From a virus (Duplodnaviria > Heunggongvirae > Uroviricota > Caudoviricetes), in IMG/VR virus record IMGVR_UViG_3300032007_000002: a stretch of 64,000 nt of DNA. One strand, written 5' to 3'. The position numbers and the translations under genes are program-made. A model generated the notes under the pieces. It saw only the letters and a list, made by a program, of their open reading frames with translations, did no database searches and was not told where the DNA came from. How positions within the stretch are numbered: the stretch's first letter is position 1; the number at the start of each line of letters is the position of its first letter. Below, piece by piece: positions 1-64,000 of the stretch.

Positions 1-597
1 CAGGTCTGCGACCGCTTCAGGCTCGACCCCAAGTGCAGGGAAGAACTCGTCGCGGGCCTCGAAAAGTACGACAGGGCCATGTGCGAGGCCGAGGGAAGGC
101 TCCTCCCCCGCGAGTGGCTCATCAGGAACATCAGGAACGGCGAACACCTCACCGAGAACGGCAACTGGGGCGTCAACGTCCCCGCAAAGCGCTTCCCGTC
201 CCACGACAGCGCATACGGCGCATACCGCGAACTCTTCGGGGAAGGCGGGGAAGGATGGGACAAGGGCTACCGCATCGAGGAGGCCCCGGAATACCGCTAC
301 GAGAGCGACTCCCACATAGGCGAACTCGTCAAGAAGGCCAGGGAGCTCGGCGGACGGATGGACGAGGGCAACTGGGCGGAAATCGACAGGGACGACGCGG
401 AATGGATCGCCCACGACCTCGCGGAAAACTGCGCCGACATGGAAAGGCGCCTGACGACCGGGACCAGGGACACCGGCTTCGACGACGCGGTCGGTGCGCT
501 CGAGCGTTCCATCGCGAAGGCGGAGAAGATCCTCTCCCGCAGGGATGCCCGGGAGAAGAACCCATACGCCCGATATGAAATCGTAGGGAAGCGGTAA
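1..597 (+). CDS. hypothetical protein, 5'-truncated at window edge (frame open from nt 1)
   Basis: High-GC ORF in frame 1 with no stop from position 1; ORF track 79..597. Confidence 0.5.
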   Translation, partial: QVCDRFRLDPKCREELVAGLEKYDRAMCEAEGRLLPREWLIRNIRNGEHLTENGNWGVNVPAKRFPSHDSAYGAYRELFGEGGEGWDKGYRIEEAPEYRYESDSHIGELVKKARELGGRMDEGNWAEIDRDDAEWIAHDLAENCADMERRLTTGTRDTGFDDAVGALERSIAKAEKILSRRDAREKNPYARYEIVGKR

Positions 598-694
598 GCA
601 AGGCCGCATTGACTACCCTTGACGCATAATTTTTATTTTTTATATTTTTATCCAGACCGCCTAGTTTGGGCGGCCGTAACAAAGGATAAAAATA

Positions 695-1078
695 ATGAAT
701 TCACCAACATTCGACATTGTTATGCTTATCGTCAACATCGTGATTGCGATATCAACGGCCGCAACCGCAGCATTAGTTATCATTAAAATGATAGCCGACC
801 GTCGTGAAAAACTTGACAAATATGAACGTGCTGTTACCGAAGGGTATGTATATGATAGCGGTGTTAAGACATTTGCGGGCATGTGTCATCACTTCATATT
901 ATTTTCCATTACGAGACACACTGATGGGAAAAGTTACGAATATGGGTTCCATAAAGTAGTCCGCGATTACAATATTAGTAACCCCAAAGAATTTCTTAAA
1001 TTTGTGGTCAACCATCAAGCGGAAACTGACGATCCATTCACATTTGACCAAGCGAAGCATCTGTTGAAGCTGAAATAA
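695..1078 (+). CDS. hypothetical protein with N-terminal transmembrane helix
   Basis: ORF track; hydrophobic N-terminus (IVMLIVNIVIAISTAATAALVII); first gene of the AT-rich island. Confidence 0.5.
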   Translation: MNSPTFDIVMLIVNIVIAISTAATAALVIIKMIADRREKLDKYERAVTEGYVYDSGVKTFAGMCHHFILFSITRHTDGKSYEYGFHKVVRDYNISNPKEFLKFVVNHQAETDDPFTFDQAKHLLKLK

Positions 1079-1096
1079 CAAACAGATATCGACTGT

Positions 1097-1127
1097 TTCG
1101 AAGACGACCAATGTTGGCCGTCTTTTT
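1097..1127 (+). terminator. putative rho-independent terminator
   Basis: Hairpin aagacgacc...ggccgtctt followed by ttttgcg just after the stop at 1078. Confidence 0.4.
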
Positions 1128-1236
1128 TGCGTAAGGATGTACCCATCCAAAGTGCTACGGGACCGATCTAGCGACCTAAAGTATCCTCCGATCCGTATGA
1201 AACTATAAACTATTGAATGTTCGCTAACAATCTGTA

Positions 1237-1839
1237 ATGAGGTGTCCTTTGGCAGAGCCTTTAATGCGATGGGATTTAATCAACGCCTATATCAAGAAAT
1301 ATGGGTTCAAATCGTTCCTTGAAATCGGTCACGACCAGGGCATTGCGTTTAACCGAGTTGAAATTGACCTGAAAGAGTCGGTGGACCCGGATGAGGCAAC
1401 TCACCCGACTTATGTGATGTCCAGCGATGATTTCTTTGAAAAGTATTCTACCAAATACGACATCATTTTTATTGACGGCTTGCACGAACATGCACAAGTT
1501 GACCGCGACATAAAAAATGCGTTGGTACATTTGAATAAGGGTGGCGTTATAGTTATGCACGACTGTCATCCAATTTCGGAGGAATGCCAACGGCATACTT
1601 TCGTATATCCCGGAGGTGAATGGACCGGTGATTGCTGGAAAGCCTATGTTAAAAACCGTGCTTCACTCCCGTATGATATGTATGTATGGGACCATGACTG
1701 GGGGTGCGGTGTCATAAATACTAATATGCAACGCAGTTCCGAATTACCACAATTACCAACAATTATGGCAGACATGGAATATGCGGATTTCGTTGCACAT
1801 CCAGAATGGATGAACTTTGTTACCGAATTGCCAATGTAA
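1237..1839 (+). CDS. class I SAM-dependent methyltransferase (TylF/MycF-like O-methyltransferase fold)
   Basis: Motifs FLEIGHDQG (glycine-rich SAM loop) and IIFIDGLHEH (IDGDH-like); ~200 aa. Confidence 0.55.
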   Translation: MRCPLAEPLMRWDLINAYIKKYGFKSFLEIGHDQGIAFNRVEIDLKESVDPDEATHPTYVMSSDDFFEKYSTKYDIIFIDGLHEHAQVDRDIKNALVHLNKGGVIVMHDCHPISEECQRHTFVYPGGEWTGDCWKAYVKNRASLPYDMYVWDHDWGCGVINTNMQRSSELPQLPTIMADMEYADFVAHPEWMNFVTELPM

Positions 1840-1909
1840 TATAAACCCTGATGCCACATTTGGGGTCTTTTGTTGCGTTCTGAATGACTAGATCTATAAA
1901 CTGATAATT

Positions 1910-2659
1910 ATGAGCGTAGTTATAAGTTTGACAAGCCACACCAAGGAACGGCTGAAAGATGTCGGCCAATATTTGTTTGCGAGCGTGTTCCGGTATAAGT
2001 TGAAGGGTGTTCATGTAGTTTTGACCCTTTACAAGGACGATGTGCCGAACATGCCGGAAGACCTTAAAACGATGGTCAAGATGGGGTTGGTGGAGCTTAT
2101 CGTAGCCAATCAGAATTTGCGATGCCACTTAAAATACTTCTACGCGATGAAGAAATATCGTGATGTTCCAATCATCACGATTGATGATGATTCGGTCTAT
2201 CCTCCGCAAATGGTTCCCGATTTACTTGCTGCTATGGAGAAATACCCTGGTTGTATCATCGGGCGAAGCGGGTGCCTACTGGATGTAAACAAGACCTACA
2301 TCCAGAACTTTTGCATCAACTCCGGGGTTGACAATATCAGCAAATGGAATGGTCACGCGGACGAACCCCGTATGGATTTGAATGTGGAAGGATATGGTGG
2401 CATCTTGTACCCGCCGGACATCTTGAAGGTTTCAGACGATTACATACCGGAAATTCTTGAAACCCCGCGTGCAGATGACATCTACCTGATGGTCATTGAG
2501 AACCGGTTGAAGATAAAGAGGGTTGTGCCTTATTACCCATATCCTAAACTACTCGTATGCACGAAAGGCTTTGATGCAATCTCAACCAAGCGGGACAATG
2601 TTCAAATGATTGATTCGGTTGTTCAACAATTTAAAGGAGATTTAGTCAGCAATCCATAA
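1910..2659 (+). CDS. putative glycosyltransferase (paralog of 3399..4043)
   Basis: Shares ISLTS..R, PIITIDDD (DxD-like) and DL.TM..GL.E with 3399..4043. Confidence 0.45.
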   Translation: MSVVISLTSHTKERLKDVGQYLFASVFRYKLKGVHVVLTLYKDDVPNMPEDLKTMVKMGLVELIVANQNLRCHLKYFYAMKKYRDVPIITIDDDSVYPPQMVPDLLAAMEKYPGCIIGRSGCLLDVNKTYIQNFCINSGVDNISKWNGHADEPRMDLNVEGYGGILYPPDILKVSDDYIPEILETPRADDIYLMVIENRLKIKRVVPYYPYPKLLVCTKGFDAISTKRDNVQMIDSVVQQFKGDLVSNP

Positions 2660-2670
2660 GCGAGTGTCAG

Positions 2671-3357
2671 ATGAATTTAAATGATTTAACTTTATTAACG
2701 GTATCATTTAACAACAATTTGCTAACCGGAATGATGATTAAATCGTTCTTTAAGCAAGTGGGTTTAGTTAAGGTCGTCATTGTAGATAACGGCACCAGCA
2801 TTGCCATTGGTGACTCTTTTAAACGGGTTTTCACTGTTGTAGATAATATGCACCAGAAAATTACTGGCGATTATCGGCAATGTTCAAAAAATCATTGTTC
2901 AACCATTGATTATGCACTGAAACATTTAATAATGACCGACTGGGTTTTGCTAGTCGACAATGACATATTGTTTAAGCCACAAACAAAGGAATACTTAAAA
3001 CTGTTTGATTGTGCAAAATATGATTGCGCCGGGGAAATTGGTTGGGATGACGCTCCGCCGGCCAGGTTATTCCCGTATTTTTGCTTAATCAATGTTCGTA
3101 AATTTAATGACGCCAAGTTGTCGTATTTCGATGATAATAGATGTATTGGTCCCGGAAGCAAAGAGGATGGTCCAAGAGGGGTAAATACTTCTTGCTGGTA
3201 TAAAGATACAGGATGCTCATTTTATGAAGATATTAAAGATAGCTGGGCAATAAACGAAATCAAATTGACTTCATACATTGCACACATGAAATGCACCGGC
3301 GAAGGAAATAGAGATATAGCAGGGTTTTTAAAACAAAATCAAATGCTATGGAAATGA
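2671..3357 (+). CDS. family 2 (GT-A) glycosyltransferase
   Basis: LTLLTVSFNN, VVIVDNGT, LLVDNDILF motifs typical of GT2. Confidence 0.65.
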   Translation: MNLNDLTLLTVSFNNNLLTGMMIKSFFKQVGLVKVVIVDNGTSIAIGDSFKRVFTVVDNMHQKITGDYRQCSKNHCSTIDYALKHLIMTDWVLLVDNDILFKPQTKEYLKLFDCAKYDCAGEIGWDDAPPARLFPYFCLINVRKFNDAKLSYFDDNRCIGPGSKEDGPRGVNTSCWYKDTGCSFYEDIKDSWAINEIKLTSYIAHMKCTGEGNRDIAGFLKQNQMLWK

Positions 3358-3398
3358 GTATATACTCTGTGACGGTAATTTAGATTCAAAGGAGTGTC

Positions 3399-4043
3399 AT
3401 GTCTAACACCAATGCCATCATATCCCTCACATCATGGAAAGCTCGCATTACAACAGTAGGGCTTACCCTATTCAGCCTATTAAAATGCTGTCCAGGATTT
3501 CGTATTGTATTATGCTTATCAACTGAGGAGTTTCCCGGGAAAGAAGCCGAATTACCTAACGATTTGCGGACAATGCTCAGTGCCGGCCTGTTTGAAATTT
3601 TATGGACTGGCAAAAACATTAAATCATTTAAAAAATGGATATTTACTGCACAGCGTTATCCAACTATTCCCATCATCAGCGCCGATGATGATTGTATTTA
3701 CCAACGCAACTACGCGAATGAATTGTATCAGGCTTGGATAAAAAACCCCTTATGTTGCTATACTATACATAAATGCCCGGTATCGGGATTTCAGCATGGA
3801 CCAGCTACATTATATCCACCTGGCGTCGCATCCAACTTTATGATTGAGCATTTAACCGCAAATGTCTTAAGCACTGCACACGATGATGTGTTTTATGGTA
3901 TGTGTTTAAATAAACTAAACATACCAATAATTGAAATCAGTAAAACTGTGCCGTATGTATTTCATGACACCACCGATGCGTTGAGCGATGGGATAACCAT
4001 GAATTTATTTAAATCCATGGAAATCATTTCGCGTGAAATATAG
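3399..4043 (+). CDS. putative glycosyltransferase (paralog of 1910..2659)
   Basis: IISLTSWKAR, PIISADDD, DLRTMLSAGLFE align with 1910..2659. Confidence 0.45.
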   Translation: MSNTNAIISLTSWKARITTVGLTLFSLLKCCPGFRIVLCLSTEEFPGKEAELPNDLRTMLSAGLFEILWTGKNIKSFKKWIFTAQRYPTIPIISADDDCIYQRNYANELYQAWIKNPLCCYTIHKCPVSGFQHGPATLYPPGVASNFMIEHLTANVLSTAHDDVFYGMCLNKLNIPIIEISKTVPYVFHDTTDALSDGITMNLFKSMEIISREI

Positions 4044-4383
4044 CGCCACCTACCGACCCGCACACTTCCACCCACGCCGCGGGAATGGCCTTCCTGTACC
4101 TAACGCACCGTTTCCGCCTGCCCATGACGACGTCCGGCTCCAGTGCATCCCGGTCCAGCAGGTCCCGTCTGACGCGCAGCAGGACTTCCCCTACATAGAT
4201 CCGCGGAGTAGGCGCCAGGAATACGCAGGGATAGATTTCCCTGGCCTCCCTCGGCCGGCGCAGGTTGAACTCCTCGTAGTGGTCCCGGTAGCACTTTCCG
4301 ATGCCCGGGACCAGGCCGTCCCGCAGGATCCCCGGCAGGTTCTCCTTACATGTCCCGTGGTAGTAGTATCTATTTCGCGACAT
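4024..4383 (-). CDS. minimal ADP-ribosyltransferase-fold protein resembling the Tpt1/KptA C-lobe (YHGT motif)
   Basis: MSRNRYYYHGTCKENLPGILRDGLVPG matches the Tpt1/KptA LYHGT...I...GL motif (H-Y-E ADP-ribosyltransferase superfamily); ORF track 4024..4491 trimmed to internal ATG at 4383. Confidence 0.4.
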   Translation of the reverse strand: MSRNRYYYHGTCKENLPGILRDGLVPGIGKCYRDHYEEFNLRRPREAREIYPCVFLAPTPRIYVGEVLLRVRRDLLDRDALEPDVVMGRRKRCVRYRKAIPAAWVEVCGSVGGAIFHAK

Positions 4384-4594
4384 CTTCGGTGGTCCTGCGT
4401 GCCCTCTCCTCGAACTCCACGTTAGGGTCGAACGCGGGATAGTTGCCGATTTCCGCGTCGGGGACTTTCTGCCTGAACGTGAGCCGGGCATACTGCCGGC
4501 AGGCCGGACAGTAGTCGTTTACCCACGACATGAGGCTGTCGTAGGCTATCAGCTTCTTGCACTTTCCGCACCTGTATAGACGGTTCCACAGCAT
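4370..4594 (-). CDS. small zinc-ribbon protein
   Basis: CGKC...CPAC pairs; overlaps the downstream gene start by 14 nt (operon). Confidence 0.45.
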   Translation of the reverse strand: MLWNRLYRCGKCKKLIAYDSLMSWVNDYCPACRQYARLTFRQKVPDAEIGNYPAFDPNVEFEERARRTTEDVAK

Positions 4595-4607
4595 GGGCGC
4601 CTCCTGT

Positions 4608-5018
4608 TCAGTCCACCGGGTCGAGGTCGCTGGCCCAGCACCCGAGGGCGTCGATGATTTTCCGCCCCTTGAAGCAGACCTTGACCTCGTACATCTCGTT
4701 TCCGGGGATATACCACTTGATTTCGTCCCCGTCCATCCGGTTCACCAGCATAGTCGAGCCGATACCCTTGGTAGCCAGTGCCTTTTTGAGCAGCAGAAGC
4801 GCGTTGCGGAGGGCGTTCTGGACGGCGATATATTTTCCATTCATTATCGGGCCGAGCGCGCCTGAACGAATGCTGCCGAGCGTGCCGTCGTTGTCCCTGG
4901 GGCCGACAGCCTTGACTAGATCGTCGTCGGCCTTCTTGTAGACCGCGTATTCCTCCGGGCAGGCCTTGGCGAGGACGCTTTCCGGGACTGAGTAGTATTT
5001 GGGGATTTCCTGTGGCAT
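4608..5018 (-). CDS. hypothetical protein
   Basis: ORF track; coding-like composition. Confidence 0.5.
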   Translation of the reverse strand: MPQEIPKYYSVPESVLAKACPEEYAVYKKADDDLVKAVGPRDNDGTLGSIRSGALGPIMNGKYIAVQNALRNALLLLKKALATKGIGSTMLVNRMDGDEIKWYIPGNEMYEVKVCFKGRKIIDALGCWASDLDPVD

Positions 5019-5140
5019 GTCAAGTCCTTTACATGTTTGCTTCGATTATGCCGAGAACGCTGCAGATGAATACTGCGGCAACGAACCATACGATAACCCG
5101 TCCGAGCATGTCCAGCCCGGAAAAATACTTATCAAGCCAA

Positions 5141-5819
5141 TCAGTCTTTCTCACGTGGCGGCTCCCACTTGCAGATGTAGTAGTTGTATGCAGCGTCCAG
5201 GTTCTCGACGAGCAGGTGCCTGGGGTTCGGTACGGCGATGTCGTAGAACTTGCCCTTCTCCGCGTCGTAGCAGGAAACCGACACGCCGTCCACGCCGAAC
5301 GAGCTGTCCATCAGCGGCAGCCCGTCCTTGACATAGTGTTCGAGGAGCTTGCCGAGCGGGTACACGCTGAGCCACCCGCCGGTGAAGTATGACAGGCGCT
5401 TGTAGTTGACGAGGATTGCGAGCCGGATCAGGTCGGTCGGGGACAGCTTCCCCTGCTTCCTGCCGGACACGGTGGCAATTCTTTGCCCGTCGCGGCAGAG
5501 GGTGAACGAGACGGTGTAGAACGACGGTGTGTGGACTTCCCGTTTGAGCGCTTCCACGACGCTGTCGTCAATCGGGGACGGGACGAACTTCCCGTCGTCC
5601 GCCTTCTGTAAGAGAATTACGCCGTCGACGAATGCCGTTTCCAGGCTAAACGCCTTGATGTCGGTACCGTCCGACACAATCAGGACGGGATGGCCATACG
5701 GGTCGGGCACCATGTCATGGACTGTCCCGGTGAATGTGGAATAGTCGATGCCGACACGGTACTTGACCGTGACCGTGTCGCCCACGCCTATTTTCGGAAG
5801 ATCTTTTGCCGTGTTCATT
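5141..5819 (-). CDS. hypothetical protein, tandem paralog of 5829..6566
   Basis: Start set at MNTAKDL (ATG 5819); upstream part of ORF 5141..6517 is a low-complexity out-of-gene extension; shares SFYTV.F...RD..RI.TVSG.R.G..SP.DLI.LAIL..YK.LS with its neighbour. Confidence 0.55.
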
Positions 5820-5828
5820 TCATTCCTT

Positions 5829-6566
5829 TCAGTCGAGACTGCGGAAGTAGTATTTGTAGGCCGCGTCGAGGTCCTTGATGCCGAGCTGTTCAAGCGACGG
5901 GACGGGGATTTCGTAGAACTCGCCTGTCCTGGCGTCGTAGCCGGAAATCGAGATGCCGTCAACGGTGAATCGTGCGTACTTGTCGTAGAAGTCCCCGTCG
6001 AGGTAGAAACAGAGGATGCTGTCGAGCCTGCCCAGCCATTCGCCGTCGTAGCAGGAAAGCTCCTTGTAGTGTTCCAGGATGGCGAGCTTGATGAGCTCGT
6101 CCGGGGACGGCTGCCCCGGTCGCTTGCCGGACACTGTAATGCGGTCGGCATCGCGCTGGTCAACGCTGAAAGTGACCGTATAGAAGGACTGCGGCGGGGC
6201 CTTCTTCTTGAGCATGTCCACGAACTCGGTGGAGAGCTTGTAGACGGAGCCTGCCGGTTCAGTTTCCTTGAATTTCCGCGCCTTGGCCTTCTTCGGGCTT
6301 TCGTAGCACGGGACAGGTTCTTCGATGACGCCGAACGCGGCATACTTGCCGAGGTCATAGACCCGGTATTTCGGTCCGCCGAGGGCGACGCGGCAGAACG
6401 TGGAGCCGTTGGCGTCCCACGAGGCGTCCGCCGTGCCGACGAACACCGGTTCGCCTTTCGGGGTCGGATCAAACAGCTTGAACGAGCTCCGTTCAAACAG
6501 TGCGATGCGGTCGCCATGTTTCGGCCGGTAATTTCTTTCTGTAAGTTTCAGTTTTTGTTTCTTCAT
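5829..6566 (-). CDS. hypothetical protein, tandem paralog of 5141..5819
   Basis: ORF track; C-terminal 150 aa align with the downstream gene. Confidence 0.55.
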   Translation of the reverse strand: MKKQKLKLTERNYRPKHGDRIALFERSSFKLFDPTPKGEPVFVGTADASWDANGSTFCRVALGGPKYRVYDLGKYAAFGVIEEPVPCYESPKKAKARKFKETEPAGSVYKLSTEFVDMLKKKAPPQSFYTVTFSVDQRDADRITVSGKRPGQPSPDELIKLAILEHYKELSCYDGEWLGRLDSILCFYLDGDFYDKYARFTVDGISISGYDARTGEFYEIPVPSLEQLGIKDLDAAYKYYFRSLD

Positions 6567-6571
6567 GGTTT

Positions 6572-6940
6572 CTACAGCTTTTGTGTCGGGAATTTCCCGG
6601 GGAACAGTCTATACTTGATATAACCCGCCAAGAACGGCTCGTTGTCTATACGTTCAAAAATCTCGGCAACGTGGTATACGTCGCACTCCTCAATTTTGCG
6701 CGACAGGCCTTCGAGGTGCGGTTTATCGCCGGAAACCTTAAAATCGGGAAGTCCGAACACCCTGATATATACGTTATTTCCGGGAATCGGAATTTCCGTA
6801 ACGCTATCGCTGTCGCTGTCGGACCATACGCTGATATAAGAATTTCCCGTAGCGCAATGGCACCTGACACGGTTGCATTTTTTCAAGTCGATGACCACAA
6901 TATCCGTGGCCTGCTGCGTATACAGTTTCACCGTAATCAT
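6572..6940 (-). CDS. hypothetical protein
   Basis: ORF track. Confidence 0.45.
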   Translation of the reverse strand: MITVKLYTQQATDIVVIDLKKCNRVRCHCATGNSYISVWSDSDSDSVTEIPIPGNNVYIRVFGLPDFKVSGDKPHLEGLSRKIEECDVYHVAEIFERIDNEPFLAGYIKYRLFPGKFPTQKL

Positions 6941-6957
6941 AGTTTCTCCATTTAGGG

Positions 6958-7197
6958 TTAGTTCATCCCTTCTGGCGCCCCGTTCAACCCAAGGGCCTGT
7001 TTCAGCCTGAGAATTTCGGCGTCTTTACTAGCAATAAGAGAGTCTACATCTTCTTTGCTGTAAAACTTCTCATCTTCGCTTACGCTGCTATACTCGATTC
7101 CGACGATAGCCACGGTTTCGCTCGAATCATCAATCTGCCCGATTTCAAACGAGTATTCACGCAAACCGTACTTGTTCGTCGTTTTAGACTTTTTCAT
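6958..7197 (-). CDS. hypothetical protein
   Basis: ORF track. Confidence 0.4.
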   Translation of the reverse strand: MKKSKTTNKYGLREYSFEIGQIDDSSETVAIVGIEYSSVSEDEKFYSKEDVDSLIASKDAEILRLKQALGLNGAPEGMN

Positions 7198-7236
7198 TGG
7201 CCTAATCCCTCTTAGAGCCCCCTTCGGACGCCCCGG

Positions 7237-7707
7237 TCAACCGTCGATGCCGTAGGTTTTCTTGAGGCCATCCAGCTGGGCTGCGGTTTGCTTGTATACC
7301 TTTACCATGTCGAGGGCGTAGAGGATATGGTTGGCAATTCCCTTCAGTGTGTGTATCGGGCCCCAGGAGGTGGCTTCGCCGCTGAAATAGTCGAGGATTC
7401 CCCATGACGGGGTTTTCTCCGTTTCCCCGTCTTCATCGCGGTGGTTGGCGAATTGCATGGCGAGCACGATCCCGTCGAAGTCGTCTCGGGCTTCGTTGTA
7501 CGACATGCTGAAATCGATTCGCATGTCTTCGAAATCGGTCGATACATAACCTTCGACGGTAATCGGGTTTGCTACGTTCAGTCGCACGGACTTGTTTTCT
7601 ACGGTAAATCGGGACTTGTCACATACCAGCGGGGCAAGGAGGTCGATTACGTCACCTTTATTGTTATCAGCATCGAGGATAGCCTGTTTTGTTGTATAAT
7701 TGCTCAT
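7237..7707 (-). CDS. hypothetical protein
   Basis: ORF track; promoter-like motif at 7755-7769 upstream. Confidence 0.55.
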   Translation of the reverse strand: MSNYTTKQAILDADNNKGDVIDLLAPLVCDKSRFTVENKSVRLNVANPITVEGYVSTDFEDMRIDFSMSYNEARDDFDGIVLAMQFANHRDEDGETEKTPSWGILDYFSGEATSWGPIHTLKGIANHILYALDMVKVYKQTAAQLDGLKKTYGIDG

Positions 7708-7754
7708 TTGAGTGTCCTTTTGTTATATATTTGTTCTATGTATTGTTCTTTTGA

Positions 7755-7769
7755 TGAAATATAGCAAAA
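7755..7769 (-). promoter_or_regulatory. conserved phage promoter-like motif (gene-oriented TTTTGCTATATTTCA)
   Basis: tgaaatatagcaaaa on the + strand, ~45 nt upstream of the minus-strand start at 7707. Confidence 0.55.
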
Positions 7770-7777
7770 ACCCGCTA

Positions 7778-8173
7778 CTACACGAGCGCCTGCAACGCCT
7801 TCGCAACGCACCATGTGAACAGCAGCATCATGGTGAAGTCATAGACGGCCAGGACCATTGCGATGCGGGTCCCCTTCGCGTAAGCGATTACGGAGGCAAG
7901 GGTTTCCACGGCGCTCGCGAGGACCATCATGGCCGCGACTACGATGCTGGCGGGTTCCCCGATGAACAGCCCGGAGACAGCCAGGAGGGCGATTGCGGTA
8001 CGTATGCCAAGCGCGATACCGAACGCCAGGTCGAAGTTCTCGGGAGAAACGCGTGCCGGGTCTTCCGGCTCCTTCTCCTCGTTTGCCCGTTTCATGCTGC
8101 GGTAACTGGCGATATCCCTGACGATCCTGGCAGCTTCGTAAACGATTGTGATGATGAACAGGTAGATAAGCAT
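7778..8173 (-). CDS. multi-pass membrane protein
   Basis: Several hydrophobic segments; motif copy at 8189-8203 upstream. Confidence 0.5.
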   Translation of the reverse strand: MLIYLFIITIVYEAARIVRDIASYRSMKRANEEKEPEDPARVSPENFDLAFGIALGIRTAIALLAVSGLFIGEPASIVVAAMMVLASAVETLASVIAYAKGTRIAMVLAVYDFTMMLLFTWCVAKALQALV

Positions 8174-8206
8174 TGTCGCTCCTTTTGTTGAAATATAGCA
8201 AACCGG

Positions 8207-8512
8207 CTAACGGATCCTCACCGGGCCCGTCGGGCGCAGTTCATAGCGGCGCCCGAGCTTCCACGTATGGCAGAATACGTCCCGCCCTTGGATATACTTC
8301 TCGTACTGGTCGCGATGGCACACGGGGCACACTGTCCCTTCCGAGTAGTCCTTCACGCGTCCGTCGCAGTCCTCCGCGGCGCACTTGTATAGCCGCAGCC
8401 CCCGCACGACAAGCAGGCCCTGGTCGAGTGCGCAATCCGGGCATATAGTCCCGATCTTGTAGTCGGGAACCTCTCCCGGGCAAATGCCGCCAAAATTGAC
8501 ACATCTGGGCAT
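8207..8512 (-). CDS. cysteine-rich zinc-finger protein
   Basis: CPGE..CPDC..CAAEDC..CPVCH. Confidence 0.45.
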   Translation of the reverse strand: MPRCVNFGGICPGEVPDYKIGTICPDCALDQGLLVVRGLRLYKCAAEDCDGRVKDYSEGTVCPVCHRDQYEKYIQGRDVFCHTWKLGRRYELRPTGPVRIR

Positions 8513-8530
8513 ATAGGCGCTCCTTTCCGG

Positions 8531-8929
8531 CTACTGCACGAGCGCCTGCAGGTCGTTCAACTGGATATACACATGCTTGTCTCGCTGGATCTCGTCGAGG
8601 GTCGCGTATGCGTCCTTGACGTAGAACTCCAGCATGCGGAAGCGCCGGTCGTAAATCATGCCGGTAATGGTGTCCACGCAGGCGAATGCCGGGTCGAACG
8701 GCTGTCCCTCGACCTTCTTCGAGATTTCCTTCCTCGCGCGGACGGCGTAGGCCATCTGGTGTGCCGCCTGGCGCATCTTGGTCAGGGTCTCCTTGTCCAG
8801 TCGGTCGGCGAACGCGTGCGACCACTTGAACGCGATGTCGCTCGTCTCGGCATAGATGGGGTTCACCTCGATGCCGGTCTTTTTGAGAAACTCGGCGACA
8901 GTCTTACGCATTTCAGTCTGGTTAGTCAT
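8531..8929 (-). CDS. hypothetical protein
   Basis: ORF track. Confidence 0.5.
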   Translation of the reverse strand: MTNQTEMRKTVAEFLKKTGIEVNPIYAETSDIAFKWSHAFADRLDKETLTKMRQAAHQMAYAVRARKEISKKVEGQPFDPAFACVDTITGMIYDRRFRMLEFYVKDAYATLDEIQRDKHVYIQLNDLQALVQ

Positions 8930-9611
8930 TCCCGGCCTCCTTTTCTTCTTCCTTGTAGCCCTCGATGCCGATCTGGGTGCCGATGTTCCTCACCGCGGCG
9001 TCGAACTGCTTCTTCATCTCCGCGTCGGAGAGGACGTACAGCCACTGCTTCTGGTCAGGGTCCTTGCCGGTAAGCAGCAGGGTGGCGTTATCGAAGTAGC
9101 AGGACTTGAACGTGGCGAAATTGTAGGACCGGGACAGTGAAGTCCTTTCGGCGGGCTTGACTTCGAAGCCGGGGCCGGACACGGAAATCGTCAGCCTGTT
9201 GTAGATGCCGTCACGGGCCTCGACATGGGCCGCCTTGAAGTAGGTGAACTTGTCGGCGCCTTCCTTGAAGCACAGGTTCTTGCCGACCAGCTCGGCTTCC
9301 GCCAGCGGCTGTATCAGCTTGACCGTCTCCGCATAGATCTGTTCCTTGGTCTTGGGTATGGCCGGCGCGGTCTCGGGCGCCTCGAACTGCGCGACGATGT
9401 CCTTCGCCATCTGTTCCGCCTCGTCGAACGACGGGTCGCTTTCGCTGATTCGGCAGACGCGGTTGAGGAGGGCCGTCGATGCCTCGCGGAGGCGGGCACG
9501 CTTGGCGGTTGGGTCGAGGTAGAGGGATTTGTCTGCCTTGGCGGTTTCCTCGTAGTGCCTGATCTGGAAGGCGAGTTCCGCGGATGCAACGAACTGTTCC
9601 TGTTTCTTCAT
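8922..9611 (-). CDS. hypothetical protein
   Basis: ORF track; motif copy at 9639-9651 upstream. Confidence 0.55.
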   Translation of the reverse strand: MKKQEQFVASAELAFQIRHYEETAKADKSLYLDPTAKRARLREASTALLNRVCRISESDPSFDEAEQMAKDIVAQFEAPETAPAIPKTKEQIYAETVKLIQPLAEAELVGKNLCFKEGADKFTYFKAAHVEARDGIYNRLTISVSGPGFEVKPAERTSLSRSYNFATFKSCYFDNATLLLTGKDPDQKQWLYVLSDAEMKKQFDAAVRNIGTQIGIEGYKEEEKEAGND

Positions 9612-9652
9612 AAATTTCCTCTTGGTGCTGGGCTTGCCTGAAATATAGCAAT

Positions 9653-9820
9653 TTACGCCCGGCGCCGCTTGAACTTCCGGGAAATCTCGAAACGGGCGTT
9701 CGGGTTCAGCTGCGGGAGGCTTGAAGAAAGGAGCATCCAGCTGTTGTCAACCGTATGCTCCTTCCTGTATCTCTCCTCTGCCGCGAGCGCCCGGGACCAT
9801 GTGTCCTTGCGCCTGGCCAT
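9653..9820 (-). CDS. small basic protein (55 aa)
   Basis: ATG at 9820 preceded by AGGAGCCCCGCC; Arg/Lys-rich C-terminus; inferred from ORF 9653..9910. Confidence 0.35.
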   Translation of the reverse strand: MARRKDTWSRALAAEERYRKEHTVDNSWMLLSSSLPQLNPNARFEISRKFKRRRA

Positions 9821-9830
9821 GGCGGGGCTC

Positions 9831-10591
9831 CTATTGGTAGATACGGAACAGGCGTTGTACTTCTTCCCCGTCGAACTTGGGGGAACCGATGTTCTCCGTG
9901 ATGTAGTCATACGCCTTGATGATGTTCTCGCGGTCGGTGTTCAGGGTGTCCAGGATGCGGTCCTTGTTGGCGCGGAGGTACTCGACGCACTTCTCCTTGC
10001 CGCGGGCGTCCTGGAACTTCCTGAATACGTGGAAGACCCTGCTGTATGGGTCGGGCGTGTCCATGTAGTGTTCGAGGAGCTTGAGCCGGTGCGCGTCCGA
10101 GTCGAGTCCGAAGTCCGTGAACAGTATGCACGGGATGACACTGGCGATCGTGTCCCGGAGGGTGACCGCTTCGAGCCGGATCTGGTCCATGAGCAGCATC
10201 TCCTTGAACGACAGCTCGACAACCTTGCCGTCCTTGTCAACCAGGTCCTTGTAGAAGTTACCGTCGATCGCGCACCTGGTGCGCATTGTCATGGACTTCC
10301 CGTACAGGATAAGCGGCTTCGTGAGGACCGATGGCTCGTCCCCCAGCTGGACTTCGGTCCCGGGTTCGAGGTAGAGCCACTTCCCCAGGAATACATCGGC
10401 AGCCTCCTGCAGCCTCTTGTGGAACGGGGCATACTGGCGGGCGAGCGTGATGGGGGCGGATGCAAAGTTGATCTGGTCGCTCAGACGGTCGTATTCCTTG
10501 TCCGTCTTCTCATGCAGTTCCTTGCGCTTGGACTCCTTCATCCCGAGGTAATCCATAAATTCTTGTTCGCTTGGCGGATTGAACTTGTCCA
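9831..10591 (-). CDS. hypothetical protein
   Basis: Start at MDKFNPP; ATG overlaps upstream stop in ATCTAATGGACA; the 417-aa track ORF is an out-of-gene N-terminal extension. Confidence 0.5.
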
Positions 10592-11247
10592 TTAGATACC
10601 CAACTCCTTGAAGATGCCCTTGATTGCGTCGATGCTGTTGCTCATGAGGCGGCCGTCGATGTTCTTGATGTATTCGTCGCGTTCCGACCGCAGCTTCGCC
10701 TTGAAGTCTTCGATGTCGATCCGGTAACACTTGCGTTCGTCCTTGAACTCGTTGCACAGTTCCCGGATGAAGTTTTCCAGCTCGCAGAGGTCTCCCGCCC
10801 CGAACGACGCGGTCCTGAAGATTACGGGCGACATTGAGTACCCCGGGGCGAATTGGAACATGTCCAGGTAGACCTCGTTGCACCGGAACCACTGCTCGGG
10901 AGTGAGGACGGCGTCGCCGTGGTCGAGAACCTCGAAGCTCTCGCCGTCCTTGATGCCCACCCTGAGCCCCTTGACGCGGAATACCGTCGGGTGGTTGCCT
11001 ACGCCGAGCTCGTGTGCGCACCACCTGCCGGCCAGGTTTCCCCGGACCCGTCGGGCGAGTTCGATAACCTTGTTGAGGTCGCACATCTCGTGCGAGCAGC
11101 GGCGGAGCCTCTCCTTGCGCTCGTCGACTGCACGCCTGGCGTCTTCCAGCTTGTTTTCGTATGCGTCAATCTGTTCCGGGGTCATTTCCCTCAGCTTCTC
11201 GAACAGTTCCGCCATCTTCTTCGCTTCTTTTTCTTCTTTGCCCATTG
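10592..11247 (-). CDS. hypothetical protein
   Basis: Start at MGKEEKEAKK (ATG 11247); upstream track residues are Arg-rich, not coding-like. Confidence 0.5.
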
Positions 11248-11891
11248 CTATACCCTGATGAACTGGTGTTTGTGCTCGTCCACGTACTTGTAAATGTTTT
11301 GGAGCGACTGCGAATCGGCCTCCCTGACCTTCTGCTCGTGCCGTTCGCGATTGTAGAGGATGTTGAAGATGTCGTTGTCGAAGTAGGTCATCCAGCCGGC
11401 ATGCTCGATTTCCTCGATGGACTTCCAGCAGACGGACATGCGCTCGTTCTCCATCACCGGGACGACGATGCGGACGATGTCCGTGGTCGGTTCCGGCCAG
11501 AAGCGGGCGTTGCCGTGCTTCATGTGTCTCTGCGTGAAGCCTTCGCCCCACCCGTCGCCGAACTGGCTGCGGGCGTCATCGACGATTGCCTTCAATGCGG
11601 CCTTGAATGCGTCGTCATTCCTTACGAGCTGGTGGCCGAAATAGTAGCCGATGCAGAGCAGGAGGCCCTTCTTGCTGTCGAACGTGACGAAGTGCTGCGC
11701 CATTTCCACGCCCTTCGGGAGGTCCGACGCGTTGTGCGGGAAGTTCCTCGCAAACCAGGTCGTGGAGAACCATTCGAGGAACGCGGGGAGGATTTCCCTT
11801 TCGTGGGCGACGGACAGCCGGTCGTGGTTGTCTCCCGTGCTTACGTTCAGCTTGAAGTAGATCTGGACGATGTCGTCGTAAGTGTCTTTCA
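11248..11891 (-). CDS. hypothetical protein, tandem paralog of 11901..12647
   Basis: Start MKDTYDD with AGGAGCA SD; DAFKAALKAIVDDARSQFGDGW and RIVVPVMENERMSVCWKSIEEIEHAGW align with the upstream gene. Confidence 0.55.
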
Positions 11892-11900
11892 TATATGCTC

Positions 11901-12647
11901 CTAGCAGTATTTTGCGTAGAAAAACTGTTTCTTGTGCTTCCTGCACCACTTGTATGCGGCGAGCCGGTTGCGTTCATACTGGATGCAGGGGTCGTTGTCG
12001 AGGTCGATGCCGGTGTTTGCCCAGGCTGCGAGCATCCGGTCGAGGCGGTCCCGCACCCGCTTCACCGTTTCCCTGTGCTCCTTGGCATGGTACATGATGT
12101 TGTGGGCGTCGTTGTCGTGGCCGAGTGCCCATTCGACATGCTCGACATCCTTGATGCTGTCCCACCGGAACATCAGCTGTTCCCTGCCTCCCACCGGGGC
12201 GACAATCCTGACGGGCTCACCGTTTCCCCACACGTCGAACCTGACGCCGTTGGACGTGAATTCGAAGTGGGTGTTCAGCCAGGAGTCGAAGCTGCTCTCG
12301 ATGTCCTCGGAAGCCTTCGCAAGGGCGTCCTTGAACGCTTCGGTATGGTAGAGGATGCGGTGCTCCACGCCGTAGTTGACGCAGAGGGCCAGGCCGATGC
12401 TGTCGGCGAGCGTCATGAAGTAATTCAGGCTCTTCACTCCGTCGGGCAGCTTGTAGTGTGGTTCGTTCCTGGACTGGTAGGAGCAGTTGAAGGCCAGCAT
12501 CAGGTCGGGAAGGAGCTGGCGTTCCTCTTCCGGCGTGTCGAAGAACGGCCCGGTATAGTCGTCATCGTCCCACCCCTTGACGTTCAGCGGTTCGAGACGG
12601 AGAGGGTAATAGACCTGGACGGTCTCGCTCTGTTCGTGTGTACTCAT
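11901..12647 (-). CDS. hypothetical protein, tandem paralog of 11248..11891
   Basis: ORF track; promoter-like motif abuts the start (TATATTTCCTGC-ATG). Confidence 0.6.
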   Translation of the reverse strand: MSTHEQSETVQVYYPLRLEPLNVKGWDDDDYTGPFFDTPEEERQLLPDLMLAFNCSYQSRNEPHYKLPDGVKSLNYFMTLADSIGLALCVNYGVEHRILYHTEAFKDALAKASEDIESSFDSWLNTHFEFTSNGVRFDVWGNGEPVRIVAPVGGREQLMFRWDSIKDVEHVEWALGHDNDAHNIMYHAKEHRETVKRVRDRLDRMLAAWANTGIDLDNDPCIQYERNRLAAYKWCRKHKKQFFYAKYC

Positions 12648-12650
12648 GCA

Positions 12651-12666
12651 GGAAATATAGCAAAAA
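12651..12666 (-). promoter_or_regulatory. conserved phage promoter-like motif
   Basis: ggaaatatagcaaaaa on the + strand, directly adjacent to the minus-strand ATG at 12647. Confidence 0.55.
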
Positions 12667-12710
12667 CGGGCAGCACGCGGCCACCCGTAATTCCTGACAC
12701 CAGGGCAGGA

Positions 12711-13361
12711 TCAGCCCCGGGCAAATTTCCTCCGTTCCGCCCGGTTCCTCGGCGTTAGCGTATGCCCGTTTGCCGGGACGTTCTTGTAGAGGTACCTTAG
12801 CGCAATGTCGATGCCGTGCATGTTCCGTTCGGGCTTCCCTTCCGTCGCGAGCGCGGTGGAAATCAGTTCCTCTACCCGCTTGCCCTCGGCGGCCCATTTC
12901 GGTCTCGCCGTGGCGGAATCCATGTAGCAATACCGGATAGTGTCCGCCCACGTGAGGCTGGCACCCCACATCGGGGGCATCCTGCGCTGGCTCAGCGGCA
13001 GGCTGTGCTCGTCGATGCCCCTGCGTTCGAGGTCGGCCTTCCACCTGGCATAGCTCTTGATGGCTTCCTGGCGGGCGTAGTAGAGCTTCCTCGCCCGGTC
13101 CATAATCGCGTCGGCGTATTTCCTGGAGTCGCAGATTTCACCCTTGACGGAATACCCTACTTCCTCGACCCGATACGAGATGGGCGCGGCCTCGGGTTCG
13201 TGATTTTCCAGCCAGTCAATCTCGGCCTCGTAGTCATACGGGGAGCAGAAGTGGCCAACGAGCCACGTCTTGCCGGACGGATAGACCTTATAGAGGGCAT
13301 AGGCGATGCTTCCCGCCCAGAGACGGTTCGGGTTCAGCGGGACGTATTGAATATTAGGCAT
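12711..13361 (-). CDS. hypothetical protein; N-terminal domain paralogous to 26088..26576
   Basis: YALYKVYPSGKTWLVGHF vs YRLFKVYPSCKWLVGYY in 26088..26576. Confidence 0.5.
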   Translation of the reverse strand: MPNIQYVPLNPNRLWAGSIAYALYKVYPSGKTWLVGHFCSPYDYEAEIDWLENHEPEAAPISYRVEEVGYSVKGEICDSRKYADAIMDRARKLYYARQEAIKSYARWKADLERRGIDEHSLPLSQRRMPPMWGASLTWADTIRYCYMDSATARPKWAAEGKRVEELISTALATEGKPERNMHGIDIALRYLYKNVPANGHTLTPRNRAERRKFARG

Positions 13362-13563
13362 TTTCGGGTTCTCCCGGCACGGAGCGGGGGCATTTCAGTG
13401 GGAGCCCCCTTCGTTCGCGGTCCGTGCAGTCGATGCACAGCCACTTGCCGTGCATGTAGGTCATGCCTCCCACGCCGCCGATCAGGGCTCCGCAGCCCTG
13501 GCAGTTGGACGGTCTGAGGTTGCGGGGCTTCTCGAAGTCCGGGAGTTCAGGGAACTTTCTCAT
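13354..13563 (-). CDS. small zinc-ribbon protein
   Basis: CQGC...CIDC. Confidence 0.4.
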   Translation of the reverse strand: MRKFPELPDFEKPRNLRPSNCQGCGALIGGVGGMTYMHGKWLCIDCTDRERRGLPLKCPRSVPGEPENA

Positions 13564-13566
13564 TGT

Positions 13567-14109
13567 CTATCCTCCTACTTTGACTGGCCTGGTGTGTGCG
13601 TGGCACTGGCCGATAATCGAATTGGGTACTTTCTCCGGGTGGCACTCGTATGACGGGTCAGCATCGCGTTCCATCGGGTCCACCTTTACGTTCAGCGTGA
13701 TTGACGCGAACGGTGGCGGGACTGCCACGACCTTCATGTCGTAACGGATCGAATAGTTCGTCTCGACGATGTTGGTAAGCTCCACCTTGGCGTCGGTGCA
13801 TTCCGGGTGGAGTGCCAAGAAGGCGGCACGCAATGCCTTTACCCGGAGGGCAATCTTCTCATCAATTCCGGCCAGAGCTTCATCAAGCGTCTTGCGAACG
13901 TCGTCCGGGCTCATTATGTCCAGGAACGCTTCGAGCTTCCATGCAGTCCCGTATAACTCGATCTGGACGGCGCCGAACTCGGACTTACCGAGGGTTGCCT
14001 TCGGGTATTTGTCGAGGAGCGGGCGGAAAATCTTGCGTTCCACGTCACTGCAGCAGTCAAGCAATGCAAGACGGTCATTATTGGGCTGTTTTCCAAGATT
14101 GCTAAGCAT
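13567..14109 (-). CDS. hypothetical protein
   Basis: ORF track. Confidence 0.5.
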   Translation of the reverse strand: MLSNLGKQPNNDRLALLDCCSDVERKIFRPLLDKYPKATLGKSEFGAVQIELYGTAWKLEAFLDIMSPDDVRKTLDEALAGIDEKIALRVKALRAAFLALHPECTDAKVELTNIVETNYSIRYDMKVVAVPPPFASITLNVKVDPMERDADPSYECHPEKVPNSIIGQCHAHTRPVKVGG

Positions 14110-14743
14110 GCGGGTTATACCTCTTCTTTCCTAGTTTGTAGCCGTCCCCGTCGGCTTCCAGCGGGGAGACGAACTCGTGACAGATGTATGCACCGAAAGA
14201 GGACTTGTCGCCCCATTCATAATGTACCTTATAGAGCGATACGAGGGCATACAGTTTTCGCCGCTGCCTGAATGGCGTGACGTAAATGCCGCTATAATAC
14301 GAATAATCCGAATTCCACTGATCCATCGCGATTTGCGGTTCGGGCTCCGGCTTCTTGTCGAGATAGAACCGGGCGCGGACACCCAGCGTGGGGAACAGCC
14401 TATTCTCGATTTTATCGGTGTCCTTCAACTCGACGGTATATACCTTCTCCGAATTATATATGCACATCTGGGATTCTATTTTCGGTATTATCAACTGGAC
14501 CTGGTCGCCTTCTACATAGATGCGCAATAATGCCAGCGCGTCCTCAATCTTGATGGTATATTCTTCCCACAGGCCACCGCGATTGCACTGGAACGTGTTT
14601 TCCGCCAGGCCAATAATCCCACTACCGCCACGGACCACGTTCGGAAAGAACGGATTGGAACGGTCGGATGCAGTCTTGCGTTTCGGGACGGACCAAACAC
14701 CGGTAATTTTCGGGATGCGCAAATTCGACAGATCAAACTTCAT
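14102..14743 (-). CDS. hypothetical protein
   Basis: Start at MKFDLS (ATG 14743); track N-terminus KYSKIYYILF is the translated promoter motif. Confidence 0.5.
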   Translation of the reverse strand: MKFDLSNLRIPKITGVWSVPKRKTASDRSNPFFPNVVRGGSGIIGLAENTFQCNRGGLWEEYTIKIEDALALLRIYVEGDQVQLIIPKIESQMCIYNSEKVYTVELKDTDKIENRLFPTLGVRARFYLDKKPEPEPQIAMDQWNSDYSYYSGIYVTPFRQRRKLYALVSLYKVHYEWGDKSSFGAYICHEFVSPLEADGDGYKLGKKRYNPHA

Positions 14744-14747
14744 GAAC

Positions 14748-14774
14748 AAAATATAGTAAATTTTGCTATATTTC
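14748..14774. promoter_or_regulatory. divergent pair of promoter-like motifs (aaaatatagtaaa / ttttgctatatttc)
   Basis: Back-to-back copies between the minus start at 14743 and the plus start at 14779. Confidence 0.55.
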
Positions 14775-14778
14775 GGCC

Positions 14779-15357
14779 ATGGAACTGCCAAAATATGTAT
14801 ATGCAATACTTGCCGCAATCGCCCTCTTCATCCTGCTCAAGGACGACCTGGAACTGGCATGGTCAACAATCAAGTTCAGACGTGCATGGAGACGAACCGC
14901 GCTCCAGATAATTCACGAGATGGACGAGCGCAATACCGAATGGCGCGTGCATGTCAACGCGGGCACGCCGTCCACGCCGTTCCATGTCCAGCGCAAGGTG
15001 CCGAAAGCCGGAGACACGTTCTTCCAGCACTGGGAATGGTGGACGGAAAAGATGTTCGCCGACCCGAAGGATGCCGCGGAATTTTACCAGTGGATGGCTA
15101 TTGGTCGGTTCAAAGAAGCGGAACCGAAACCGAGGACGGTGGCGGAGAGCATCATAGACGACGTCCGCTGGAAACGGGATGTCGCCCGGAACGAAAAACT
15201 TACAGTCGAACAGCGCTATGCCATGATTAACGGCTACAGCCCGTATATCTCCCACCCGAACCTCGGCCACGTCGACGGCCCCGGCCTCCCGACCTGGGAG
15301 GAACACTGCGCCTATATCGAGAAGTGCGTAAAGGAGGCGGCAAATGCCGAAGTATAG
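14779..15357 (+). CDS. hypothetical protein with N-terminal transmembrane helix
   Basis: ORF track; motif 5 nt upstream of the ATG. Confidence 0.55.
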   Translation: MELPKYVYAILAAIALFILLKDDLELAWSTIKFRRAWRRTALQIIHEMDERNTEWRVHVNAGTPSTPFHVQRKVPKAGDTFFQHWEWWTEKMFADPKDAAEFYQWMAIGRFKEAEPKPRTVAESIIDDVRWKRDVARNEKLTVEQRYAMINGYSPYISHPNLGHVDGPGLPTWEEHCAYIEKCVKEAANAEV

Positions 15358-15375
15358 CAGCCGGGACATGCAGAG

Positions 15376-15498
15376 GCTTGCCGGCAGCGTCCCGAGCATA
15401 GAGCAACGGATGGGCAAAGCCAAGGCCGCGATTGCGGAATCGTGGAAATCATATATAGCCACATACCAGACACAAAGGAATGTAAAATGATTGAAACA
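15376..15498 (+). CDS. possible small ORF (40 aa)
   Basis: Read by eye: MQRLAGSVPSIEQRMGKAKAAIAESWKSYIATYQTQRNVK; stop overlaps the next start (ATGA). Confidence 0.25.
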
Positions 15499-15810
15499 AT
15501 CAAGATGAATGCGAACGTCTTATTCGAGCTGACCGAGAAAGGTCTCGACGCGATCGCCCGCCACCTGAAACAGCTCTACGGCAAGGAAGATGTCCAGGCG
15601 GAACTGGAAAAATTCCTTGCCAACCACAGGTCCCTGATGCCCAACCCGAACTTTCAGGGCCACAAGATGTACCGCCTGGAGCTGTTCGAGTTCATGCACA
15701 TCTTCGGCCAGCAGCTGACCTGGGGTGCCGAGGCGGTGACAGTCGGCAACGTAATCTACTACGACAACGGCAAAGAAGATCATACACCGTGGATCACCAA
15801 CCAGGGGTAG
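15487..15810 (+). CDS. hypothetical protein
   Basis: ATG after AAAGGAA; inferred from track ORF 15442..15810. Confidence 0.45.
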   Translation: MIETIKMNANVLFELTEKGLDAIARHLKQLYGKEDVQAELEKFLANHRSLMPNPNFQGHKMYRLELFEFMHIFGQQLTWGAEAVTVGNVIYYDNGKEDHTPWITNQG

Positions 15811-15814
15811 CCGC

Positions 15815-16066
15815 ATGACGCCGGAAGAACTCATAAAATACCTTCTCGAAAGCGGCTTCACCAAGAACGGCGACGACTACGAGAAGGACATCCTCGTGGC
15901 AAGGCGCAACGAGAAGGAAAAGCGGTTCGAGATATTCTACCGCGGCAAGGGAGACACCGAGGACACCCCTGCGGTTCACTGGTATGACCAGTTCCTTGCC
16001 GATTCGACGCCCGCCGCGATGAGGCAGCTCTTCACAGGTCTCTATGACGAGATAAAGAACTTTTAG
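15815..16066 (+). CDS. hypothetical protein
   Basis: ORF track. Confidence 0.45.
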   Translation: MTPEELIKYLLESGFTKNGDDYEKDILVARRNEKEKRFEIFYRGKGDTEDTPAVHWYDQFLADSTPAAMRQLFTGLYDEIKNF

Positions 16067-16094
16067 CTATATTTTACAGAAAGGAGCCATTCCC

Positions 16095-16379
16095 ATGAAA
16101 AAACTGTTACTCTTATTGTTGGCTGTTGCCGCCCTTACCGGTTGCGAACCCAGCAAATCCCCTTACCGTTACACCGAAAACGACCAGACTGTCCATGTGT
16201 CGTGGCCGGGCGGCTCTTGCTGGGGCAAGCTCGATACCTACTGGCATGACCGCTCATACAGCTACAAGGTCGTCTGCCAGAACGGGCCGACCGTATATGC
16301 GCTGAGCAACTTCACCGTCAGCACCGACAGGTTGCCGGAAGCATGCGTCCAGGGGGACACCACATGGCAGAAGCAATAA
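16095..16379 (+). CDS. putative lipoprotein
   Basis: MKKLLLLLLAVAALTGC signal peptide with lipobox LTGC; AAGGAG SD; variant motif TTTTAGCTATATTTTAC at 16061-16077. Confidence 0.55.
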   Translation: MKKLLLLLLAVAALTGCEPSKSPYRYTENDQTVHVSWPGGSCWGKLDTYWHDRSYSYKVVCQNGPTVYALSNFTVSTDRLPEACVQGDTTWQKQ

Positions 16380-16741
16380 AGTTCGAACCGGATCCCGAGG
16401 GGATGGAAAGGCTGAAGGCGGAAGGCTTCGACACCGGCATGTGCGGCGTAGTCGCCGTGCCTCCCTACTGCCTGGACCCGGAACCGCCCGCGCAACAACG
16501 CCCGAAGCACGCCATCGTCCACCCGGGCGCACCCAAGGGCTACTGGAAGCTCATCCCCCACCTGTTCCGCGACGACGAATACCAGGTGGACTGGCAGTGC
16601 AAATGCGGGACCAACAACACCTTCACCAAGACGGTGTCCGAACTGAAAAAGTTCCCCCAGTTCGCCGTCTACTGCACCCACTGCAACGAACGGCTCAACG
16701 TAACATTCACCATGGCGGAGACCGCAAATGAGCAAGTATAG
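16365..16741 (+). CDS. hypothetical Cys-containing protein
   Basis: ATG overlapping the previous stop; C.C...C..C. Confidence 0.45.
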
Positions 16742-17294
16742 GAAATTCATCGAAGAGTGCCACCCGGAACTCCTCCAGGAGGCGGAAATCTACGTGAACG
16801 GCGCCATCACCAAGGAAACGGTCAAACGCCTGATCAAGAAGCAGCAGGAACTGGACGAGACCCGCGAGCGCGTCCCGTGGTACGAGTTCCCGTTCAGCTA
16901 CAAGCAGCAGTTTAGGGACGGCCAATACTATGCGACCGAGACCAGCAACATCAGCTTCCGCGACGCGTTCGCCATGTTCACCGACCACTTCTGGCACGAG
17001 AAGTTCAGGCCGATCCCGAACCTGGCCGAGGCGCCGCGCTCGCACTGGCCGTTCGAGTTCATGCTCGGCCAGCTCAAGACGGACGAGAAGACATTCATGG
17101 ACCGTTTCATGGACTTCCTCTACAACCCGGAAAGCATCGGCTACATCAAGAAAGCTGCACCGGACGGCGCGGACACCGAGGACATGTGCTGGGACGGCAG
17201 CAAATACGCATACAAGGCGACCGGAATATACAAGAAACGCCCAATGATGGCCTGCATCAAGGACTGGATCAAGGCGATGCACTTTGAATGGTGA
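16728..17294 (+). CDS. hypothetical protein
   Basis: ORF track. Confidence 0.5.
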   Translation: MSKYRKFIEECHPELLQEAEIYVNGAITKETVKRLIKKQQELDETRERVPWYEFPFSYKQQFRDGQYYATETSNISFRDAFAMFTDHFWHEKFRPIPNLAEAPRSHWPFEFMLGQLKTDEKTFMDRFMDFLYNPESIGYIKKAAPDGADTEDMCWDGSKYAYKATGIYKKRPMMACIKDWIKAMHFEW

Positions 17295-17301
17295 GGTAAC
17301 T

Positions 17302-17460
17302 ATGTCAGCAATCGACATCAAACCGCTCCCGGGCGCGAACGGGGACATCAAGCAAGGCCTCAAGAACCTCTGCGACAGCATCCCGAAGGACACCGTAATC
17401 ATGTGCCCATACGTCTTTAAGATCATCCCCCATCCGGGCAAGGAGGCATCCAATGCTTAG
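17302..17460 (+). CDS. possible small protein (52 aa)
   Basis: Read by eye: MSAIDIKPLPGANGDIKQGLKNLCDSIPKDTVIMCPYVFKIIPHPGKEASNA; GGTGAGG SD. Confidence 0.3.
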   Translation: MSAIDIKPLPGANGDIKQGLKNLCDSIPKDTVIMCPYVFKIIPHPGKEASNA

Positions 17461-17731
17461 CACCATGTTCGCCCTGTTTATCTTCACCGGATATACGGTG
17501 ACAGCGGACCTGCAATTCGCCACGCGGGAACAATGCGAGGCCGTCCGAACCCAAATCCAGAAGCCGAGGGTCGCCTTCAAGTCCCAGTGCGTCGAGATAC
17601 AGGTTCCCGTAAAGACGCTAGAATGCGAGGTGGAAAATTTCACGTTCCATAATGAAGAAACGCACAGACATAACGTATATGTTCACTATTTTCCGGCCAT
17701 CGGCAAAATCAAGTGCAAGGAGGTGAAATAA
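17453..17731 (+). CDS. small secreted cysteine-containing protein
   Basis: Signal-peptide-like MLSTMFALFIFTGYTVTA; AGGAGG SD. Confidence 0.5.
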   Translation: MLSTMFALFIFTGYTVTADLQFATREQCEAVRTQIQKPRVAFKSQCVEIQVPVKTLECEVENFTFHNEETHRHNVYVHYFPAIGKIKCKEVK

Positions 17732-18174
17732 TGCCATACCAGCCACTAGACACCCCGTTCCTTGTCCAGCGCTTCTGCATCATGTGCAGGGCGTTCTTTC
17801 CCGACTGTGAACTTGACATCCCCGGAGACGGGACCGTGACGGCTACCTTCGGGAAGCTGGGATATGCCGACATGTACCCGTCCGTCGCACCCGACCGTAC
17901 CCAGGAAGACCCCGGTGACATGCTGATGCTTCTGCAATCGGGCGAAGTGTGGGTGAACGACAAGTTGCTATGGAGCGGATATGACGTGGAAAAGTTCCTT
18001 GAAGTGCTAAAACAGTTCAGCCGCGACCCGGAAGGAACCACGAAATTCTACGTCAGGAAAAACAAGAAGGCCGCATCTGCCGCAAAGCGCCGGAACGAAA
18101 AGCGCCGCGAAAAACAGATGGCGATCTACCACCAAAGGCTGGAAGAATGCCATGCGACAATAGGAATGGACTAA
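17732..18174 (+). CDS. hypothetical protein
   Basis: ATG after GGAGGTGA; from track ORF 17713..18174. Confidence 0.45.
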
Positions 18175-18175
18175 C

Positions 18176-18514
18176 ATGGCAAGAATTAAAAAGGTTTACA
18201 TCGTCAGCGGCCTCGACTTCAATGACGGCAATACGCCAATCAGCGACTGGCGCCTGCTCCACCGTGCGCTATTCGACGAATACAAAAAAGGCGTGCACTG
18301 GGACCACGATGTCGTATATGAAGTCAACCTGGAAGGAACCGGCATCAAGCTGGAAAAATGGTATGGCGACCGGTTCTACTCCACCAATGACAAGACCAAG
18401 CTCAAGGACCTGCGCATAACGGCATACCGGATCGGGGCAGACCACAAACGGCTCGATACGGTAGTCCCGTGCCCATGGGACACTTCGCTATCCAAGGGGT
18501 GCCAGAATGGATAA
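18176..18514 (+). CDS. hypothetical protein
   Basis: ORF track. Confidence 0.5.
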   Translation: MARIKKVYIVSGLDFNDGNTPISDWRLLHRALFDEYKKGVHWDHDVVYEVNLEGTGIKLEKWYGDRFYSTNDKTKLKDLRITAYRIGADHKRLDTVVPCPWDTSLSKGCQNG

Positions 18515-19028
18515 GAAATACTGCTGTGCCAAGTGCAGCAACCGGTACCATGTGGACGACAATACCGTATGCTGCTGGTGGAACCCCGGATGCGGCGTAG
18601 AACCCAACACCGAAGGCTGGTACGTGTTCAGCGCCGAGCAGGCCAAGGAATGCGGATGCGGGCACCACTTCCCGGACATTTTCAGCGACCGCAGGTACGC
18701 CAGGCTCCCTTATGACGCCTGGAAGAGCATTTACCATCCCGGAAGCACGGCAAACCTATCCGACGAATACGAGGAATACTCCAACAAGGTCCGCGCATCT
18801 CGCTACACCAGCCACAGGTATGTCCTCGAATATGGGTACCCGGACGTAGGCGGGTACCAGGACGTCTGGACCGAGGAGTTCGATACGCAGGAAGCCGCTG
18901 TCGCCGCTGCCGTCAAGGCCAGCAAAGACCCGGTCAACTACAACATCACCGTCGCCCACAAGTACCACAACAACAGGTACAACCGCGACGAAAGCGAGTG
19001 GGTGGACTGGAAGAAGCTGGCCAAGTAG
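18507..19028 (+). CDS. cysteine-rich protein
   Basis: CCAKCSN...CCWWNPGCG...CGCGHH. Confidence 0.5.
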   Translation: MDKKYCCAKCSNRYHVDDNTVCCWWNPGCGVEPNTEGWYVFSAEQAKECGCGHHFPDIFSDRRYARLPYDAWKSIYHPGSTANLSDEYEEYSNKVRASRYTSHRYVLEYGYPDVGGYQDVWTEEFDTQEAAVAAAVKASKDPVNYNITVAHKYHNNRYNRDESEWVDWKKLAK

Positions 19029-19032
19029 CCGT

Positions 19033-19046
19033 TTTGCTATATTTCA
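19033..19046 (+). promoter_or_regulatory. conserved phage promoter-like motif (ttttgctatatttc), ends at an in-frame ATG
   Basis: Motif followed immediately by ATG 19046 and ATG 19064. Confidence 0.55.
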
Positions 19047-19063
19047 TGCCGGAGGACCACATT

Positions 19064-19702
19064 ATGGCCGAAGAAAAGAAATATACCGCAGAAGACGTCC
19101 AGATCATCAAGGAACAGATTGCCACGCTTAACCGGGAACTTGTTAAGGCCGAAGCCTGCGTCCGCGCAGAAGGGCTCGGCGGCTTGCAGGAAACCCTGGA
19201 CAAGCTGCTAATCAACAAGGTCATCATGTCGGGAAAGCCGGCACCGGACGGGGAGTGCATGGCCATGTTCGTGCGCTCCGTCGAACCCGAAATGGTTGAC
19301 AGCATCCACCGCAGGGCGGTACTCCGCGGCGCCAGCATCCTCATCCGGCAGGACAAATGCAGCATCGACGATCTGGCCATCTACCTCTATACAGATACCC
19401 AGGGCAACCCGGAGCATACCGTAATCGGGTTCGACGAACCCAAGGACGGGGAACTCGTCGAATACCGCATCGTCCCGCGCCTTTCCGTCACGGACCCGAA
19501 AGGCCAGGGCCGCAAGATCCTCGCCGACGCACTGGAACTCCGCAACAAGGCACACGCCAAGGACGGGAAAATGAGCGTCTCCAAGTTCGTCAGCAACATC
19601 AACAGCTACATCCGCTTCGACAAGAAGATCGGCAAGATGGACCCGGAGTTCACCCGGGAGCTCGAAGAACTCGCCGATGAAATGACCGGGGATAACGATT
19701 AG
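19064..19702 (+). CDS. hypothetical protein (alternative start 19046)
   Basis: Track ORF 18998..19702 trimmed to in-frame ATG codons downstream of the motif. Confidence 0.5.
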   Translation: MAEEKKYTAEDVQIIKEQIATLNRELVKAEACVRAEGLGGLQETLDKLLINKVIMSGKPAPDGECMAMFVRSVEPEMVDSIHRRAVLRGASILIRQDKCSIDDLAIYLYTDTQGNPEHTVIGFDEPKDGELVEYRIVPRLSVTDPKGQGRKILADALELRNKAHAKDGKMSVSKFVSNINSYIRFDKKIGKMDPEFTRELEELADEMTGDND

Positions 19703-19705
19703 CCC

Positions 19706-20053
19706 ATGCCGTACCAGCACCCACACCCATACCTCATGACACCCGACTTACCGGACTGTGCCCCGGATAAACCAGGGAAAGTTCGGCAATGGCTGCGCGA
19801 CCATGAACTCGGCATCGTGACGGCCGTCTTGATTCTGATTGGCGTAGGACTAATCGCCCTGATAACCATTTCCAATGACCCCTCCCGACTTTCGGTCTAT
19901 GAACTGGAAGTTGACGGCCACCGGTGCATCGGCACCCACCAGACAATCGACCTTTACCGGAGCAACCCCCACGCGTCCATCGTGCACTGCCAGGACGGCA
20001 GCACCATCAGGAACGCGGTCAACGTCCGCTATATCCGGCTTATCAAACCATAA
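19706..20053 (+). CDS. membrane protein (one transmembrane helix)
   Basis: ORF track; LGIVTAVLILIGVGLIALITI. Confidence 0.5.
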   Translation: MPYQHPHPYLMTPDLPDCAPDKPGKVRQWLRDHELGIVTAVLILIGVGLIALITISNDPSRLSVYELEVDGHRCIGTHQTIDLYRSNPHASIVHCQDGSTIRNAVNVRYIRLIKP

Positions 20054-20074
20054 AACTATTAAGGAGACACACCA

Positions 20075-20494
20075 ATGAGCGAAATCACCACGCGAGAATA
20101 CATCGTCCTGCTCAGGAAAGACGGCATCTACAACCAGTTCAGGGTCACCGCCCCGAACGTTGACGAGGCCCTCAAGTATGCCGATTTCGACATGGCAATT
20201 CCGGGCCCGAGCAATACGCAACTCCTGCTCCTGTATTCCGAACCGACCCGCAAGCCGGACGACTTCACCGAATACCGGTACATCATCTGCCTGAACAAGA
20301 ACGGCACGACCTGCCAGAACAGCATCGTGGCAACCGACATCATCAGCGCGTTGAAGCAGTGCGGTTTCGACATCTGCGTAAACGGCAAGGTAGATACATT
20401 GCTCCATGCCGTTTACCGCGAAGACAAGGTTCCCCCGACCATCATCAACACGTCGAAGGAGACTTCCGATGCAGCCGATACGAAAACTGCTTAA
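20075..20494 (+). CDS. hypothetical protein
   Basis: AAGGAGA SD. Confidence 0.5.
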   Translation: MSEITTREYIVLLRKDGIYNQFRVTAPNVDEALKYADFDMAIPGPSNTQLLLLYSEPTRKPDDFTEYRYIICLNKNGTTCQNSIVATDIISALKQCGFDICVNGKVDTLLHAVYREDKVPPTIINTSKETSDAADTKTA

Positions 20495-20882
20495 CTCCAT
20501 CGTGTTCTCGGGGTTCACCGACGGCATGTCCCTGGACCACCGGGAGAAATTCTTGAAAGCCGTCGCCCGGCAGAACCCCAAATACGTATACAAGGTGGCG
20601 AAGGGGGCGGACGGTAAGCTGGCCATAGTCCACCAGTTCGAGCTCGCCGACGACAACGTGAGCAAGTACCTGGTCCTGGAATGTGTCGAAAGCCAGGTCA
20701 ACGCAATCAAGGGCATGAGCAAGAAGCAGGCACAGGACACGCTGTCCGCACTGTTCCCCAAGCAGTCGCATATCCGTGGCCAGCTCGACCAGCCGGGCAT
20801 CATCGTCCAGCCGTACCACCCGAGTGATGTCCCGCCGGAAATCAGGGAGCAGAACCTGCTTGCGATGCAGGAAGGCAAATAA
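20469..20882 (+). CDS. hypothetical protein
   Basis: Start MQPIRK after AAGGAGA; from track ORF 20406..20882. Confidence 0.45.
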   Translation: MQPIRKLLNSIVFSGFTDGMSLDHREKFLKAVARQNPKYVYKVAKGADGKLAIVHQFELADDNVSKYLVLECVESQVNAIKGMSKKQAQDTLSALFPKQSHIRGQLDQPGIIVQPYHPSDVPPEIREQNLLAMQEGK

Positions 20883-20892
20883 GGGAGCAGCT

Positions 20893-21417
20893 ATGGAACA
20901 GAAAGAGATTGACCGTGTTAAGCGGCTTCGCGAGAATGTCATTAAGGCGATGCAGGATGCAGTAGCCGAGAAGCCGGACGAGTTCGACCCGGACCGTCTT
21001 CAGCAAGCGATCGACGCCGTGAACGCCGTAGAAGACGAACGTCTCGACGTCTACCTAATCCTGAACAACCCGAAATCAATATTGCTCCGACAAATAAGGT
21101 TCACTGACGAAGAGGTTCAGCGAATACGCGACGTGTTCCCGGCGCTACATAGCGAAATCCTCAAAGAGGTCCACGACGTAGGAGACGACCGTTCGCGAGA
21201 CGACTATCTATGGAAGCTGAAAACTCCGACATTGCCGACGTATGCTGTCCATATAGTCAAGAAGCACTCGAAAAAGCCTTACGTGCTCAGCGGTTGCGGT
21301 CTCGGCGGTTTGAGTACGCTGTGCGATTTTGAACACGAAACCATAGATGACTTGGCCAAGCGAGTCAAGTGCATCATGAACGAAGACATTAAGTATGGGG
21401 TGGCAAATGCTGGATAG
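20893..21417 (+). CDS. hypothetical protein
   Basis: Start MEQKEID after AAGGGAG; from track ORF 20776..21417. Confidence 0.45.
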   Translation: MEQKEIDRVKRLRENVIKAMQDAVAEKPDEFDPDRLQQAIDAVNAVEDERLDVYLILNNPKSILLRQIRFTDEEVQRIRDVFPALHSEILKEVHDVGDDRSRDDYLWKLKTPTLPTYAVHIVKKHSKKPYVLSGCGLGGLSTLCDFEHETIDDLAKRVKCIMNEDIKYGVANAG

Positions 21418-21979
21418 GATATACCCGAAATCGGAGCATCAATTCTTGTCGCACGGACTGGACCAGTTTACCTACGACGAGACGGAGAAGCTGGGATATA
21501 AAAGCTGGGACACCGAAGATATTCCCGACCTTGATGACTATATAAATTGGTCCAGGAAGATGGGCTTGCGTATCCTCATCTATCGTGGCGACGGCATATA
21601 CGCAACTAACTGCGGCTACTGGAATAACCGTCAGTATGTTGCCACGTACAAGGACGTCCCCGTGTGGACGGTTGCCATGCCACGCTATGAATGGAGCCTT
21701 AAGAATTTTTATGGCCAGATTAGCATGCTTAATGACATCGAGCACAACAAAGACTGGACTGAAGGAAACGCGTGGCTGATAGATAGACCCATTTCGTATT
21801 TACGTAGGCCGGTATTCACCAAGTGTATCGAACTGATAAAGAAGTATATCGACGAATCTGGCTTCGACTATGAGAAATACAAGGCCCTGAACGGCGGGAA
21901 AGACCCGTTCCGGGATAAAATCTACAAAAAATTCTCGTGCGAAGATATAACCGACGAGAAGTCGCAGGAAGACAAATAA
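21395..21979 (+). CDS. hypothetical protein (start 21395 or 21407)
   Basis: ORF track; lower-GC stretch. Confidence 0.45.
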   Translation: MGWQMLDRIYPKSEHQFLSHGLDQFTYDETEKLGYKSWDTEDIPDLDDYINWSRKMGLRILIYRGDGIYATNCGYWNNRQYVATYKDVPVWTVAMPRYEWSLKNFYGQISMLNDIEHNKDWTEGNAWLIDRPISYLRRPVFTKCIELIKKYIDESGFDYEKYKALNGGKDPFRDKIYKKFSCEDITDEKSQEDK

Positions 21980-21988
21980 GGGGCGCAC

Positions 21989-22543
21989 ATGCAAACAATA
22001 ACTGTCAGAGAGAATAAGAGAACTTTCCAGGTGCAGATGCCGGAAAACGTCGACATGGGCTCCATATTCATCGAGCCAACCCCGGCCAGCGTGGACGAAC
22101 TGTCGAAAATCAAGGCAAAGGTGAAAGACACCCTGAAAATGATGATGGACGTGGTTGACAACCCGGACGAGTCCTCCGACAACAAGCTACTGACCATTAT
22201 CGCGGTCAGGAATTTCATCGAGCGGTTCCGTTCGGCAGGACGTAACGACGAACATACGATGATTTCGTTCATCCAGAGCAATAACGTCGAACTGCTTATA
22301 CACCGGACAATCAAGTACGAAGACGACACGTATGGTTCCTTTGTCGCGGCCTCGCTTAAAATGATGCTGTCGCCCAAGGGCGCCGACCTGGATGCGCCTT
22401 GCAACTGGCATGTGCGATGCACGACATACAAGCCGAACGATACCCAAGAATATTCCATCGGGGATGATTTCGAAGAGGGCGAAGATACGGTCAATACGAT
22501 CAAGAGCCTTGTAGCATCCATCTGCACGCTGGGAAAGGCTTAG
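21989..22543 (+). CDS. hypothetical protein
   Basis: ORF track. Confidence 0.5.
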   Translation: MQTITVRENKRTFQVQMPENVDMGSIFIEPTPASVDELSKIKAKVKDTLKMMMDVVDNPDESSDNKLLTIIAVRNFIERFRSAGRNDEHTMISFIQSNNVELLIHRTIKYEDDTYGSFVAASLKMMLSPKGADLDAPCNWHVRCTTYKPNDTQEYSIGDDFEEGEDTVNTIKSLVASICTLGKA

Positions 22544-22565
22544 CCCACCCGATGCACCAAAAATA

Positions 22566-22597
22566 AAAGACCGGGATTAGTTCCCGGCCTTTTTCGT
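22566..22597. terminator. bidirectional rho-independent terminator between convergent genes
   Basis: aaagaccggg-attagtt-cccggccttttt hairpin with T-runs on both sides. Confidence 0.6.
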
Positions 22598-23053
22598 TAT
22601 GTCCTGATCCATCTTCATTGTAATCAGCCTGATGTTCTCCGTGCCCCGGTGTCGGACAATCTCGTCATGCTTCATGCCGTTCTTGCCGAGCGCATCCTCC
22701 AACGTAGGGAATATGGCGTATATCAGGCGCCCGTGGTCGAGGATGCTCACGATCTCGCCGTTACGGGTATCAAGCAGCGCATACATCTCCTTTTCGAGCC
22801 GGTCGAAATGGTTCGTGTACTTGCACTTCGCCACGACAACGTAGAGATAGTCCTTGTTTATAGGATAATGGTCCGCCCGGACCCATGCCTCGTAACCGGC
22901 ATCCTTGAGCCTGGAAACCATCTCGGTAGCAATCGCGTGGTCATCCTTGCCGGAACCTATTGCGAGCTCGGTTTCGTTGCGCATGTGCGCCTCGTCATAC
23001 CGGAGACCGCCGAGCATGATTTCAAGATATTTGTCATAGTCGAACTGTCTCAT
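22577..23053 (-). CDS. putative PD-(D/E)xK nuclease (Hjc/Mrr-like restriction-endonuclease fold)
   Basis: ETELA...DAGYEAWVRAD...DYLYVVVAKCK resembles the E..L...G..v.R...D..a....IEvK pattern. Confidence 0.4.
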   Translation of the reverse strand: MRQFDYDKYLEIMLGGLRYDEAHMRNETELAIGSGKDDHAIATEMVSRLKDAGYEAWVRADHYPINKDYLYVVVAKCKYTNHFDRLEKEMYALLDTRNGEIVSILDHGRLIYAIFPTLEDALGKNGMKHDEIVRHRGTENIRLITMKMDQDITKKAGN

Positions 23054-23247
23054 TCCCGAATCTCCTCCGGGATGTCATGATACAGCAGGGACAACTGCGG
23101 GTCCCACGCGGCGTTCATCAGCGCATCCATCCCTTCCGGCCACTTGGCCCTGATGTTGAGCAGGCGGTTCCGTGCCTTCCTGGCCTTTTCAATCCTGCGC
23201 AGCTTCTTCACGCGCTTGCGCTCGCGTTTCCTTGCAATGTTTGGCAT
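23050..23247 (-). CDS. small basic protein
   Basis: ORF track; Lys/Arg-rich. Confidence 0.35.
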   Translation of the reverse strand: MPNIARKRERKRVKKLRRIEKARKARNRLLNIRAKWPEGMDALMNAAWDPQLSLLYHDIPEEIRE

Positions 23248-24424
23248 GATATTGCTCCATGGCTGTCAATATTTCCTTGTCGAACTCGTCGCGCACTTCC
23301 TTGAATAGAGGCTCAGACGATTGTCTAGTTTCGGGCGTGTCCGGCACTTCGGACGGCGTTCCGTGGCTAATCAGCATGTTTTGCCCCCTGTACGGTTCCG
23401 GGCGTTCGGCCCACGCAAGAACAATGCTGTCGTCATAGTAGTATTCGCCGGTCCCGTCGTCCCATTGCGGGTTCTCCCTGCTCCCGTAGAATATCGCGGA
23501 GCAGGTCTCCCTGCTGGTCGCGGAATGTTCAATGGTGACAAGGACACGGGCGCCCATGTCCGGGAGACGTTCCGAAGTCGGGATCCATTCTATTCCGCGG
23601 GAACGCTGGTGCTCTTTGGACGGTACCGAGACGAAAATCTCGCCCTCGTAGCGTTGCCTGAACGCAAAATACCCGATACGCTGGCGTTCGGTGGACGCCC
23701 AAACATCGTCGAGGCGCGGGTCGTCCTTCCATGTATGCTCGGACACGTGGAACGGGATCGTGCAGTTCTCCCAGAACGTGAGGTTCGCCGGACGCTGCCT
23801 GCCGAAGCGGTGCGCACCGCCGAGGACAAGTTTCGCCCTTGCGCGTGCTTCGTAGCCGGGGAACACTACGTTGGTGAACCCGCGCATCGCCCTGTCCGTC
23901 AGGCAACCGAAGTCGTCGAGGAACAGGAAGTCCCAACCAATGCCGCGGGTATTCTTTTCCAGTTCCGCGCGGGCGCAGAATACGCTCCCGTTGCAGAACC
24001 GTATCTTCTGCGCCGTCCACTCGGTCACGCCGGGCTGCATCCAGTACGGGATGCGCAGGTACATCTCCCGGACGATGGACTTGAAGTAGCCTTCCGCGCC
24101 CTTGCGCTTGGGTGCCATGTAGAGCGCGGCGTATTTCGGCTGGAACATGCAGGCCCACAGCATGTAGCCGAGGACTAGGGTGGTATAGCCGGCCTGCCGG
24201 TACCAGTCCCCCTTAATCAGCTTGTTGTCGCGGATCGCGTCGAGTTCCTGCACCTGCCTGGGCCGGAGGGGGAACTTTACCGCGCCGAGCACGGAATGGA
24301 TGTAGAAGTAGTTTTCGAGGAAGTATCTCGGGTCGTGCTTGCACTTCTCGATTTCGAGCAGCTGGGCCGGTTCGAGCCGGATCTCTTCTCCCTCGCCACG
24401 GAGGTCAGGATTGCGCCTATACAT
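23189..24424 (-). CDS. terminase-large-subunit-like ATPase domain protein with non-canonical Walker A and C-terminal DUF551-like domain
   Basis: FPLRPRQVQELD...YRQAGYTT (RQxGKT pattern with K replaced by Y)...DFLFLDDFG (Walker B); C-terminus LPDMGARVLV...YYDDSIVLAWAERPEPY resembles DUF551. Confidence 0.45.
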   Translation of the reverse strand: MYRRNPDLRGEGEEIRLEPAQLLEIEKCKHDPRYFLENYFYIHSVLGAVKFPLRPRQVQELDAIRDNKLIKGDWYRQAGYTTLVLGYMLWACMFQPKYAALYMAPKRKGAEGYFKSIVREMYLRIPYWMQPGVTEWTAQKIRFCNGSVFCARAELEKNTRGIGWDFLFLDDFGCLTDRAMRGFTNVVFPGYEARARAKLVLGGAHRFGRQRPANLTFWENCTIPFHVSEHTWKDDPRLDDVWASTERQRIGYFAFRQRYEGEIFVSVPSKEHQRSRGIEWIPTSERLPDMGARVLVTIEHSATSRETCSAIFYGSRENPQWDDGTGEYYYDDSIVLAWAERPEPYRGQNMLISHGTPSEVPDTPETRQSSEPLFKEVRDEFDKEILTAMEQYHAKHCKETRAQAREEAAQD

Positions 24425-24523
24425 AGATGCCTCGGTTCTGTCTGGAACATGTTTACCTTATAAAATTAGGTTTCGGATTTCAAAAAATGATACTAATTTT
24501 TAAAAAATCGAGTGTAAAATTTT

Positions 24524-25414
24524 CTAAACAGACAGGTCGGCAATGAGGACGGCCTCGTCGGACCACCCTCCGCGCAGCTTCCCGTCGCTGTGCAGGACGA
24601 AGTTGCGGATGTATTTATGTTCCAGCTCGATTTCGAACTCCCTGCGGGCGTCCACCGCCCGGAACTCCACTTTCGCCCCGCCGATGAACCCGTAGAAGCA
24701 CCGGCACTTGGTGGACTCCTTCAGGCCGCCGAGCATCGACCCGAACATGTCCTTGATATACCTCGGCGCCCCGCCGAAATACTCCGCACGGAACAGGAAG
24801 TTGTCGATGCCGTGCTTCATGGCGATGTTCAGGTAGTTGTCGAGCCACACGCGGGTAATGTCGTTGGTAATCGTGCAGTTGAGGCGGAACTTGCGCTTCC
24901 CGTCGGCGAGCATCGAGAACAGCCTCCCCACGTCGATGATGTCCGGCACGTCGGTACCGAAAATCTCCCGGTTCTGTGCGTTGCTGAAACTGTGGCGGCT
25001 GACGTTCACGTATTTCAGCTTCTGCCGGTGGTCAAGGACTGGGAGGGACCGTTCCAGGAACGTGCCGTTCGTTGTCAGCGCGTAGTAGTCGATGCCGCTC
25101 TGCTCAAGCACGTCGAACAGCCCGTAGAGCCGGTCGTTGCCTGGCAACAGGGGTTCCCCGCCGGTGAGGGACACGCGGTCGATTGCGCCGGCCTTCACCA
25201 GCTCGTCAAGGCAGAGCCACAGCACGCCCGGATCAAGGACGTTGCGTTTCTTGGCGCCGCCTGTCTTGGCAAGGGAGCAGAAGCCGCACTTCGCGTTGCA
25301 CATGTCGGTCACCTCGACATACAGTGTGCGCTTCGCGGATCCGGCGGAGCAGCAGGAGCCGGTATAGACCTGGTACTCCTTGCCGAAAATGGTCATCGGT
25401 GTCACGTCTTTCAT
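24524..25414 (-). CDS. radical SAM enzyme, MoaA/viperin-like
   Basis: VTDMCNAKCGFCSLAKTGG (CxxxCxxC; viperin has CNYKCGFC), VSLTGGEPLL, ALTTNGTFL; 296 aa. Confidence 0.75.
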   Translation of the reverse strand: MKDVTPMTIFGKEYQVYTGSCCSAGSAKRTLYVEVTDMCNAKCGFCSLAKTGGAKKRNVLDPGVLWLCLDELVKAGAIDRVSLTGGEPLLPGNDRLYGLFDVLEQSGIDYYALTTNGTFLERSLPVLDHRQKLKYVNVSRHSFSNAQNREIFGTDVPDIIDVGRLFSMLADGKRKFRLNCTITNDITRVWLDNYLNIAMKHGIDNFLFRAEYFGGAPRYIKDMFGSMLGGLKESTKCRCFYGFIGGAKVEFRAVDARREFEIELEHKYIRNFVLHSDGKLRGGWSDEAVLIADLSV

Positions 25415-26088
25415 TTGGTAATCCTGCTGAACATGTTGATGCTGTATTTTTCGCCGTCGTTGAACTTAATCCCCATCTCGTTGAGGAGGGCGGTATCGCG
25501 CATGAGGTAGTGGAACCGGTCGGAACCGCTCATCTTAGACCACCTGCGGTCGTATTCCACCATGTAGGGGTAGCGCTTGTAGAAGGACTTCATGAAGTCC
25601 TCGACAATCGCGACGGCTTCCTTCTTGCGCTTCTTGTAAACGGCCTGCAGTTTCTTGTCAAACGGCCTGCCACCGCGCCTATGGAGCATTGCCAGTTTCG
25701 CCTCCGGCGTATCTGGATAGTCGATGTTGTAGTATTTCTTTCCCAGTGCGATGAAATCCAGGTACTTTTCTTTTACCAGCATATAGTTGGTATAGACCGA
25801 AGCGCCATTGATATGCGCGTTGAATAATGTCGGTTCGCCTGCAAAGAAATTCCTAGCTTCCTCGGTACTCGAATACGAGACATTATAGATCAGGTGGAAA
25901 TTGAACATGACATAGGGCCGGTCAATGAAGGCAAACGATACCCTGCCAATAAATGCACCGCGCTCGGTAATATCGAAATCGGACACCGAGGACGGATTGT
26001 ACGCGTCCTTGTAATAGTCGACGAGACGCTTGGGGAGGACATAGCCGCCCTGTTCCACGATCGACTTCACGAATTTCAGCATGTCCAT
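25411..26088 (-). CDS. hypothetical protein, translationally coupled to the radical SAM gene
   Basis: Start MDMLKF overlaps the upstream stop (ATCTAATGGACA); its stop overlaps the radical SAM start (ATGA). Confidence 0.5.
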   Translation of the reverse strand: MDMLKFVKSIVEQGGYVLPKRLVDYYKDAYNPSSVSDFDITERGAFIGRVSFAFIDRPYVMFNFHLIYNVSYSSTEEARNFFAGEPTLFNAHINGASVYTNYMLVKEKYLDFIALGKKYYNIDYPDTPEAKLAMLHRRGGRPFDKKLQAVYKKRKKEAVAIVEDFMKSFYKRYPYMVEYDRRWSKMSGSDRFHYLMRDTALLNEMGIKFNDGEKYSINMFSRITK

Positions 26089-26576
26089 TAGATGGGTCTC
26101 CCTTGGGGTTTCCTGATGGAGCGCGATTGCGCCCACCGGTTTGCCTCGGCAATCAGTTCCTTGGCGCTTGGCGGGGTCAATGACAGTTTCGGCCAGCCCT
26201 GGCGCACCAGGGGAATCGGATATGGCCTCTTTGCCCGTTCTTCGGCCAGCCGGGCTTCCTCCGCCTCCCGTTTCCAGCGGTTCCTGACTTCCTCCGGCAC
26301 CAGCTGGAGGGGGATTTCCTCGGCCTCGTATGAAATCTCGACAGGTTCACTTTCGAACCGGTCAAGATATAAAGTCTCCCGCTTGGCCTCGCCTAGCGTC
26401 TCGTAATACCCGACCAGCCACTTGCAGGACGGATAGACCTTGAAAAGCCGGTAAACGCAGTTCGCGTTCTGCAGCCACGGGGTGCTCTCGACGTTCTTCG
26501 GCCTGAACTCGAACTTAGCTGGAAACCCGGGGTCGGCTGCCAAGTATCTCTGCCCGAAACATTCTGCTGGTGTCAT
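26088..26576 (-). CDS. hypothetical protein; N-domain paralogous to 12711..13361
   Basis: ORF track; shared KVYPS.KWLVG segment. Confidence 0.5.
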   Translation of the reverse strand: MTPAECFGQRYLAADPGFPAKFEFRPKNVESTPWLQNANCVYRLFKVYPSCKWLVGYYETLGEAKRETLYLDRFESEPVEISYEAEEIPLQLVPEEVRNRWKREAEEARLAEERAKRPYPIPLVRQGWPKLSLTPPSAKELIAEANRWAQSRSIRKPQGRPI

Positions 26577-26812
26577 TTTTCACCTCTGGAAAACCGTGTT
26601 GCCGTCTCCCACGGGTTCTGCGAATTGATGTCCCGGAGCGCCTTCGCGAGACCCGCCTCGCCTGACTGGGGCTTGACAGGCACAATCTTCTTGGCGGCAT
26701 CTGAATTGAGCATCTCGGTAAACCGCGAACATCCTACAATCTGGTCAAGAACTGGTTGCTGCATGTTGCCTCCGTCAGTCGAAATCGTCTTCAAACGGCT
26801 CGTTATCGTCAT
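26573..26812 (-). CDS. hypothetical small protein
   Basis: ORF track; ATGA overlap with the downstream gene. Confidence 0.4.
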   Translation of the reverse strand: MTITSRLKTISTDGGNMQQPVLDQIVGCSRFTEMLNSDAAKKIVPVKPQSGEAGLAKALRDINSQNPWETATRFSRGEK

Positions 26813-27677
26813 GGGTGGGGCCGCTGCACGAATTGACCGGTTCCAGTTCCGGGTTGATTGCTTCGAGCGTCATGTAATATTCAACGAAGGCATTGATATA
26901 GACAAGCGACTTCTCGATTGCCGCATCGGCGTCCTTGTTCCGACCCATCATCTTCTTGAGCTTGGCAATATTGTCTTCGCGGTACTTCGCGTTATGCGGG
27001 TCCTTGATGGCATGGCCGACATAGGTGTCGATGCGGGCGCCAATCATGCGCGGGTTGCTCTCGGCATCCATGGCCTCCTTGCAGGCCTGTTCGGCCTCGG
27101 CGCGGGTCTTGTAGAGCTTACGGTCATGGGACTCCGCAATAAGTTCGTTGACTTCCGCGTCGGTCTTCTTTTCGGTACATAACCGGCTTGCGTAATACTC
27201 GCCGGTCAGCTTGGACGGCTTGATGATGTAGCGGACATACTTTTCGTTGTATTCCCTGCATTTCGCGGCGTTGGCTTCCCGCTTCTTCCTTTCTTCCGCC
27301 TGGCGGCGTTTCCAGTCCGCCTGGATAGCCGGCCAGTTGTCCTCGCAGAAGGCAATCATCCAATACGCATGGTCCCAGTACCTGGCATCGTCATGCTTGT
27401 CCCCGATCTTGTCGAGCCGCGCCTGGACCTGATCTTCTGCCGGCTTGCAGAGATGGCGGAATATGCCGAACAGTCCGTTCAGTATCTGTCCTTCCCAGTT
27501 GCAAGATTGCTCGGAAAATGCAAGATAGCGGGCAATCAGCCGCGGGTCGCCCTCCCCGACAACATCCTTGCCTTCCGTCTTGTTTTCAAGCGGGGACTTC
27601 TTGGCGTCTTCCCAGATTTGCTTTCCGCGGGCGATAAGTTCCTGGTCATCGCCGATTACGAATTTTCTTTCTTCCAT
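26775..27677 (-). CDS. hypothetical protein
   Basis: ORF track. Confidence 0.5.
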   Translation of the reverse strand: MEERKFVIGDDQELIARGKQIWEDAKKSPLENKTEGKDVVGEGDPRLIARYLAFSEQSCNWEGQILNGLFGIFRHLCKPAEDQVQARLDKIGDKHDDARYWDHAYWMIAFCEDNWPAIQADWKRRQAEERKKREANAAKCREYNEKYVRYIIKPSKLTGEYYASRLCTEKKTDAEVNELIAESHDRKLYKTRAEAEQACKEAMDAESNPRMIGARIDTYVGHAIKDPHNAKYREDNIAKLKKMMGRNKDADAAIEKSLVYINAFVEYYMTLEAINPELEPVNSCSGPTHDDNEPFEDDFD

Positions 27678-28288
27678 GCTCTCCTCATTGCGGTTACGGA
27701 TGCCTCCGGGGACACGCGGAACTTCTCGCGCTCTCCGGTAAACAGCCTTTCAAGTTCGATTTCCACCTGGTTCTTCGGGGCGCCCACAGGCGTGATGTTG
27801 AATACGCGGTACGGAATCTCGTCATGGAAGCCCACGCAGATTTCCTCGCCGACCATGAGGTCGGAGACCTTGGTTTTCACCTTCATGCGCTCGTATTCGT
27901 AAATCTGGATGGCCTTCGGGCGGAAGTCCGGGTGCTCCTCCAGCCACTTGATGCGCTGCATGACGGTGCAGCAGGCGCGTGAAAGGTCTTCCATGCGCTC
28001 GATGCAGGTGGGGCACCCGCCGAGACCGATGTCGTTCGTCATGTACTTGCCGGTAGCGTTCTCCTTCAAGAGCGCGTTGTAGAAATTCACGTGCGGCTCG
28101 TGGAACATGTCGTTGGACGCGTCGAACGTGCAGAACGTGGCCTCCCCGCCCTCGATGACGGGGGACACGATGACGCCGGACGACATCCACTGGGGATGTT
28201 CCCCGTCGAAACACCTGAGCGACAGCCCGTAATGGGTGCATATCGCGTCGAACTGGTCCATTGTGATCCAGGGTTGTTCATTATCCAT
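27656..28288 (-). CDS. hypothetical protein
   Basis: ORF track. Confidence 0.5.
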   Translation of the reverse strand: MDNEQPWITMDQFDAICTHYGLSLRCFDGEHPQWMSSGVIVSPVIEGGEATFCTFDASNDMFHEPHVNFYNALLKENATGKYMTNDIGLGGCPTCIERMEDLSRACCTVMQRIKWLEEHPDFRPKAIQIYEYERMKVKTKVSDLMVGEEICVGFHDEIPYRVFNITPVGAPKNQVEIELERLFTGEREKFRVSPEASVTAMRRAWKKENS

Positions 28289-28298
28289 ATAATTTCTC

Positions 28299-28868
28299 CT
28301 ACGGTGTTCCGTAAACTAGCATGACCCGCTTCATTTCCGGGTTCACCTTGATGCCGGTCACTTCGCACGGCAGATTGATGCCGCCGATGGTGACGCCGAT
28401 GTGGTAATCGTCCGGGATGCTGGCCAGAAGGCGTTTCATCTCGGCCACGCTATGCAGCTCGACGGTGACGTTCTCGGCGAGACGTTCGAGTTCCAGCTTT
28501 TCCGTCTTCGGGTTGTAGGTGACGCGGTACTTGGTGAACGCGTCCGTTTCCATGCTGATATATACCTCGAAGTCGGGGTGCAGGAACCCCTCGAAGGTAT
28601 TTTCCTCGAATACGAGGACCAGGTAAACGCTCGACTTGTTGACATCGCTGAACTTGCGGATGAGCTTCGCGTGGAAATGCCCGATATGGTAGCCCTGTGC
28701 GCGTGGGTCGTCCGGCGGGAACCCGTCCATGTCCTGCGTCCAGTTGAGCTCGGGAATATTCGTGGTCTTGTCTACCTGCCTGTTGAGCAGTGCCGGGATG
28801 AACTCGAAGTTGATGTTCTTTGCCGCCTGCGCGACATATTCAGCGTGCATTTCTTCTGTAGATGCCAT
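28299..28868 (-). CDS. hypothetical protein
   Basis: Start MASTEEMH; trimmed from track ORF 28299..29003. Confidence 0.45.
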   Translation of the reverse strand: MASTEEMHAEYVAQAAKNINFEFIPALLNRQVDKTTNIPELNWTQDMDGFPPDDPRAQGYHIGHFHAKLIRKFSDVNKSSVYLVLVFEENTFEGFLHPDFEVYISMETDAFTKYRVTYNPKTEKLELERLAENVTVELHSVAEMKRLLASIPDDYHIGVTIGGINLPCEVTGIKVNPEMKRVMLVYGTP

Positions 28869-28870
28869 GT

Positions 28871-29422
28871 TTATCTCTCCACTCGTGTGTAACGGTTGAT
28901 ATATTTGACAATGCGCCCAATCGCCGGGTCGGAAGACGGGAGCCATGCTCTCAGCCGGGCTGCCGCCTGTGCGCCAGTCCCCGTGTCGACCATGATGTTC
29001 CATCCGCGTTTGCCGTCCTTAGTCGAGAAGATCGCCCGCAGGCCCAGCGGCGCTGCGGCCCCGGGGCGGGTCCTGTTAATCTCGAACTCGTCCTTGGTAT
29101 AGAACATGATTTTCGGGGGGCACACCGCACTGAAGCCGGATCGTGTCTGGTCCTCGTCAACGGCGATGCGGTCAAGGAGTTCCCCGGCCAGCTTGGACAC
29201 CTGGCTCGCGATGCGGGTTACCGCGCCGAGGCCTTCCATGTAATGGATGGACCCCTGGAGGGACTCGTAGTAGCCGTTGATGGTCCGGTTGGCCTTTTGC
29301 ATGATTTCGAGTTCCTCGACCGCATACAGCGGGGTCGGGAATACGCACCAGGCGCCCCTTTTCTGGGTGACGCAGAACTCCCGCCCGTGGTTGGTGACAA
29401 TGATGCTGCCGTGAGGTTCCAT
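28871..29422 (-). CDS. hypothetical protein
   Basis: ORF track. Confidence 0.5.
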   Translation of the reverse strand: MEPHGSIIVTNHGREFCVTQKRGAWCVFPTPLYAVEELEIMQKANRTINGYYESLQGSIHYMEGLGAVTRIASQVSKLAGELLDRIAVDEDQTRSGFSAVCPPKIMFYTKDEFEINRTRPGAAAPLGLRAIFSTKDGKRGWNIMVDTGTGAQAAARLRAWLPSSDPAIGRIVKYINRYTRVER

Positions 29423-29425
29423 ATT

Positions 29426-30235
29426 TCAGCAGGCCTTCGGCTCGAGCAACAGTGCGCATTCGCCGTAGTTAAGTGTAAAGCTGTCGTTGTCATCATCGTT
29501 TTCCATATCCGTAGTGCGGAGGACGACATGCGGAACACCGTCAGAACCACCTTTAATTTTTTTCACTACGCACTCACAATCACCACAGATGCACCGCCCT
29601 TTCTCGTCGAGATAGATATTGTTTTCGTCGCTGGTGATTGTATAGCCATGGACGGTAGTGGACCCTTCGCCCACCATGAGAACACTACGAACATTTTCAA
29701 GGCGTAGGATGAACTTGTCGCCTATCGAGCACTTAAACTCGGGCTGGCTGCTGTCCATCCATGCGCGATGAATTAGGATGCTGGCAACCTCTTCGGGCGT
29801 TGCCTCACGGATTGGCCAGAGTACATCTGCATTGACGATAGGGACCCTGATGTCCTTCGCCGCATATTCGTGGAAAACTGATTCATACCCGATGAACGGA
29901 TTAAATTCGCGAGTAGTATATGCGCATTCGGCATCAATCTTGATTACCCCCGGTCTGTAGTTGGCATCAACCCCAACATATACCCGGCTTACCTGGGCGA
30001 AGTCCGCATCGCCCTTCAAGGCAATCCACTTGCCCGCGAGCTTTTCGTTCATTGCCTTCGCCATGCTCGCGACAATCTTGTTGTCGATACTGGTTGCCCG
30101 CATGGCATAGGTTCTGCGACGGCTGTCAACCTCGGCTTCGAGCGATTTGGTCTCGCGCTCGAAATCTTCGAGGTCTTCCCGCATCGACTTAATTTCCGGC
30201 GTGATCGCGTCACGCAAATAATCGTAAATATCCAT
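29426..30235 (-). CDS. hypothetical protein
   Basis: ORF track; motif at 30239-30253 abuts the start. Confidence 0.55.
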   Translation of the reverse strand: MDIYDYLRDAITPEIKSMREDLEDFERETKSLEAEVDSRRRTYAMRATSIDNKIVASMAKAMNEKLAGKWIALKGDADFAQVSRVYVGVDANYRPGVIKIDAECAYTTREFNPFIGYESVFHEYAAKDIRVPIVNADVLWPIREATPEEVASILIHRAWMDSSQPEFKCSIGDKFILRLENVRSVLMVGEGSTTVHGYTITSDENNIYLDEKGRCICGDCECVVKKIKGGSDGVPHVVLRTTDMENDDDNDSFTLNYGECALLLEPKAC

Positions 30236-30238
30236 ATC

Positions 30239-30274
30239 TGAAATATAGCAAAATACGCGGATTTGCTATATTTC
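30239..30274. promoter_or_regulatory. divergent pair of promoter-like motifs
   Basis: tgaaatatagcaaaa (minus gene) and atttgctatatttc immediately followed by ATG 30275 (plus gene). Confidence 0.55.
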
Positions 30275-31108
30275 ATGGCGGAGGTTTTTACCATGATAGA
30301 ACACCAGCTCAAATTTTTCGCCCCGCTCACGTTCACCCGCGACTCCGACGACTTTGAAATCGACCCGCCCCACTGGAAACTGCTCGAAATAATCGAGGAG
30401 CTCGAATGCGACAAGGAAGTCCTCGCGTTCGCCTGCGCACCCTCGCTCGCCGACAGCCTCCACGAGGGGGACACCAGCAAGGGAAACGTAATCAGGGAAA
30501 TCACGACCCATGTCAGCGCCCGCAACAAAAAGCTCTACGTATGCTTCACCGTCACCGCGGACAAGATGGCGAACTTCTACCAGTTCACCCAGGAAGTCGT
30601 AGACTACCTCGACGGGCAGATTTCGGACGGGTGGGGAGAGAACTTCTTCCCGGACGTCGAGATTGACCGCGAGGACCACACCATCCGCGTCAGGCACATC
30701 GAGTTCGTCGAAATCCCGGGCATCGCGTTCGACACGAAGGGGAAATACCGCGACTGCGTCCGCTATATCGTCAACGACACCAACTGCGAGATCGACGACC
30801 CCTACGAAGGCAAGCTGAAGGACCTCGGCTTCCTCTACGGCGACCACGACACCAACAACATCCTCGGGGAAATGCAGACTGTATGGAAAGCCGCTTCCAA
30901 GGACAGCAAGTATGCAGTGGACGCCTTCGACCGGGTCCTGGAAAGGTTCAATTCCCCGTTCAGGCACTACGAGACGGTGACTCCCGATTTCATCCGCGCG
31001 TTGGTCAAGTTCATGAAGCCCAAGGGCTGCGAACGCTACCCAATCGACGACAAGAAACAGAAGCTGCTCGACAAGTACGAGGAAAAGTTCATCAAACGCG
31101 TCAAATAA
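30275..31108 (+). CDS. hypothetical protein
   Basis: Track ORF 30263..31108 begins MLYF, which is the translated motif; first ATG is 30275. Confidence 0.55.
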   Translation: MAEVFTMIEHQLKFFAPLTFTRDSDDFEIDPPHWKLLEIIEELECDKEVLAFACAPSLADSLHEGDTSKGNVIREITTHVSARNKKLYVCFTVTADKMANFYQFTQEVVDYLDGQISDGWGENFFPDVEIDREDHTIRVRHIEFVEIPGIAFDTKGKYRDCVRYIVNDTNCEIDDPYEGKLKDLGFLYGDHDTNNILGEMQTVWKAASKDSKYAVDAFDRVLERFNSPFRHYETVTPDFIRALVKFMKPKGCERYPIDDKKQKLLDKYEEKFIKRVK

Positions 31109-31112
31109 CATG

Positions 31113-31145
31113 AAAGCCCCGGCGGAAGCCGGGGCTTGTTGTTTC
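31113..31145. terminator. bidirectional rho-independent terminator
   Basis: aaagccccggcggaagccggggcttgttgtttctctc between convergent genes. Confidence 0.65.
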
Positions 31146-31164
31146 TCTCTCTATCGGATAAGTC

Positions 31165-31476
31165 CTACCAGATGCTTTCGCAGGCGAACGTGAACTGCTT
31201 CTGCGAGAACTCCCCGTTGCGCTTGGGAATGTAGAGGGACTGGCCGTCCTTCACGAGGTACATGTTCTCGCAGCGCCACTGCACGCCGCTACCGAACCAG
31301 TCGGTTTCGTAATGGCAGTCGCCGTTGGTAATTTCGCCCTTGCCGGTGCCCTTCTGGGTGAAGTGGAGGGTGGTGTCGTTCGTGGCGATGTTGACCACGA
31401 CGAAATCGGCACAATGGTCTCCGGCAAATGCCGATGCCGCGACTAGCGCACAGATGATAATGGTATTCTTAAGCAT
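31165..31476 (-). CDS. small secreted protein
   Basis: MLKNTIIICALVAASAFAGDH signal peptide; AGGAGAGAACC SD; trimmed from track ORF 31165..31653. Confidence 0.5.
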   Translation of the reverse strand: MLKNTIIICALVAASAFAGDHCADFVVVNIATNDTTLHFTQKGTGKGEITNGDCHYETDWFGSGVQWRCENMYLVKDGQSLYIPKRNGEFSQKQFTFACESIW

Positions 31477-31895
31477 GGTTCTCTCCTTGCTATCTTTTGC
31501 CGCATGGCGGCCTTTAAACGTTTCTTTTCGATTGCGCGGATCGGGCGGATGCGGTCCCCGGCGAGGATTACCACGTTGCCTTCGAGCACCGTCCTGGTAA
31601 CGTCCTGCACTTCCCTGCCGTCTTCCTGGCGGGGGACGCCGTACTTGAAGCACACCATCTTGCCCTTGGTAAGGATTTCGAGCGTCCCTCGCGGGGAGAG
31701 GACGCGTTCGCGCAACGGTTTCAGGGAGTCAAGCAACTCCTTGACCGACGTCATCGGACCCGGGTCGGGCCAGAAGGTAGCCTTCATTTCGCCCTTCTCG
31801 ACCAGGAACTCGACCTTTTCCGCGACTTCCCCCTCGCCGGTCCACTTGATTTCGCCGGACTGCGTGTCCATGACGCCGGTATTTGACTTAAGCAT
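31443..31895 (-). CDS. hypothetical protein
   Basis: ORF track. Confidence 0.4.
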   Translation of the reverse strand: MLKSNTGVMDTQSGEIKWTGEGEVAEKVEFLVEKGEMKATFWPDPGPMTSVKELLDSLKPLRERVLSPRGTLEILTKGKMVCFKYGVPRQEDGREVQDVTRTVLEGNVVILAGDRIRPIRAIEKKRLKAAMRQKIARREPCLRIPLSSVR

Positions 31896-32724
31896 GGCTG
31901 CCTCCTACGCAGGCCGCGTCGAACTTGTCGCTGAAATCCTTGCGGTGCTGGTCGAAACGGGCCTGCCATTCCCACACCATCTGGCGGACGTCGTGCGGGG
32001 CGACCGCCACGGCATCTTCGAGGCGGACCGGATATGCCATGTCGCACTTGTCGTCGAGGGAAAGGTAGGTGTCCTCCTTGTTCCGTTCGACAACGATTTC
32101 GAGTTCCACGCCATACTTTTCGCCGGTAACCTGGGCGAAGGTGTCGTTGTTGCAGGACACCACGTCCTTTACCTTGCCGTAGCAGTTGTCATGGAGCTTG
32201 ATCCACTTGCCGCCGAACTTCATCGCCATTTCGTCGGCAGCCGTCACGCCGTCGAGACCGCGGAGCTGTACCGCGAGCTTGCGGAGCTCTTCAATCTTGT
32301 CCAGGATGCTCTGGACAGTGATATTGTTGATGAAGCCGGCATCGCTTGCGACACGTTCCCTGCATGCGGACGGAAGCGCATAACGGATGACTTCTTCGTT
32401 CGCACCCCAGCCTTTGAGCGCTTCGCGAAGTCCGCGGAGCTTGGTGACGAGGTCGCGGGAGTCGTCCGGCTTTTCGAGCGCGATGCCGACCATGCGGTCA
32501 ACATAGTCATGGATTTCGAAGATTTCCATGTAGTGGCTCGGTGTCGGATACGGGGTGATGTCATTCTTCCAGTCAACCTTGCCCCGGAAAACTTCGATTG
32601 CAGCGAAGCCGAGCGGAGCGAGTTCCGCGTTGAGCTCGGAGAGGTTCTTTGCCGGGACGCGGCGGATATGTTCCATGATGGTGTCAGGAACCTTTTCGTT
32701 GTGCTTTAGAAGCTGAATATCCAT
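31888..32724 (-). CDS. hypothetical protein
   Basis: ORF track. Confidence 0.5.
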   Translation of the reverse strand: MDIQLLKHNEKVPDTIMEHIRRVPAKNLSELNAELAPLGFAAIEVFRGKVDWKNDITPYPTPSHYMEIFEIHDYVDRMVGIALEKPDDSRDLVTKLRGLREALKGWGANEEVIRYALPSACRERVASDAGFINNITVQSILDKIEELRKLAVQLRGLDGVTAADEMAMKFGGKWIKLHDNCYGKVKDVVSCNNDTFAQVTGEKYGVELEIVVERNKEDTYLSLDDKCDMAYPVRLEDAVAVAPHDVRQMVWEWQARFDQHRKDFSDKFDAACVGGSHA

Positions 32725-32773
32725 TTTGTTATCCTTTGCTGCCTTGCCGGACAGCCCGTTAGAGAGTTAATAG

Positions 32774-33268
32774 TTATTTCTTGCTCAGCCGCGTTCCCTT
32801 GAACTTGCAGGGATGGCCCGGCTTGACATTGGGAATCCCGAGACGGTGGGCCTTCTGCGACACCGCCGAGACGCTGATTCCGAACAGTTTTCCGATCTCG
32901 GTATAGCTCATCCCGTCGGCAATGTATTTCAGGAAGCGCTTCTCCTTTATGGTGGTCCACGTATCCTGCCTGGAAGTATCGAACCCCGCCTTGTGCAAGG
33001 CCCGCTGGAACGTCTTGGGCGCGACATGGTACTCGACTGCGAGGCCGCGCAGCGTCCCCTCCCCGTTGCGGTACCGGTCCACCATCTCGGCAAGGACTTC
33101 GGGCGTCCCGTTGGTCTTGGTCGGCTCGCCGGTGTAGCCCAGAATCTTTCGGATCACTCCGATGTCGATACGGTGGATTTCCGGGTATGGCGCCAGCGCG
33201 GCCTTTACCTGCTTGGGAGTCCCGCGGAACAGCGGGAGGATGGAGATGAACTGTTCTTCGGTCATTAT
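32774..33268 (-). CDS. DNA-binding protein with two helix-turn-helix motifs (sigma-70 region-4/LuxR-like C-terminal HTH)
   Basis: GMSYTEIGKLFGISVSAVSQKAHRLGI; start MTEEQF chosen within overlapping track ORFs. Confidence 0.45.
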   Translation of the reverse strand: MMTEEQFISILPLFRGTPKQVKAALAPYPEIHRIDIGVIRKILGYTGEPTKTNGTPEVLAEMVDRYRNGEGTLRGLAVEYHVAPKTFQRALHKAGFDTSRQDTWTTIKEKRFLKYIADGMSYTEIGKLFGISVSAVSQKAHRLGIPNVKPGHPCKFKGTRLSKK

Positions 33269-34104
33269 ACAGGGTTGTCGATGTCGATGAATTCCGCGGT
33301 GACGCCTTTGAAACGGTCGTCCGCCATGCCCTCGAACTGGCCGGCGCCCATGATGTAGTCGGCGAGGAACTGGACACAGAAGATTTCGGAACGGTGGTGG
33401 CCGGCGTAGATGATCGCCATGCCGTGCTCTTCGGCGTAGATCGGCATGGATTCGCGGATTTCTCCGGTGACAAGCACGTCGGCGCCGAGCATTTGGGCCT
33501 CTTCGAGGCCGGACGGGCCGCAGCTGCCGGAGCATACGGCGAACTTCTTGTCGACGGACGGGTCGAGCAGGCGCTGGATGGTTTCCGGGTCGCCCGCCAC
33601 GTTCCAGCCGTTCGGGAACACGTTGTCGATCGTCTCCTTTGCCGGGCAGCCGTCGAACATGACACCGATGCCGTCAAGGAACGTAGTGAAACTCAGGCGT
33701 CTCTGCGGATCCTCGCACTGGATGAGACGGCCGATGGTAAAGTTGTTGCCCACCAGGAAATGTCGGTCGAGGTGGAGGTGGTAGCCGTAGAGGCTGATGC
33801 CGTTCTGGATGAGGAGGCGCATGTATTCGCCGTGGGTACCGATGAGGCGCTTGTCCTTCTCGGATTTCCAGAAGCCGTTCGGGTGATGGACGATGATTGC
33901 GTCGGCCTTCTGTTCGATTGCGCGGAGGATGAGTTCCTTGCGGAGGCTGACGCCGGTGACGACATGCCTGATTTCGGCATCCGGGTCGCCCTTTGCGTCA
34001 ACGAGGAGGCCGGTATGGCAGTAGTCTTCGAGGGGTTTCTTGTCGGACGAACCTTCGTGCACGACAAAACAGTCAAGTAGTCTGGTAAATTCGGATTGCT
34101 TCAT
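33265..34104 (-). CDS. Nif3-like dinuclear metal centre protein (YqfO/YbgI family)
   Basis: AIIVHHPNGFW and IIYAGHHRSE signature pairs; ~279 aa; motif abuts the ATG. Confidence 0.7.
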   Translation of the reverse strand: MKQSEFTRLLDCFVVHEGSSDKKPLEDYCHTGLLVDAKGDPDAEIRHVVTGVSLRKELILRAIEQKADAIIVHHPNGFWKSEKDKRLIGTHGEYMRLLIQNGISLYGYHLHLDRHFLVGNNFTIGRLIQCEDPQRRLSFTTFLDGIGVMFDGCPAKETIDNVFPNGWNVAGDPETIQRLLDPSVDKKFAVCSGSCGPSGLEEAQMLGADVLVTGEIRESMPIYAEEHGMAIIYAGHHRSEIFCVQFLADYIMGAGQFEGMADDRFKGVTAEFIDIDNPV

Positions 34105-34107
34105 GCC

Positions 34108-34122
34108 TGAAATATAGCAAAA
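34108..34122 (-). promoter_or_regulatory. conserved phage promoter-like motif
   Basis: tgaaatatagcaaaa 4 nt from the minus-strand ATG at 34104. Confidence 0.55.
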
Positions 34123-34128
34123 AGCGAG

Positions 34129-34200
34129 AGCCGGGTGCAGGGCTCGAACCTGCGACCTGAGCTTTACGAAAGCCCTGCTCTACCGCTGAGCTAACCCGGC
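34129..34200 (-). tRNA. tRNA-Thr (anticodon CGT)
   Basis: Manual fold: acceptor GCCGGGT/ACCCGGC, D GCTC/GAGC, anticodon loop TTCGTAA, T-loop TTCGAGC. Confidence 0.7.
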
Positions 34201-34203
34201 ATA

Positions 34204-34276
34204 AGCCGTCGGCCGGCATCGAACCAGCGACCGGCGCATTACAGGTGCGCTGCTCTACCAACTGAGCTACGACGGC
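34204..34276 (-). tRNA. tRNA-Thr (anticodon TGT), unusual C at position 33
   Basis: Manual fold: acceptor GCCGTCG/CGACGGC, anticodon stem GCGCA/TGCGC, loop CCTGTAA. Confidence 0.6.
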
Positions 34277-34279
34277 ATA

Positions 34280-34352
34280 TCGGGGTAGCAGGGCTCGAAC
34301 CTGCGACATCCTGCTCCCAAAGCAGGCGCTCTACCATCTGAGCTACACCCCG
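34280..34352 (-). tRNA. tRNA-Pro (anticodon TGG)
   Basis: Manual fold: anticodon stem CCTGC/GCAGG, loop TTTGGGA, T-loop TTCGAGC. Confidence 0.7.
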
Positions 34353-34362
34353 GAAAGTCTAG

Positions 34363-34435
34363 TCGGCGTAGCTGGACTCGAACCAGCGACCCCATGCTCC
34401 CGAAGCATGTGCGCTACCAACTGCGCTATACGCCG
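34363..34435 (-). tRNA. tRNA-Pro (anticodon CGG)
   Basis: Manual fold: acceptor CGGCGTA/TACGCCG, anticodon stem CATGC/GCATG, loop TTCGGGA. Confidence 0.7.
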
Positions 34436-34444
34436 AAAAAATCG

Positions 34445-34518
34445 TGATGCCGGAATGAGTCGAACATTCGACCGGCCGTTTAGAAGACGGCTGCTCTGTC
34501 CAACTGAGCTACGGCACC
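34445..34518 (-). tRNA. tRNA-Arg (anticodon TCT)
   Basis: Manual fold: anticodon stem GCCGT/ACGGC, loop CTTCTAA, T-loop TTCGACT. Confidence 0.65.
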
Positions 34519-34522
34519 GTAG

Positions 34523-34596
34523 CGGGACCAGCGGGGCTCGAACCCGCGATTTCCGGCGTGACAAGCCGGCGTTCTAGCCAACTGAACTATGGCCCC
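34523..34596 (-). tRNA. tRNA-Asp (anticodon GTC)
   Basis: Manual fold: anticodon stem CCGGC/GCCGG, loop TTGTCAC, discriminator G. Confidence 0.7.
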
Positions 34597-34601
34597 AGTT
34601 A

Positions 34602-34674
34602 TACGGGCAGTGGGTCTCGAACCCACGACTCCCATATTAAAAGTATGGTACTCTACCATCTGAGTTATACCCGT
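34602..34674 (-). tRNA. tRNA-Lys (anticodon TTT)
   Basis: Manual fold: anticodon stem CCATA/TATGG, loop CTTTTAA, T-loop TTCGAGA. Confidence 0.7.
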
Positions 34675-34728
34675 GAATCAAATTCGCGAGGTATTACGTT
34701 TTCGTATGTTCATATTCGTACTCCTTAG

Positions 34729-34802
34729 TCGATACGGCTGGACTCGAACCAACAACTACCGCCTTATCAGAGCGGCGTGCTAACCAATTACACCACGCAT
34801 CG
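34729..34802 (-). tRNA. tRNA-Ile (anticodon GAT)
   Basis: Manual fold: anticodon stem CCGCT/GGCGG, loop CTGATAA, T-loop TTCGAGT. Confidence 0.65.
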
Positions 34803-34816
34803 AAGTTGATTGTTAG

Positions 34817-34889
34817 TCCCGGTGGCAGGGCTCGAACCTGCGACCAACCCCGTATGAAGGGGCCGCTCTACCAACTGAGCTACGCCGGA
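34817..34889 (-). tRNA. tRNA with CAT anticodon (Met, or Ile2/lysidine type)
   Basis: Manual fold: loop TTCATAC, T-loop TTCGAGC; acceptor stem has one C-A mismatch. Confidence 0.55.
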
Positions 34890-34896
34890 ATGTTAG

Positions 34897-34967
34897 TGCT
34901 CCTATCTGGACTCGAACCAGAACCCACGGATTAAGAGTCCGCTCGTCTACCATTAGCATATAGAAGC
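34897..34967 (-). tRNA. tRNA-Lys-like (anticodon CTT), weak D-stem
   Basis: Good acceptor, anticodon (GCGGA/TCCGT, loop CTCTTAA) and T arms; D-stem TGCT/GACG pairs poorly. Confidence 0.45.
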
Positions 34968-34974
34968 ATTTTAG

Positions 34975-35045
34975 AGCGCCTATCCGGGGTCGAACCGGAA
35001 CCAACTGCTTGGAGGGCAGTGATGCAGCCAATACACCATAGGCGC
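34975..35045 (-). tRNA. tRNA-Gly (anticodon TCC)
   Basis: Manual fold: anticodon stem ACTGC/GCAGT, loop CCTCCAA, T arm TCCGG-TTCGACC-CCGGA. Confidence 0.6.
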
Positions 35046-35054
35046 GTAATTTCG

Positions 35055-35127
35055 AGCATCTGGCCGGCTTCGATCCGGTGACCTCATCCATGGCAAGGAT
35101 GCGCTCTACCAACTGAGCTACAGATGC
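35055..35127 (-). tRNA. tRNA-Gly (anticodon GCC), atypical T-loop ATCGAAG
   Basis: Perfect acceptor GCATCTG/CAGATGC; anticodon stem CATCC/GGATG, loop TTGCCAT. Confidence 0.6.
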
Positions 35128-35131
35128 GTAA

Positions 35132-35203
35132 CAGCCCCCTGACGCTTCGAACGCCATCCTGCAGATTTGGAGTCTGCGATGCTACCAGTCACACCCGAGG
35201 GCT
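35132..35203 (-). tRNA. tRNA-Trp-like (anticodon CCA), G at position 8 and weak D-stem
   Basis: Anticodon stem GCAGA/TCTGC, loop CTCCAAA, T arm TGGCG-TTCGAAG-CGTCA, acceptor AGCCCTC/GGGGGCT. Confidence 0.45.
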
Positions 35204-35317
35204 AAGGGGTGGGACATGTGCTGACTGTCCCGGCGCCGGGAGGAGCGGGCGACATTACTCGAGTTGTCCGTCCGACGGCTCCCGGCGCTTACCAGCGAAT
35301 GCAGAAGGGGTCCCGGT

Positions 35318-35349
35318 GTTTTCACCGGGACCCCTTTCTTCTGCAGAAA
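35318..35349. repeat. perfect 14-bp-arm palindromic hairpin (aaggggtcccggtg-tttt-caccgggacccctt) just upstream of the tRNA array
   Basis: Seen directly; between the tRNA array and gene 35587..35781. Confidence 0.5.
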
Positions 35350-35586
35350 ACTGGGTACTTGGTCTACCGGTGAACACATTGAATTATTCCATCAATACCA
35401 TCGAAACCGCGGCCTGGTTTCATCCAGCCGGTGGGCTTCTTCGTAATGATTGTCGTAATTCTCTGGTTCATAAGTATTCCTTGTGACTATAAGTTTAGCA
35501 AATTTATTTCCGGCTGTAAAGGGGTTTTGACCACTTTTTGAAGAAATAAGAATTAAATAAGTTTTCTGTAAGCTCCATGTAAGAAA

Positions 35587-35781
35587 CTAACTGATTACGA
35601 TGTATTTCGGGCCCACATTCTCCCCGCGGTAGGCGTTATATTCCTGATCTACATCCACCCCGCTGATGGGCTCAAACGTATCATACAGCGCACCTTCCTC
35701 GCGCACGGCCCTGGCGACGTCGAAATCGCCATGCTTCTTAATCAGTTCCTGTATCTCGGCAACAAGTTCGGATCCTTTCAT
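35587..35781 (-). CDS. small hypothetical protein
   Basis: ORF track; AAGGAG SD; motif at 35797-35810 upstream. Confidence 0.4.
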   Translation of the reverse strand: MKGSELVAEIQELIKKHGDFDVARAVREEGALYDTFEPISGVDVDQEYNAYRGENVGPKYIVIS

Positions 35782-35796
35782 GATAACTCCTTTTGC

Positions 35797-35860
35797 TGAA
35801 ATATAGCAAATCTACTATATTTCGGTCAGAACACACCGGCTGGCCAGTTTGCTATATTTC
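35797..35860. promoter_or_regulatory. divergent promoter-like motif cluster (three copies)
   Basis: tgaaatatagcaaa (minus gene) plus tctactatatttcgg and tttgctatatttc 4 nt before ATG 35865 (plus gene). Confidence 0.55.
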
Positions 35861-35864
35861 AGTC

Positions 35865-36317
35865 ATGGAAAATAAAGAACTTATCGAAGAAATGCGCAAG
35901 GCCGAGAACAACATCTCCGAAATAGTCAGCTATTTCGAGGACAACTACCGCTCGGCACCTCCCTGCCAGACATACGTAGACGCCTCCAACGAAGCCGGCG
36001 AGGCGATCAAGAAACACCCTATCAAGTCGAACATCGTGGACAGTGACACCCTGCAACGCGCATGGTTCCTGCACTTCTACGCAAATAAGGCCACGGCGAT
36101 GGTCAAGGCCGAACTTGCCGAAAAGCACATCGTCAACAAGTTCGTCGAAGTCAGCGACGACGGAACGTTCTACGACCGCCGTCTCCGCTTCCTTACCGCG
36201 GCAGGCCTGTTCTTCCAGAACCTCGTGAACTTCTGGGCCCGTGAAGAAATCGAACGCGGCATACGCGAGGACGAGGCCCGCCGCAACGCGGCATGCGCCC
36301 CGCAAGCGCAGGGATAG
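35865..36317 (+). CDS. hypothetical protein
   Basis: Track ORF 35793..36317 trimmed to MENKEL. Confidence 0.5.
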   Translation: MENKELIEEMRKAENNISEIVSYFEDNYRSAPPCQTYVDASNEAGEAIKKHPIKSNIVDSDTLQRAWFLHFYANKATAMVKAELAEKHIVNKFVEVSDDGTFYDRRLRFLTAAGLFFQNLVNFWAREEIERGIREDEARRNAACAPQAQG

Positions 36318-36319
36318 GC

Positions 36320-36706
36320 ATGTTCACCGGCTATTTCGGCAGGACCAGCCGCTATATCGCACTCGGCTACACCCCGGTGTCTATCGCCCTGTACACGCCC
36401 ACGTGGTTCAACGGCTTCCGCTACCCGAAGCTCGCCCCGAAGGAAGGCTTCTTCAAGGAGTGGAAGTACGGCAGCCGCAAGGGCGACAACAAGTATTACA
36501 TCGAGCGCTTCAACGAGGAAGTCCTGAAGCCGATCTGCCAGCGCGGCGTCGCCATCAGGGAACTCGAGGCGCTTACCCATGTCCCCCATTCGAAGATAGT
36601 CCTCCTGTGCTACGAGAAGCCCGGGGACTTCTGTCACAGGCACCTGGTGGCCGACTGGTTCGGCAAGGAGTGGTGCAAGGAACTCAACCTGGAGAAACCA
36701 AGATGA
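36320..36706 (+). CDS. DUF488-family protein
   Basis: KIVLLCYEKPGDFCHRHLVADW matches the DUF488 LLC.E....CHR signature. Confidence 0.55.
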   Translation: MFTGYFGRTSRYIALGYTPVSIALYTPTWFNGFRYPKLAPKEGFFKEWKYGSRKGDNKYYIERFNEEVLKPICQRGVAIRELEALTHVPHSKIVLLCYEKPGDFCHRHLVADWFGKEWCKELNLEKPR

Positions 36707-37179
36707 ACGAACGCAGCGAACTGGACTACAACGAGAACGTCATGTTCGATGGCATTTTGACCCGCATCGTCGGAAAGACGTGCATCATAATCGAGGACCC
36801 GAAGGAACTGGACATCCTCAAACGCCTGGCAGAAAAAGAGCCGCTCCGTCTCAACCAATACGGGCTCACCCTCGAAGGCAACCTGCTGAGGTCGGGACAG
36901 CATGCAACCCCGCCGGACGGCAACTATACCCCGCTGGACTACGCCAGGACCGGCCTGTGCTGCGACCTGGTAAACCTCAAATATACCGGCAGCAAGACGG
37001 CCGAGGAGCGCTGCAAGCTGCTCGCCGGCATCATCAACAAGGTCATCCCGGAAAAGCTGCACCGCTTCATCGAGATGTCCCAGGACATGGCCTGGGGCGG
37101 GTTCGGGCACGCGGAAATCCCGGAGCACATGCTGATGGGCATGAAAATGGAGCTGCTCCAGTTCATCTCGAAACTTTAA
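36703..37179 (+). CDS. hypothetical protein
   Basis: Start MNERSE in the frame of track ORF 36241..37179. Confidence 0.5.
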   Translation: MNERSELDYNENVMFDGILTRIVGKTCIIIEDPKELDILKRLAEKEPLRLNQYGLTLEGNLLRSGQHATPPDGNYTPLDYARTGLCCDLVNLKYTGSKTAEERCKLLAGIINKVIPEKLHRFIEMSQDMAWGGFGHAEIPEHMLMGMKMELLQFISKL

Positions 37180-37195
37180 CCTTCACGAAAACAGA

Positions 37196-37222
37196 AAAGA
37201 CGCGGGCAACCGCGTTTTTTGT
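37196..37222 (+). terminator. rho-independent terminator
   Basis: agacgcgggcaaccgcgttttttgtatttt. Confidence 0.65.
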
Positions 37223-37292
37223 ATTTTCGGGGAACTATATCTCCTCTTGACATACTCCCACGAATAAAGTCATGGGATTCTGGGAGTTGCTA

Positions 37293-38393
37293 CTACGAGC
37301 AACATATCTCAAAGGTAGATGCCCCTACCTTACATAAATTTATTGCGGCATTCCTATCCCTATCATGTTCTGCACCACACTTAGGACATATCCAATGTCT
37401 AATGGATACATCCTTCAATTCGTGGTTCTGATAACCACACTCGGAGCATAACTGGCTAGATGGGTACCACTTGTCTGCGTACATGACTGTCTTACCAGTC
37501 TTATGTGCTACATATTCAATGATATTCAAGAAAGTATTGAATCCGAAGTCGTACATGGATTTCTTATACTTCTTGGATAGATTAGCTAGGTCTAGCGTCT
37601 CAAACACCATCACATCGTAGTCACGGCACATCTGCCGTGCCAACTTCCAGTGCATATCGGAACGCTGGTTGGCTACCTTCTCGTGTAGCTTCTGCAATGT
37701 ACGCAGCGAACCTCGCTTTCCTTTAGACCTACGGTATTTCTCCGATAGGTTCCTTAATGAATTGAGGTTCTTCCGCAATAGCTTAGGCATACTGCAACCA
37801 TCACCGTTAGAGGAAACCAAGAAGTCGTGCAGACTGAAGTCGAAACCAACGATTTCACCCGATTTAGTCCACTCTTCGTATGCTACTTCTTGCTCAACAA
37901 CGATGTATATGTAGAAGCCGTTGCTCTTGCGCTTGACGGTGAGCGTTTTAATCTTGCCGTCGAAATCCCTGCTATTCCAGTAGGGAAAGTCTTTCTTGCC
38001 TATCCTAACTCTATTGCTGTCATGAAACTTATATCCACATTGCTTTGTCGTGAACGACCTATACTTTGCAGATTTCTGGAAATGTGGCGGATTGGTCTTC
38101 TTGCCAACCTTCAAGTTCGAGAAGAACAACCGATATGCTCGGTCTATCCTGTCCGTGATATCCTGAATAGCTTGAGACGGAACCTCATTCCAGTCTGGGT
38201 ATTGCTTCTTCAACTTGGTTAAGTGCTTCTGCAACTGATACTTATTCAACATCTTATGGTAGATGCCGTAGTACCTACGATGCAGAGCAATGCAGTGGTT
38301 GTATATCTGTCCAGCAACTACCAGAATACCGTCAAGATACCTCAAAGCATCCCTATTGTACAGCTTGTACTTGTATGTCTTCAATTCAACCAT
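37293..38393 (-). CDS. tnpB: IS605 OrfB / TnpB RNA-guided-endonuclease-family protein
   Basis: C-terminal QLCSECGYQ...HWICPKCGAEHDRDRNAAINL (RuvC-III plus zinc finger); 366 aa. Confidence 0.85.
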   Translation of the reverse strand: MVELKTYKYKLYNRDALRYLDGILVVAGQIYNHCIALHRRYYGIYHKMLNKYQLQKHLTKLKKQYPDWNEVPSQAIQDITDRIDRAYRLFFSNLKVGKKTNPPHFQKSAKYRSFTTKQCGYKFHDSNRVRIGKKDFPYWNSRDFDGKIKTLTVKRKSNGFYIYIVVEQEVAYEEWTKSGEIVGFDFSLHDFLVSSNGDGCSMPKLLRKNLNSLRNLSEKYRRSKGKRGSLRTLQKLHEKVANQRSDMHWKLARQMCRDYDVMVFETLDLANLSKKYKKSMYDFGFNTFLNIIEYVAHKTGKTVMYADKWYPSSQLCSECGYQNHELKDVSIRHWICPKCGAEHDRDRNAAINLCKVGASTFEICCS

Positions 38394-38424
38394 AGATAAG
38401 CAAATGTCCCCAGAACACTTAAAA

Positions 38425-38482
38425 TTGGCAGTCAGCGTTCCGAGGACATTTTAAAATCTAACCTTGATAGGAGGACTGCCAA
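38425..38482. repeat. 9-bp perfect inverted repeat (ttggcagtc ... gactgccaa) with 40-nt spacer, upstream of tnpB
   Basis: Seen directly. Confidence 0.5.
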
Positions 38483-38525
38483 GAACTCTTATCATATAGA
38501 AGTTTATAACAATATACAAAAACTT

Positions 38526-38903
38526 TTACGAGTTTGCAACCGTTTTCATCATCCCACGGCTAAAGCCGTGGGCTTTCCGTTCAGCGTAATAATATTCCCC
38601 AATCTTCTTGCCTTTCTTCTCCTGCTCGATGGCCGCGTGGATAAACGTGAGCGCATCCGCATACAGGAGGAAGAACACCGGGTCTTGGAACACGGAATAC
38701 AGGATGAGCGAACCCATTGCCGTATCTATCGAGTAGGACTTGTACCGGTGCCAGAAGAACCGGCCCTTCCACTGGGGATAGGCGTTCATCAGCAGCTTGT
38801 TGCAGACGATGCGGTGCTTCTTGTCGATACGGATGACGCACCGTCCGCGGAACTTGCGTTCAACCTTCGCTTCTTCAGGAGACCTTACCATTCTTGTCCC
38901 CAT
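38526..38903 (-). pseudogene. possible IS200-like TnpA (Y1 HUH transposase) C-terminal fragment; HuH half absent
   Basis: PQWKGRFFWHRYKSYSIDTAMG resembles the TnpA FW.RGY..DTVG tyrosine motif and IHAAIEQEKK the C-terminal IEEQ; no HxH motif upstream; GC differs from tnpB. Confidence 0.35.
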
Positions 38904-39462
38904 CTTCGACGACTGGCGTTTCCCCGTTGGATGCCTTCCTCAAGCCATCCGCGGCACGGATATAGGTGGCCGCAAGGTTCGAGAGGAACACGGCGTTCTT
39001 GAAGTCCGTCGCATAGGTGAGGAGCGCCCCGAGGCCGGTGACGGAACCGTATGTATTGTAGCGGTTGAGCTTCCCGGAACTGAAATACAGTGAAGTAATG
39101 TCCGCGGTCAGGAACCTGCACTTTTCGAGATCGGACGGGGACCATTCATAGTGGACGCGCTTGACGCTGCCTTCCCCGGTAAGCCCCTTGTTGCACAGCT
39201 TCTCGAACTCGCTCGCCTTGACCGAGGAGAACCTGACCCCGTGGAAGTTTTCCGGCCAGGACGGGCCAAGGACCAGGCAGAGCTCGTTGAGCACGCCGCG
39301 GTCGTTCTTGGTATTGCGCGTAGTCGCCACGAACTCGATGTCCAGGCTCTTGAAGGTGTGGCGCATGAAGTCGGAAAAGTCCCCGACGCAGTTGGAAAAT
39401 TCCCTGCGGGACAGGTCCGCAGCCAGCGACATGCTGGAAGTTTCTTGTTTCTTATTGCTCAT
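38875..39462 (-). CDS. hypothetical protein
   Basis: Start MSNKKQ after AAGGAGA; from track ORF 38875..39489. Confidence 0.5.
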   Translation of the reverse strand: MSNKKQETSSMSLAADLSRREFSNCVGDFSDFMRHTFKSLDIEFVATTRNTKNDRGVLNELCLVLGPSWPENFHGVRFSSVKASEFEKLCNKGLTGEGSVKRVHYEWSPSDLEKCRFLTADITSLYFSSGKLNRYNTYGSVTGLGALLTYATDFKNAVFLSNLAATYIRAADGLRKASNGETPVVEDGDKNGKVS

Positions 39463-39491
39463 AGCAATCTCCTTGTAGGAAAAATACAAAA

Positions 39492-39788
39492 TTAGGCGCC
39501 GGGTTCCACGCCGTCACCCGGCTTTTCTCGATGTCCGCCGATCCGCATGGCGACGGCGAACACGATGGCGACCCACAGGACGGTGGCCGGGATGCCGACA
39601 GCCAGGTAGGCGAACCCGGGCGGGATCCATCCGTTGCAGTTTCCGTATATGCACAGGAGCAACGGCCATACGCACAGGGCGATGACCGTGGCCAGTGTCG
39701 GAAACAGAAGGGCGATGCTGGTCACAAAATCCAGCGGAGGGCCGAATATCGAGACGACCCGGTCAACGACGAGGTCAATCCTTTTCAT
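39492..39788 (-). CDS. small membrane protein (about three transmembrane helices)
   Basis: ORF track; hydrophobic segments. Confidence 0.5.
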   Translation of the reverse strand: MKRIDLVVDRVVSIFGPPLDFVTSIALLFPTLATVIALCVWPLLLCIYGNCNGWIPPGFAYLAVGIPATVLWVAIVFAVAMRIGGHREKPGDGVEPGA

Positions 39789-40035
39789 CGGGGAGCTCCA
39801 GGCCGCGTTCCTTCAAGTACCAGAACCTTGCGGAATAGTATTCCGGCGTATATCCGCCCTCTGCGTTGGCATCGTCACAGGTCCCGTGGGACCCGAACCA
39901 ATCGACCTCGAACTCGTAGAGGGCCTCCTTCAATCGGTCGTCCGTGTCGGTTGTGGAACCGTCATTCCGGTCAAGCCAGTCGCGGCACTTTTCGGCTTGC
40001 CAGTCGACCCGGCCGTTCCTCACTTCATCAGACAT
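39775..40035 (-). CDS. hypothetical protein
   Basis: Start MSDEVRNG; from track ORF 39775..40128. Confidence 0.4.
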   Translation of the reverse strand: MSDEVRNGRVDWQAEKCRDWLDRNDGSTTDTDDRLKEALYEFEVDWFGSHGTCDDANAEGGYTPEYYSARFWYLKERGLELPDEKD

Positions 40036-40617
40036 CGTGTTCGTCCTCCTTCGCGGCTTCCTGCATCTGTTCGTGGTATGCGCGATAGGAAGTGAGGAAA
40101 TTTTCCGCATAGATTGACGCGCGGACAAGGTCCGGGTGAAGACCGGGGATAAGGGAAATTTCGCGCAGGACGGTGGTCGCGTAGTCGATTTCCCCGATCT
40201 TGTTGTCGGTCCCCCAGCTCATCGCCGTGGCCACGGTGTTCTCGATGCGGGTGCGGACGATTTCCGGGTCCGGGCAGTTGCCGTTGAGGAAGGCGCACAT
40301 CGCACGGGCTTCTTCCTCGTCCTGGTAGAACCGGCGGTCGAAACAGTGGTTGTCCATCCAGTTCTTCGCGCACTTCAAAGTCGGCTCGTCGCGCTTGAGC
40401 GTGTAGGGCTTGAACTTGAACTTTCCGCCGGCACCGACATAGATGTAGTACACGGTGGCTTCCTTGATCTTGTTCTTCACCGCGTTCTCCAAGTCGAACG
40501 GGGTAATGGGGCCGCGTTCTCGGCATGCCTGGATGAAGGCTTCCGAGTTGATTTTCGGCAGCCTTGCCAGGCGTTCGCGAAGTTCACTGATCGATGCGTA
40601 TTCGCTCATCATCTTCT
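40028..40617 (-). CDS. hypothetical protein
   Basis: Start MMSEYAS after AGGAGAAG; from track ORF 40028..40771. Confidence 0.5.
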
Positions 40618-42630
40618 CCTTATGAAAACTCTGTAATAGATGCACTTCGGCATCCCGTTCTCGTCGAGCAGGTAGCTGTTCTGTACCCGCCAGTTCTTGT
40701 AGTAGGCCTTGTACGCCTTCTGCCGTTCCTCCGACGGGGGCGTAAAGAACTCGCACTCGTTGAACGCCCATGCGGTGTCCCCGCTCCGCCCAAGGACCTC
40801 GAACTGCTTCGGGTCGAAATGGTCGAAGAACGTAATCGGGACGCCCATCACCCCGTCGTAGTCCTTCGGGATGTCCGAGATCCTGTCGACGTTAATCGCG
40901 TCGAAATTCTCGAACTTGGGGTATTTCGCCGGATCGTAGGCAGCCTTCAAAAAGATGCCGCGCTCGTCTTCCTTCCGGGGAACTGACATGTTCGTGTACC
41001 ACCTGCAAAGGCCGGTGACCTTCTCGGTCTCGCCTTCCGGCGTCTCGAACTCGTCCGGGGAGGTGATGCCGAGCTGGATCCTGCCGGAACGCAGCTTGCG
41101 GAACACCTCGTTGTAGTTGACGCAGTTCTTGTTGCCGATGACATAGAAGTCCCTGTCGGCGCCGTCCACCCAGTCCACGAAGTCCCGGAAGCAGTTCCCG
41201 CACCAGGTGGCCAGGCCGTTCCTGCGGACGAGCATGGTATGGTTGCGGTCGAGTTCCAGGCAGTGCACGGTCCCGTCATACTGGACCTTCTCCGGCACGG
41301 GATAGTCCGTATTGCGCTTCTTGGTCTCGATTGCCCAGTTCGCCATCCAGTAGGGGTTTCCCTTGGACTTGCGCTGGATGAACTGCACGAGCACGCCGCG
41401 CACTTTCAGGATGAGCTCCTGCAGGCCCTCGCACAGCTTCGGTGCGGTACTGCCGATTGCCTGGCTCACCTTCCCGCCGATGTGGGAGAGATGGGAGTTG
41501 CCCTTCATGTAGCCGTCGAGGAAGCGGGCCATGTAGGCCGGTTCCATGTAGAGGACTTCCGTCGGGAACTTCTTCTCGATGCCCTTGCCGAACTTCGCGA
41601 GGTAGGTCCACAGCTGCTTGCTGTACACGGTGTAGTTGTGGTTCCTGGTCTTACTGGACCGTTCCACCTTGCACGGGAAGCCGATCTTGGCGTAAAGGTC
41701 GATGACGTACTTCTCGTTGTCCTCGTTCTGCTTGATGCTGATCGTGTAGCGGGGATTGCCGTTCACGTTGTTGCCGAAACGGACGCAGCCGTCGGCAAGC
41801 CAGAACCCGAGGAACTCCAGCCAGTCACCCATCGGAATTTTCTTTTCCGGGACGGTGATGTCCTTGTGGGTGTAGCGTTCGTTCTGCATGACGCTCGGGA
41901 GCGTGAAGAACTCCTCGTGGATGCCGCTCCAGTCGTATTCCAGACCGCGGATAGGCACGGAATGGTAGTGGGGGACCACCTCGTCGGCGCGGCAGAACAG
42001 GTCCTTGCGCTCGTTGCAGATCATGCGGTGGTTTCCGGTCACCATGAGGTCCATGCCGGACTTCTTGAAGTGGAACAGCTCGCCCTTGTACGGGGTGTCG
42101 TAGAAACGGACGATGCGGGCGTATTCGACCTTGCGGGTCGCCGGGTCCATGCTGAGGACGAGGTCGCCCGGCTTGACGTCGGTAAACAGCTTCCAGCCTC
42201 CGTCGGTGAGCACCTCGGTATCTGAAGAGAAACAGCTGAAAGGGGGGTTGGTCACGACCAGGTCGGAATGCTGCATGAACTTCGTGATTTCCGGGGAACG
42301 GAAGTCCCCGTCTCCATCCAGCACCCACCGGGCAACCTTAATATTGCCGTCCCGTCCGAGAGAAACCGTCTCCGCGTGGCCGCGATGGCCAGGGACATAG
42401 CTGGTACAGGTGAGTCTGCGGAGGCCCAGTCCCTGGAAGTTGTCGATGAAGAAGTCGCGGAACCCCGGGTGTTCAAGGTCGTTGCACGGACACAGGACGG
42501 TGCGGTTGGCGAAGAAGCCGGGGTCGCGTTCGAACAGCGCCTTCATCTCGTGGGAGACGTCGCTGTAACTGGTGTAGAACTCGTCGTTCTTGGCAGTCTT
42601 CGCCTCACGTAAATTGCGGTTCTTGGACAT
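40609..42630 (-). CDS. DNA methyltransferase (NPPF motif; N6-adenine/N4-cytosine type) interrupted by a LAGLIDADG-type intein
   Basis: Start MSKNRN; extein motifs VVTNPPF and GVPITFFDHF; the ~347-aa insertion has intein blocks A, B, C/E and a terminal Asn followed by Cys. Confidence 0.7.
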   Translation of the reverse strand: MSKNRNLREAKTAKNDEFYTSYSDVSHEMKALFERDPGFFANRTVLCPCNDLEHPGFRDFFIDNFQGLGLRRLTCTSYVPGHRGHAETVSLGRDGNIKVARWVLDGDGDFRSPEITKFMQHSDLVVTNPPFSCFSSDTEVLTDGGWKLFTDVKPGDLVLSMDPATRKVEYARIVRFYDTPYKGELFHFKKSGMDLMVTGNHRMICNERKDLFCRADEVVPHYHSVPIRGLEYDWSGIHEEFFTLPSVMQNERYTHKDITVPEKKIPMGDWLEFLGFWLADGCVRFGNNVNGNPRYTISIKQNEDNEKYVIDLYAKIGFPCKVERSSKTRNHNYTVYSKQLWTYLAKFGKGIEKKFPTEVLYMEPAYMARFLDGYMKGNSHLSHIGGKVSQAIGSTAPKLCEGLQELILKVRGVLVQFIQRKSKGNPYWMANWAIETKKRNTDYPVPEKVQYDGTVHCLELDRNHTMLVRRNGLATWCGNCFRDFVDWVDGADRDFYVIGNKNCVNYNEVFRKLRSGRIQLGITSPDEFETPEGETEKVTGLCRWYTNMSVPRKEDERGIFLKAAYDPAKYPKFENFDAINVDRISDIPKDYDGVMGVPITFFDHFDPKQFEVLGRSGDTAWAFNECEFFTPPSEERQKAYKAYYKNWRVQNSYLLDENGMPKCIYYRVFIRRR
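41194..42234 (-). other. intein (about 347 aa) with LAGLIDADG homing-endonuclease domain, inserted right after the NPPF motif
   Basis: CFSSDTEVLTDGG (block A), DLMVTGNHRMIC (block B, T..H), LEFLGFWLADGCV and ARFLDGYMKGNS (LAGLIDADG motifs), ending ...LATWCGN then C; boundaries approximate. Confidence 0.6.
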
Positions 42631-43154
42631 TACATTCTGCCTTTGCTGCCGGCTTCGATAATTTCTTCGATGAAACGGAGGCGGAGGCCCCTGGCCTGCT
42701 CGATTGCCTTGGCGACACGTTCGTCCTTGGAAAGGCAACTCGGGTCGACATAGGAGTTACGGACGTTCTCCAGGTAATACGCGTCGCCGAGAGTGTCACC
42801 GAGGTTCTTGCCGACGTAACTGGCGTTGATTGCCGCCTTGATGGCGCACGCGATGTTCTTGGCAAGGAGCTTTGACGAATGGGTGCCGGTGCCCTTGTTG
42901 GTATTGATCGCGGCATAGCGCTTCGCATCGCGCTGGATACGGAGTGCGGCCATGGCGAGAGCCTTGATGTCCATTTCGGGAGTAATATCCGTCGATGCGT
43001 TGGAAACGTCGATTCCCGGAAATTCGCTCGGGAGGAACGGCCAGTCGGCAGCGAACGGCGGGGGTTGGAGTTCGCCTTCATACGGCTTCTTTTCGGTTAC
43101 GACGAGCTTTGACAGCGGGACACATACGGTTTCATTTTCGTTTTCGTTTGACAT
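42630..43154 (-). CDS. hypothetical protein
   Basis: ORF track; motif at 43169-43184 then AGAGGT SD. Confidence 0.5.
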   Translation of the reverse strand: MSNENENETVCVPLSKLVVTEKKPYEGELQPPPFAADWPFLPSEFPGIDVSNASTDITPEMDIKALAMAALRIQRDAKRYAAINTNKGTGTHSSKLLAKNIACAIKAAINASYVGKNLGDTLGDAYYLENVRNSYVDPSCLSKDERVAKAIEQARGLRLRFIEEIIEAGSKGRM

Positions 43155-43228
43155 ATTTTACCTCTGCCTGAAATATAGCAAAAACCCACCGTATGTGGTG
43201 GGTTCCTGTGAAAAACTGCCGTTACATG

Positions 43229-43725
43229 CTAATTGGCGGGGCCGAGGTCGGTAATACCGGCAATATCGGTAACGGTCAATGCGCTGTCAGCACTCTGCTC
43301 ACGAACCTGTCGCAAGAGGTCGTCATACAGCGCTTCGCCCGTCTTGTTGCTTTTCAAATGATAGGAAAGCCCGTCGGTCGTAGGGAGCGAGGCGGCATGG
43401 TCCGGGTTTATCGCGCGGATGCGCGTGGTCACCAGGTAGACATGCGGAGCCGGGCCGTCGCTAATCTTGGTGAAACGGTATTTCGCGGTAGCTTCCGGGT
43501 AGGCCGCCCGGTCAACCTCGGAGAGGAACATTTCCTTCGGTCGGGCGTAGATGCCGTCCTTGTGGTTGGTCTTTCCCGCGTTGCCCATGCACTTGTAGAT
43601 GACGAGTTCCTCGCCCGTTTCGGAGTGCTTGGCGACGGTAATCACCTGTGAAGTGGCGCCTTTGAAGTGCGCCCAGGTGCTGCCGGGCGTGATTTCTCTG
43701 TCTTTGTTTTCTTCGTTAGTCATTG
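43229..43725 (-). CDS. DUF1653-domain protein
   Basis: [28 protein letters not shown]...[12 protein letters not shown] matches the DUF1653 pattern; from track ORF 43229..43786. Confidence 0.55.
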
Positions 43726-44768
43726 GTGTACCCTGTTGAATAGAGGACCGGATCGTCGTTAAACTCCTTCCCGGTGTCCTTGGCAAGCTGTTTTGCGATT
43801 TCTTCCGCCGCGGAAAAATCTTCCTTTGCCTGGCGATCGTGGATTGCGCAATACGCCTCGAACGACCACGGGCGGATGACCGGAACGTAGATGCTTACCG
43901 AACTCATCTTTTCATGCGTCTTAATCTGGTGGCGGAACGATTCGGTGCAGTATGCTTTCCAGTTTTCAAAAAGCTCCTTGCGTTCGGTATCGGCGCATAC
44001 CTTGCATACCTGGGCAAAGCCTGCCGGGGTAAGGGTAATGCGTCCCACCATGTCCAGGTCGCGGTCAAAGTCCACGTTCGTGACGGATTTCACCACGCGC
44101 TGGGTAGTTGCATCGAAATACGAACCGAAACGGTCGGCATACTTTTCTTCTATCGACGAAACGATAATCCTAAAAATATCGACTGCCGTTGCGTCGAGAT
44201 GACGAGAAAGCTGGTCACGAATATTACTGAGTTTCAGTTTATCTTCCGCATTTTGCAGGCACTTGCTAAGCGGAGCGTCATTGAAGAAGCGCTTGAGGCC
44301 CCTGACTGCGCTAAACAACCCGTGCGCCCATCGGATGGAGCCCAGATAGGTATGTAAGTTCCACCCAGCATAATCAGTTTTCTTTTCGTAGTCCACTACG
44401 ACGTTCCAGTCGCGAACGCCGCTTCCGTCGCAAATACGGGGAGTTTTGACCTGGTAATTGTGCCCGCCGAGAGAAACGCATGTGTCGAAGATGTCATACA
44501 GGACTTTGGTATCGGACGTCCAGTAATTTTCATGCTCGTTGTCGCTAAGCTCCGCAGAAATCAGCAAATAGATATTGCAGATGCGGAACCGGCCAATCTC
44601 GCGGGTTTCGTCCGTCCCGAGGGCGTCACGCGCCGTAATCGCAGAGCTGGGGATGTCCAAGTTTTCAATCTTGAACATGCGGGTGCGCTTGGTCTGTGTG
44701 TGCATGGTGAAGCCGGGGGCCTGCACTTCTTTCAAGTCAAGGCCGGCAAAATGGAATTGTTCTGACAT
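43716..44768 (-). CDS. hypothetical protein
   Basis: Start MSEQFHF after AAGAGG; track N-terminus MLYF is the translated motif. Confidence 0.55.
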
Positions 44769-44788
44769 GTGTAACCTCTTTCGTTGGT

Positions 44789-44824
44789 TGAAATATAGCA
44801 AAAAATCGAAAATTGCTATATTTC
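44789..44824. promoter_or_regulatory. divergent pair of promoter-like motifs
   Basis: tgaaatatagcaaaaaa (minus gene) and attgctatatttc then AAAGAGGAAA-ATG 44847 (plus gene). Confidence 0.55.
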
Positions 44825-44846
44825 AGGCATCAAAGAGGAAACTACT

Positions 44847-45314
44847 ATGGACATCGGAAGCAACAATTCATACCCGGCAGGAACCCTCAGCAACTTCGCC
44901 CCTCATCCGTTCACGTTCGACGGGGTGGAGTGCGCCTCGATGGAAGGCTTCCTGCAATCGCTCAAATTCTCCAACCCGGAGATGCAGATCTACGTATGCA
45001 CGCTCGTGGGCATCAAGGCAAAGCACAAGGGAAAGCACAAGAACTGGTACCGCGACCAGACGCTCTACTGGAAGGGCATACCCATAAAGCGCGACTCCGA
45101 GGCCTACCAGCTCCTGCTGAACCGCGCCTACAACCAGCTGAACAAGAACCCGGGCTTCCGCAGCGCACTGCTCGCGACCAACAAGGCGACGCTCACCCAC
45201 TCCGTGGGAAAGCACGACATCCACCACACGGTGCTGACCGTCCAGGAGTTCTGCTCCCGTCTCACGTACCTGCGAGACGTGGGAGACCTCCCGGAAACAT
45301 CGACGAAGGGTTAG
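44847..45314 (+). CDS. NADAR-domain protein (YbiA/DUF1768 family)
   Basis: GTLSNFAPHPFTFDGVECASMEGFLQSLKF matches the NADAR LSNF...F..DG.......E..fQ..Kf signature. Confidence 0.65.
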   Translation: MDIGSNNSYPAGTLSNFAPHPFTFDGVECASMEGFLQSLKFSNPEMQIYVCTLVGIKAKHKGKHKNWYRDQTLYWKGIPIKRDSEAYQLLLNRAYNQLNKNPGFRSALLATNKATLTHSVGKHDIHHTVLTVQEFCSRLTYLRDVGDLPETSTKG

Positions 45315-46294
45315 TCCTTGGCCTCTTTCTTGACGAGCTGGCTATCAATAGTCGGCTCGTTTCTTTTTATTGTGCTGGCCAAGTAGGCGAACGCCGTGGC
45401 AAGCGTATTCTTTACGTAGTTGAACAGCGCGATGTAGTCGGCATCGCAGAACTTGTCCAACGCGACGCCGACAATCGCGTCCTCGTTCTCCCCATTCTTG
45501 TCGCAGGGGACGACAGCAAACCCGCTCGCGCTCACAATCACCGGAGAGGCGAGGGACCTGCGCCTGGCCAGCGCAAGACGGATTGCCGGAATGAACGCGA
45601 CCCCGTCGTCGTTGATTACGAAGAACTCGCCGAGGGTGTCTTCCAGGTGGGTGTATATGCGCTTGGCATTCCATTTCCCGGTATGGACCTCGATGAACTC
45701 GTGCAGCTGGGAAATCACCCTGTCCACGTCGGCATCGGTAATCTCCGACCACTCCCTGTGCTTGTTCTCGCCGTATGAAAGGCGGAACAGGTGGTCACCG
45801 CCACCCTTCCCGACAATGTCGGTGAACATGCCTTTGTGCCCGGCAATGTCAAGCGTCCAGGACCTTGTGCACATGTCGCTCGCTGCGCCCGGACCGATAT
45901 AACGGATGGTCGTCATGTTGAACTCGAACAGGCCGTCGAAATCGCCCTTCTTCGGATCCCCGAACTCGTTGACCATCCGCGCGGCGAACGTGTCGAGTTC
46001 CCACTTCGGCAGTATTTCCGCACAGTCGGAATAGAACGCCTGCTTCCCGTTCTCGGTCTTGACCACTACGGGCATGGCAAGCGCCGGGACGAGTGCACAG
46101 ACCTGTGCCACCTTGACATCGGTCTTTTCGTCATCGTTCGGCCCGTTCCCTACCAGCATGCCATGAGGGGTAAAATTTTCGCCATCCCGCTTGATGTCCA
46201 CCGGCAATAGGCGCATGCCGTTCCGTTCGAACGGGGTGCGGTCGTCATGACAGAACCGGTAGTATTCGCGTTGAAATGCCTGAAGTGTTTTCAT
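45311..46294 (-). CDS. hypothetical protein
   Basis: Start MKTLQAF after GGAGG; variant motif TTGTATATTTGG at 46309-46326. Confidence 0.5.
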   Translation of the reverse strand: MKTLQAFQREYYRFCHDDRTPFERNGMRLLPVDIKRDGENFTPHGMLVGNGPNDDEKTDVKVAQVCALVPALAMPVVVKTENGKQAFYSDCAEILPKWELDTFAARMVNEFGDPKKGDFDGLFEFNMTTIRYIGPGAASDMCTRSWTLDIAGHKGMFTDIVGKGGGDHLFRLSYGENKHREWSEITDADVDRVISQLHEFIEVHTGKWNAKRIYTHLEDTLGEFFVINDDGVAFIPAIRLALARRRSLASPVIVSASGFAVVPCDKNGENEDAIVGVALDKFCDADYIALFNYVKNTLATAFAYLASTIKRNEPTIDSQLVKKEAKD

Positions 46295-46767
46295 ATATGC
46301 CTCCGTCTCCAAATATACAATTTTGCTGCCGGATAACCTAGTTTCAACGCATGAGCAAACACATCAAACGCAGATCCTTACGTGCACGGCTCGTCGATAC
46401 ATTCATCCGACCGTTCATCCCCGAAATCGTCATCCCAGACCTTTCCAGCTCCGTAGTCGAATACGGCTACAAGGGCGCCTACTTCCAGTTGCGGTATATC
46501 AACAGGAAGAAAAGACGCTGATCGCTTGGGATGGCGCCGGTATTTTTGTATATTTATTGGCACAACCGTTTCTAGAGCGGGTCGAAACATCCCACCGAAC
46601 CTAAGACGGCAGGCATTAGCTCCTCCCCTGGTAGCGAAATCGCCTGCGCAGTCGGACGTGCAGACTGTACGTCACGTAGTGGCCGGATCGTCAGTCGGAC
46701 GAGTTGGCAGCCTCGGGATGATCAAAACCGGTAACGGAAAACTGCCACCCATTTACACGGAGACACC

Positions 46768-47145
46768 ATGAACGACGCAGAAAGACTTGCAGAACTTGCC
46801 AATCTCCCGGCAATCGAACGCGTTTACAAGAAGCACATCGAAGAATTTGAACACCTGACGATTGCCACCGGCTTCCGCGGCTGCCCCGTCGACATCATGA
46901 AGAAGAACTTCTTCGAGATGCAGTTCGCCGGCGCCGGCCAGAAGGTGGACGACATCCGCGTGAACGAGATGTACCAGATGCAGCATGACCTCATCCAGAA
47001 GTTCAAGGACAACGGGTTCAAGGTCACGGAAGAGAAACCGTCCAACATCATCACCCTCGACAATGCGGCAACCGACCCGCGCGAACAACAGAAGAAGGAG
47101 TTCGAGAAACGCTTCCTCGAAACCAAGTTCATTGTCGAGTGGTAA
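46768..47145 (+). CDS. hypothetical protein
   Basis: ORF track; ACGGAGACACC-ATG. Confidence 0.5.
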   Translation: MNDAERLAELANLPAIERVYKKHIEEFEHLTIATGFRGCPVDIMKKNFFEMQFAGAGQKVDDIRVNEMYQMQHDLIQKFKDNGFKVTEEKPSNIITLDNAATDPREQQKKEFEKRFLETKFIVEW

Positions 47146-47175
47146 CCAGATAAAGACATTCCGGGTGCCGGAACG

Positions 47176-47212
47176 AAAACGCCGCAGTTTCCTGCGGCGT
47201 CTTTTGTTTTAT
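47176..47212. terminator. bidirectional rho-independent terminator
   Basis: aaaacgccgcagtttcctgcggcgtcttttgttttatttg between convergent genes. Confidence 0.65.
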
Positions 47213-48495
47213 TTGTAGAGGTGCGGGATCATGACATCGTTGCGTATTGTGACGCCAGGTCTAATGATGTCCCCGTAGTCAATGAACGCCGGATCAATAT
47301 CGTCCCCGCCCAGGGTTTCCATGCCGAATTGCAACGAGACTGCACGTACATTATAGCCCTCAGCGCGGCTTCTCCCGCAGGAATGGCATTCATCGCAGTC
47401 GCAAATCACCACATGGAACAACCACTGGCGACGATCGGCAAAGACGCTCTTGATCGCCATGTCCCCGCTGGCCCCGTAGATTATCGCACGTTCCTCATCG
47501 GTGAACTTGGCATACACCGTGCAGGCAATCGAGGGCGCTTCGCAGCTGAGCGGGAGACCGCCCAATCCGTGCTTCTCCACGAACTCGGTAACCATGGCCT
47601 TGTCCCACTTGATGAGCGGGAACGTATAGGACGGCTTGCGGGCAACCTGGGTCTCGAACTCCGGCGCATGGTTTCCGTACAGGTGGCTGAGCGCAAACGC
47701 GCCGTCATAGAGTTTCCGCATGTCCTCGATAAACGTCTCGGACTGGTCCCCCTTGACAATCCCCATCTGCACCTCGTCCAGCAGGGACGTGATTTGCGGG
47801 TTGATGTAGGCAAGGCTGAACGTATTGACCGGCTGCTGGATGAAACCCTCGAACTTGCCGCCATAGTTACACGCCCCGGCAGGGAAATTGATGCCGCGAT
47901 ACATAGGCATCAGGATGCCCGGACCCTTGTAGGTCTTCGATATTGCGGCAAGCATCGTATATGCGAGTATCGGGGCAACTTTAAACTCGGCGTTGAGCCA
48001 GTTGTAAATCGGGAATACGACCTTACCCTCGTCCAGGTTCTTGAGAACGAGCGCCGTGCTGTCCATGCCTCCGGTAAACAGGACGCCTACCGCATTGGTC
48101 GGCTGTCCGTGTTCCCATTCGGGATTGAGCGTCCTGATTGCCGATGTCAGGCGGTCCGGGTAGCCATCCATCCTGGAAAACGCATTCTTGACCATGTCCT
48201 CGACCACATCCACTTGCGGGTAGCTTGTGCTCCAAAAATTGTAGGTATCTTTCTGCATGTGGCTAATCATGGTGAACCCGAGCGCATCCATGACTTCCTG
48301 CTTGCGCTCGCGGTAGAGAATGGGTACCCGGCGGTCAAACACCTTGGTGTCGATGTCTAGTCCCTGCATGCGGATGCCGAACCGCTCCCTGAACGGGAAC
48401 CTGGCAACCCATTCATTCGCAATCTTTTCTGCACGAACGGGAAACCCGACGGAATTATTCGGTTCCATCAGTTCCATGTCAGCTTTACTGCTCAT
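47209..48495 (-). CDS. PP-loop ATP pyrophosphatase superfamily protein, QueC-like, with C-terminal zinc-binding cysteine cluster
   Basis: VGVLFTGGMDSTALVL (SGG.DST PP-loop) and CDCDECHSC; start MSSKAD after GGAGGAAGCCG; co-transcribed downstream of the beta-class methyltransferase. Confidence 0.5.
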   Translation of the reverse strand: MSSKADMELMEPNNSVGFPVRAEKIANEWVARFPFRERFGIRMQGLDIDTKVFDRRVPILYRERKQEVMDALGFTMISHMQKDTYNFWSTSYPQVDVVEDMVKNAFSRMDGYPDRLTSAIRTLNPEWEHGQPTNAVGVLFTGGMDSTALVLKNLDEGKVVFPIYNWLNAEFKVAPILAYTMLAAISKTYKGPGILMPMYRGINFPAGACNYGGKFEGFIQQPVNTFSLAYINPQITSLLDEVQMGIVKGDQSETFIEDMRKLYDGAFALSHLYGNHAPEFETQVARKPSYTFPLIKWDKAMVTEFVEKHGLGGLPLSCEAPSIACTVYAKFTDEERAIIYGASGDMAIKSVFADRRQWLFHVVICDCDECHSCGRSRAEGYNVRAVSLQFGMETLGGDDIDPAFIDYGDIIRPGVTIRNDVMIPHLYK

Positions 48496-49291
48496 CGGCT
48501 TCCTCCCGGAAGATAGTCTTGAGACTGCCATGGAAGTCGCCCTTGTTCATCTCGGCGGCCAGCTTGACGATGCGCGTCCCGGCAATCTCGAAGTATTCCT
48601 TGTCGATTTCCATGCCGATGAACCTGCGGCCTTCCTTCAACGCAGCAAGGCCGGTGCTGCCGCATCCCATGCAGTTATCGAGGACGACATCGCCTGGTTC
48701 CGTGTAGGAACGGATAAGCCAGGAAAGAAGTTCCACGGGCTTTTCCGTGCGGTGTTCGGACTTGGACGGGTGCGGTTTCGGAATGTCGATGATTGACACC
48801 GGGTATTTCTGGGTGCTGCCCTTGCGGACGTCGTCCGTGGCCTTGAACTTGCCGTAGTTGTTGTTCACCATGTCCTTGGACATGTAGGACTTGCCGCGGC
48901 CGTGGAGGGGCTTCCCTTCGTGGAACTGCGGGTTGAACTTCGGCATGGACTTGTAGAACACGGCAAGCTGCTCGTGGGAACGGAGAGGCATGCGCTTGGC
49001 GTTCAGGAACCCGGTGACGAGCTTCTTGTTCCAGACCAGGTCGTATCGGAACAGCTTGCGCCTAGACTGAACCAGGTCAACGTAGAACAGGCCCTGGGCG
49101 AACAGGACGATGGCCCCGTCATCCTTGATGACACGCTCATACTGTTCCCATAGGGGTTCGAACGGGATGCGCTTGTCGTGCGGGTTGTGCGTGACGCCGT
49201 AAGGGAGGTCGCACAGGATCATATCGACCGACTTGGGGGCGAGCTTCTTCATCTCCTCCAGACAGTCTCCGAAAAACAGCGAATAGGACAT
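48485..49291 (-). CDS. beta-class N6-adenine/N4-cytosine DNA methyltransferase (CcrM/HinfI-like motif order IV then I)
   Basis: ILCDLPYG (DPPY-type motif IV) near the N-terminus and VVLDNCMGCGSTGLAA (motif I) near the C-terminus. Confidence 0.8.
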   Translation of the reverse strand: MSYSLFFGDCLEEMKKLAPKSVDMILCDLPYGVTHNPHDKRIPFEPLWEQYERVIKDDGAIVLFAQGLFYVDLVQSRRKLFRYDLVWNKKLVTGFLNAKRMPLRSHEQLAVFYKSMPKFNPQFHEGKPLHGRGKSYMSKDMVNNNYGKFKATDDVRKGSTQKYPVSIIDIPKPHPSKSEHRTEKPVELLSWLIRSYTEPGDVVLDNCMGCGSTGLAALKEGRRFIGMEIDKEYFEIAGTRIVKLAAEMNKGDFHGSLKTIFREEADEQ

Positions 49292-49298
49292 CTTAAAA

Positions 49299-49340
49299 TT
49301 CCAAAAGAAAGCCGCGGGACGGAATTGCCCCGCGGCCGGG
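49299..49340 (-). terminator. rho-independent terminator after the flotillin-like gene
   Basis: Minus strand: gccgcggggcaattccgtcccgcggc followed by tttcttttggaatttt. Confidence 0.55.
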
Positions 49341-49355
49341 TTTCTTGGTTAGTTG

Positions 49356-51110
49356 TTACCAGTTGTTCTTGGTCGAGGCGTCTTTCTTGGGCTGCTGGAC
49401 TGCATCGAGCACAGCGCCGGCGAGCTGCTTGACGTTTTCCTGGGAGAGCGCCTGCTGGCCCTGGTCCTGCTGGGCCTGCTGCATGCCCTTGCCAATCATC
49501 TTGCCGGCAAGAGCACCGCCGAGAAGGCTGTTGACCGCATTGGGGAGGCTGAACCCGAGCGAATCCGTAAGGCCGTCCGAGACCTGCTTGATGGTCTTGG
49601 TGACGCTTTCGGTGAGCTTTGCCGGACCGCCGTCGTAGATGGTGATGTTGCCAATCTTTTCCATCGGCTTTGCGGCTGCAGCGGTCATTGCCGGGAGCTG
49701 TTCGAAGAACTTTTCCGTGGCCTTGATGCGCATTTCGGTAATCGGGGCTTCGCCATACTTGTTCATGGCGTCGGCCTTCTTGTCGATTGCTTCCGCTTCC
49801 GCAAGACCCTTGGCCTTGATGGCGTCAGCTTCTGCGAGACCGGTTGCCTTGATTGCGGATGCTTCGTTGTTTGCCTTGTGGAGGTTTGCGTCCGCGATTG
49901 CGGTGATGCCCTTTGCCTTCTGTTCCTGGTCGTAGAGGTCACCTTCGGCGGACTTCTGGCGCTGGACGAGACCTGCGTCTGCGTCCTTGGAGCGGCGATA
50001 AAGGTCGGCTTCGGCGTCCGTCTTTGCCTTGTAAAGTTCGGCATCGGCGTCCTTCTGGGCCTTGTAATAGGCAGCGTCGGAATCGTGGATCTGTGCCTTG
50101 TAGTTGGCTTCTGCCTTCTTTTCGATTTCGGCCTGGAGTTCGCGTTCGCGGACAGACACCTTGCGTTCGCTGAGCTCGATATTCTTTTCTTCCGCCGCGA
50201 TGTTCGCTTCCGCGTCGGCGATGTTGATGAGCTTCTGCTGCTGTTTCAGCTTGATTTCGTAAGCGGTGTCTGCATCGGCCTTCTTGGTCTGTTCAATCTG
50301 GGCGAGTTCGTGCTTCTTGACTTCGAGGTCATTCTGGCGCTTGGCAATGGCAAGACCGTTTTCGACTTCGACATCGTTTGCACGCTTGTCGGCTTCGGCC
50401 TTTGCGATACGGATGTCCGCATCAGCAGCTGCCCTTGCGTTGGCTGCTGTCTTAAGAATGGCCGTGGCGCGTTCCGTACCGAGTTCCTTGATCATGCTGT
50501 GCTTGACACCTTCGCCGTCGATATATTCGTCGTCGAACTTCTGAATGTTGAAGGTATCGAGACGGATGCCGAGCTTTTGGAGGTCCTTGGTTGCACTTGC
50601 GTTCACGAGGCGGGTGATTTCATCGCGCTTGCTGACGAGGTCTTCAATCTTGATCTGGCCGATAACTTCACGCAACGAACCGTCCAAGATATTGTCAATC
50701 ATGCTCGCAATGCTGCTATTGACCTTCCTGGACGAAAATTCGGACTTGTCACTAATCTTGCTCGTATCGCCGGATTCCATGTTAAGGAAGTTCTGTGCGG
50801 CGATTGCAATATGTTCCGCAGTCGCATCAACCTTTGCCGTAGCAACCGCATCAACCTTGACAAACATGCAGTCGATGGTCGGGACCGGATCGGTCTTGTT
50901 GATGAGGATGGTCATGATCTTCAAGTCAACGATGTCAAGTCGTTCGATGAACGGGATGCGGAAGCCGGCGCGGCCCACGAGGACCTTCGGCTTTTCACGC
51001 CAGCCGGAAATGATAAATGCCTTGTCAGGCGGTGCCTTGACGTAGCCGACCATGAAAATGATTGCCAGGATTACTGCTCCGGCAATGATACAGATGAGTG
51101 GAATAGACAT
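49356..51110 (-). CDS. SPFH/band-7 flotillin-like protein (YqiK/FloT type) with long Ala/Glu/Lys-rich coiled-coil
   Basis: N-terminal transmembrane helix, SPFH core (AFIISGW..KVLVGRAGFRIPFIERLDIVDLKIMTILI), then ~250 aa of AEA/KA repeats; AAGAGGA SD. Confidence 0.75.
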   Translation of the reverse strand: MSIPLICIIAGAVILAIIFMVGYVKAPPDKAFIISGWREKPKVLVGRAGFRIPFIERLDIVDLKIMTILINKTDPVPTIDCMFVKVDAVATAKVDATAEHIAIAAQNFLNMESGDTSKISDKSEFSSRKVNSSIASMIDNILDGSLREVIGQIKIEDLVSKRDEITRLVNASATKDLQKLGIRLDTFNIQKFDDEYIDGEGVKHSMIKELGTERATAILKTAANARAAADADIRIAKAEADKRANDVEVENGLAIAKRQNDLEVKKHELAQIEQTKKADADTAYEIKLKQQQKLINIADAEANIAAEEKNIELSERKVSVRERELQAEIEKKAEANYKAQIHDSDAAYYKAQKDADAELYKAKTDAEADLYRRSKDADAGLVQRQKSAEGDLYDQEQKAKGITAIADANLHKANNEASAIKATGLAEADAIKAKGLAEAEAIDKKADAMNKYGEAPITEMRIKATEKFFEQLPAMTAAAAKPMEKIGNITIYDGGPAKLTESVTKTIKQVSDGLTDSLGFSLPNAVNSLLGGALAGKMIGKGMQQAQQDQGQQALSQENVKQLAGAVLDAVQQPKKDASTKNNW

Positions 51111-51349
51111 TGATTGTCCTCTTTTGTTGAAGTGTCTAGCTCGCCGACAGCAACCACGGAAAGTTCGTCACGGGCCATCCCCTTGCGTTTCATGATACGG
51201 TCGACGAGAAGGTCCGCGTCGCCCCGTGTCCGCGAAGACGCGGTATGCCCCATGTAAAACTTGCCGAACGTGCACGTGCCGCTATCCACCAGGTATAGCC
51301 CGTCCGAGTTACGCTTGACGAGATAGAATAACACTTTGTCAGCTCGCAT
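51071..51349 (-). CDS. hypothetical protein
   Basis: ORF track; motif abuts the ATG at 51349; overlaps the flotillin start by ~40 nt. Confidence 0.35.
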   Translation of the reverse strand: MRADKVLFYLVKRNSDGLYLVDSGTCTFGKFYMGHTASSRTRGDADLLVDRIMKRKGMARDELSVVAVGELDTSTKEDNQCLFHSSVSLPEQ

Positions 51350-51352
51350 GCG

Positions 51353-51405
51353 TGAAATATAGCAAAATTCAAGATAGGAAAACTGGCCCGAAATTGCTAT
51401 ATTTT
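51353..51405. promoter_or_regulatory. divergent pair of promoter-like motifs
   Basis: tgaaatatagcaaaa (minus) and aattgctatattttg then AGGAGA-ATG 51423 (plus). Confidence 0.55.
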
Positions 51406-51422
51406 GTGTAGGAGATACACAA

Positions 51423-52118
51423 ATGCAGACAAACGCCCGGGAAGCCTATTTAAGCTCGTTAAAAGAAGAATATTCCGTCGCAATCGCCAGGACGCGGGAC
51501 AGCATAGTCCAGCTGTCCGGCAACGACGCGGCAAAGACCACCAAGCTGTTCCTCGAATCCAGACTGGGACGACTGGAACGCAGGCACAAGGAACTCGGTA
51601 TGGAGGTTTCCTCGACGGCAAACCAGGAAATCAAGACCGCCGAACCGAAAGTTACCCCATACGAGACCGATTTAGACGCAATCCGGGATGCCGTATATGG
51701 CATGACCGGTAAACTGGTCCCGTATTCAATGATGCCGAAATACTGGAAAGAGCTGACCACCCGGTGCGCAGCAATCAACATGCTATCAGGCGAATATGCC
51801 ACACCGGACACGCTCGGCAAGCTGAAAAAGATGCAGCAAGACCTCGACGACCTGGTGAACGACATCAAGAACGAGGCGTCGGTAAACCCGTATGGGTACA
51901 ATGCAGCATTTTGTGGGGTTTCGCTGGAACCGGGCCTATCATTCGAAAACAAACCGCAAACTAGCCGACTCAAGCACAACAAAAAACGTCGCAGGGGGAT
52001 GTCCTACGACGAGAGGAAGGCTGCGTTCGATGCAGGTGTCAAAGTGTCGGTCCAGGACAACTCCCCGTTATGGGACGTCCCGGGCGGCCTCAGTATCAGG
52101 CCGGAATCGAACTGGTAG
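51423..52118 (+). CDS. hypothetical protein
   Basis: ORF track. Confidence 0.5.
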   Translation: MQTNAREAYLSSLKEEYSVAIARTRDSIVQLSGNDAAKTTKLFLESRLGRLERRHKELGMEVSSTANQEIKTAEPKVTPYETDLDAIRDAVYGMTGKLVPYSMMPKYWKELTTRCAAINMLSGEYATPDTLGKLKKMQQDLDDLVNDIKNEASVNPYGYNAAFCGVSLEPGLSFENKPQTSRLKHNKKRRRGMSYDERKAAFDAGVKVSVQDNSPLWDVPGGLSIRPESNW

Positions 52119-52623
52119 TGTCTTCCACAAAGCGGCCATCCTTCTTGCGGAGGATGCGCTGGTTGGAACTGCCGCGGAACCTCAATGCGAGGTCCCGTTT
52201 TTGTTTGATGAACGGGCCGTCAACGAGCACGTCGGCCAGTTTCAGGATTTCCCCCGTAACGCCCCGCACATGCTTCCGGCCACCCGGATATAGGTCGCGC
52301 TCCATCACGTAGCCGGTATAGAGCCAGATGTTCTTCTCCGGGAGTTCCGCCCTGAACTTCCTGAGAAGTTCGAGCACGGCCGGCTGGTTCTCCTCCTCCA
52401 TCGGTTCACCGCCGAGGACTGTAATGCCCGCTATATAGGGCTTCCGGCATGCCTCGATAATCTCGTTAGCCTCAATTTCGGTGAACTCCTTGCCGTATGA
52501 GAAGTCCCATGTAGCCTCGTTGAAACAGCCCGGACAGTGGTTGCGGCACCCGGACACGAAGAGCGTCACGCGGCAGCCGTCGCCGTCCACGATGGACATG
52601 AAGTCAATCTTTCCGTAATTCAT
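52096..52623 (-). CDS. nrdG: anaerobic ribonucleoside-triphosphate reductase activating protein
   Basis: GCRVTLFVSGCRNHCPGCFN (radical SAM CxxxCxxC of NrdG type), ~175 aa, downstream of nrdD. Confidence 0.8.
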   Translation of the reverse strand: MNYGKIDFMSIVDGDGCRVTLFVSGCRNHCPGCFNEATWDFSYGKEFTEIEANEIIEACRKPYIAGITVLGGEPMEEENQPAVLELLRKFRAELPEKNIWLYTGYVMERDLYPGGRKHVRGVTGEILKLADVLVDGPFIKQKRDLALRFRGSSNQRILRKKDGRFVEDTTSSIPA

Positions 52624-52626
52624 ACA

Positions 52627-54537
52627 TTAGTCCTTATATAAAGAAACCCCGACAGCTTTTGCAAATAGGCCACACCGATTTTTTCTCGGTTTGGTTTCCG
52701 GCCCAATAAATATATAATTGGGGGCAATAACATGGGCCTTAATTAGTTTAACCCATTCAGCAAATGTTATGTCAGACATTTCGTCCGGTGTTCCCTTCCA
52801 ATGCTCATACTGTTTGCCAAACGGTGGGCACACTACAACAACCTTGTTTGTGTGAATGACCTGCGCAAGAACATCCCGATTAGTCCAACCATACCATTTA
52901 CAAAAATTTACGTTGATGTCGTATGCTTCCACATCAGGCGGTAAGCCACGGTCCTCAAACCATCGAGTTACACCTCTTACTATACCACCGAACCCGGCCA
53001 TCGGACAATATACCCCAGCACTTAAGTCAACACCGCTCTCCTCGATAATTTTCAACAGCACAGTTTCGTCCAGGGCGGTTACCTTTGGTGCAATTTTTGC
53101 TATGGTAAACCGATCGAGAACCTTCGTTGCATAATCGCCCGAAATCAATGACTTGATATGTCGAGTGCAAAACGCATCATACTTTCCCGAAATCAGCGAA
53201 TCGTTGATCGTCTTAATCATATTCTGGACAGCACGTTCCAATTTTGCATCATCATGCCATGCGGACCGAGGATCCATATAGCCAGGAACGTAGCAATCCC
53301 ATATAGGATGCGCAGCCGGCCATTTAGTGGTTCCCGGAAAATCTGTCATGACGCAATGGTTCTTGATCAACTCCGGCGTAAGGTCAATGTTAAATACAGC
53401 TGAAATGAACCGTAATACATCACAACCAACCACAAGCGTCACATTATTCGTCAAAATACACTGTAGCTTGGCGTATTCCTTCGTATCAGGAATCTGCATA
53501 TATTTATATAGATGCTCACCCTTGATTTCAAACAGCCTATCCCCTATTCGGAAATCCGGGAAGAACCAATGTTCCTCCCCGGCAAAGGAGTATTCTAACT
53601 TTACCTTGGGGTGATATTCAAAATCTACGTCCATGCAGCGCAGGAAATTATAGAACGCATACTCATACGAAGAATCGAAAGATACCCCATTTACCGTAAA
53701 CTTATGCCACATTTTTGACTGAAACTCGGGTGTTTGCGAAAATGAACGAACACCAAACCGTTCCTGGCAAGTTTGCTGCATTTGCTGCACATTATGATAA
53801 TTCTTGTCGCCATATTTATCTGCGCATGTCTTATATTGTCCTTGCTCACGCAATTCGGCGGATGCCCAATTATGCCTAACACCAAATTTTGCGAGGCAAG
53901 TCATTTCCCGTTTTTCGCGTATCTGGGCAATCTTTTCCTCATCAAATGCAGCCAGCTTATCGCGAACCTTTTGACGGTGTTCGGGATTATTCATTGCATT
54001 GTTTCGGCTACGCAATTTTGATGTACATTCCGGCGACCCACATACATTATGGTAGTGGGTTCCCATCCATTTTGCCGGTCCACCGCAAATTTCGCATTTA
54101 CCGGGCGCTATGCCCATATATTTATTATAATATTGCTCGACCGTAATGTCTGTATGTTTTTTATTTAAATGACGGTTTAATGTGAGCAAAGACATATACC
54201 CGTGCCCACACAGGGCACAGCAAAACTTATATATTATTTGCCGTTTTGGTTTGATCTTATCCGCATGTCGGCAGGCTTTGCCATATCGGGCACGCATCGT
54301 TTCGTGCTGGAGTTTGCGGACACAGGTGGGGTCATTGCAGGTATCATAATACCCATGATAGTTGGTAAACGCACATTGTTTGCCACAATACGGGCACACA
54401 TGTTCAGTCGGATCTACATACGTATCATAATACGTCTTATAGGGCATCTTATGGGTTCGCTGAATGTGATTGGTAAACCCGTTCAACGAATATACCTCTC
54501 CGCATTTCGCACATGTATATTTGATTTTCATTTTCAT
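52627..54537 (-). CDS. multidomain protein: N-terminal C2H2-like zinc fingers and KFGV repeats, PD-(D/E)xK (Vsr/DUF559-like) nuclease domain, C-terminal gamma-class-like DNA methyltransferase domain; homing-endonuclease-like insertion between nrdD and nrdG
   Basis: CAKCGEVYSLNGFTNHIQRTH and CALCGHGYMSLLTLNRHLNKKH; repeats K..T..KFGVR../ERFGVRSFSQTPEFQSKM; SSYEYAFYNFL...FFPDF...RLFEIKGEHLYK (D...E.K); C-terminal PMAGFGGIVRG (motif I-like) then VVVCPPFG (motif IV-like); AT-rich relative to flanks. Confidence 0.55.
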   Translation of the reverse strand: MKMKIKYTCAKCGEVYSLNGFTNHIQRTHKMPYKTYYDTYVDPTEHVCPYCGKQCAFTNYHGYYDTCNDPTCVRKLQHETMRARYGKACRHADKIKPKRQIIYKFCCALCGHGYMSLLTLNRHLNKKHTDITVEQYYNKYMGIAPGKCEICGGPAKWMGTHYHNVCGSPECTSKLRSRNNAMNNPEHRQKVRDKLAAFDEEKIAQIREKREMTCLAKFGVRHNWASAELREQGQYKTCADKYGDKNYHNVQQMQQTCQERFGVRSFSQTPEFQSKMWHKFTVNGVSFDSSYEYAFYNFLRCMDVDFEYHPKVKLEYSFAGEEHWFFPDFRIGDRLFEIKGEHLYKYMQIPDTKEYAKLQCILTNNVTLVVGCDVLRFISAVFNIDLTPELIKNHCVMTDFPGTTKWPAAHPIWDCYVPGYMDPRSAWHDDAKLERAVQNMIKTINDSLISGKYDAFCTRHIKSLISGDYATKVLDRFTIAKIAPKVTALDETVLLKIIEESGVDLSAGVYCPMAGFGGIVRGVTRWFEDRGLPPDVEAYDINVNFCKWYGWTNRDVLAQVIHTNKVVVVCPPFGKQYEHWKGTPDEMSDITFAEWVKLIKAHVIAPNYIFIGPETKPRKNRCGLFAKAVGVSLYKD

Positions 54538-54568
54538 AGATACCCCAGCAAATTATACTAGATGTCTT

Positions 54569-54583
54569 GGAAATATAGCAATA
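54569..54583 (-). promoter_or_regulatory. conserved phage promoter-like motif upstream of the inserted nuclease/methyltransferase gene
   Basis: ggaaatatagcaata about 32 nt upstream of ATG 54537. Confidence 0.5.
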
Positions 54584-54618
54584 ACAGTTTATAATGTCAA
54601 CCCAAATATCAAAAACGC

Positions 54619-54652
54619 ATCCGCCGGTGGCGGATGCGTTATTTAACTGATG
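54619..54652 (-). terminator. rho-independent terminator after nrdD
   Basis: Minus strand: acgcatccgccaccggcggatgcgt followed by ttttgatatttgg. Confidence 0.6.
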
Positions 54653-54661
54653 ATTTGACAA

Positions 54662-57220
54662 TTAGATGTTGTGCCGGTCGCCCAGTTCTTTCACCTTGCC
54701 ATCATTCCAGGACAGTTTAATAGTCTTCCTGGGTGACCCGGTTAAATATCCCGTGATACGGCGGACTCGGATGAAATACTTCTCATCCTTGCACCCGCAC
54801 TTGGGGCACACATTGTCGATAATGCCGTGATAGCCGCACTTGATGCAGTCGTCGCTATCCATCGTGACGGTGAAATAGCCGAGATTGCCATTGTACATCG
54901 CGTCGATCGCGGCAGCGACGGCTTCCACGTTCTTGGTCAAGTCGCCGTTCAGCTTGTAGTAGAAGATATGCCCGGCGTTGGTGAGCGCGTGGAACGGGGC
55001 CTCCACCTTGATCTTGTCGTCGAGTGACACGTCGAGGGAGAAGTCCATCATGTGGGAATTGGTATAGTAACCCTTTCCGAAGATGCGCTGGAGGTTGACA
55101 TCAGCCAGCTTCTTGTTGTCGCCGAACTTCTTGGCGTCGATTGTAGCGAAGCGGCCGGCGACAGCTTCCGCCGGCGTGGCGAAGCAGGACCAGTTCATGT
55201 GCGTCTTCTTCTGGGTAGCGTCGCAGAAGTCGCGGATGTGCTTGACGATGGACACGGCGAGCGCATCGACTTCGTGGTCAACGCCATAGGTCTTGCCGGT
55301 AAGGAGCGTAATGGTTTCCGCGATGCCGATATAGCCGATGGAGAGCGTGGACTGCTTCATCACTTCGGCGATATCATCGGAAAGTTCGTGTTCCTTGTCG
55401 TCGGACGTGAGATAAAGACCTTCCTGCATAGTGAACGGGAACGTCTTGTAAGTCTTCATGCACACGAGGTTGAAACGTTCAACCAGGCTTTCCTTGGCGT
55501 CGTCGAGCATGCCGTCGAGCTTCTCGAAGAACACCTTGATGCGGTCTTCCTCGGAGGACTTGGCGATACGGGCCTCGATGGCGAGACGCGGGAGGTTGAT
55601 CGTGTGGAAGGCAAAGTTGCCTCTGCCGGTAGTCTGTTCCGGGCCGTTGACATTGCCGATGACACGGGTACGGCAACCCATCGTCGCAACGGTGGTGTTT
55701 TCGACCAGCTTGCGAAGGTTGAGGACGCTGCCATCGAAGTCAACGACTTCCCAGATGTCGTCATGCGCGATGTGATATTCGTAGATCGGGAACTCGGTCT
55801 TTTCGACGCGTTCGACATTTTCGAACTCGTCCTTGCCGCGGACCTTGACAGCCAGAGGACCGTCAGTGACGACAATCGTCTTGGTCAGGTACTTGACGTA
55901 GGGCTTGTTGAAGGTGGAGTCCACGGACACGAAGTTCGGGTAGAAACGGCGGGCGAGGCAACGGATTGCCTGCTGCTTGAGGTCAAAGTTCGGGTCGGTT
56001 TCGAGGAACGTGTAGCCCTTCATGAGCTTGAAAATCAAAATCGGGAAGATGGCGGTAAGGCCGTCACCCATGCCTTCATACTGTGCACGCATGAGGTTCT
56101 TGCTGACCATGCGGCCGCAAGCGGACACGTCGAGACCGAAGTTGAGGGAGCTGAACGGGACCTGGTTGCCGGAACGGCTCTGCAAGGAGTTCAGGTTGTG
56201 GACAAGGGCCTCCATTGCCTGGTGGGTATCGCAGTCGGTGAACGCGATTGCCTTGTCGATACACTTCTTCGGGAACAGTTCATAAAGTGCGCTGGTCGGG
56301 GTGTTCATGGACACGCCGTCCTTGGCCAGGCCCTTCGTGATGCGCTTGATGGTTGCTTCGATATCGGCATCGCCTTCCTGCTGCAGGTACTGGGCAAATG
56401 CCGGATCTTCGGAATAGTCGGCCTTTGCGTTGAGCTGGATTGCGAGGTTCCTGCGGAAGGAACGGTCCACGAACGGGGCGAGCTCGAAATCGAAGTTGTC
56501 GCAGGCGATGCCGCCATACTGCTGGTTGCTCTGGAGCTGGAGGATGACCGCGGTAAGCGCAGCTGCGCTCTGGATGGTCTGTGCGGGGCGCTGGAAGCCG
56601 GTACCGGAGTCGAAACCGGTGCGGAGCTTCTTGCCGACAGGCGCAAAGAGGCAGTTGAACGTAAGGTCATACATGTTGAGGTCGTGGATGTGGAGGTAGC
56701 CGTTCGTATGCTCCTCCGCATACTTCTTGCTGACGTTGTCGAGCAAGTTATACATCTTGTTGGTTTCCGAGGCAATCTTGCCGTACATGCCTGCCGGGGT
56801 GTCGCCGGACTCGTTGGCGTTGTCGCGCAGGATGTTGGAACTCGGGAGATCCGCGTGCTTGATTTCGCGGACGGTCTTGATGATGGGGGAGCGGAGTGCT
56901 CTTTCGCGGTCGCGCCTGTTGCGCACGATGATGTATGCGTCATAGGCATCCATCGAGACTTCGCGTAAAACTTTCTTTACAGCGTCCGCGACGGAGTCGT
57001 TGCTCACACACTTCTGCTTCATGTCATACAGGATGTCAACTACGTCACCGGTGAGTTCTTCGACTCGTTCCTGGGTGAAATCTACTTTCGCATCGACAAG
57101 CGACTTACTGATACAGCGTTCAATCTTCAATGGGTCGAATTTCTGCCGTCCGCCGTCCTGCTTCTTAACCTGCCGCAGAAACGTGCGTTCCGACATCTTT
57201 TCATCCTTCGTATCGTCCAT
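54662..57220 (-). CDS. nrdD: anaerobic ribonucleoside-triphosphate reductase (class III) with N-terminal ATP-cone
   Basis: ATP-cone (LRQVKKQDGGRQKFDPLKI), ATMGCRTRV active-site region, C-terminal CIKCGYHG..CPKCGC zinc ribbon and glycyl-radical motif RVRRITGYLTG; AGAGGAAATTCC SD. Confidence 0.9.
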   Translation of the reverse strand: MDDTKDEKMSERTFLRQVKKQDGGRQKFDPLKIERCISKSLVDAKVDFTQERVEELTGDVVDILYDMKQKCVSNDSVADAVKKVLREVSMDAYDAYIIVRNRRDRERALRSPIIKTVREIKHADLPSSNILRDNANESGDTPAGMYGKIASETNKMYNLLDNVSKKYAEEHTNGYLHIHDLNMYDLTFNCLFAPVGKKLRTGFDSGTGFQRPAQTIQSAAALTAVILQLQSNQQYGGIACDNFDFELAPFVDRSFRRNLAIQLNAKADYSEDPAFAQYLQQEGDADIEATIKRITKGLAKDGVSMNTPTSALYELFPKKCIDKAIAFTDCDTHQAMEALVHNLNSLQSRSGNQVPFSSLNFGLDVSACGRMVSKNLMRAQYEGMGDGLTAIFPILIFKLMKGYTFLETDPNFDLKQQAIRCLARRFYPNFVSVDSTFNKPYVKYLTKTIVVTDGPLAVKVRGKDEFENVERVEKTEFPIYEYHIAHDDIWEVVDFDGSVLNLRKLVENTTVATMGCRTRVIGNVNGPEQTTGRGNFAFHTINLPRLAIEARIAKSSEEDRIKVFFEKLDGMLDDAKESLVERFNLVCMKTYKTFPFTMQEGLYLTSDDKEHELSDDIAEVMKQSTLSIGYIGIAETITLLTGKTYGVDHEVDALAVSIVKHIRDFCDATQKKTHMNWSCFATPAEAVAGRFATIDAKKFGDNKKLADVNLQRIFGKGYYTNSHMMDFSLDVSLDDKIKVEAPFHALTNAGHIFYYKLNGDLTKNVEAVAAAIDAMYNGNLGYFTVTMDSDDCIKCGYHGIIDNVCPKCGCKDEKYFIRVRRITGYLTGSPRKTIKLSWNDGKVKELGDRHNI

Positions 57221-57316
57221 GGAATTTCCTCTAAGTTGGGGTGGTGCCGGCGGTGCGGGAGGACCGTTTCCGTCGGCGGGTAGTCATTGTTTATAATAAA
57301 ATCGGTGCCAAGGTTA

Positions 57317-57332
57317 GTGCACAAATGTGCAC
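57317..57332. promoter_or_regulatory. inverted repeat GTGCACA-AA-TGTGCAC in the nrdD upstream region (candidate operator)
   Basis: Seen directly between the upstream terminator and the nrdD start; no copy of the phage motif in this intergenic region. Confidence 0.3.
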
Positions 57333-57358
57333 AAAAGCGGGGTTTTTAGGTCCCCGCG
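57331..57358 (-). terminator. rho-independent terminator after the AAA+ ATPase gene
   Basis: Minus strand: gcggggacctaaaaaccccgc followed by tttt. Confidence 0.55.
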
Positions 57359-58926
57359 TCCTGACTTGCGGTGGCGGTCTGTTGGACCGTTTGGGCACTG
57401 CACAAACGTCCATCACTTCCCGCGACGAGCATGCTGTTGTCCCGGCTTTCCATAGCGGACCGGACAGAGTCCTTGAAGTTCTTGAACGAATGGTCCCCGT
57501 CATAGAACGTCACCAGGTCGGAAATGATGCCGGTGATGTATGCCTGGGTAATGCCCTTCTTCGCGAGGTCCTCGCAGGCCTTCCTGAACTGCTTGTTGCC
57601 GAGCGACGCCCATTTCGGCATCACCACGTTCTCGTGGCGGAAGCGCTGCTTGATGACGTCAAACACGTCTTCCGCGGTCTTCGGCGCAGTCACGACGATC
57701 ACCTCGTCGATACGGCCCGGACGCGAGCGGAACATGTGGTGGAGCTTCTGCGGCTCGTTCACGATAATGATGATGATGTGCCCGCTAGATGTCTCGCGGA
57801 GCTCGTCGAGATAGCCCATGAAGTCGGTGGCATACTCGTTCTTCTCGCTCATGTCGATCCCGTCGATGTCGTCGAACACGATAATCGACTTGTCGATGCG
57901 GGCGAGAGTCTGGAAAGTCTGGTCAATGCAGGCCTCCTGGATAGCTTCGAGCGGGACCCAGAACACCGGGTATTCCGGCACACCCTCGAGCACCTTCTCG
58001 ATGGACATGGTCTTGCCCACCCCCGGCTCGCCCTCGACGAGGAAGCTGCGGCTCTTGTCGTGTTCCAGCGTCTTCGCGATTGCCCTGCGCATGCGGGCTA
58101 CGTCCAGGTTGCATACGTCGAAATCGACGATTTCGCGCTTGAACTTCGAGAAGAACACGTTGTCCATCTCGAACATGTACTTGGAGAGGTCAACGTTGCC
58201 GAGATATGCCGTATACAGGGTATGAACGGCATCCGTAATGATTTCCTCGTCATAGTCCTCGTTGCGCATGGCGACGCGGACGTCGGCGTAGCTGCTCTCC
58301 ATGTAGTCCTCGTGGTCCTTCCCGAGGTCGGCCTTGCTCGCCGCGTAGTTTTCCAGCTGCATGACGAAGTCGTGGCCGTCATGGCTGAACAGGACTGCGG
58401 AACGGAGCCGGTAGCCCTCGTCCTCGTCATCGTCGTCGCGGAGAAGGTTCTTGATCTTCTTGAAGCGGATGTCGTACTTTTCCTGGTCGGCCTGGCTCAT
58501 GTTGAGGAGATAGCGGCACATGTCGCCGGAGGTCTTCACCTCGGCAACGGTAAGGCTACAGTCGTTGTCCTCGCCAATCACCTGGGCCATCGCGTCGAAG
58601 CGTCCGCGATACTCGTACTGCTCGGCGACAAATGCGTTCTTGACGATGAAATTGATGCGGAACAGGTCGAACGCGGTCTGTGCGAGACCGATATACTTAT
58701 GGGCGATACGGCTCTCGGACGCATTGCGCAGGGTGTAGAACACCGCGTCGAGCAGCTTGGACCCGCTTTCGGCGAGCTCAATCTTGTCGTTGGAGCGCAT
58801 GCGCTTCTTGAGGTAGGCCAGCTTTTCCTTGAAATTCTTCCCCACCCACTGGTCGGAGTCGATGTTGAAGCGTTTCAGCATCGACTTCATGTCGAAAATC
58901 ACGTCGTTGCGGTTGGTCATCTGCAC
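57346..58926 (-). CDS. AAA+ ATPase (classic AAA family) with ~280-aa unknown N-terminal region
   Basis: LVEGEPGVGKT (Walker A), IIVFDDIDGI (Walker B), FRSRPGRIDEVI (sensor-2/Arg-finger region). Confidence 0.8.
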   Translation of the reverse strand: MQMTNRNDVIFDMKSMLKRFNIDSDQWVGKNFKEKLAYLKKRMRSNDKIELAESGSKLLDAVFYTLRNASESRIAHKYIGLAQTAFDLFRINFIVKNAFVAEQYEYRGRFDAMAQVIGEDNDCSLTVAEVKTSGDMCRYLLNMSQADQEKYDIRFKKIKNLLRDDDDEDEGYRLRSAVLFSHDGHDFVMQLENYAASKADLGKDHEDYMESSYADVRVAMRNEDYDEEIITDAVHTLYTAYLGNVDLSKYMFEMDNVFFSKFKREIVDFDVCNLDVARMRRAIAKTLEHDKSRSFLVEGEPGVGKTMSIEKVLEGVPEYPVFWVPLEAIQEACIDQTFQTLARIDKSIIVFDDIDGIDMSEKNEYATDFMGYLDELRETSSGHIIIIIVNEPQKLHHMFRSRPGRIDEVIVVTAPKTAEDVFDVIKQRFRHENVVMPKWASLGNKQFRKACEDLAKKGITQAYITGIISDLVTFYDGDHSFKNFKDSVRSAMESRDNSMLVAGSDGRLCSAQTVQQTATASQDAGT

Positions 58927-58929
58927 CCC

Positions 58930-59187
58930 TTACTTGGTTTCCTCGGTCTGTGCGCGGACATCGCCGGCTTCCCCGTTGCTTACCTTCACGAGGGTGGTCG
59001 TGCCCCCGTTGATCCAAATCTGGCGGATTACACGCGCGGTGCTGAACAGGAACACGGCGAACACGAGCACGTAGAGGGCGCGGACGATATTTCCGTGCAT
59101 TGCGGCATTCTTGGCGGTAGCCGTGTACACGCTAAGTTGCGTTTCCAAGAATTTCAGCAACTTGTCTGACCGAAGCAAATTCTTCAT
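58930..59187 (-). CDS. small membrane protein
   Basis: Start MKNLLRSDK after GGAG; hydrophobic LYVLVFAVFLF. Confidence 0.35.
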   Translation of the reverse strand: MKNLLRSDKLLKFLETQLSVYTATAKNAAMHGNIVRALYVLVFAVFLFSTARVIRQIWINGGTTTLVKVSNGEAGDVRAQTEETK

Positions 59188-59881
59188 TTCCAAACTCCTT
59201 TTCACAGAAAACGTCAATGGCCCCGGTACGCCTGCGGTATTCGGCGAGCGAATGGAGCCACCCCCTGCCGCAGTGGCCGAGGTGGATGATGGCCGGGGCG
59301 CTCAGGTAGAGCGTCTCCAGGACCCTGGTCGGCATGTTCTGGCGCCTGAACACGACTTCGGCGCCCTCGTGGGAGAGGAACGCCGAGAGGTCGGCAAACA
59401 CCCGTGCCGTGCCGGTAAAGACTGTATGGCAGACGAGGGCAACCTTCCTGAACCGGCTGGCGTCGAAAGCCTTCCGAAGGGCGTCGAGCGAGTTTTCCCG
59501 CAGAGCTCCCCCGATTACCACGTCGTAGTCCATCGCCGTCGGCAGGTGGACGAACCGGTCAAGGTCGAGTGGGAACGACGGGAGGTCGATGCACTTCTTG
59601 CCAAAATCCGGGTGTTCAAAACCGCCAAGGCACAGGACGTGCTTGGCGAGCAGCGCAGCCGGCTTGTAGTTGGGGAACCAGTCGTGCAGAACGGCGATGC
59701 GCGGGCCGTACCAGCCTCCGGGAACCTTCTGGATGTTGCCGTCCGCACACTGCACCACGACCGGCGCACGGGACGACATGTCGAAATATCTCGTATCGTG
59801 GAGATAGGACGCGACCGATGTCGCGAACATGTTCGTCTTGGAACACTCCTGGCCTATCTCCTGGCGGATGAACTGGATCAT
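59132..59881 (-). CDS. hypothetical protein, translationally coupled to the upstream glycosyltransferase
   Basis: ATGA overlap with the glycosyltransferase stop; alternating hydrophobic/Gly pattern (possible nucleotide-binding fold), function unknown. Confidence 0.45.
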   Translation of the reverse strand: MIQFIRQEIGQECSKTNMFATSVASYLHDTRYFDMSSRAPVVVQCADGNIQKVPGGWYGPRIAVLHDWFPNYKPAALLAKHVLCLGGFEHPDFGKKCIDLPSFPLDLDRFVHLPTAMDYDVVIGGALRENSLDALRKAFDASRFRKVALVCHTVFTGTARVFADLSAFLSHEGAEVVFRRQNMPTRVLETLYLSAPAIIHLGHCGRGWLHSLAEYRRRTGAIDVFCEKEFGNEEFASVRQVAEILGNAT

Positions 59882-60990
59882 GCCTTGCCTCTAGCTTCCT
59901 TAGCCAGTTTAACGAGGCGCTCCCTGATACCGTTAAGCTCGGCGAGCTGTTCGGGCGTCTTGGGGTTGAGCGGCATGAGGATGTTGTCGAGGAACTGCAC
60001 GGACACTTCCGGCCCGTCCTCCTGGAGCACCACGTCCATGAGCTTCGTGAAGGTCAGGTCGTCCACGGTCTCGCCGTCGGCGAGGACATCGTAGATGGTG
60101 GTGTCGATGGTAAGGAACATCCCGGGGACGCACGGCCACTCGATGTGGGTAACCAGGGCGCCGCGGTCGCTATACCCGTGGGCGAGCCCGCCGAGGTCTT
60201 CATCCCCGCGAAGGTAGCGTTCCCAGTCCTCGTCGGTCATCTTGCGGATGCAGGCGCACAGCTTGCGGTTTTCGCGGTAGTCCAGGGACTTGACATACTC
60301 CGGCGTGTTCACCTTCGGGTGGAACAGGTGCATCACGGCACCCCTGCCGGTGTTGTTGCGGATCACCTGGCGCCCGAGACGCTTCACCTTGAAGCAGAAG
60401 GCGTCGTCCTCCGCGCCCCAGTTGATGAACTCCTCGTCGAACCCCTTGACCGCACGGTAGAGCTCCCGGGAGAACACGTTGCACAGGCCCGTCTGGCGGG
60501 AAATCACCACGCCGTGGTTCTTGACGCCCGGGCGCATCGGCTGCCCGCTGATTACGCTGCGCGTGTCGCTTTCGTCGAGATAGAACACTTCCGCATACGG
60601 GAACACGAGGTTGTTCTCGTCCCGGTGGTCCCGGATATAGTCGAAGGCGCCCATGTCGAGGAACGCGTCGGCATCCGCGAGGATGTAGAACTTGTAATTG
60701 GGGAACTTCTGGATGGCCTCGTTGAGGATGCGGGTCTTATGGAACGAGTCGTAGTCGCACTCGACCATGATGTGCGAAACCGTCCCGGCATCCACGAACT
60801 TCTCGGCATAGCCGGCCCAGCGGGCTTCGGCCTGCTCGACGGTCCCGCTACGGATCTGCTCCGTGACGACGATGTCCGCCTCCGGGAAGTTCCTGAGCCA
60901 GTTGTTCACAACCTCGATGAGGTTTCTGCGGCGGAAATATGCCCCCGCCGTCGGTTCCTTGTATGCTACGAGTGCGCAAAAGTCGTTCAT
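59878..60990 (-). CDS. GT-A fold glycosyltransferase (GT2/galactosyltransferase-like) with extra C-terminal domain
   Basis: YILADADAFLD (DxD) and INWGAEDDAFCFKVKRLG (WG.EDD...R); start MNDFCAL (ATG 60990); variant motif TTTGTATATTTTGACC abuts the ATG. Confidence 0.6.
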   Translation of the reverse strand: MNDFCALVAYKEPTAGAYFRRRNLIEVVNNWLRNFPEADIVVTEQIRSGTVEQAEARWAGYAEKFVDAGTVSHIMVECDYDSFHKTRILNEAIQKFPNYKFYILADADAFLDMGAFDYIRDHRDENNLVFPYAEVFYLDESDTRSVISGQPMRPGVKNHGVVISRQTGLCNVFSRELYRAVKGFDEEFINWGAEDDAFCFKVKRLGRQVIRNNTGRGAVMHLFHPKVNTPEYVKSLDYRENRKLCACIRKMTDEDWERYLRGDEDLGGLAHGYSDRGALVTHIEWPCVPGMFLTIDTTIYDVLADGETVDDLTFTKLMDVVLQEDGPEVSVQFLDNILMPLNPKTPEQLAELNGIRERLVKLAKEARGKA

Positions 60991-61007
60991 GGTCAAAATA
61001 TACAAAT

Positions 61008-61859
61008 TTACTGCGAAATTTGGCAGTTTTTGCTGCACAAAATGAGTTCTACCGTTTCGGAAGTCTTGCTCTTCTTGGCGGCCTTGTAAACATGCGGAAC
61101 TTCCGTGGTGTCATACATGCCGCTGTCGCGGAGGGTCTCCACCAGGCGGGTAGTCTTCCCGTCCTTGCTGCAGCTGGACAGGACATACTTGTAGCCGGGG
61201 TGGGAGAGCATGAACGCGGAGAGCTTGTCGTCGTCCGCCACCGTCCACGTAGAATTGTAGCCGGCCTCGGTGTTGGAATACGGCGGATCGAGATAGACGA
61301 CGGTACCTTCCGCCGGGATGCGCTGCGCCATGCTGTCGAGGACGCGGTCGAACGAGCCGTAGCCGAAGAACACCTTGCCCTTGGCCGATTGCAGGCGCTC
61401 GCACCATGCGCGGATTTCCCTTTCCTTGTTGTCGGTAAGCTGGCGCTTGCCGCAGGTCTGGTTGAAGCCGCCCTTAAGGTTGAACCGCATCAGGTTGTTC
61501 GTGCAGGAAAGGATGAGGCCGTAGAGACGGTAGCCGCGGTCCGGGCCATTCGGGGGGAGGGCGTTGTAGGCGCTGCGCAACTCGGCATACTTCTCCGGGT
61601 CCTTGGAGGAAAGTTCCTTCAGCCGGGCGATGACCTGGTCCGGGTCGTCGTTCTGGAGACTGCGGTGCATCTGCACGAGGTCGCGGAGGATATCCGTGAC
61701 GCAGACGTAGTTGAAACGGTAGGAAAGGTTCACGCCGACCGCGCCGGAACCGCCGAACACGTCGAAAAGGCGTTCGCCCTGCGGGATGAGCCGGTCAAGG
61801 TGTGTGAGCAGGTCATACTTGCAGCCTGCATACGGGAATGGGGAATTTATAAAGTCCAT
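61008..61859 (-). CDS. dam: Dam-family (D12 class) N6-adenine DNA methyltransferase
   Basis: FPYAGCK (N-terminal Dam motif), DVFGGSGAVG (motif I), VVYLDPPYS (motif IV); motif 61863-61878 abuts the ATG. Confidence 0.8.
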   Translation of the reverse strand: MDFINSPFPYAGCKYDLLTHLDRLIPQGERLFDVFGGSGAVGVNLSYRFNYVCVTDILRDLVQMHRSLQNDDPDQVIARLKELSSKDPEKYAELRSAYNALPPNGPDRGYRLYGLILSCTNNLMRFNLKGGFNQTCGKRQLTDNKEREIRAWCERLQSAKGKVFFGYGSFDRVLDSMAQRIPAEGTVVYLDPPYSNTEAGYNSTWTVADDDKLSAFMLSHPGYKYVLSSCSKDGKTTRLVETLRDSGMYDTTEVPHVYKAAKKSKTSETVELILCSKNCQISQ

Positions 61860-61862
61860 GAC

Positions 61863-61878
61863 CAAAATATAGCAAAAA
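61863..61878 (-). promoter_or_regulatory. conserved phage promoter-like motif
   Basis: caaaatatagcaaaaa; minus orientation TTTTTGCTATATTTTGGTC then ATG. Confidence 0.55.
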
Positions 61879-62421
61879 TCAAAGTATTTCGTGCTCTATG
61901 GCATGGGCAACGCCGAGCTTCACCGCCTCCTCGGCGCTCAGGTACACGTCCTCGGCCTTCGCCCTGGAAATCAGGCGCCTCGGGATGCCGACGGACTTCA
62001 TTATCTGGACGAACCTGTCGTCATAGAACTTCAAGTCCTTGCACAGCTCCATCAGCTTCGCGCAGGTGACGTCGTTCTCCTGCAACTCCGGGTAGCGGCT
62101 CATGTGGAACATCAGGCGCCCGTTCGGGTAGATCGTGCGGTAGTCGCCCATGCAGAAGATGTAGGACGCCATCGAATATGCCTTGCCGGTCAGTATGGTC
62201 CTTATCCTGAACCCGCTGTCTTTCAGCAGCTTGAACGCGTCGAGTATTCGGAACGCGTCCTCCGTGTCACCGCCGTCGCTGTGTATCACCACAGTGATGC
62301 CGCCATCGACACCGGTGAGGGACATTTCCCGGAGACCCGCGAGAAAGTTCTCGGAGGCTTCCTCGTCAATCGAGCCGGTCAGCCGGACTATCTTTGAAGA
62401 ATCGAAGCTAGGCATATCCAT
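61879..62421 (-). CDS. ClpP-family (S14) serine protease
   Basis: GSIDEE..., ITVVIHSDGGDTEDAFRILDAF, TILTGKAYSMASYIFCMGD, LMFHMSRY align with the ClpP family. Confidence 0.7.
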   Translation of the reverse strand: MDMPSFDSSKIVRLTGSIDEEASENFLAGLREMSLTGVDGGITVVIHSDGGDTEDAFRILDAFKLLKDSGFRIRTILTGKAYSMASYIFCMGDYRTIYPNGRLMFHMSRYPELQENDVTCAKLMELCKDLKFYDDRFVQIMKSVGIPRRLISRAKAEDVYLSAEEAVKLGVAHAIEHEIL

Positions 62422-62529
62422 ACAGATAGTTTAGCGCGGCATACCGCCCGCGGCAGTCCGGCCATGGCGCCTGCCCCGAAATCTATAAACTACAGCCGGA
62501 AGCGTCCGGGCCCCCATACACCGGATGCA

Positions 62530-62565
62530 GTAAAAAGGCTCCCGGACATCCGGGAGCCTTCATAA
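62530..62565 (-). terminator. rho-independent terminator after the HU gene
   Basis: Minus strand: aaggctcccggatgtccgggagcctt followed by ttttactgc. Confidence 0.6.
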
Positions 62566-62582
62566 TTCCGTCTGGCGACAGG

Positions 62583-62885
62583 TTAGCGAACCTTGGCCTT
62601 GAAGCGGTCGGCCTTGGACATCATGTCCACGCCGGCGCGGAAGCCGACGCGCTTGGAAGCCTTGATCTTGATCTTCTGGCCGTTCTGCGGGTTGCGACCG
62701 GTGCGTGCGGCGCGGGTGCGAACGCGGAAGGTGCCGAAACCGTACATCTGCACAACGCCGTCTTCCTTCAAGCCGTTCTGGATTGCGCCGAGAACTGCGT
62801 CAACCGTGCGGGTGGCGCTTGCACGGGAAGAGAGGCCGAGCTGCTTGTCAGCGAAAACCTTGTTGATGATGTCCTGCTTGTTCAT
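62583..62885 (-). CDS. HU/IHF-family DNA-binding protein
   Basis: MNKQDIINKVFADKQLGLSSRASATRTVDAVLGAIQNGL..GVVQMYGFGTFRVRTRAARTGRNPQNGQKIKIKASKRVGFRAG, canonical HU fold; start trimmed from track ORF 62583..62999. Confidence 0.85.
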   Translation of the reverse strand: MNKQDIINKVFADKQLGLSSRASATRTVDAVLGAIQNGLKEDGVVQMYGFGTFRVRTRAARTGRNPQNGQKIKIKASKRVGFRAGVDMMSKADRFKAKVR

Positions 62886-63118
62886 GTAGAACTCCTTAAA
62901 AGCTGTTTGATTTCTTCTGGAACCGGGGGTATATCGAACCAGGCAATGACCTTTTCCTTGTCGCAAAGATAGTCGTCTCCGTCCTCGGTGTCCCAGCAAC
63001 CATCGTGTTCGTTCCAGCAGGCAAATTCCTTGCCCTTGAACGGGGGATAGATTGCGACGGCCCGATCATGCGTCGCCGGTAGCTCATCCTTGCACAGTTT
63101 CCAGTCATTGTTGGCCAT
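62882..63118 (-). CDS. DUF551-domain protein (alternative start 63136)
   Basis: WKLCKDELPATHDRAVAIY...CWNEHDGCWD...KVIAWFDIPPVPE matches the DUF551 pattern. Confidence 0.5.
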   Translation of the reverse strand: MANNDWKLCKDELPATHDRAVAIYPPFKGKEFACWNEHDGCWDTEDGDDYLCDKEKVIAWFDIPPVPEEIKQLLRSST

Positions 63119-63178
63119 GATAACCTCCGTATCCATAATATATAAAATCTTTACCGCAAATCAAACAAAATAATGCAA

Positions 63179-63484
63179 TTACCACGGCTGCGGGTGAAGA
63201 ATGTCGTTGCCGCGCCACCGGTTGGCGACACGGGCGAGGACACAGAGGACGGTGCCCGTGGCCACGTCGTCAAGCGTGAGCCCCATGTAGGCAAGCCCGT
63301 CACGGTCCGCGCGGAAGATTTCCTTCATCGTCTCGCGTTCGTAGAAGGTGACCACTGTCCCGTCATCGGTCCAGGTGACGCTGTCCGGGAATTTCGGGAC
63401 ACCGCCTTCCTTGGCACCGGCCCACAGTCCCGGCGTGACCGCCTTTACGGCACCCGGCGAGAATAGCTCGTTATCACGCTCCAT
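63179..63484 (-). CDS. hypothetical protein
   Basis: Start MERDNELF; from track ORF 63179..63514. Confidence 0.4.
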   Translation of the reverse strand: MERDNELFSPGAVKAVTPGLWAGAKEGGVPKFPDSVTWTDDGTVVTFYERETMKEIFRADRDGLAYMGLTLDDVATGTVLCVLARVANRWRGNDILHPQPW

Positions 63485-63827
63485 AGGTCTCCATCTCCTT
63501 GCCGGCCTTGGCAATCTCCGTAAAGTCGCAGTTCTTTACGGCAAGGCGGAGCCTGGCAATCATCAGGGCGATTTCCCGCTGTTCGGCGACGACATAGGTC
63601 TTGTCGTCTTCTAGGTCCAGCGGACCGTCCCAGTCCCACGTCTCCTTGATTTCTTCCTTCTGGCCCATCTCGTTCGGATCAATGTCAATCGCGCCGAACG
63701 TATGTCCGGCAGCATCCTTGCCGCAGGTGAGCATCCAGCCCTGGTCGTTATAGGCGCACGGCGACCATTCGCGGATAAGCACTGGAGTGTCGAGCGCGAG
63801 AATTTCTGCCTTGGTCATTACCCTCAT
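63474..63827 (-). CDS. hypothetical protein
   Basis: ORF track; GAGGAGGAAACC SD. Confidence 0.5.
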   Translation of the reverse strand: MRVMTKAEILALDTPVLIREWSPCAYNDQGWMLTCGKDAAGHTFGAIDIDPNEMGQKEEIKETWDWDGPLDLEDDKTYVVAEQREIALMIARLRLAVKNCDFTEIAKAGKEMETYGA

Positions 63828-64000
63828 GGTTTCCTCCTCGGTACAAGCTGAGCCAGATAAGTGTCGACCATATCGGTCGCGGGTTGTTGCACATCAGGGT
63901 GAGCAGGCCAAACAGCATGCAAAGCCCCGAAAGCACTATAAATGCGGAATATGTTTCGTATGTGAACTACCCACAGCCTAAAGGCTGTGTGCTTCTAGTT

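Follow-up and report, generated by a model that had tools for sequence, protein, structure and literature searches.

The methylase gene and its surroundings

The window analyzed here is a stretch of 64,000 nucleotides from the viral record IMGVR_UViG_3300032007_000002, and on its minus strand (40609..42630) it carries an open reading frame for a predicted EcoRI-family adenine methylase with an in-frame intein. The precursor of 673 aa (plus stop) is read from an ATG at 42630 to a stop codon at 40611-40609. Both ends run into a neighboring gene, in TAATG where the upstream gene stops and this one starts, and in ATGA where this one stops and the downstream gene starts. An earlier sequence-only reading gave the extent of this locus correctly, although the gene actually lies on the minus strand. 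The flanking open reading frames (42630-43154 and 40028-40612) match nothing in Pfam or PHROG, and neither do the called genes in L001; no cognate restriction endonuclease was found beside the methylase. Because there is no restriction endonuclease match next door, we treat the methylase as an orphan phage enzyme. A TerL-like open reading frame, an anaerobic ribonucleotide reductase (NrdD) and an array of 13 tRNAs provide the phage context, together with IMG/VR viral contigs and a related contig of 436 kb. Megablast comparison of 12 kb around the gene with GenBank phages returned no match.

When compared with the PF13651 profile, the unspliced protein aligns in three stretches (236.6 bits); the 326-aa protein obtained by splicing in silico aligns as a single stretch covering profile positions 1-344 of 345 (260 bits, E = 4.8e-77). 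Residues N128, P129, P130, F131 and S132 are in place, as are all of the 19 columns that are invariant in a 58-sequence alignment. Searched against PDB sequences, the spliced methylase gave only chance-level matches, and no solved structure for the PF13651 family came up. As judged from its sequence, the host protein is an orphan EcoRI-family (PF13651) N6-adenine DNA methylase, with a predicted methylase activity.

The insertion and its empty alleles

All three parts of the precursor are encoded on the minus strand. The N-extein (residues 1-132; 42235..42630) ends in DLVVTNPPFS, with the motif IV sequence NPPF at 42238-42249; in the predicted model this motif comes after a strand at residues 124-127. 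The intein (residues 133-479, CFSSDTEV..LATWCGN, 347 aa) occupies 41194..42234, exactly the 1041-bp segment that is absent from the intein-less alleles L004 and L091. The C-extein (residues 480-673 plus stop; 40609..41193) opens CFRDFVDW with the +1 nucleophile Cys480, and a helix is predicted at residues 481-490. The insertion point lies one residue past NPPF (NPPFS/C, with the slash marking the junction). The sequence-only reading had placed a LAGLIDADG intein just after the NPPF of a DNA methyltransferase, which is borne out by the anatomy, the relatives, the fold and the empty allele, and the sequence features that it quoted are all present. It rightly had CFRDFVDW following the intein, but it restarted the methylase only at GVPITFFDHF, whereas the methylase resumes at residue 480.

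Intein-less homologues read NPPFS-LFREF at this site and leave a clean gap in the alignment. The natural intein-less allele P0267 encodes 326 aa with 89% identity, and its gene aligns without gaps to the joined DNA of the N-extein and C-extein (981 versus 981 nt, 90.4% identity). The same empty allele is also found in an IMG/VR viral contig of 253 kb, where the blastn alignment omits exactly window positions 42234..41194. In L004 and L091 the sequence of the empty site is GTGACCAACCCCCCTTTCAGC on one side of the insertion point and TGTTTCCGGGAATTCGTGGAC on the other, and a GAATTC lies within the empty homing site. The checks proposed with the earlier claim all came out in its favor: formal alignment shows conservation of blocks A, B, F and G, the extein spliced in silico is colinear with intein-less homologues as one PF13651 stretch, and an empty allele exists in a close relative, P0267.

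The splicing domain

The Hint domain is encoded in two parts, an N-terminal part (intein residues 1-113, the end being approximate; 41896..42234) and a C-terminal part (41194..41310), both on the minus strand. The N-terminal part contains block A, with Cys133 (CFSSDTEVLTDGGW), and block B, DLMVTGNHRM (42022-42051), with Thr198 and His201. In the C-terminal part are block F (VHCLELDRNHTMLV, 41227-41268), with Cys457 at position F:4 and His464, and at its very end block G (LATWCGN), with Cys477 at G:5, Gly478 in the penultimate position and the terminal Asn479.

An insertion at NPPFS/C is borne by 98 cluster representatives (∼98 database clusters). In intein numbering Cys1, Thr66, Cys325, Gly346 and Asn347 are each present in 98/98 of these, and His69 in 97/98; the +1 residue is Cys in 97 and Ser in the other, and the position of the F-block His464 is His in 89/98. 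B:12 is Met and F:4 is Cys throughout (98/98 each), and G:5 is divided between Cys (72) and Ser (26). Among wider relatives F:4 is Cys in 156 of ∼195, and in the best relatives from other host proteins the penultimate residue is Gly in 134/146, with the +1 residue mostly Ser or Thr. The window copy thus shows the Hint fold, Cys1, the block B Thr and His, the terminal Asn, the +1 nucleophile and the colinear empty site of a class 1 intein, with Gly478 in place of the penultimate His of the canonical form.

Atypical splicing chemistry had been suspected from this Gly, a suspicion that does not survive comparison: Gly is present in all 98 alleles at the site and in 134/146 relatives, and the class 1 intein of mycobacteriophage Bethlehem gp51, which also has a penultimate Gly, splices completely and is slowed by a G316H substitution (Kelley 2016, PMC5050341). 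We reject the penultimate Gly as a special feature, since it is the family norm and is tolerated experimentally in gp51; inteins of this very large phage-associated family normally end in Gly-Asn. The F-block His can stand in for the penultimate His (PMC5050341), and by likeness to the related inteins in which its loss is compensated, the same may hold here. Neither do we regard the Cys at F:4 as an oddity, as Cys ranks second in frequency at this position across inteins generally (review, PMC4031507).

At E≤1e-3 the intein has 7928 relatives in a 50% representative library; full-length matches to inteins are found in GenBank phage proteins, and a search of PDB sequences finds the AceL NrdHF intein at E = 4.7e-4. 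The Hint and intein models of Pfam, TIGR and NCBIfam each match below their curated cut-offs, and intein membership therefore rests on the relatives, the conserved blocks and the predicted fold. The AF2 model (pLDDT 85), in which a two-motif LAGLIDADG domain interrupts the Hint domain, resembles in its predicted fold the solved inteins TliVMA (7qsu), PhoVMA (7qst), PI-SceI (1vde) and PI-PfuI (1dq3), which Foldseek retrieves with E-values from 9e-19 (TliVMA) to 1e-11, target-normalised TM-scores of 0.46-0.66 and sequence identities of 8-17%. Those four reside in archaeal or yeast proteins and end in the usual His-Asn. Together with the PF13651 result, the matches of the intein are well outside what chance would give. 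Scanning the window in six frames with the family HMM gave this intein as the sole match (468.6 bits), with no second intein of the same family; the NrdD segment that lies outside its Pfam model is no such intein.

The endonuclease domain and homing

The LAGLIDADG homing-endonuclease domain (intein residues ∼114-308, limits approximate; 41311..41895, minus strand) matches PF14528 in a search with the isolated intein (23.1 bits, cut-off 22.5), and Foldseek matches this part to I-DmoI (E about 2e-6). The two LAGLIDADG helices expected in the alpha-beta-beta-alpha-beta-beta-alpha core of a two-motif, monomeric enzyme are present, with model helices at 267-280 and 364-378 that end at the motif residues. 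The sequence-only reading correctly recognized both motifs, WLEFLGFWLADGCVR (41779-41823, with the catalytic Asp280) and ARFLDGYMKGNS (residues 368-379; 41494-41529), but it missed that Asn378 replaces the catalytic Asp of motif 2, which accordingly lacks the acidic metal-binding residue at its end. In LAGLIDADG enzymes each motif supplies one acidic residue to hold the catalytic metal, and in the characterized enzymes at least one strand is no longer cut once the motif 2 carboxylate is lost. The motif 2 residue is Asp in 94/98 alleles and in 186 of ∼200 wider relatives, the carriers of the Asp-to-Asn change being the window copy, P0001, P0003 and L086-L089. Because the catalytic Asp of motif 2 is Asn, double-strand cutting is probably impaired, by analogy with those enzymes, and this copy would be a nickase or cleavage-deficient.

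Relative to five relatives that are 95-98% identical, dN/dS is 0.06-0.16 in the exteins, 0.03-0.08 in the Hint domain and 0-0.10 in the endonuclease, for which purifying selection is supported with P down to 6e-9. Synonymous divergence from L088 is lower in the intein (dS 0.08-0.145) than in the exteins (0.232), and the window copy could therefore still be being exchanged. Impairment through Asn378 fits awkwardly with both the strong purifying selection on the endonuclease domain and the low intein dS.

In 353/3655 allele pairs the identity of the inteins exceeds that of the exteins by at least 15 points, and in one example the inteins are 98.9% and the exteins 52.8% identical. Near-identical inteins in methylases of ∼53% identity point to recent homing in the family. 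In the window's own lineage the intein and extein identities run together (69 versus 65%, and 98.6 versus 98.7%), as vertical descent would give. The intein-free allele of the P0267 type retains a Cys that is otherwise unique and that may be the footprint of a precise loss.

Proposed splicing pathway and alternative readings

We consider it very probable that this is a canonical class-1-type intein with a nested LAGLIDADG endonuclease, set between motif IV (NPPFS) and the next helix of an orphan EcoRI-family methylase in a large uncultivated phage, and that the Asn378 copy is likely a nickase or cleavage-deficient. Its anatomy, family membership, empty site, colinearity and fold support this directly, as do the purifying selection and the family's homing signal; splicing, the activity and specificity of the methylase and the activity of the endonuclease we infer. 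The 673-aa precursor would be translated with the catalytic loop parted from the remaining fold. Cys133 would then undergo an N-S acyl shift aided by Thr198 and His201 of block B, the N-extein would move onto Cys480, and cyclization of Asn479 would be helped by the block F His464 instead of a penultimate His. An S-N shift would yield the 326-aa methylase (..NPPFS-CFRDF..), with FMQHSDLVVTNPPFSCFR as the junction peptide of the ligated product, and the free 347-aa intein. The endonuclease of the family would recognize the motif-IV coding DNA of intein-less alleles (..ACCAACCCCCCTTTCAGC/TGYTTCCGGGA..), resulting in homing; in the window lineage the enzyme, with its Asn378, would most likely nick or fail to cleave, yet the domain is still kept by selection.

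Could the insertion be a permanent methylase-nuclease fusion domain or a relic in a dead gene, and not splice? The sub-threshold match of every Hint profile would agree with this, as would the missing penultimate His and the lost catalytic residue of the endonuclease. However, the splicing residues (Cys1, TxxH, the F-block His, the terminal Asn and the +1 Cys) are conserved over the 98 alleles, exteins and intein are both under purifying selection, every family-invariant extein residue is retained, and presence or absence of the insertion is exact to the codon. Moreover, the insertion parts motif IV from the next Rossmann-like helix, and the unspliced protein should be inactive. We reject a non-splicing fusion or a pseudogene on residue conservation and dN/dS, and hold it to be exceedingly improbable. 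A different question is which nucleophile attacks the N-terminal junction, as Cys457 at F:4 might do so instead of, or alongside, Cys133. An obligate F:4 Cys defines class 3 inteins, for which a phage origin is suspected (PMC2807308, PMC4031507), and the phage-associated examples such as Bethlehem DnaB (Tori 2010, PMC2807308) resemble the present intein in this conserved residue, which is found in 98/98 alleles and in 156 of ∼195 wider relatives. Class 3 inteins nonetheless have no nucleophile at the N-terminus and are marked by Trp at B:12 together with Thr at G:5, whereas here Cys1 is present and invariant, B:12 is Met and G:5 is Cys (Ser in some alleles), so that only one of the three residues of the WCT triplet is found. 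Cys is in any case the second commonest F:4 residue in inteins generally (PMC4031507), and the related gp51 intein is assigned to class 1 (PMC5050341). Membership of class 3 is rejected on these residues, and class-3-like or dual-nucleophile splicing appears most unlikely. Conditional splicing is another reading, in which disulfides among the active-center residues Cys133, Cys457, Cys477 and Cys480 would make the intein a redox switch, so that the phage methylase becomes active later. Three of these four cysteines are kept in 97-98 of 98 alleles (at the fourth, Cys477 in G:5, 72 alleles have Cys), the anaerobic ribonucleotide reductase of the phage suggests an anaerobic host, and redox-sensitive inteins have reportedly been described, which we count in its favor. 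Yet G:5 is Ser in 26/98, and relatives within other proteins mostly have Ser or Thr at +1; because both residues vary, a fixed disulfide pair is no family feature, and a switch of this kind seems very unlikely.

A further alternative is that the same intein has a fully active endonuclease, with Asn378 tolerated and the allele still spreading between related phages through double-strand breaks. The strong purifying selection that acts on this domain (dN/dS 0-0.10) and the intein's synonymous divergence from L088, below that of the exteins, would both fit, as would the coexistence of the empty target allele in related viral contigs and the clear mobility of the intein family overall. We think it unlikely all the same, since the metal-binding residue of motif 2 is Asp in nearly all alleles and wider relatives (94/98 and 186 of ∼200), loss of the carboxylate in known LAGLIDADG enzymes stops cutting of at least one strand, and intein and extein identities run parallel in the window lineage. 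A long shot that joins several of these ideas is that the conserved F:4 Cys and the G:5 Cys or Ser, beside Cys1 and the +1 Cys, are functional, either as hybrid class 1 and class 3 nucleophiles or as a redox-gated switch that delays an anti-restriction methylase in a large phage of an anaerobe, with the endonuclease kept for nicking-driven homing or for DNA binding. For the reasons given above we favor the class-1-type intein with an impaired endonuclease.

Relation to other phage inteins

The gp51 intein of Bethlehem, in a recombination directionality factor (RDF) and metallophosphoesterase, belongs to the same broad family, and the family HMM scores 99 bits over both of its splicing regions. 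It shares Cys1, TxxH, the F:4 Cys (VWCLRVP), the ..GN terminus, a +1 nucleophile and a nested LAGLIDADG domain, and with its signature C1...VWC...GN/S it is likewise a phage intein set in a catalytic motif. It differs in its metallophosphoesterase host, in a +1 residue that is Ser and not Cys, and in a G:5 residue that is Thr and not Cys; a single-sequence search misses it, indicating a distant relative. Inteins of Gordonia phage GMA6 TerL and of the Lak-A1 megaphage and T5-like phage DNA polymerase I align with the present one over its full length (1-347) at 22-25% identity and reside in other host genes at other insertion sites. The GMA6 intein is alike in its start (CF..DTE.LT), block B (VTKNH), block F (VYCVE) and end (SGN/S), although its motif 2 Asp is intact (AGDGS), unlike that of the window copy.

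Inteins habitually insert into catalytic motifs. An intein in a methylase loop had been called uncommon in the sequence-only reading, an assessment that is overstated: insertion in a catalytic motif is usual, and phage DNA methylase inteins have been reported in PF01555 (Kelley 2016, PMC5050341; Gosselin 2023, PMC9957025) and C-5 enzymes (Gosselin 2025, bioRxiv 10.1101/2025.01.02.630785). These actinophage inteins (DNMT-1/2, Kelley 2016; Dorothy_75, PMC9957025; C-5, bioRxiv 10.1101/2025.01.02.630785) also have LAGLIDADG domains and occupy conserved sites in orphan phage methylases, and like the present family they are patchily distributed and show traces of transfer between diverged alleles. 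Their hosts, however, are PF01555 (N6_N4_Mtase) or C-5 methylases, whereas the present host belongs to PF13651, an EcoRI-like family for which we found no intein in the literature searched. A search for this arrangement at a length coverage of at least 80% found it in 0 of 50,697 GenBank phage records.

The intein is genuine, but as a mobile element it is of a known and ordinary kind; its host family is new for inteins in the literature searched, and our understanding of how inteins work is unchanged by these results. EcoRI-like methylases (PF13651) and the exact site NPPFS/C join the list of intein hosts, with ∼100 clusters and a natural empty allele. For study of how inteins go through their homing cycle in large uncultivated phages (gut or rumen type), the family is a clean system provided by nature, with recent transfer, a mutated-endonuclease lineage under selection and an intein-free allele with a possible footprint of loss all represented. 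For annotation, "EcoRI methylases" of 620-750 aa are to be expected as intein-bearing precursors.

An intein in an EcoRI-type DNA methylase

The methylase ORF lies on the minus strand, from an ATG at 42630 to a stop codon at 40611-40609, and encodes 673 aa. All of the residue strings quoted in the sequence-only reading, which had placed an intein with a LAGLIDADG endonuclease in a DNA methyltransferase at 40609-42630, are present in this ORF, with the strand now specified as minus. It sits in a tight operon: its start codon shares nucleotides with the stop codon of the ORF upstream (TAATG), and its stop codon with the start codon of the ORF that follows (ATGA). The N-extein (aa 1-132) ends DLVVTNPPFS, the 347-aa insertion (aa 133-479; window 42234..41194) runs from CFSSDTEVLTDGGW to LATWCGN, and the C-extein (aa 480-673) begins CFRDFVDW. 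The G+C contents are alike (0.59 and 0.58 for the exteins vs 0.60 for the insertion). An antisense 328-aa ATG ORF on the plus strand (41239-42225) spans nearly all of the intein coding region, and its translation resembles the stop-free antisense frame commonly seen opposite G+C-rich genes.

Comparison of the unspliced protein with Pfam shows three stretches of similarity to PF13651 (adenine-specific methyltransferase EcoRI; 236.6 bits), whereas the 326-aa product of in-silico splicing, from which the 347 insertion residues are removed, matches positions 1-344 of the 345-position model without a break (260 bits, E = 4.8e-77); the spliced extein is colinear with its methyltransferase family, as had been anticipated. 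A database search using the whole protein as a query recovered ∼98 cluster representatives of 600-750 aa, all with NPPFS followed by C(Y/F/H)SxDTEV, together with shorter homologues that have NPPFS-LFREF at the site and a clean gap opposite the insertion. Searching with the spliced extein identified an intein-less homologue, P0267, that is 89% identical and whose 326 aa equal the length predicted for the spliced protein. Aligned with the joined extein DNA of the window, the P0267 gene (L004:7063-8043) shows 90.4% identity and zero gaps over 981 vs 981 nt, and the empty junction reads ..CCCCCTTTCAGC followed directly by TGYTTCCGGGA... The same empty allele also occurs in a viral contig from IMG/VR (253 kb), and a blastn comparison of that locus with the window leaves out exactly 42234..41194. 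Intein-less alleles colinear across the site, which the sequence-only reading had called for, are thus available.

Residue conservation was scored over 98 alleles (protein numbering). The block A nucleophile Cys133 (Cys1) is invariant (98/98), as are Thr198 of block B, Cys457 of block F, and Gly478 and Asn479 of block G (each 98/98); His201 of block B and the +1 residue, Cys480, are each present in 97 of the 98, and the block F His, His464, in 89. Block F has the form V(Y/H)CL(T/E)L..NH.MLV and block G the form W(C/S)GN. Curated Hint and intein profiles gave matches below cut-offs only. The isolated insertion aligns at full length with annotated or known phage inteins, among them those of the Gordonia phage GMA6 TerL, Lak-A1, a T5-like DNA polymerase I, the mycobacteriophage gp3 nucleotidyltransferase, and corynephage P1201 ThyX. 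A 50% representative library contains 7928 relatives of the insertion at E≤1e-3, of which 249 reach E≤1e-30, and the best of the relatives lie mostly within long, unrelated host proteins. The whole precursor was modelled with AlphaFold2 from a 58-sequence alignment (mean pLDDT 85); among the solved endonuclease-bearing inteins the model best matches TliVMA (9e-19), followed in order by PhoVMA, PI-SceI, the Thermococcus kodakarensis intein homing endonuclease II (2cw7), and PI-PfuI, and I-DmoI matches the inner domain. In the model, the methylase chain runs through the strand at aa 124-127 and the NPPFS loop before the intein begins, and it resumes at the helix 481-490. The profile evidence is weaker than that of the full-length relatives and predicted fold; the blocks, relatives, predicted fold and empty allele together support the reading of an intein with a LAGLIDADG endonuclease in a methyltransferase.

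Penultimate glycine and intein class

The penultimate Gly, in place of the usual His, had been taken as a sign that splicing might be atypical. This concern is not borne out, as the Gly is shared by every allele and, in the 150 top-ranking representatives with other host proteins, by 134 of 146. The +1 residue in that comparison is Ser in 82, Cys in 35 and Thr in 24, and position F:4 is Cys in 156 of ∼195 aligned domains. Neither the penultimate Gly nor the block F Cys is peculiar to the present gene. The intein of mycobacteriophage Bethlehem gp51 has the same signature (Cys1 .. TITANH .. VWCLRVP .. HLTGN followed by S) and is matched by our family profile at 99 bits; with its native Gly it splices completely, and the G316H mutant is slower (Kelley et al. 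2016; PMC5050341). The same study reports that the penultimate His is often missing in phage class 1 inteins, and that a block F His can substitute. From its sequence we read the present intein as class-1-type, since class 3 membership is ruled out by the presence of Cys1, Met at B:12, and Cys or Ser at G:5. It is possible that Cys457 acts as a second nucleophile or redox partner, although nothing observed requires such a role.

The endonuclease domain

PF14528 matches the isolated intein barely above its cut-off (23.1 vs 22.5 bits). In the model, both LAGLIDADG helices (267-280 and 364-378) finish where a metal-binding residue is expected, with Asp280 terminating motif 1 and Asn378 terminating motif 2. 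The latter is Asp in 94 of 98 alleles and in 186 of ∼200 wider relatives; Asn is common to the intein-bearing homologues P0001 and P0003 and to four IMG/VR relatives (97-98% identity), and P0002, 84% identical to P0003, has Asp. The loss of one carboxylate from a LAGLIDADG enzyme should eliminate cleavage of at least one strand. Compared with five relatives at 95-98% nucleotide identity, dN/dS is 0-0.10 in the endonuclease part (binomial P down to 6e-9), 0.03-0.08 in the Hint part, and 0.06-0.16 in the exteins, and the endonuclease domain is not decaying despite Asn378. Synonymous divergence from the related locus L088 is lower in the intein (0.08-0.145) than in the exteins (0.232), a hint, in small numbers, that fits continued intein exchange.

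Mobility and possible loss of the intein

Among 86 complete alleles, intein identity is at least 15 points above extein identity in 353 of 3655 pairs. In the extreme pairs, such as the intein-bearing homologues P0067 and P0071, the inteins are 98-99% identical and the methylases 53-59% identical, as would be expected if the intein had recently homed into diverged alleles. Intein and extein identities run in parallel in the lineage of the window itself.

The residue after NPPFS in 110 intein-less homologues is Leu in 107, Met in two, and Cys only in P0267, the closest relative of the window extein. The most economical reading derives P0267 from an intein-bearing allele by precise intein loss, with the Cys as a possible footprint; alternatively, the Cys may be older than the intein invasion. 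Both the intein and the C-extein start with TGYTTC (Cys-Phe), and the P0267 codon, TGT, is that of the first intein residue, the window +1 codon being TGC. Precise loss by deletion between these short repeats is compatible with the TGT, a match that rests on a single base. The homing-site region of the two empty loci, L004 and L091 (CGGGAATTCGTG), contains the canonical EcoRI site GAATTC ∼10 bp from the insertion point, where the window copy has GACTTC.

Relation to known methylase inteins

An intein splitting a methyltransferase catalytic loop had been considered uncommon, which is overstated. Phage DNA methylases with inteins are already documented among PF01555 N6/N4 enzymes (DNMT-1/2, Kelley 2016, PMC5050341; Dorothy_75, Gosselin 2023, PMC9957025, where transfer between diverged alleles was also shown) and in C-5 methylases (Gosselin 2025 preprint, bioRxiv 10.1101/2025.01.02.630785), whereas the present host belongs to PF13651. 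A literature text search for an intein at the NPPF motif of an EcoRI-type methyltransferase returned nothing relevant, and the arrangement is absent from GenBank phage records. The novelty is therefore limited to the host family and insertion site of a familiar element; mechanism and architecture are standard. Current understanding of inteins is not challenged, and the value to specialists is in a large collection of alleles, with the site filled in some and empty in others, and in an endonuclease that is mutated yet under selection.

Phage context and neighbouring features

Several lines of evidence indicate a large uncultivated phage. The window encodes radical-SAM genes and many ORFs without matches, as well as a terminase-large-subunit-like ORF and an anaerobic ribonucleotide reductase. 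Among its close relatives are viral contigs from IMG/VR, the longest 213 kb, and a 436-kb contig from ENA. At the DNA level the window resembles no GenBank phage. MAG contigs with the labels Bacteroidales, Butyrivibrio and Flavobacteriaceae carry intein-bearing alleles as well; two of these contigs come from ruminants. The window also has 13 tightly clustered tRNA genes (34128-35204, minus strand; Thr x2, Pro x2, Arg, Asp, Lys x2, Ile, Met, Gly x2, Trp), as is typical of very large phages.

The genes flanking the methylase include no restriction endonuclease, and the methylase is therefore most likely an orphan, anti-restriction enzyme. A second DNA methylase (48485-49291, minus strand) is the counterpart of a 268-aa PF01555 (N6_N4_Mtase) gene in the related locus L001, within a 96.7% identical DNA block. 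In L004 and L091 a copy with 73% identity to this second methylase is found immediately downstream of the intein-less EcoRI-type gene, and the two methylase genes are thus linked, in an arrangement that differs between phages. Several 6-bp palindromes are strongly avoided across the whole window (observed vs expected: TCCGGA, 0 vs 25.6; AAGCTT, 0 vs 15.2; ATGCAT, 0 vs 13.2; CTATAG, 0 vs 9.9; CATATG, 0 vs 8.1), with mild depletion of GAATTC (4 vs 13.4). The depletion suggests restriction-site avoidance alongside orphan methylases.

Terminase large subunit profiles match only the N-terminal ATPase part of the 411-aa terminase-like ORF (23189-24424, minus strand; residues 2-173 vs phrog_5989 positions 91-261 of 347). 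A nuclease half was not detected, and the terminase may therefore be split or highly diverged. The 852-aa NrdD (54662-57220, minus strand) carries an ATP cone, and its Pfam match is broken in two by an uncovered central segment, in which a six-frame HMM scan found no intein of the EcoRI-methylase intein family. A lone TnpB / IS605 OrfB-type gene (37293-38393, minus strand; PF07282 and PF01385; phrog_506, E = 2.9e-82) lies within a 1.3-kb segment (37247-38584) that is missing from L001, L087 and L088, three loci otherwise 92-97% identical, and is thus a recent insertion polymorphism in the phage lineage. Downstream of the methylase, the small segments 39523-39776, absent from the close relative L001, and 39927-40010, absent from the close relative L087, are indel polymorphisms among small hypothetical ORFs.

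Follow-up and report, generated by a model that had tools for sequence, protein, structure and literature searches.

A mobile cassette between nrdD and nrdG of a T4-related phage encodes a putative homing nuclease fused to a methyltransferase-like module

In a 64,000-nucleotide stretch of tailed-phage DNA (Caudoviricetes; hereafter the window, meaning the whole stretch that was analysed), a single open reading frame (ORF) of 636 amino acids, stop codon included in its coordinates, is flanked by nrdD and nrdG, both of which are identified by Pfam matches (Table 1). An earlier note, made from the sequence of the window, had described this ORF as an AT-rich insert set against high-GC flanks, and both its position and its composition were borne out. 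The GC content of the cassette is 0.432 versus 0.549 for the window, and the GC at third codon positions (GC3) is 0.447 in the ORF versus 0.778 in nrdD and 0.756 in nrdG; comparable AT-richness is found in only a single other stretch of the window. The cassette is, in short, foreign in composition. Full-length homologues of the ORF number 30, at 47-98% identity, and all of the comparative data considered here are metagenomic contigs. A megablast search of the 6.5-kb region against 50,697 GenBank phages returned no match, and tblastn of the entire ORF against GenBank phages returned a weak match to the nuclease region only.

Table 1. Features of the nrdD-nrdG region of the window, in the direction of transcription
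Feature	Position	Strand	Evidence or remark
nrdD, upstream flank	54662..57220	(-)	Pfam NRDD, E 7e-150
Inserted cassette, 2,038 bp: terminator, promoter and 636-aa ORF	52625..54662	(-)	blastn vs L011, junction sequences, GC
Intrinsic-terminator-like hairpin, 12-bp stem, 8 GC pairs, T-run	54614..54640	(-)	Directly 3' of nrdD stop
Promoter TTGACA, 17 bp, TATATT, with TG extended -10	54572..54600	(-)	11/12 match
Zinc-finger / nuclease / methyltransferase-like fusion ORF	52627..54537	(-)	30 full-length homologues, dN/dS
N-terminal zinc module, aa 1-175, presumed DNA-binding	54013..54537	(-)	Ligand conservation, AF2 model, weak Pfam C2H2 matches
Three TC..(K/R)(F/Y)G repeats (KYG repeats), aa 213-268	53734..53901	(-)	Motif, helical in model
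PD-(D/E)xK nuclease core, aa 280-388: E292, D328 (FFPDF), E337-x-K339 (EIKG), K357, N364	53374..53700	(-)	
C-terminal methyltransferase-like module, aa 389-636: helical subdomain, then Rossmann core	52630..53373	(-)	
AAGGA ribosome-binding site for nrdG	52631..52635	(-)	Junction sequences; within the ORF's last codons
nrdG, downstream flank	52096..52623	(-)	Fer4_12, E 5e-48

Two further claims of the earlier note, that the gene has its own copy of the phage promoter motif and that it follows a terminator after nrdD, also stand. The phage-wide motif TATTGCTATATTTCC (54569-54583) sits in the cassette promoter, of which it constitutes the extended -10; allowing up to three mismatches it occurs 19 times in the window versus 0.95 expected, and it also precedes a 67%-identical cassette in two other contigs (L001 and L012). 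The terminator-like hairpin is part of the cassette and is unlike the native terminator of those nrdD-nrdG junctions that lack the insert (empty sites). The native nrdG ribosome-binding site (RBS) of empty sites is likewise replaced in the window, where the nrdG ATG lies 3 nt past the ORF stop.

The N-terminal region of the protein is an array of zinc modules in the order C2H2 finger (aa 9-29), C4 ribbon (48-72), C2H2 finger (107-128) and C4 ribbon (148-171). The two C2H2-like fingers had been spotted by eye; they adopt a beta-beta-alpha fold in a confident AF2 model and give weak Pfam matches to zf-C2H2_4 and zf-Di19. The CxxC...CxxxC ribbons had been overlooked, and in the second of them all four cysteines are invariant across 28 homologues. 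Tandem repeats, put at three or four in the earlier note, are indeed present and number three (at aa 213, 237 and 256); they make up the N-terminal half of a match to Pfam DUF7487. Binding of DNA is the most likely role of the four zinc modules and three KYG repeats taken together.

The DUF7487 (PF24308) match extends over aa 179-359 and scores 39.5 bits against a gathering cutoff of 27 (E 7.5e-10). The PD-(D/E)xK core that had been proposed from FFPDF...EIKG holds up, as E292, D328 and K339 are kept across homologues and the nuclease part adopts a Vsr-like fold, with the homing endonuclease I-Bth0305I as its best fold match. This half of the protein belongs to a lineage annotated as Hef-like putative homing endonucleases and is not an undescribed family. 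Its nearest characterised counterparts are the Hef-like or EDxHD (Vsr-fold) endonucleases, namely I-Bth0305I, Hef of phage U5, and F-LimIII, F-LimVII, F-LimVIII and F-LimX of Dickeya phage LIMEstone1, which share a composite catalytic motif E-D-x-H-D in which the His is the general base (PMC3239194). The window protein differs in that its clade has E292, D328 and E337-x-K339 rather than E-D-x-H-D, with H342 not conserved in a 28-sequence alignment, while sister clades (e.g., P0061) show the pattern CDF...IEIQGSWTHG. Moreover, the EDxHD family binds DNA via a NUMOD2 helix-turn-helix, whereas the window protein, which has no NUMOD match in Pfam, carries zinc fingers, zinc ribbons and KYG repeats instead, and a methyltransferase-like module of 250 aa has been added to it. 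I-Ssp6803I, a PD-(D/E)xK homing endonuclease as well, is an intron-encoded small tetramer from another fold branch and has no extra domains. We infer that the 636-aa protein cleaves DNA, and that it does so at a target site. A role as Vsr-type mismatch-repair partner of a methyltransferase was considered and rejected, because motif IV of the C-terminal module is of the amino-methyltransferase rather than the C5 type and because the gene is mobile.

In the C-terminal module the earlier note had seen a methyltransferase-like motif I followed by a motif IV. The region has a class I methyltransferase (Rossmann-like) fold with motifs I-IV at the expected places, and we hold this fold assignment with high confidence. 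The Rossmann core proceeds from a KIAPKV block (aa 476-489) through motif I VYCPMAGFGG (509-518), motif II EAYDIN (containing D540) and motif III RDVLAQ (554-559) to motif IV VVCPPFG (566-574). PMAGFGG (512-518) and CPPFG (570-574) are invariant among 26 diverse members; the glycine loop PMAGFGG follows strand 130-132 of the module, D540, invariant as well, closes strand 157-161, and CPPF stands directly after strand 187-190, where relatives have TSPPW or TCPPY. For the window clade the module has no match to any Pfam, NCBIfam, PADLOC or PDB sequence profile, permissive thresholds included; none of 26 clade members matches a methyltransferase family in Pfam at E<=10, and the module alone finds no match among GenBank phages even at E<=1; no sequenced phage isolate carries it. 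A profile search did reach distant relatives with DPFSGFSG and (C/S)PP(Y/W) motifs, and 45 of 80 such relatives match PF01555 (N6_N4_Mtase) over motif I, with a best E of 2e-10. Judged by sequence, membership of the window module in N6_N4_Mtase would be transitive only, by way of these distant relatives. DPFxGxG and (S/C)PP(Y/F/W) motifs are common to PF01555 and the module superfamily; the differences lie in the motif order, here I then IV and not the beta-class order, and in the Cys that takes the place of the motif I Asp and of the D/N/S of motif IV. The best reading of the module is that of a very divergent lineage of DNA amino-methyltransferases.

The Asp of relatives (DPF) is Cys at motif I in the window clade, and the first position of motif IV is Cys there instead of D/N/S; catalysis may consequently be altered or lost. 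Cys as the first residue of motif IV is not known to us from any characterised enzyme. The module could have ceased to be a methyltransferase altogether, its fold being reused for DNA-binding or base-flipping recognition or for SAM-sensing control of cleavage, which would agree with both substitutions and with the failure of sequence libraries to recognise the module any longer; among Type IIG enzymes (Tth111II), stimulation of cleavage by SAM with no requirement for methyl transfer is known. Such a loss nevertheless seems improbable to us, given that the glycine loop, the acidic residue of beta2 and the motif IV PPF do not vary among 26-38 diverse members, that Ser and Cys replace one another as first residue of motif IV within the superfamily (compare SPPY enzymes), and that an intact module persists without any nuclease in contig P0053. 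On balance we think the module is probably an active methyltransferase.

Purifying selection acts along the entire protein. The dN/dS of the 636-aa ORF is 0.08-0.09 and that of every module falls between 0.07 and 0.14, which is as strong a constraint as that on nrdD. In P0053, which lies at the same site as other relatives (after gp23), the nuclease core has been lost and the C-terminal module is intact; conversely, a 319-aa relative that lacks the C-terminal module fills the same slot as the window cassette. Each half can accordingly exist without the other, and the function of the protein is retained, since dN/dS is low in every module and the module of P0053 is intact.

A comparison of the nrdD-nrdG junction across related phages found it empty in near-identical phages and occupied in others. 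Contig L011 (lineage A), whose NrdD and NrdG proteins are 97% and 99% identical to those of the window, lacks the cassette; its two genes are separated by no more than a 59-bp spacer, which includes a terminator and an RBS of its own. In blastn, homology between the two stops at 54663 and restarts at 52624, which correspond to the nrdD stop and to 1 nt before the nrdG ATG, so that the cassette substitutes for the whole native spacer. In a second lineage (B) the site is empty in L015 and occupied in L013 and L001, and nucleotide identity in nrdD is 95-98%. Furthermore, L013 is a mosaic: its backbone is 95-99% identical to the window, and a 4.7-kb block with sharp breakpoints (57250..52520; nrdD, the cassette and the first ~100 bp of nrdG, the only part of that gene to be co-transferred) is ~95% identical to the L001 lineage. 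Presence and absence together with block transfer strongly support movement of the cassette between genomes. Relatives also occur directly 3' of nrdD in unrelated phages, 3' of the major capsid gene gp23 in three contigs, the nuclease-deleted P0053 among them, and 3' of a tail sheath gene beside a SegE-like gene. The findings run opposite to each outcome that the earlier note had named as refuting it: the C-terminal region has a methyltransferase fold, the junction is empty in near-identical phages, and family members occupy several sites. An immobile ancestral gene that was deleted in some lineages, its AT-richness stemming from function and not from origin, would account for the order AAA gene, nrdD, ORF, nrdG, Band_7 gene, which is kept in several relatives down to ~53% identity. 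That account is largely refuted, and we rate it as highly improbable: the native terminator and RBS of empty sites are intact and conserved, with no scar; both states occur in each of two lineages whose flanks are 95-98% identical; the L013 block replacement is sharp and the GC3 gap amounts to 0.3; and family members reside at three unrelated genomic sites.

Intergenic position, sporadic presence with precise boundaries and co-conversion of flanks, the marks of free-standing homing endonucleases, are all found here, and it is very likely that the cassette is a mobile element of the homing type. When occupied and empty alleles are compared, divergence over the final ~100 bp of nrdD is 2-3 times that of the remainder of the gene, in both lineages, but this excess is modest, comes from few sequences and is suggestive only, because other bins are equally high. 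Among substitutions fixed between occupied and empty alleles, sought as candidate sites of immunity, there is one in nrdD, which L006 contradicts, and none in nrdG; no target site can therefore be proposed. The lack of such fixed differences is consistent with methylation-based immunity.

In T4 the nrdG/nrdD slot is occupied by mobC, and the cuts made by free-standing endonucleases lie hundreds to thousands of bp away from the gene of the enzyme (PMC2988022). The T4-like free-standing seg (GIY-YIG) and mob (HNH) genes, mobC/segH especially, have this slot in common with the window cassette and resemble it in being intergenic, sporadic, subject to flank co-conversion and integrated in the phage transcription programme (PMC2988022); their nuclease folds are unrelated to the one described here, and none of them has a methyltransferase domain. 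The best explanation for the placement of the cassette is that the nrdD-nrdG junction of this phage, which is large and related to T4, is a hot spot.

For the protein, the account towards which we lean, at somewhat better than even chances, is that a free-standing homing endonuclease from the Hef-like/DUF7487 lineage acquired a methyltransferase module. During mixed infection the nuclease would cut the genome of a cassette-less relative in or near nrdD-nrdG, and recombinational repair off the carrier genome would copy the cassette, with variable lengths of flank, into the broken genome. The methyltransferase module would transfer a methyl group from SAM to an exocyclic amino group (N4-C or N6-A) within the recognition sequence of the enzyme and in this manner could keep the nuclease from cutting its own carrier genome. 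The cassette would then be a hybrid, part homing endonuclease and part single-chain restriction-modification enzyme. Self-protection as the role of the module is plausible, if somewhat short of even odds. The native spacer is fully replaced, and simple loss of the target could therefore explain self-immunity without methylation. A separate counter-argument is that, if it acts in trans, the methyltransferase would extend its protection to the target genome of the co-infecting phage, in opposition to homing. The earlier interpretation of the fusion as a mobile cassette draws support from the fold, the empty junctions and the several sites; its view that the domain combination is undescribed fares well for the fusion, of which we found no description, and less well for the nuclease half, a known Hef-like lineage. 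A literature search on DUF7487 and on homing endonuclease-methyltransferase fusions found nothing relevant.

Alternatively, the methyltransferase may be useful cargo, such that the nuclease drives spread and the module evades host restriction or benefits the phage in another way, this benefit and not self-protection being what stops decay. All modules are under purifying selection as strong as that on nrdD, P0053 retains the C-terminal module after nuclease loss, relatives that have the nuclease and no methyltransferase also home into this slot, and insertion may itself destroy the target, all of which would suit a cargo. However, the same phage already encodes a canonical stand-alone N6_N4 DNA methylase, and the module is almost always fused to a nuclease: among the 80 distant relatives, 39 have DUF7487 and 9 a REase domain (4 have NUMOD3). 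This near-constant fusion across the superfamily indicates functional coupling and not hitch-hiking, and we regard the cargo account as unlikely, though worth bearing in mind.

Type IIG/IIL restriction enzymes (MmeI, BpuSI, Eco57I-like) are single-chain nuclease-methyltransferases of 900-1000 aa that serve in bacterial defence and in which a target-recognition domain comes after a methyltransferase of the gamma class (NPPY). The window protein is like them in being a single chain in which the nuclease precedes the methyltransferase. A weapon of this kind, cutting unmethylated DNA of co-infecting phage or host at many short sites while methylation guards the carrier genome, would spread its gene not by site-specific homing but in that only acquiring recombinants survive. 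The window protein, however, ends 62 aa past motif IV, those residues being the last core strands, and has no target-recognition domain; the length of its array of zinc fingers and repeats suggests that the site is long and specific; and members lie precisely beside conserved essential genes with conversion local to the gene, as for seg, mob and hef. It has N-terminal zinc modules, is phage-encoded with homing-cassette behaviour, bears no sequence relationship to these enzymes, and has no PADLOC, Pfam N6_Mtase, NCBIfam or restriction-enzyme family match. We conclude that it is not a Type IIG/IIL restriction enzyme, and consider a comparable weapon rather unlikely.

Homing endonucleases and restriction enzymes have nuclease folds and selfish behaviour in common. 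A homing element equipped with a methyltransferase of its own is, as far as our search of the literature goes, without description. Should the module methylate the site at which its own enzyme cuts, this would answer a standing question about free-standing endonucleases, namely how a carrier escapes when the target is not interrupted by the insertion, and the family would constitute an evolutionary bridge from homing endonucleases to Type IIG restriction-modification enzymes. More speculatively, the protein might be a homing endonuclease with its own epigenetic immunity that cuts only unmarked rivals, an intermediate on the way to single-chain restriction-modification, with P0053-type genes as orphan 'antidotes' that protect against homing. 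The family also reveals a putative DNA-methyltransferase lineage that current sequence libraries miss, which bears on phage methylomes and anti-restriction strategies. Finally, empty, occupied and swapped alleles of the junction all exist in nature, and synthetic DNA modelled on them would allow a direct test of the homing hypothesis.

The strongest part of the case for the cassette, which comprises a terminator, a promoter and a 636-aa ORF between nrdD and nrdG, is its mobility. Loci were gathered both via nrdG and via homologues of the encoded protein, and were mapped with tblastn. L011, a locus of the same lineage as the window (lineage A) with 97% (nrdD) and 99% (nrdG) protein identity, is empty, and its nrdD-nrdG spacer of only 59 bp carries its own terminator and ribosome-binding site. 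Nucleotide homology between the two (~95%) ends exactly at the nrdD stop codon and restarts 1 nt before the nrdG ATG; therefore, 59 bp have been replaced by 2,038 bp. The same presence/absence polymorphism recurs in a second lineage (lineage B), whose version of the cassette shares 67% identity: L013 and L001 contain it, L015 does not, at 95-98% nucleotide identity in nrdD, and L016 is likewise empty. The 213-kb contig L013 has flanks that are both 95-99% identical to the window, and between them a block corresponding to window 57250..52520 (starting ~30 bp ahead of nrdD and ending ~100 bp into nrdG) that is ~95% identical to the L001 lineage; identity switches sharply in the intervals 57254/57245 and 52525/52513. 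Double-strand-break repair with co-conversion is expected to leave such a pattern, and the transfer agrees with the published rule by which free-standing endonucleases cleave at distances of hundreds to thousands of bp from their own gene (PMC2988022). Three IMG/VR contigs from different samples (L012, L013 and L014) share this mosaic of a window-type backbone with lineage-B nrdD and cassette, so the recombinant is established in nature and is not a single-sample chimeric assembly. The mobility claimed in the earlier note is thus supported by empty, occupied and swapped alleles that form an unusually clean natural record, and an ancestral gene followed by losses is essentially excluded.

The contrast in composition is large: GC is 0.432 in the cassette against 0.549 in the window, and GC3 is 0.447 in the ORF against 0.778 in nrdD and 0.756 in nrdG. 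The phage promoter motif noted earlier is real, as TATTGCTATATTTCC is matched at ≤3 mismatches 19 times in the 64 kb (0.95 expected), most commonly in the form TTTGCTATATTTCA. This phage-wide motif is of the extended -10 type (TGnTATATT). Its copies often lie in close pairs on opposite strands (e.g., 30239/30261, 35797/35847, 44789/44811, 51353/51392), which suggests divergent promoters, and some have AAATATAGTA ahead of them, forming a palindrome with the motif. At the downstream end, the nrdG ATG lies 3 nt from the stop of the ORF, and the AAGGA ribosome-binding site of nrdG falls within the final codons of the ORF.

Features of the cassette locus and of other regions of the window
Feature	Position	Strand	Remarks
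636-aa ORF	52627..54537	-	between nrdD and nrdG
nrdD	54662..57220	-	Pfam NRDD E 7e-150, ATP-cone, Gly_radical
nrdG	52096..52623	-	Fer4_12 E 5e-48
Terminator	54614-54640	-	12-bp stem, upstream of ORF
Promoter, near-consensus			after terminator, ahead of ORF; TTGACA, 17 bp, TATATT; TG extended -10
Stand-alone DNA methylase	48485-49291	-	PF01555 N6_N4_Mtase E 8e-29; three genes downstream of nrdG
584-aa protein	49356-51110	-	
Island ORF 1	695-1078	+	AT-rich island
Island ORF 2	1237-1839	+	AT-rich island
Island ORF 3	1910-2659	+	AT-rich island
Island ORF 4	2671-3357	+	AT-rich island
Island ORF 5	3399-4043	+	AT-rich island

The protein anatomy, derived from a 28-homologue alignment and from an AlphaFold model that covers aa 1-389 with good confidence (pLDDT 86.6), confirms the zinc fingers, repeats and nuclease core that had been read by eye. 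A unit of C2H2 finger plus C4 zinc ribbon is duplicated (aa 9-29 + 48-72; aa 107-128 + 148-171), and the final ribbon keeps its four Cys in every aligned sequence. Three TC..(K/R)(F/Y)G repeats (aa 213-268) follow in a helical region, and then an alpha/beta nuclease core with E292, D328 (FFPDF) and E337-x-K339 (EIKG), among which E292, D328 and K339 are conserved across the homologues.

From residue ~389 to residue 636 the protein consists of a distinct, highly conserved module that also follows other nuclease variants. It had no match in Pfam, NCBIfam or PADLOC, nor in a profile search against PDB sequences; no methyltransferase family emerged when 26 diverse members were scanned against Pfam at E<=10, and none of 50,697 GenBank phage records encodes it. 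Only 199 relatives turned up when 1.84 billion representatives were searched exhaustively with a profile. The module's invariant blocks coincide with the expected canonical motif positions: VYCPMAGFGG (motif I, immediately after beta1), EAYDIN (motif II, with D540 closing beta2), RDVLAQ (motif III) and VVCPPFG (motif IV, immediately after beta4). Distant relatives have IFDPFSGFSGR and T(C/S)PP(Y/W), classic motifs of DNA amino-methyltransferases, and among 80 of them 45 match PF01555 N6_N4_Mtase (best E 2e-10), 39 carry DUF7487, nine a restriction-endonuclease domain and four NUMOD3. The window protein therefore falls in a diverged branch of a wider group, not previously described, of phage nuclease-DNA-methyltransferase fusions. 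Current libraries fail to recognise the methyltransferase module of the window protein, and methylation by the window branch is putative. Two unusual substitutions mark this branch (motif I Asp to Cys; first residue of motif IV to Cys), and a rival view is that a degenerate methyltransferase fold has been reused for DNA recognition.

Purifying selection acts on the whole protein: dN/dS is 0.09 for the window versus L004 and 0.08 for L013 versus L001, with all three modules at 0.07-0.14 and nrdD at 0.14. Each half is able to stand alone. L018 encodes the nuclease only, and P0053 (413 aa, 18 member sequences, located after gp23) is the homologue P0061 with a clean deletion of the nuclease core, retaining a zinc ribbon and an intact C-terminal module; survival of the module there argues for a role independent of the nuclease, much as an orphan methyltransferase persists once its restriction partner is gone. 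Several representatives of 270-335 aa (P0124, P0126, P0130, P0133, P0140, P0142 and P0143) hold barely more than the C-terminal module, and may be stand-alone methyltransferase-like genes or gene calls truncated at contig ends.

The cassette is best read as encoding a free-standing homing endonuclease to which a methyltransferase module has been added, both activities being putative. The zinc modules and repeats would bind a long DNA recognition site, the PD-(D/E)xK core would cleave the allele that lacks the cassette, repair from the carrier genome would copy the cassette plus flanks, and the module would methylate the recognition site for self-protection. This last role is favoured because covalent linkage of the module to a nuclease recurs throughout the superfamily, because its catalytic motifs are conserved, and because nrdD and nrdG hold no fixed occupied-versus-empty difference able to give sequence-based immunity. 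The step is weak, since the cassette replaces the entire native spacer and target loss alone could explain immunity. Divergence rises in the last 100 bp of nrdD (12-15 versus ~5 per 100 bp in lineage A; 6 versus ~2 in lineage B), which could reflect co-conversion or resistance changes. Alternatively, the methyltransferase may be carried as anti-restriction cargo. Against this, the window also encodes a canonical stand-alone DNA methylase of normal GC, so the phage already modifies its DNA without need of the cassette.

A further rival is a Type IIG-like weapon with many cutting sites. The window protein has the same domain order as Type IIG/IIL enzymes, but it lacks a target-recognition domain, is unrelated to them in sequence and lies in a phage homing context; it is not a member of that class. 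Its nuclease half falls in the lineage annotated in genomes as Hef-like putative homing endonucleases, and in a distant relative the corresponding half matches F-LimVIII of Dickeya phage LIMEstone1. The window nuclease most resembles in fold I-Bth0305I, on which the EDxHD family, with Hef as a member, is modelled as its prototype (PMC3239194). Two defining features of that family, a conserved catalytic His and NUMOD helix-turn-helix motifs, are nevertheless missing from the window clade. A literature search found no mention of DUF7487 or of a homing endonuclease-methyltransferase fusion.

The earlier note's description of a classic homing slot is correct, as mobC occupies the nrdG/nrdD slot in T4 (PMC2988022). 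A 319-aa relative that has finger, ribbon, repeats and nuclease but lacks the C-terminal module fills this slot in phages further removed from the window. Other family members directly follow nrdD in low-GC phages that are unrelated (L007, L026) or lie behind gp23, the major capsid gene, in phages of 280-370 kb (L009, L024, L027); in L025, one lies after the tail sheath gene, adjoining a SegE-like GIY-YIG gene. The latter (L025 7378-8208, GIY-YIG/NUMOD3) overlaps the end of that 811-aa family member, stacking two different homing-type genes at one site. The family likely originated in a low-GC background, since in low-GC phages (overall GC 0.31-0.38) its genes have a GC of 0.30-0.36, equal to or slightly under that of the genome. 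Upstream of the family gene in L007/L008 (2231-5951) and L017 (2435-5965), nrdD is interrupted: its two ORFs (498 aa and 482 aa in L007) flank ~0.8 kb that contains ORFs of 42 and 218 aa, an arrangement resembling an intron or a further endonuclease insertion.

Elsewhere in the window, a second AT-rich island (700-4050; GC 0.385-0.46 versus ~0.6 on either side) holds five co-oriented ORFs, one with Methyltransf_24 (E 2e-10) and one with a weak GT2 glycosyltransferase match, and may likewise have been acquired horizontally, perhaps serving to modify sugars or the surface. The homologues of the 584-aa protein in L001 and L004 have Band_7 and flotillin (Flot) domains and, after these, a long coiled stretch rich in Ala, Lys and Glu; such a gene is unusual in phage.
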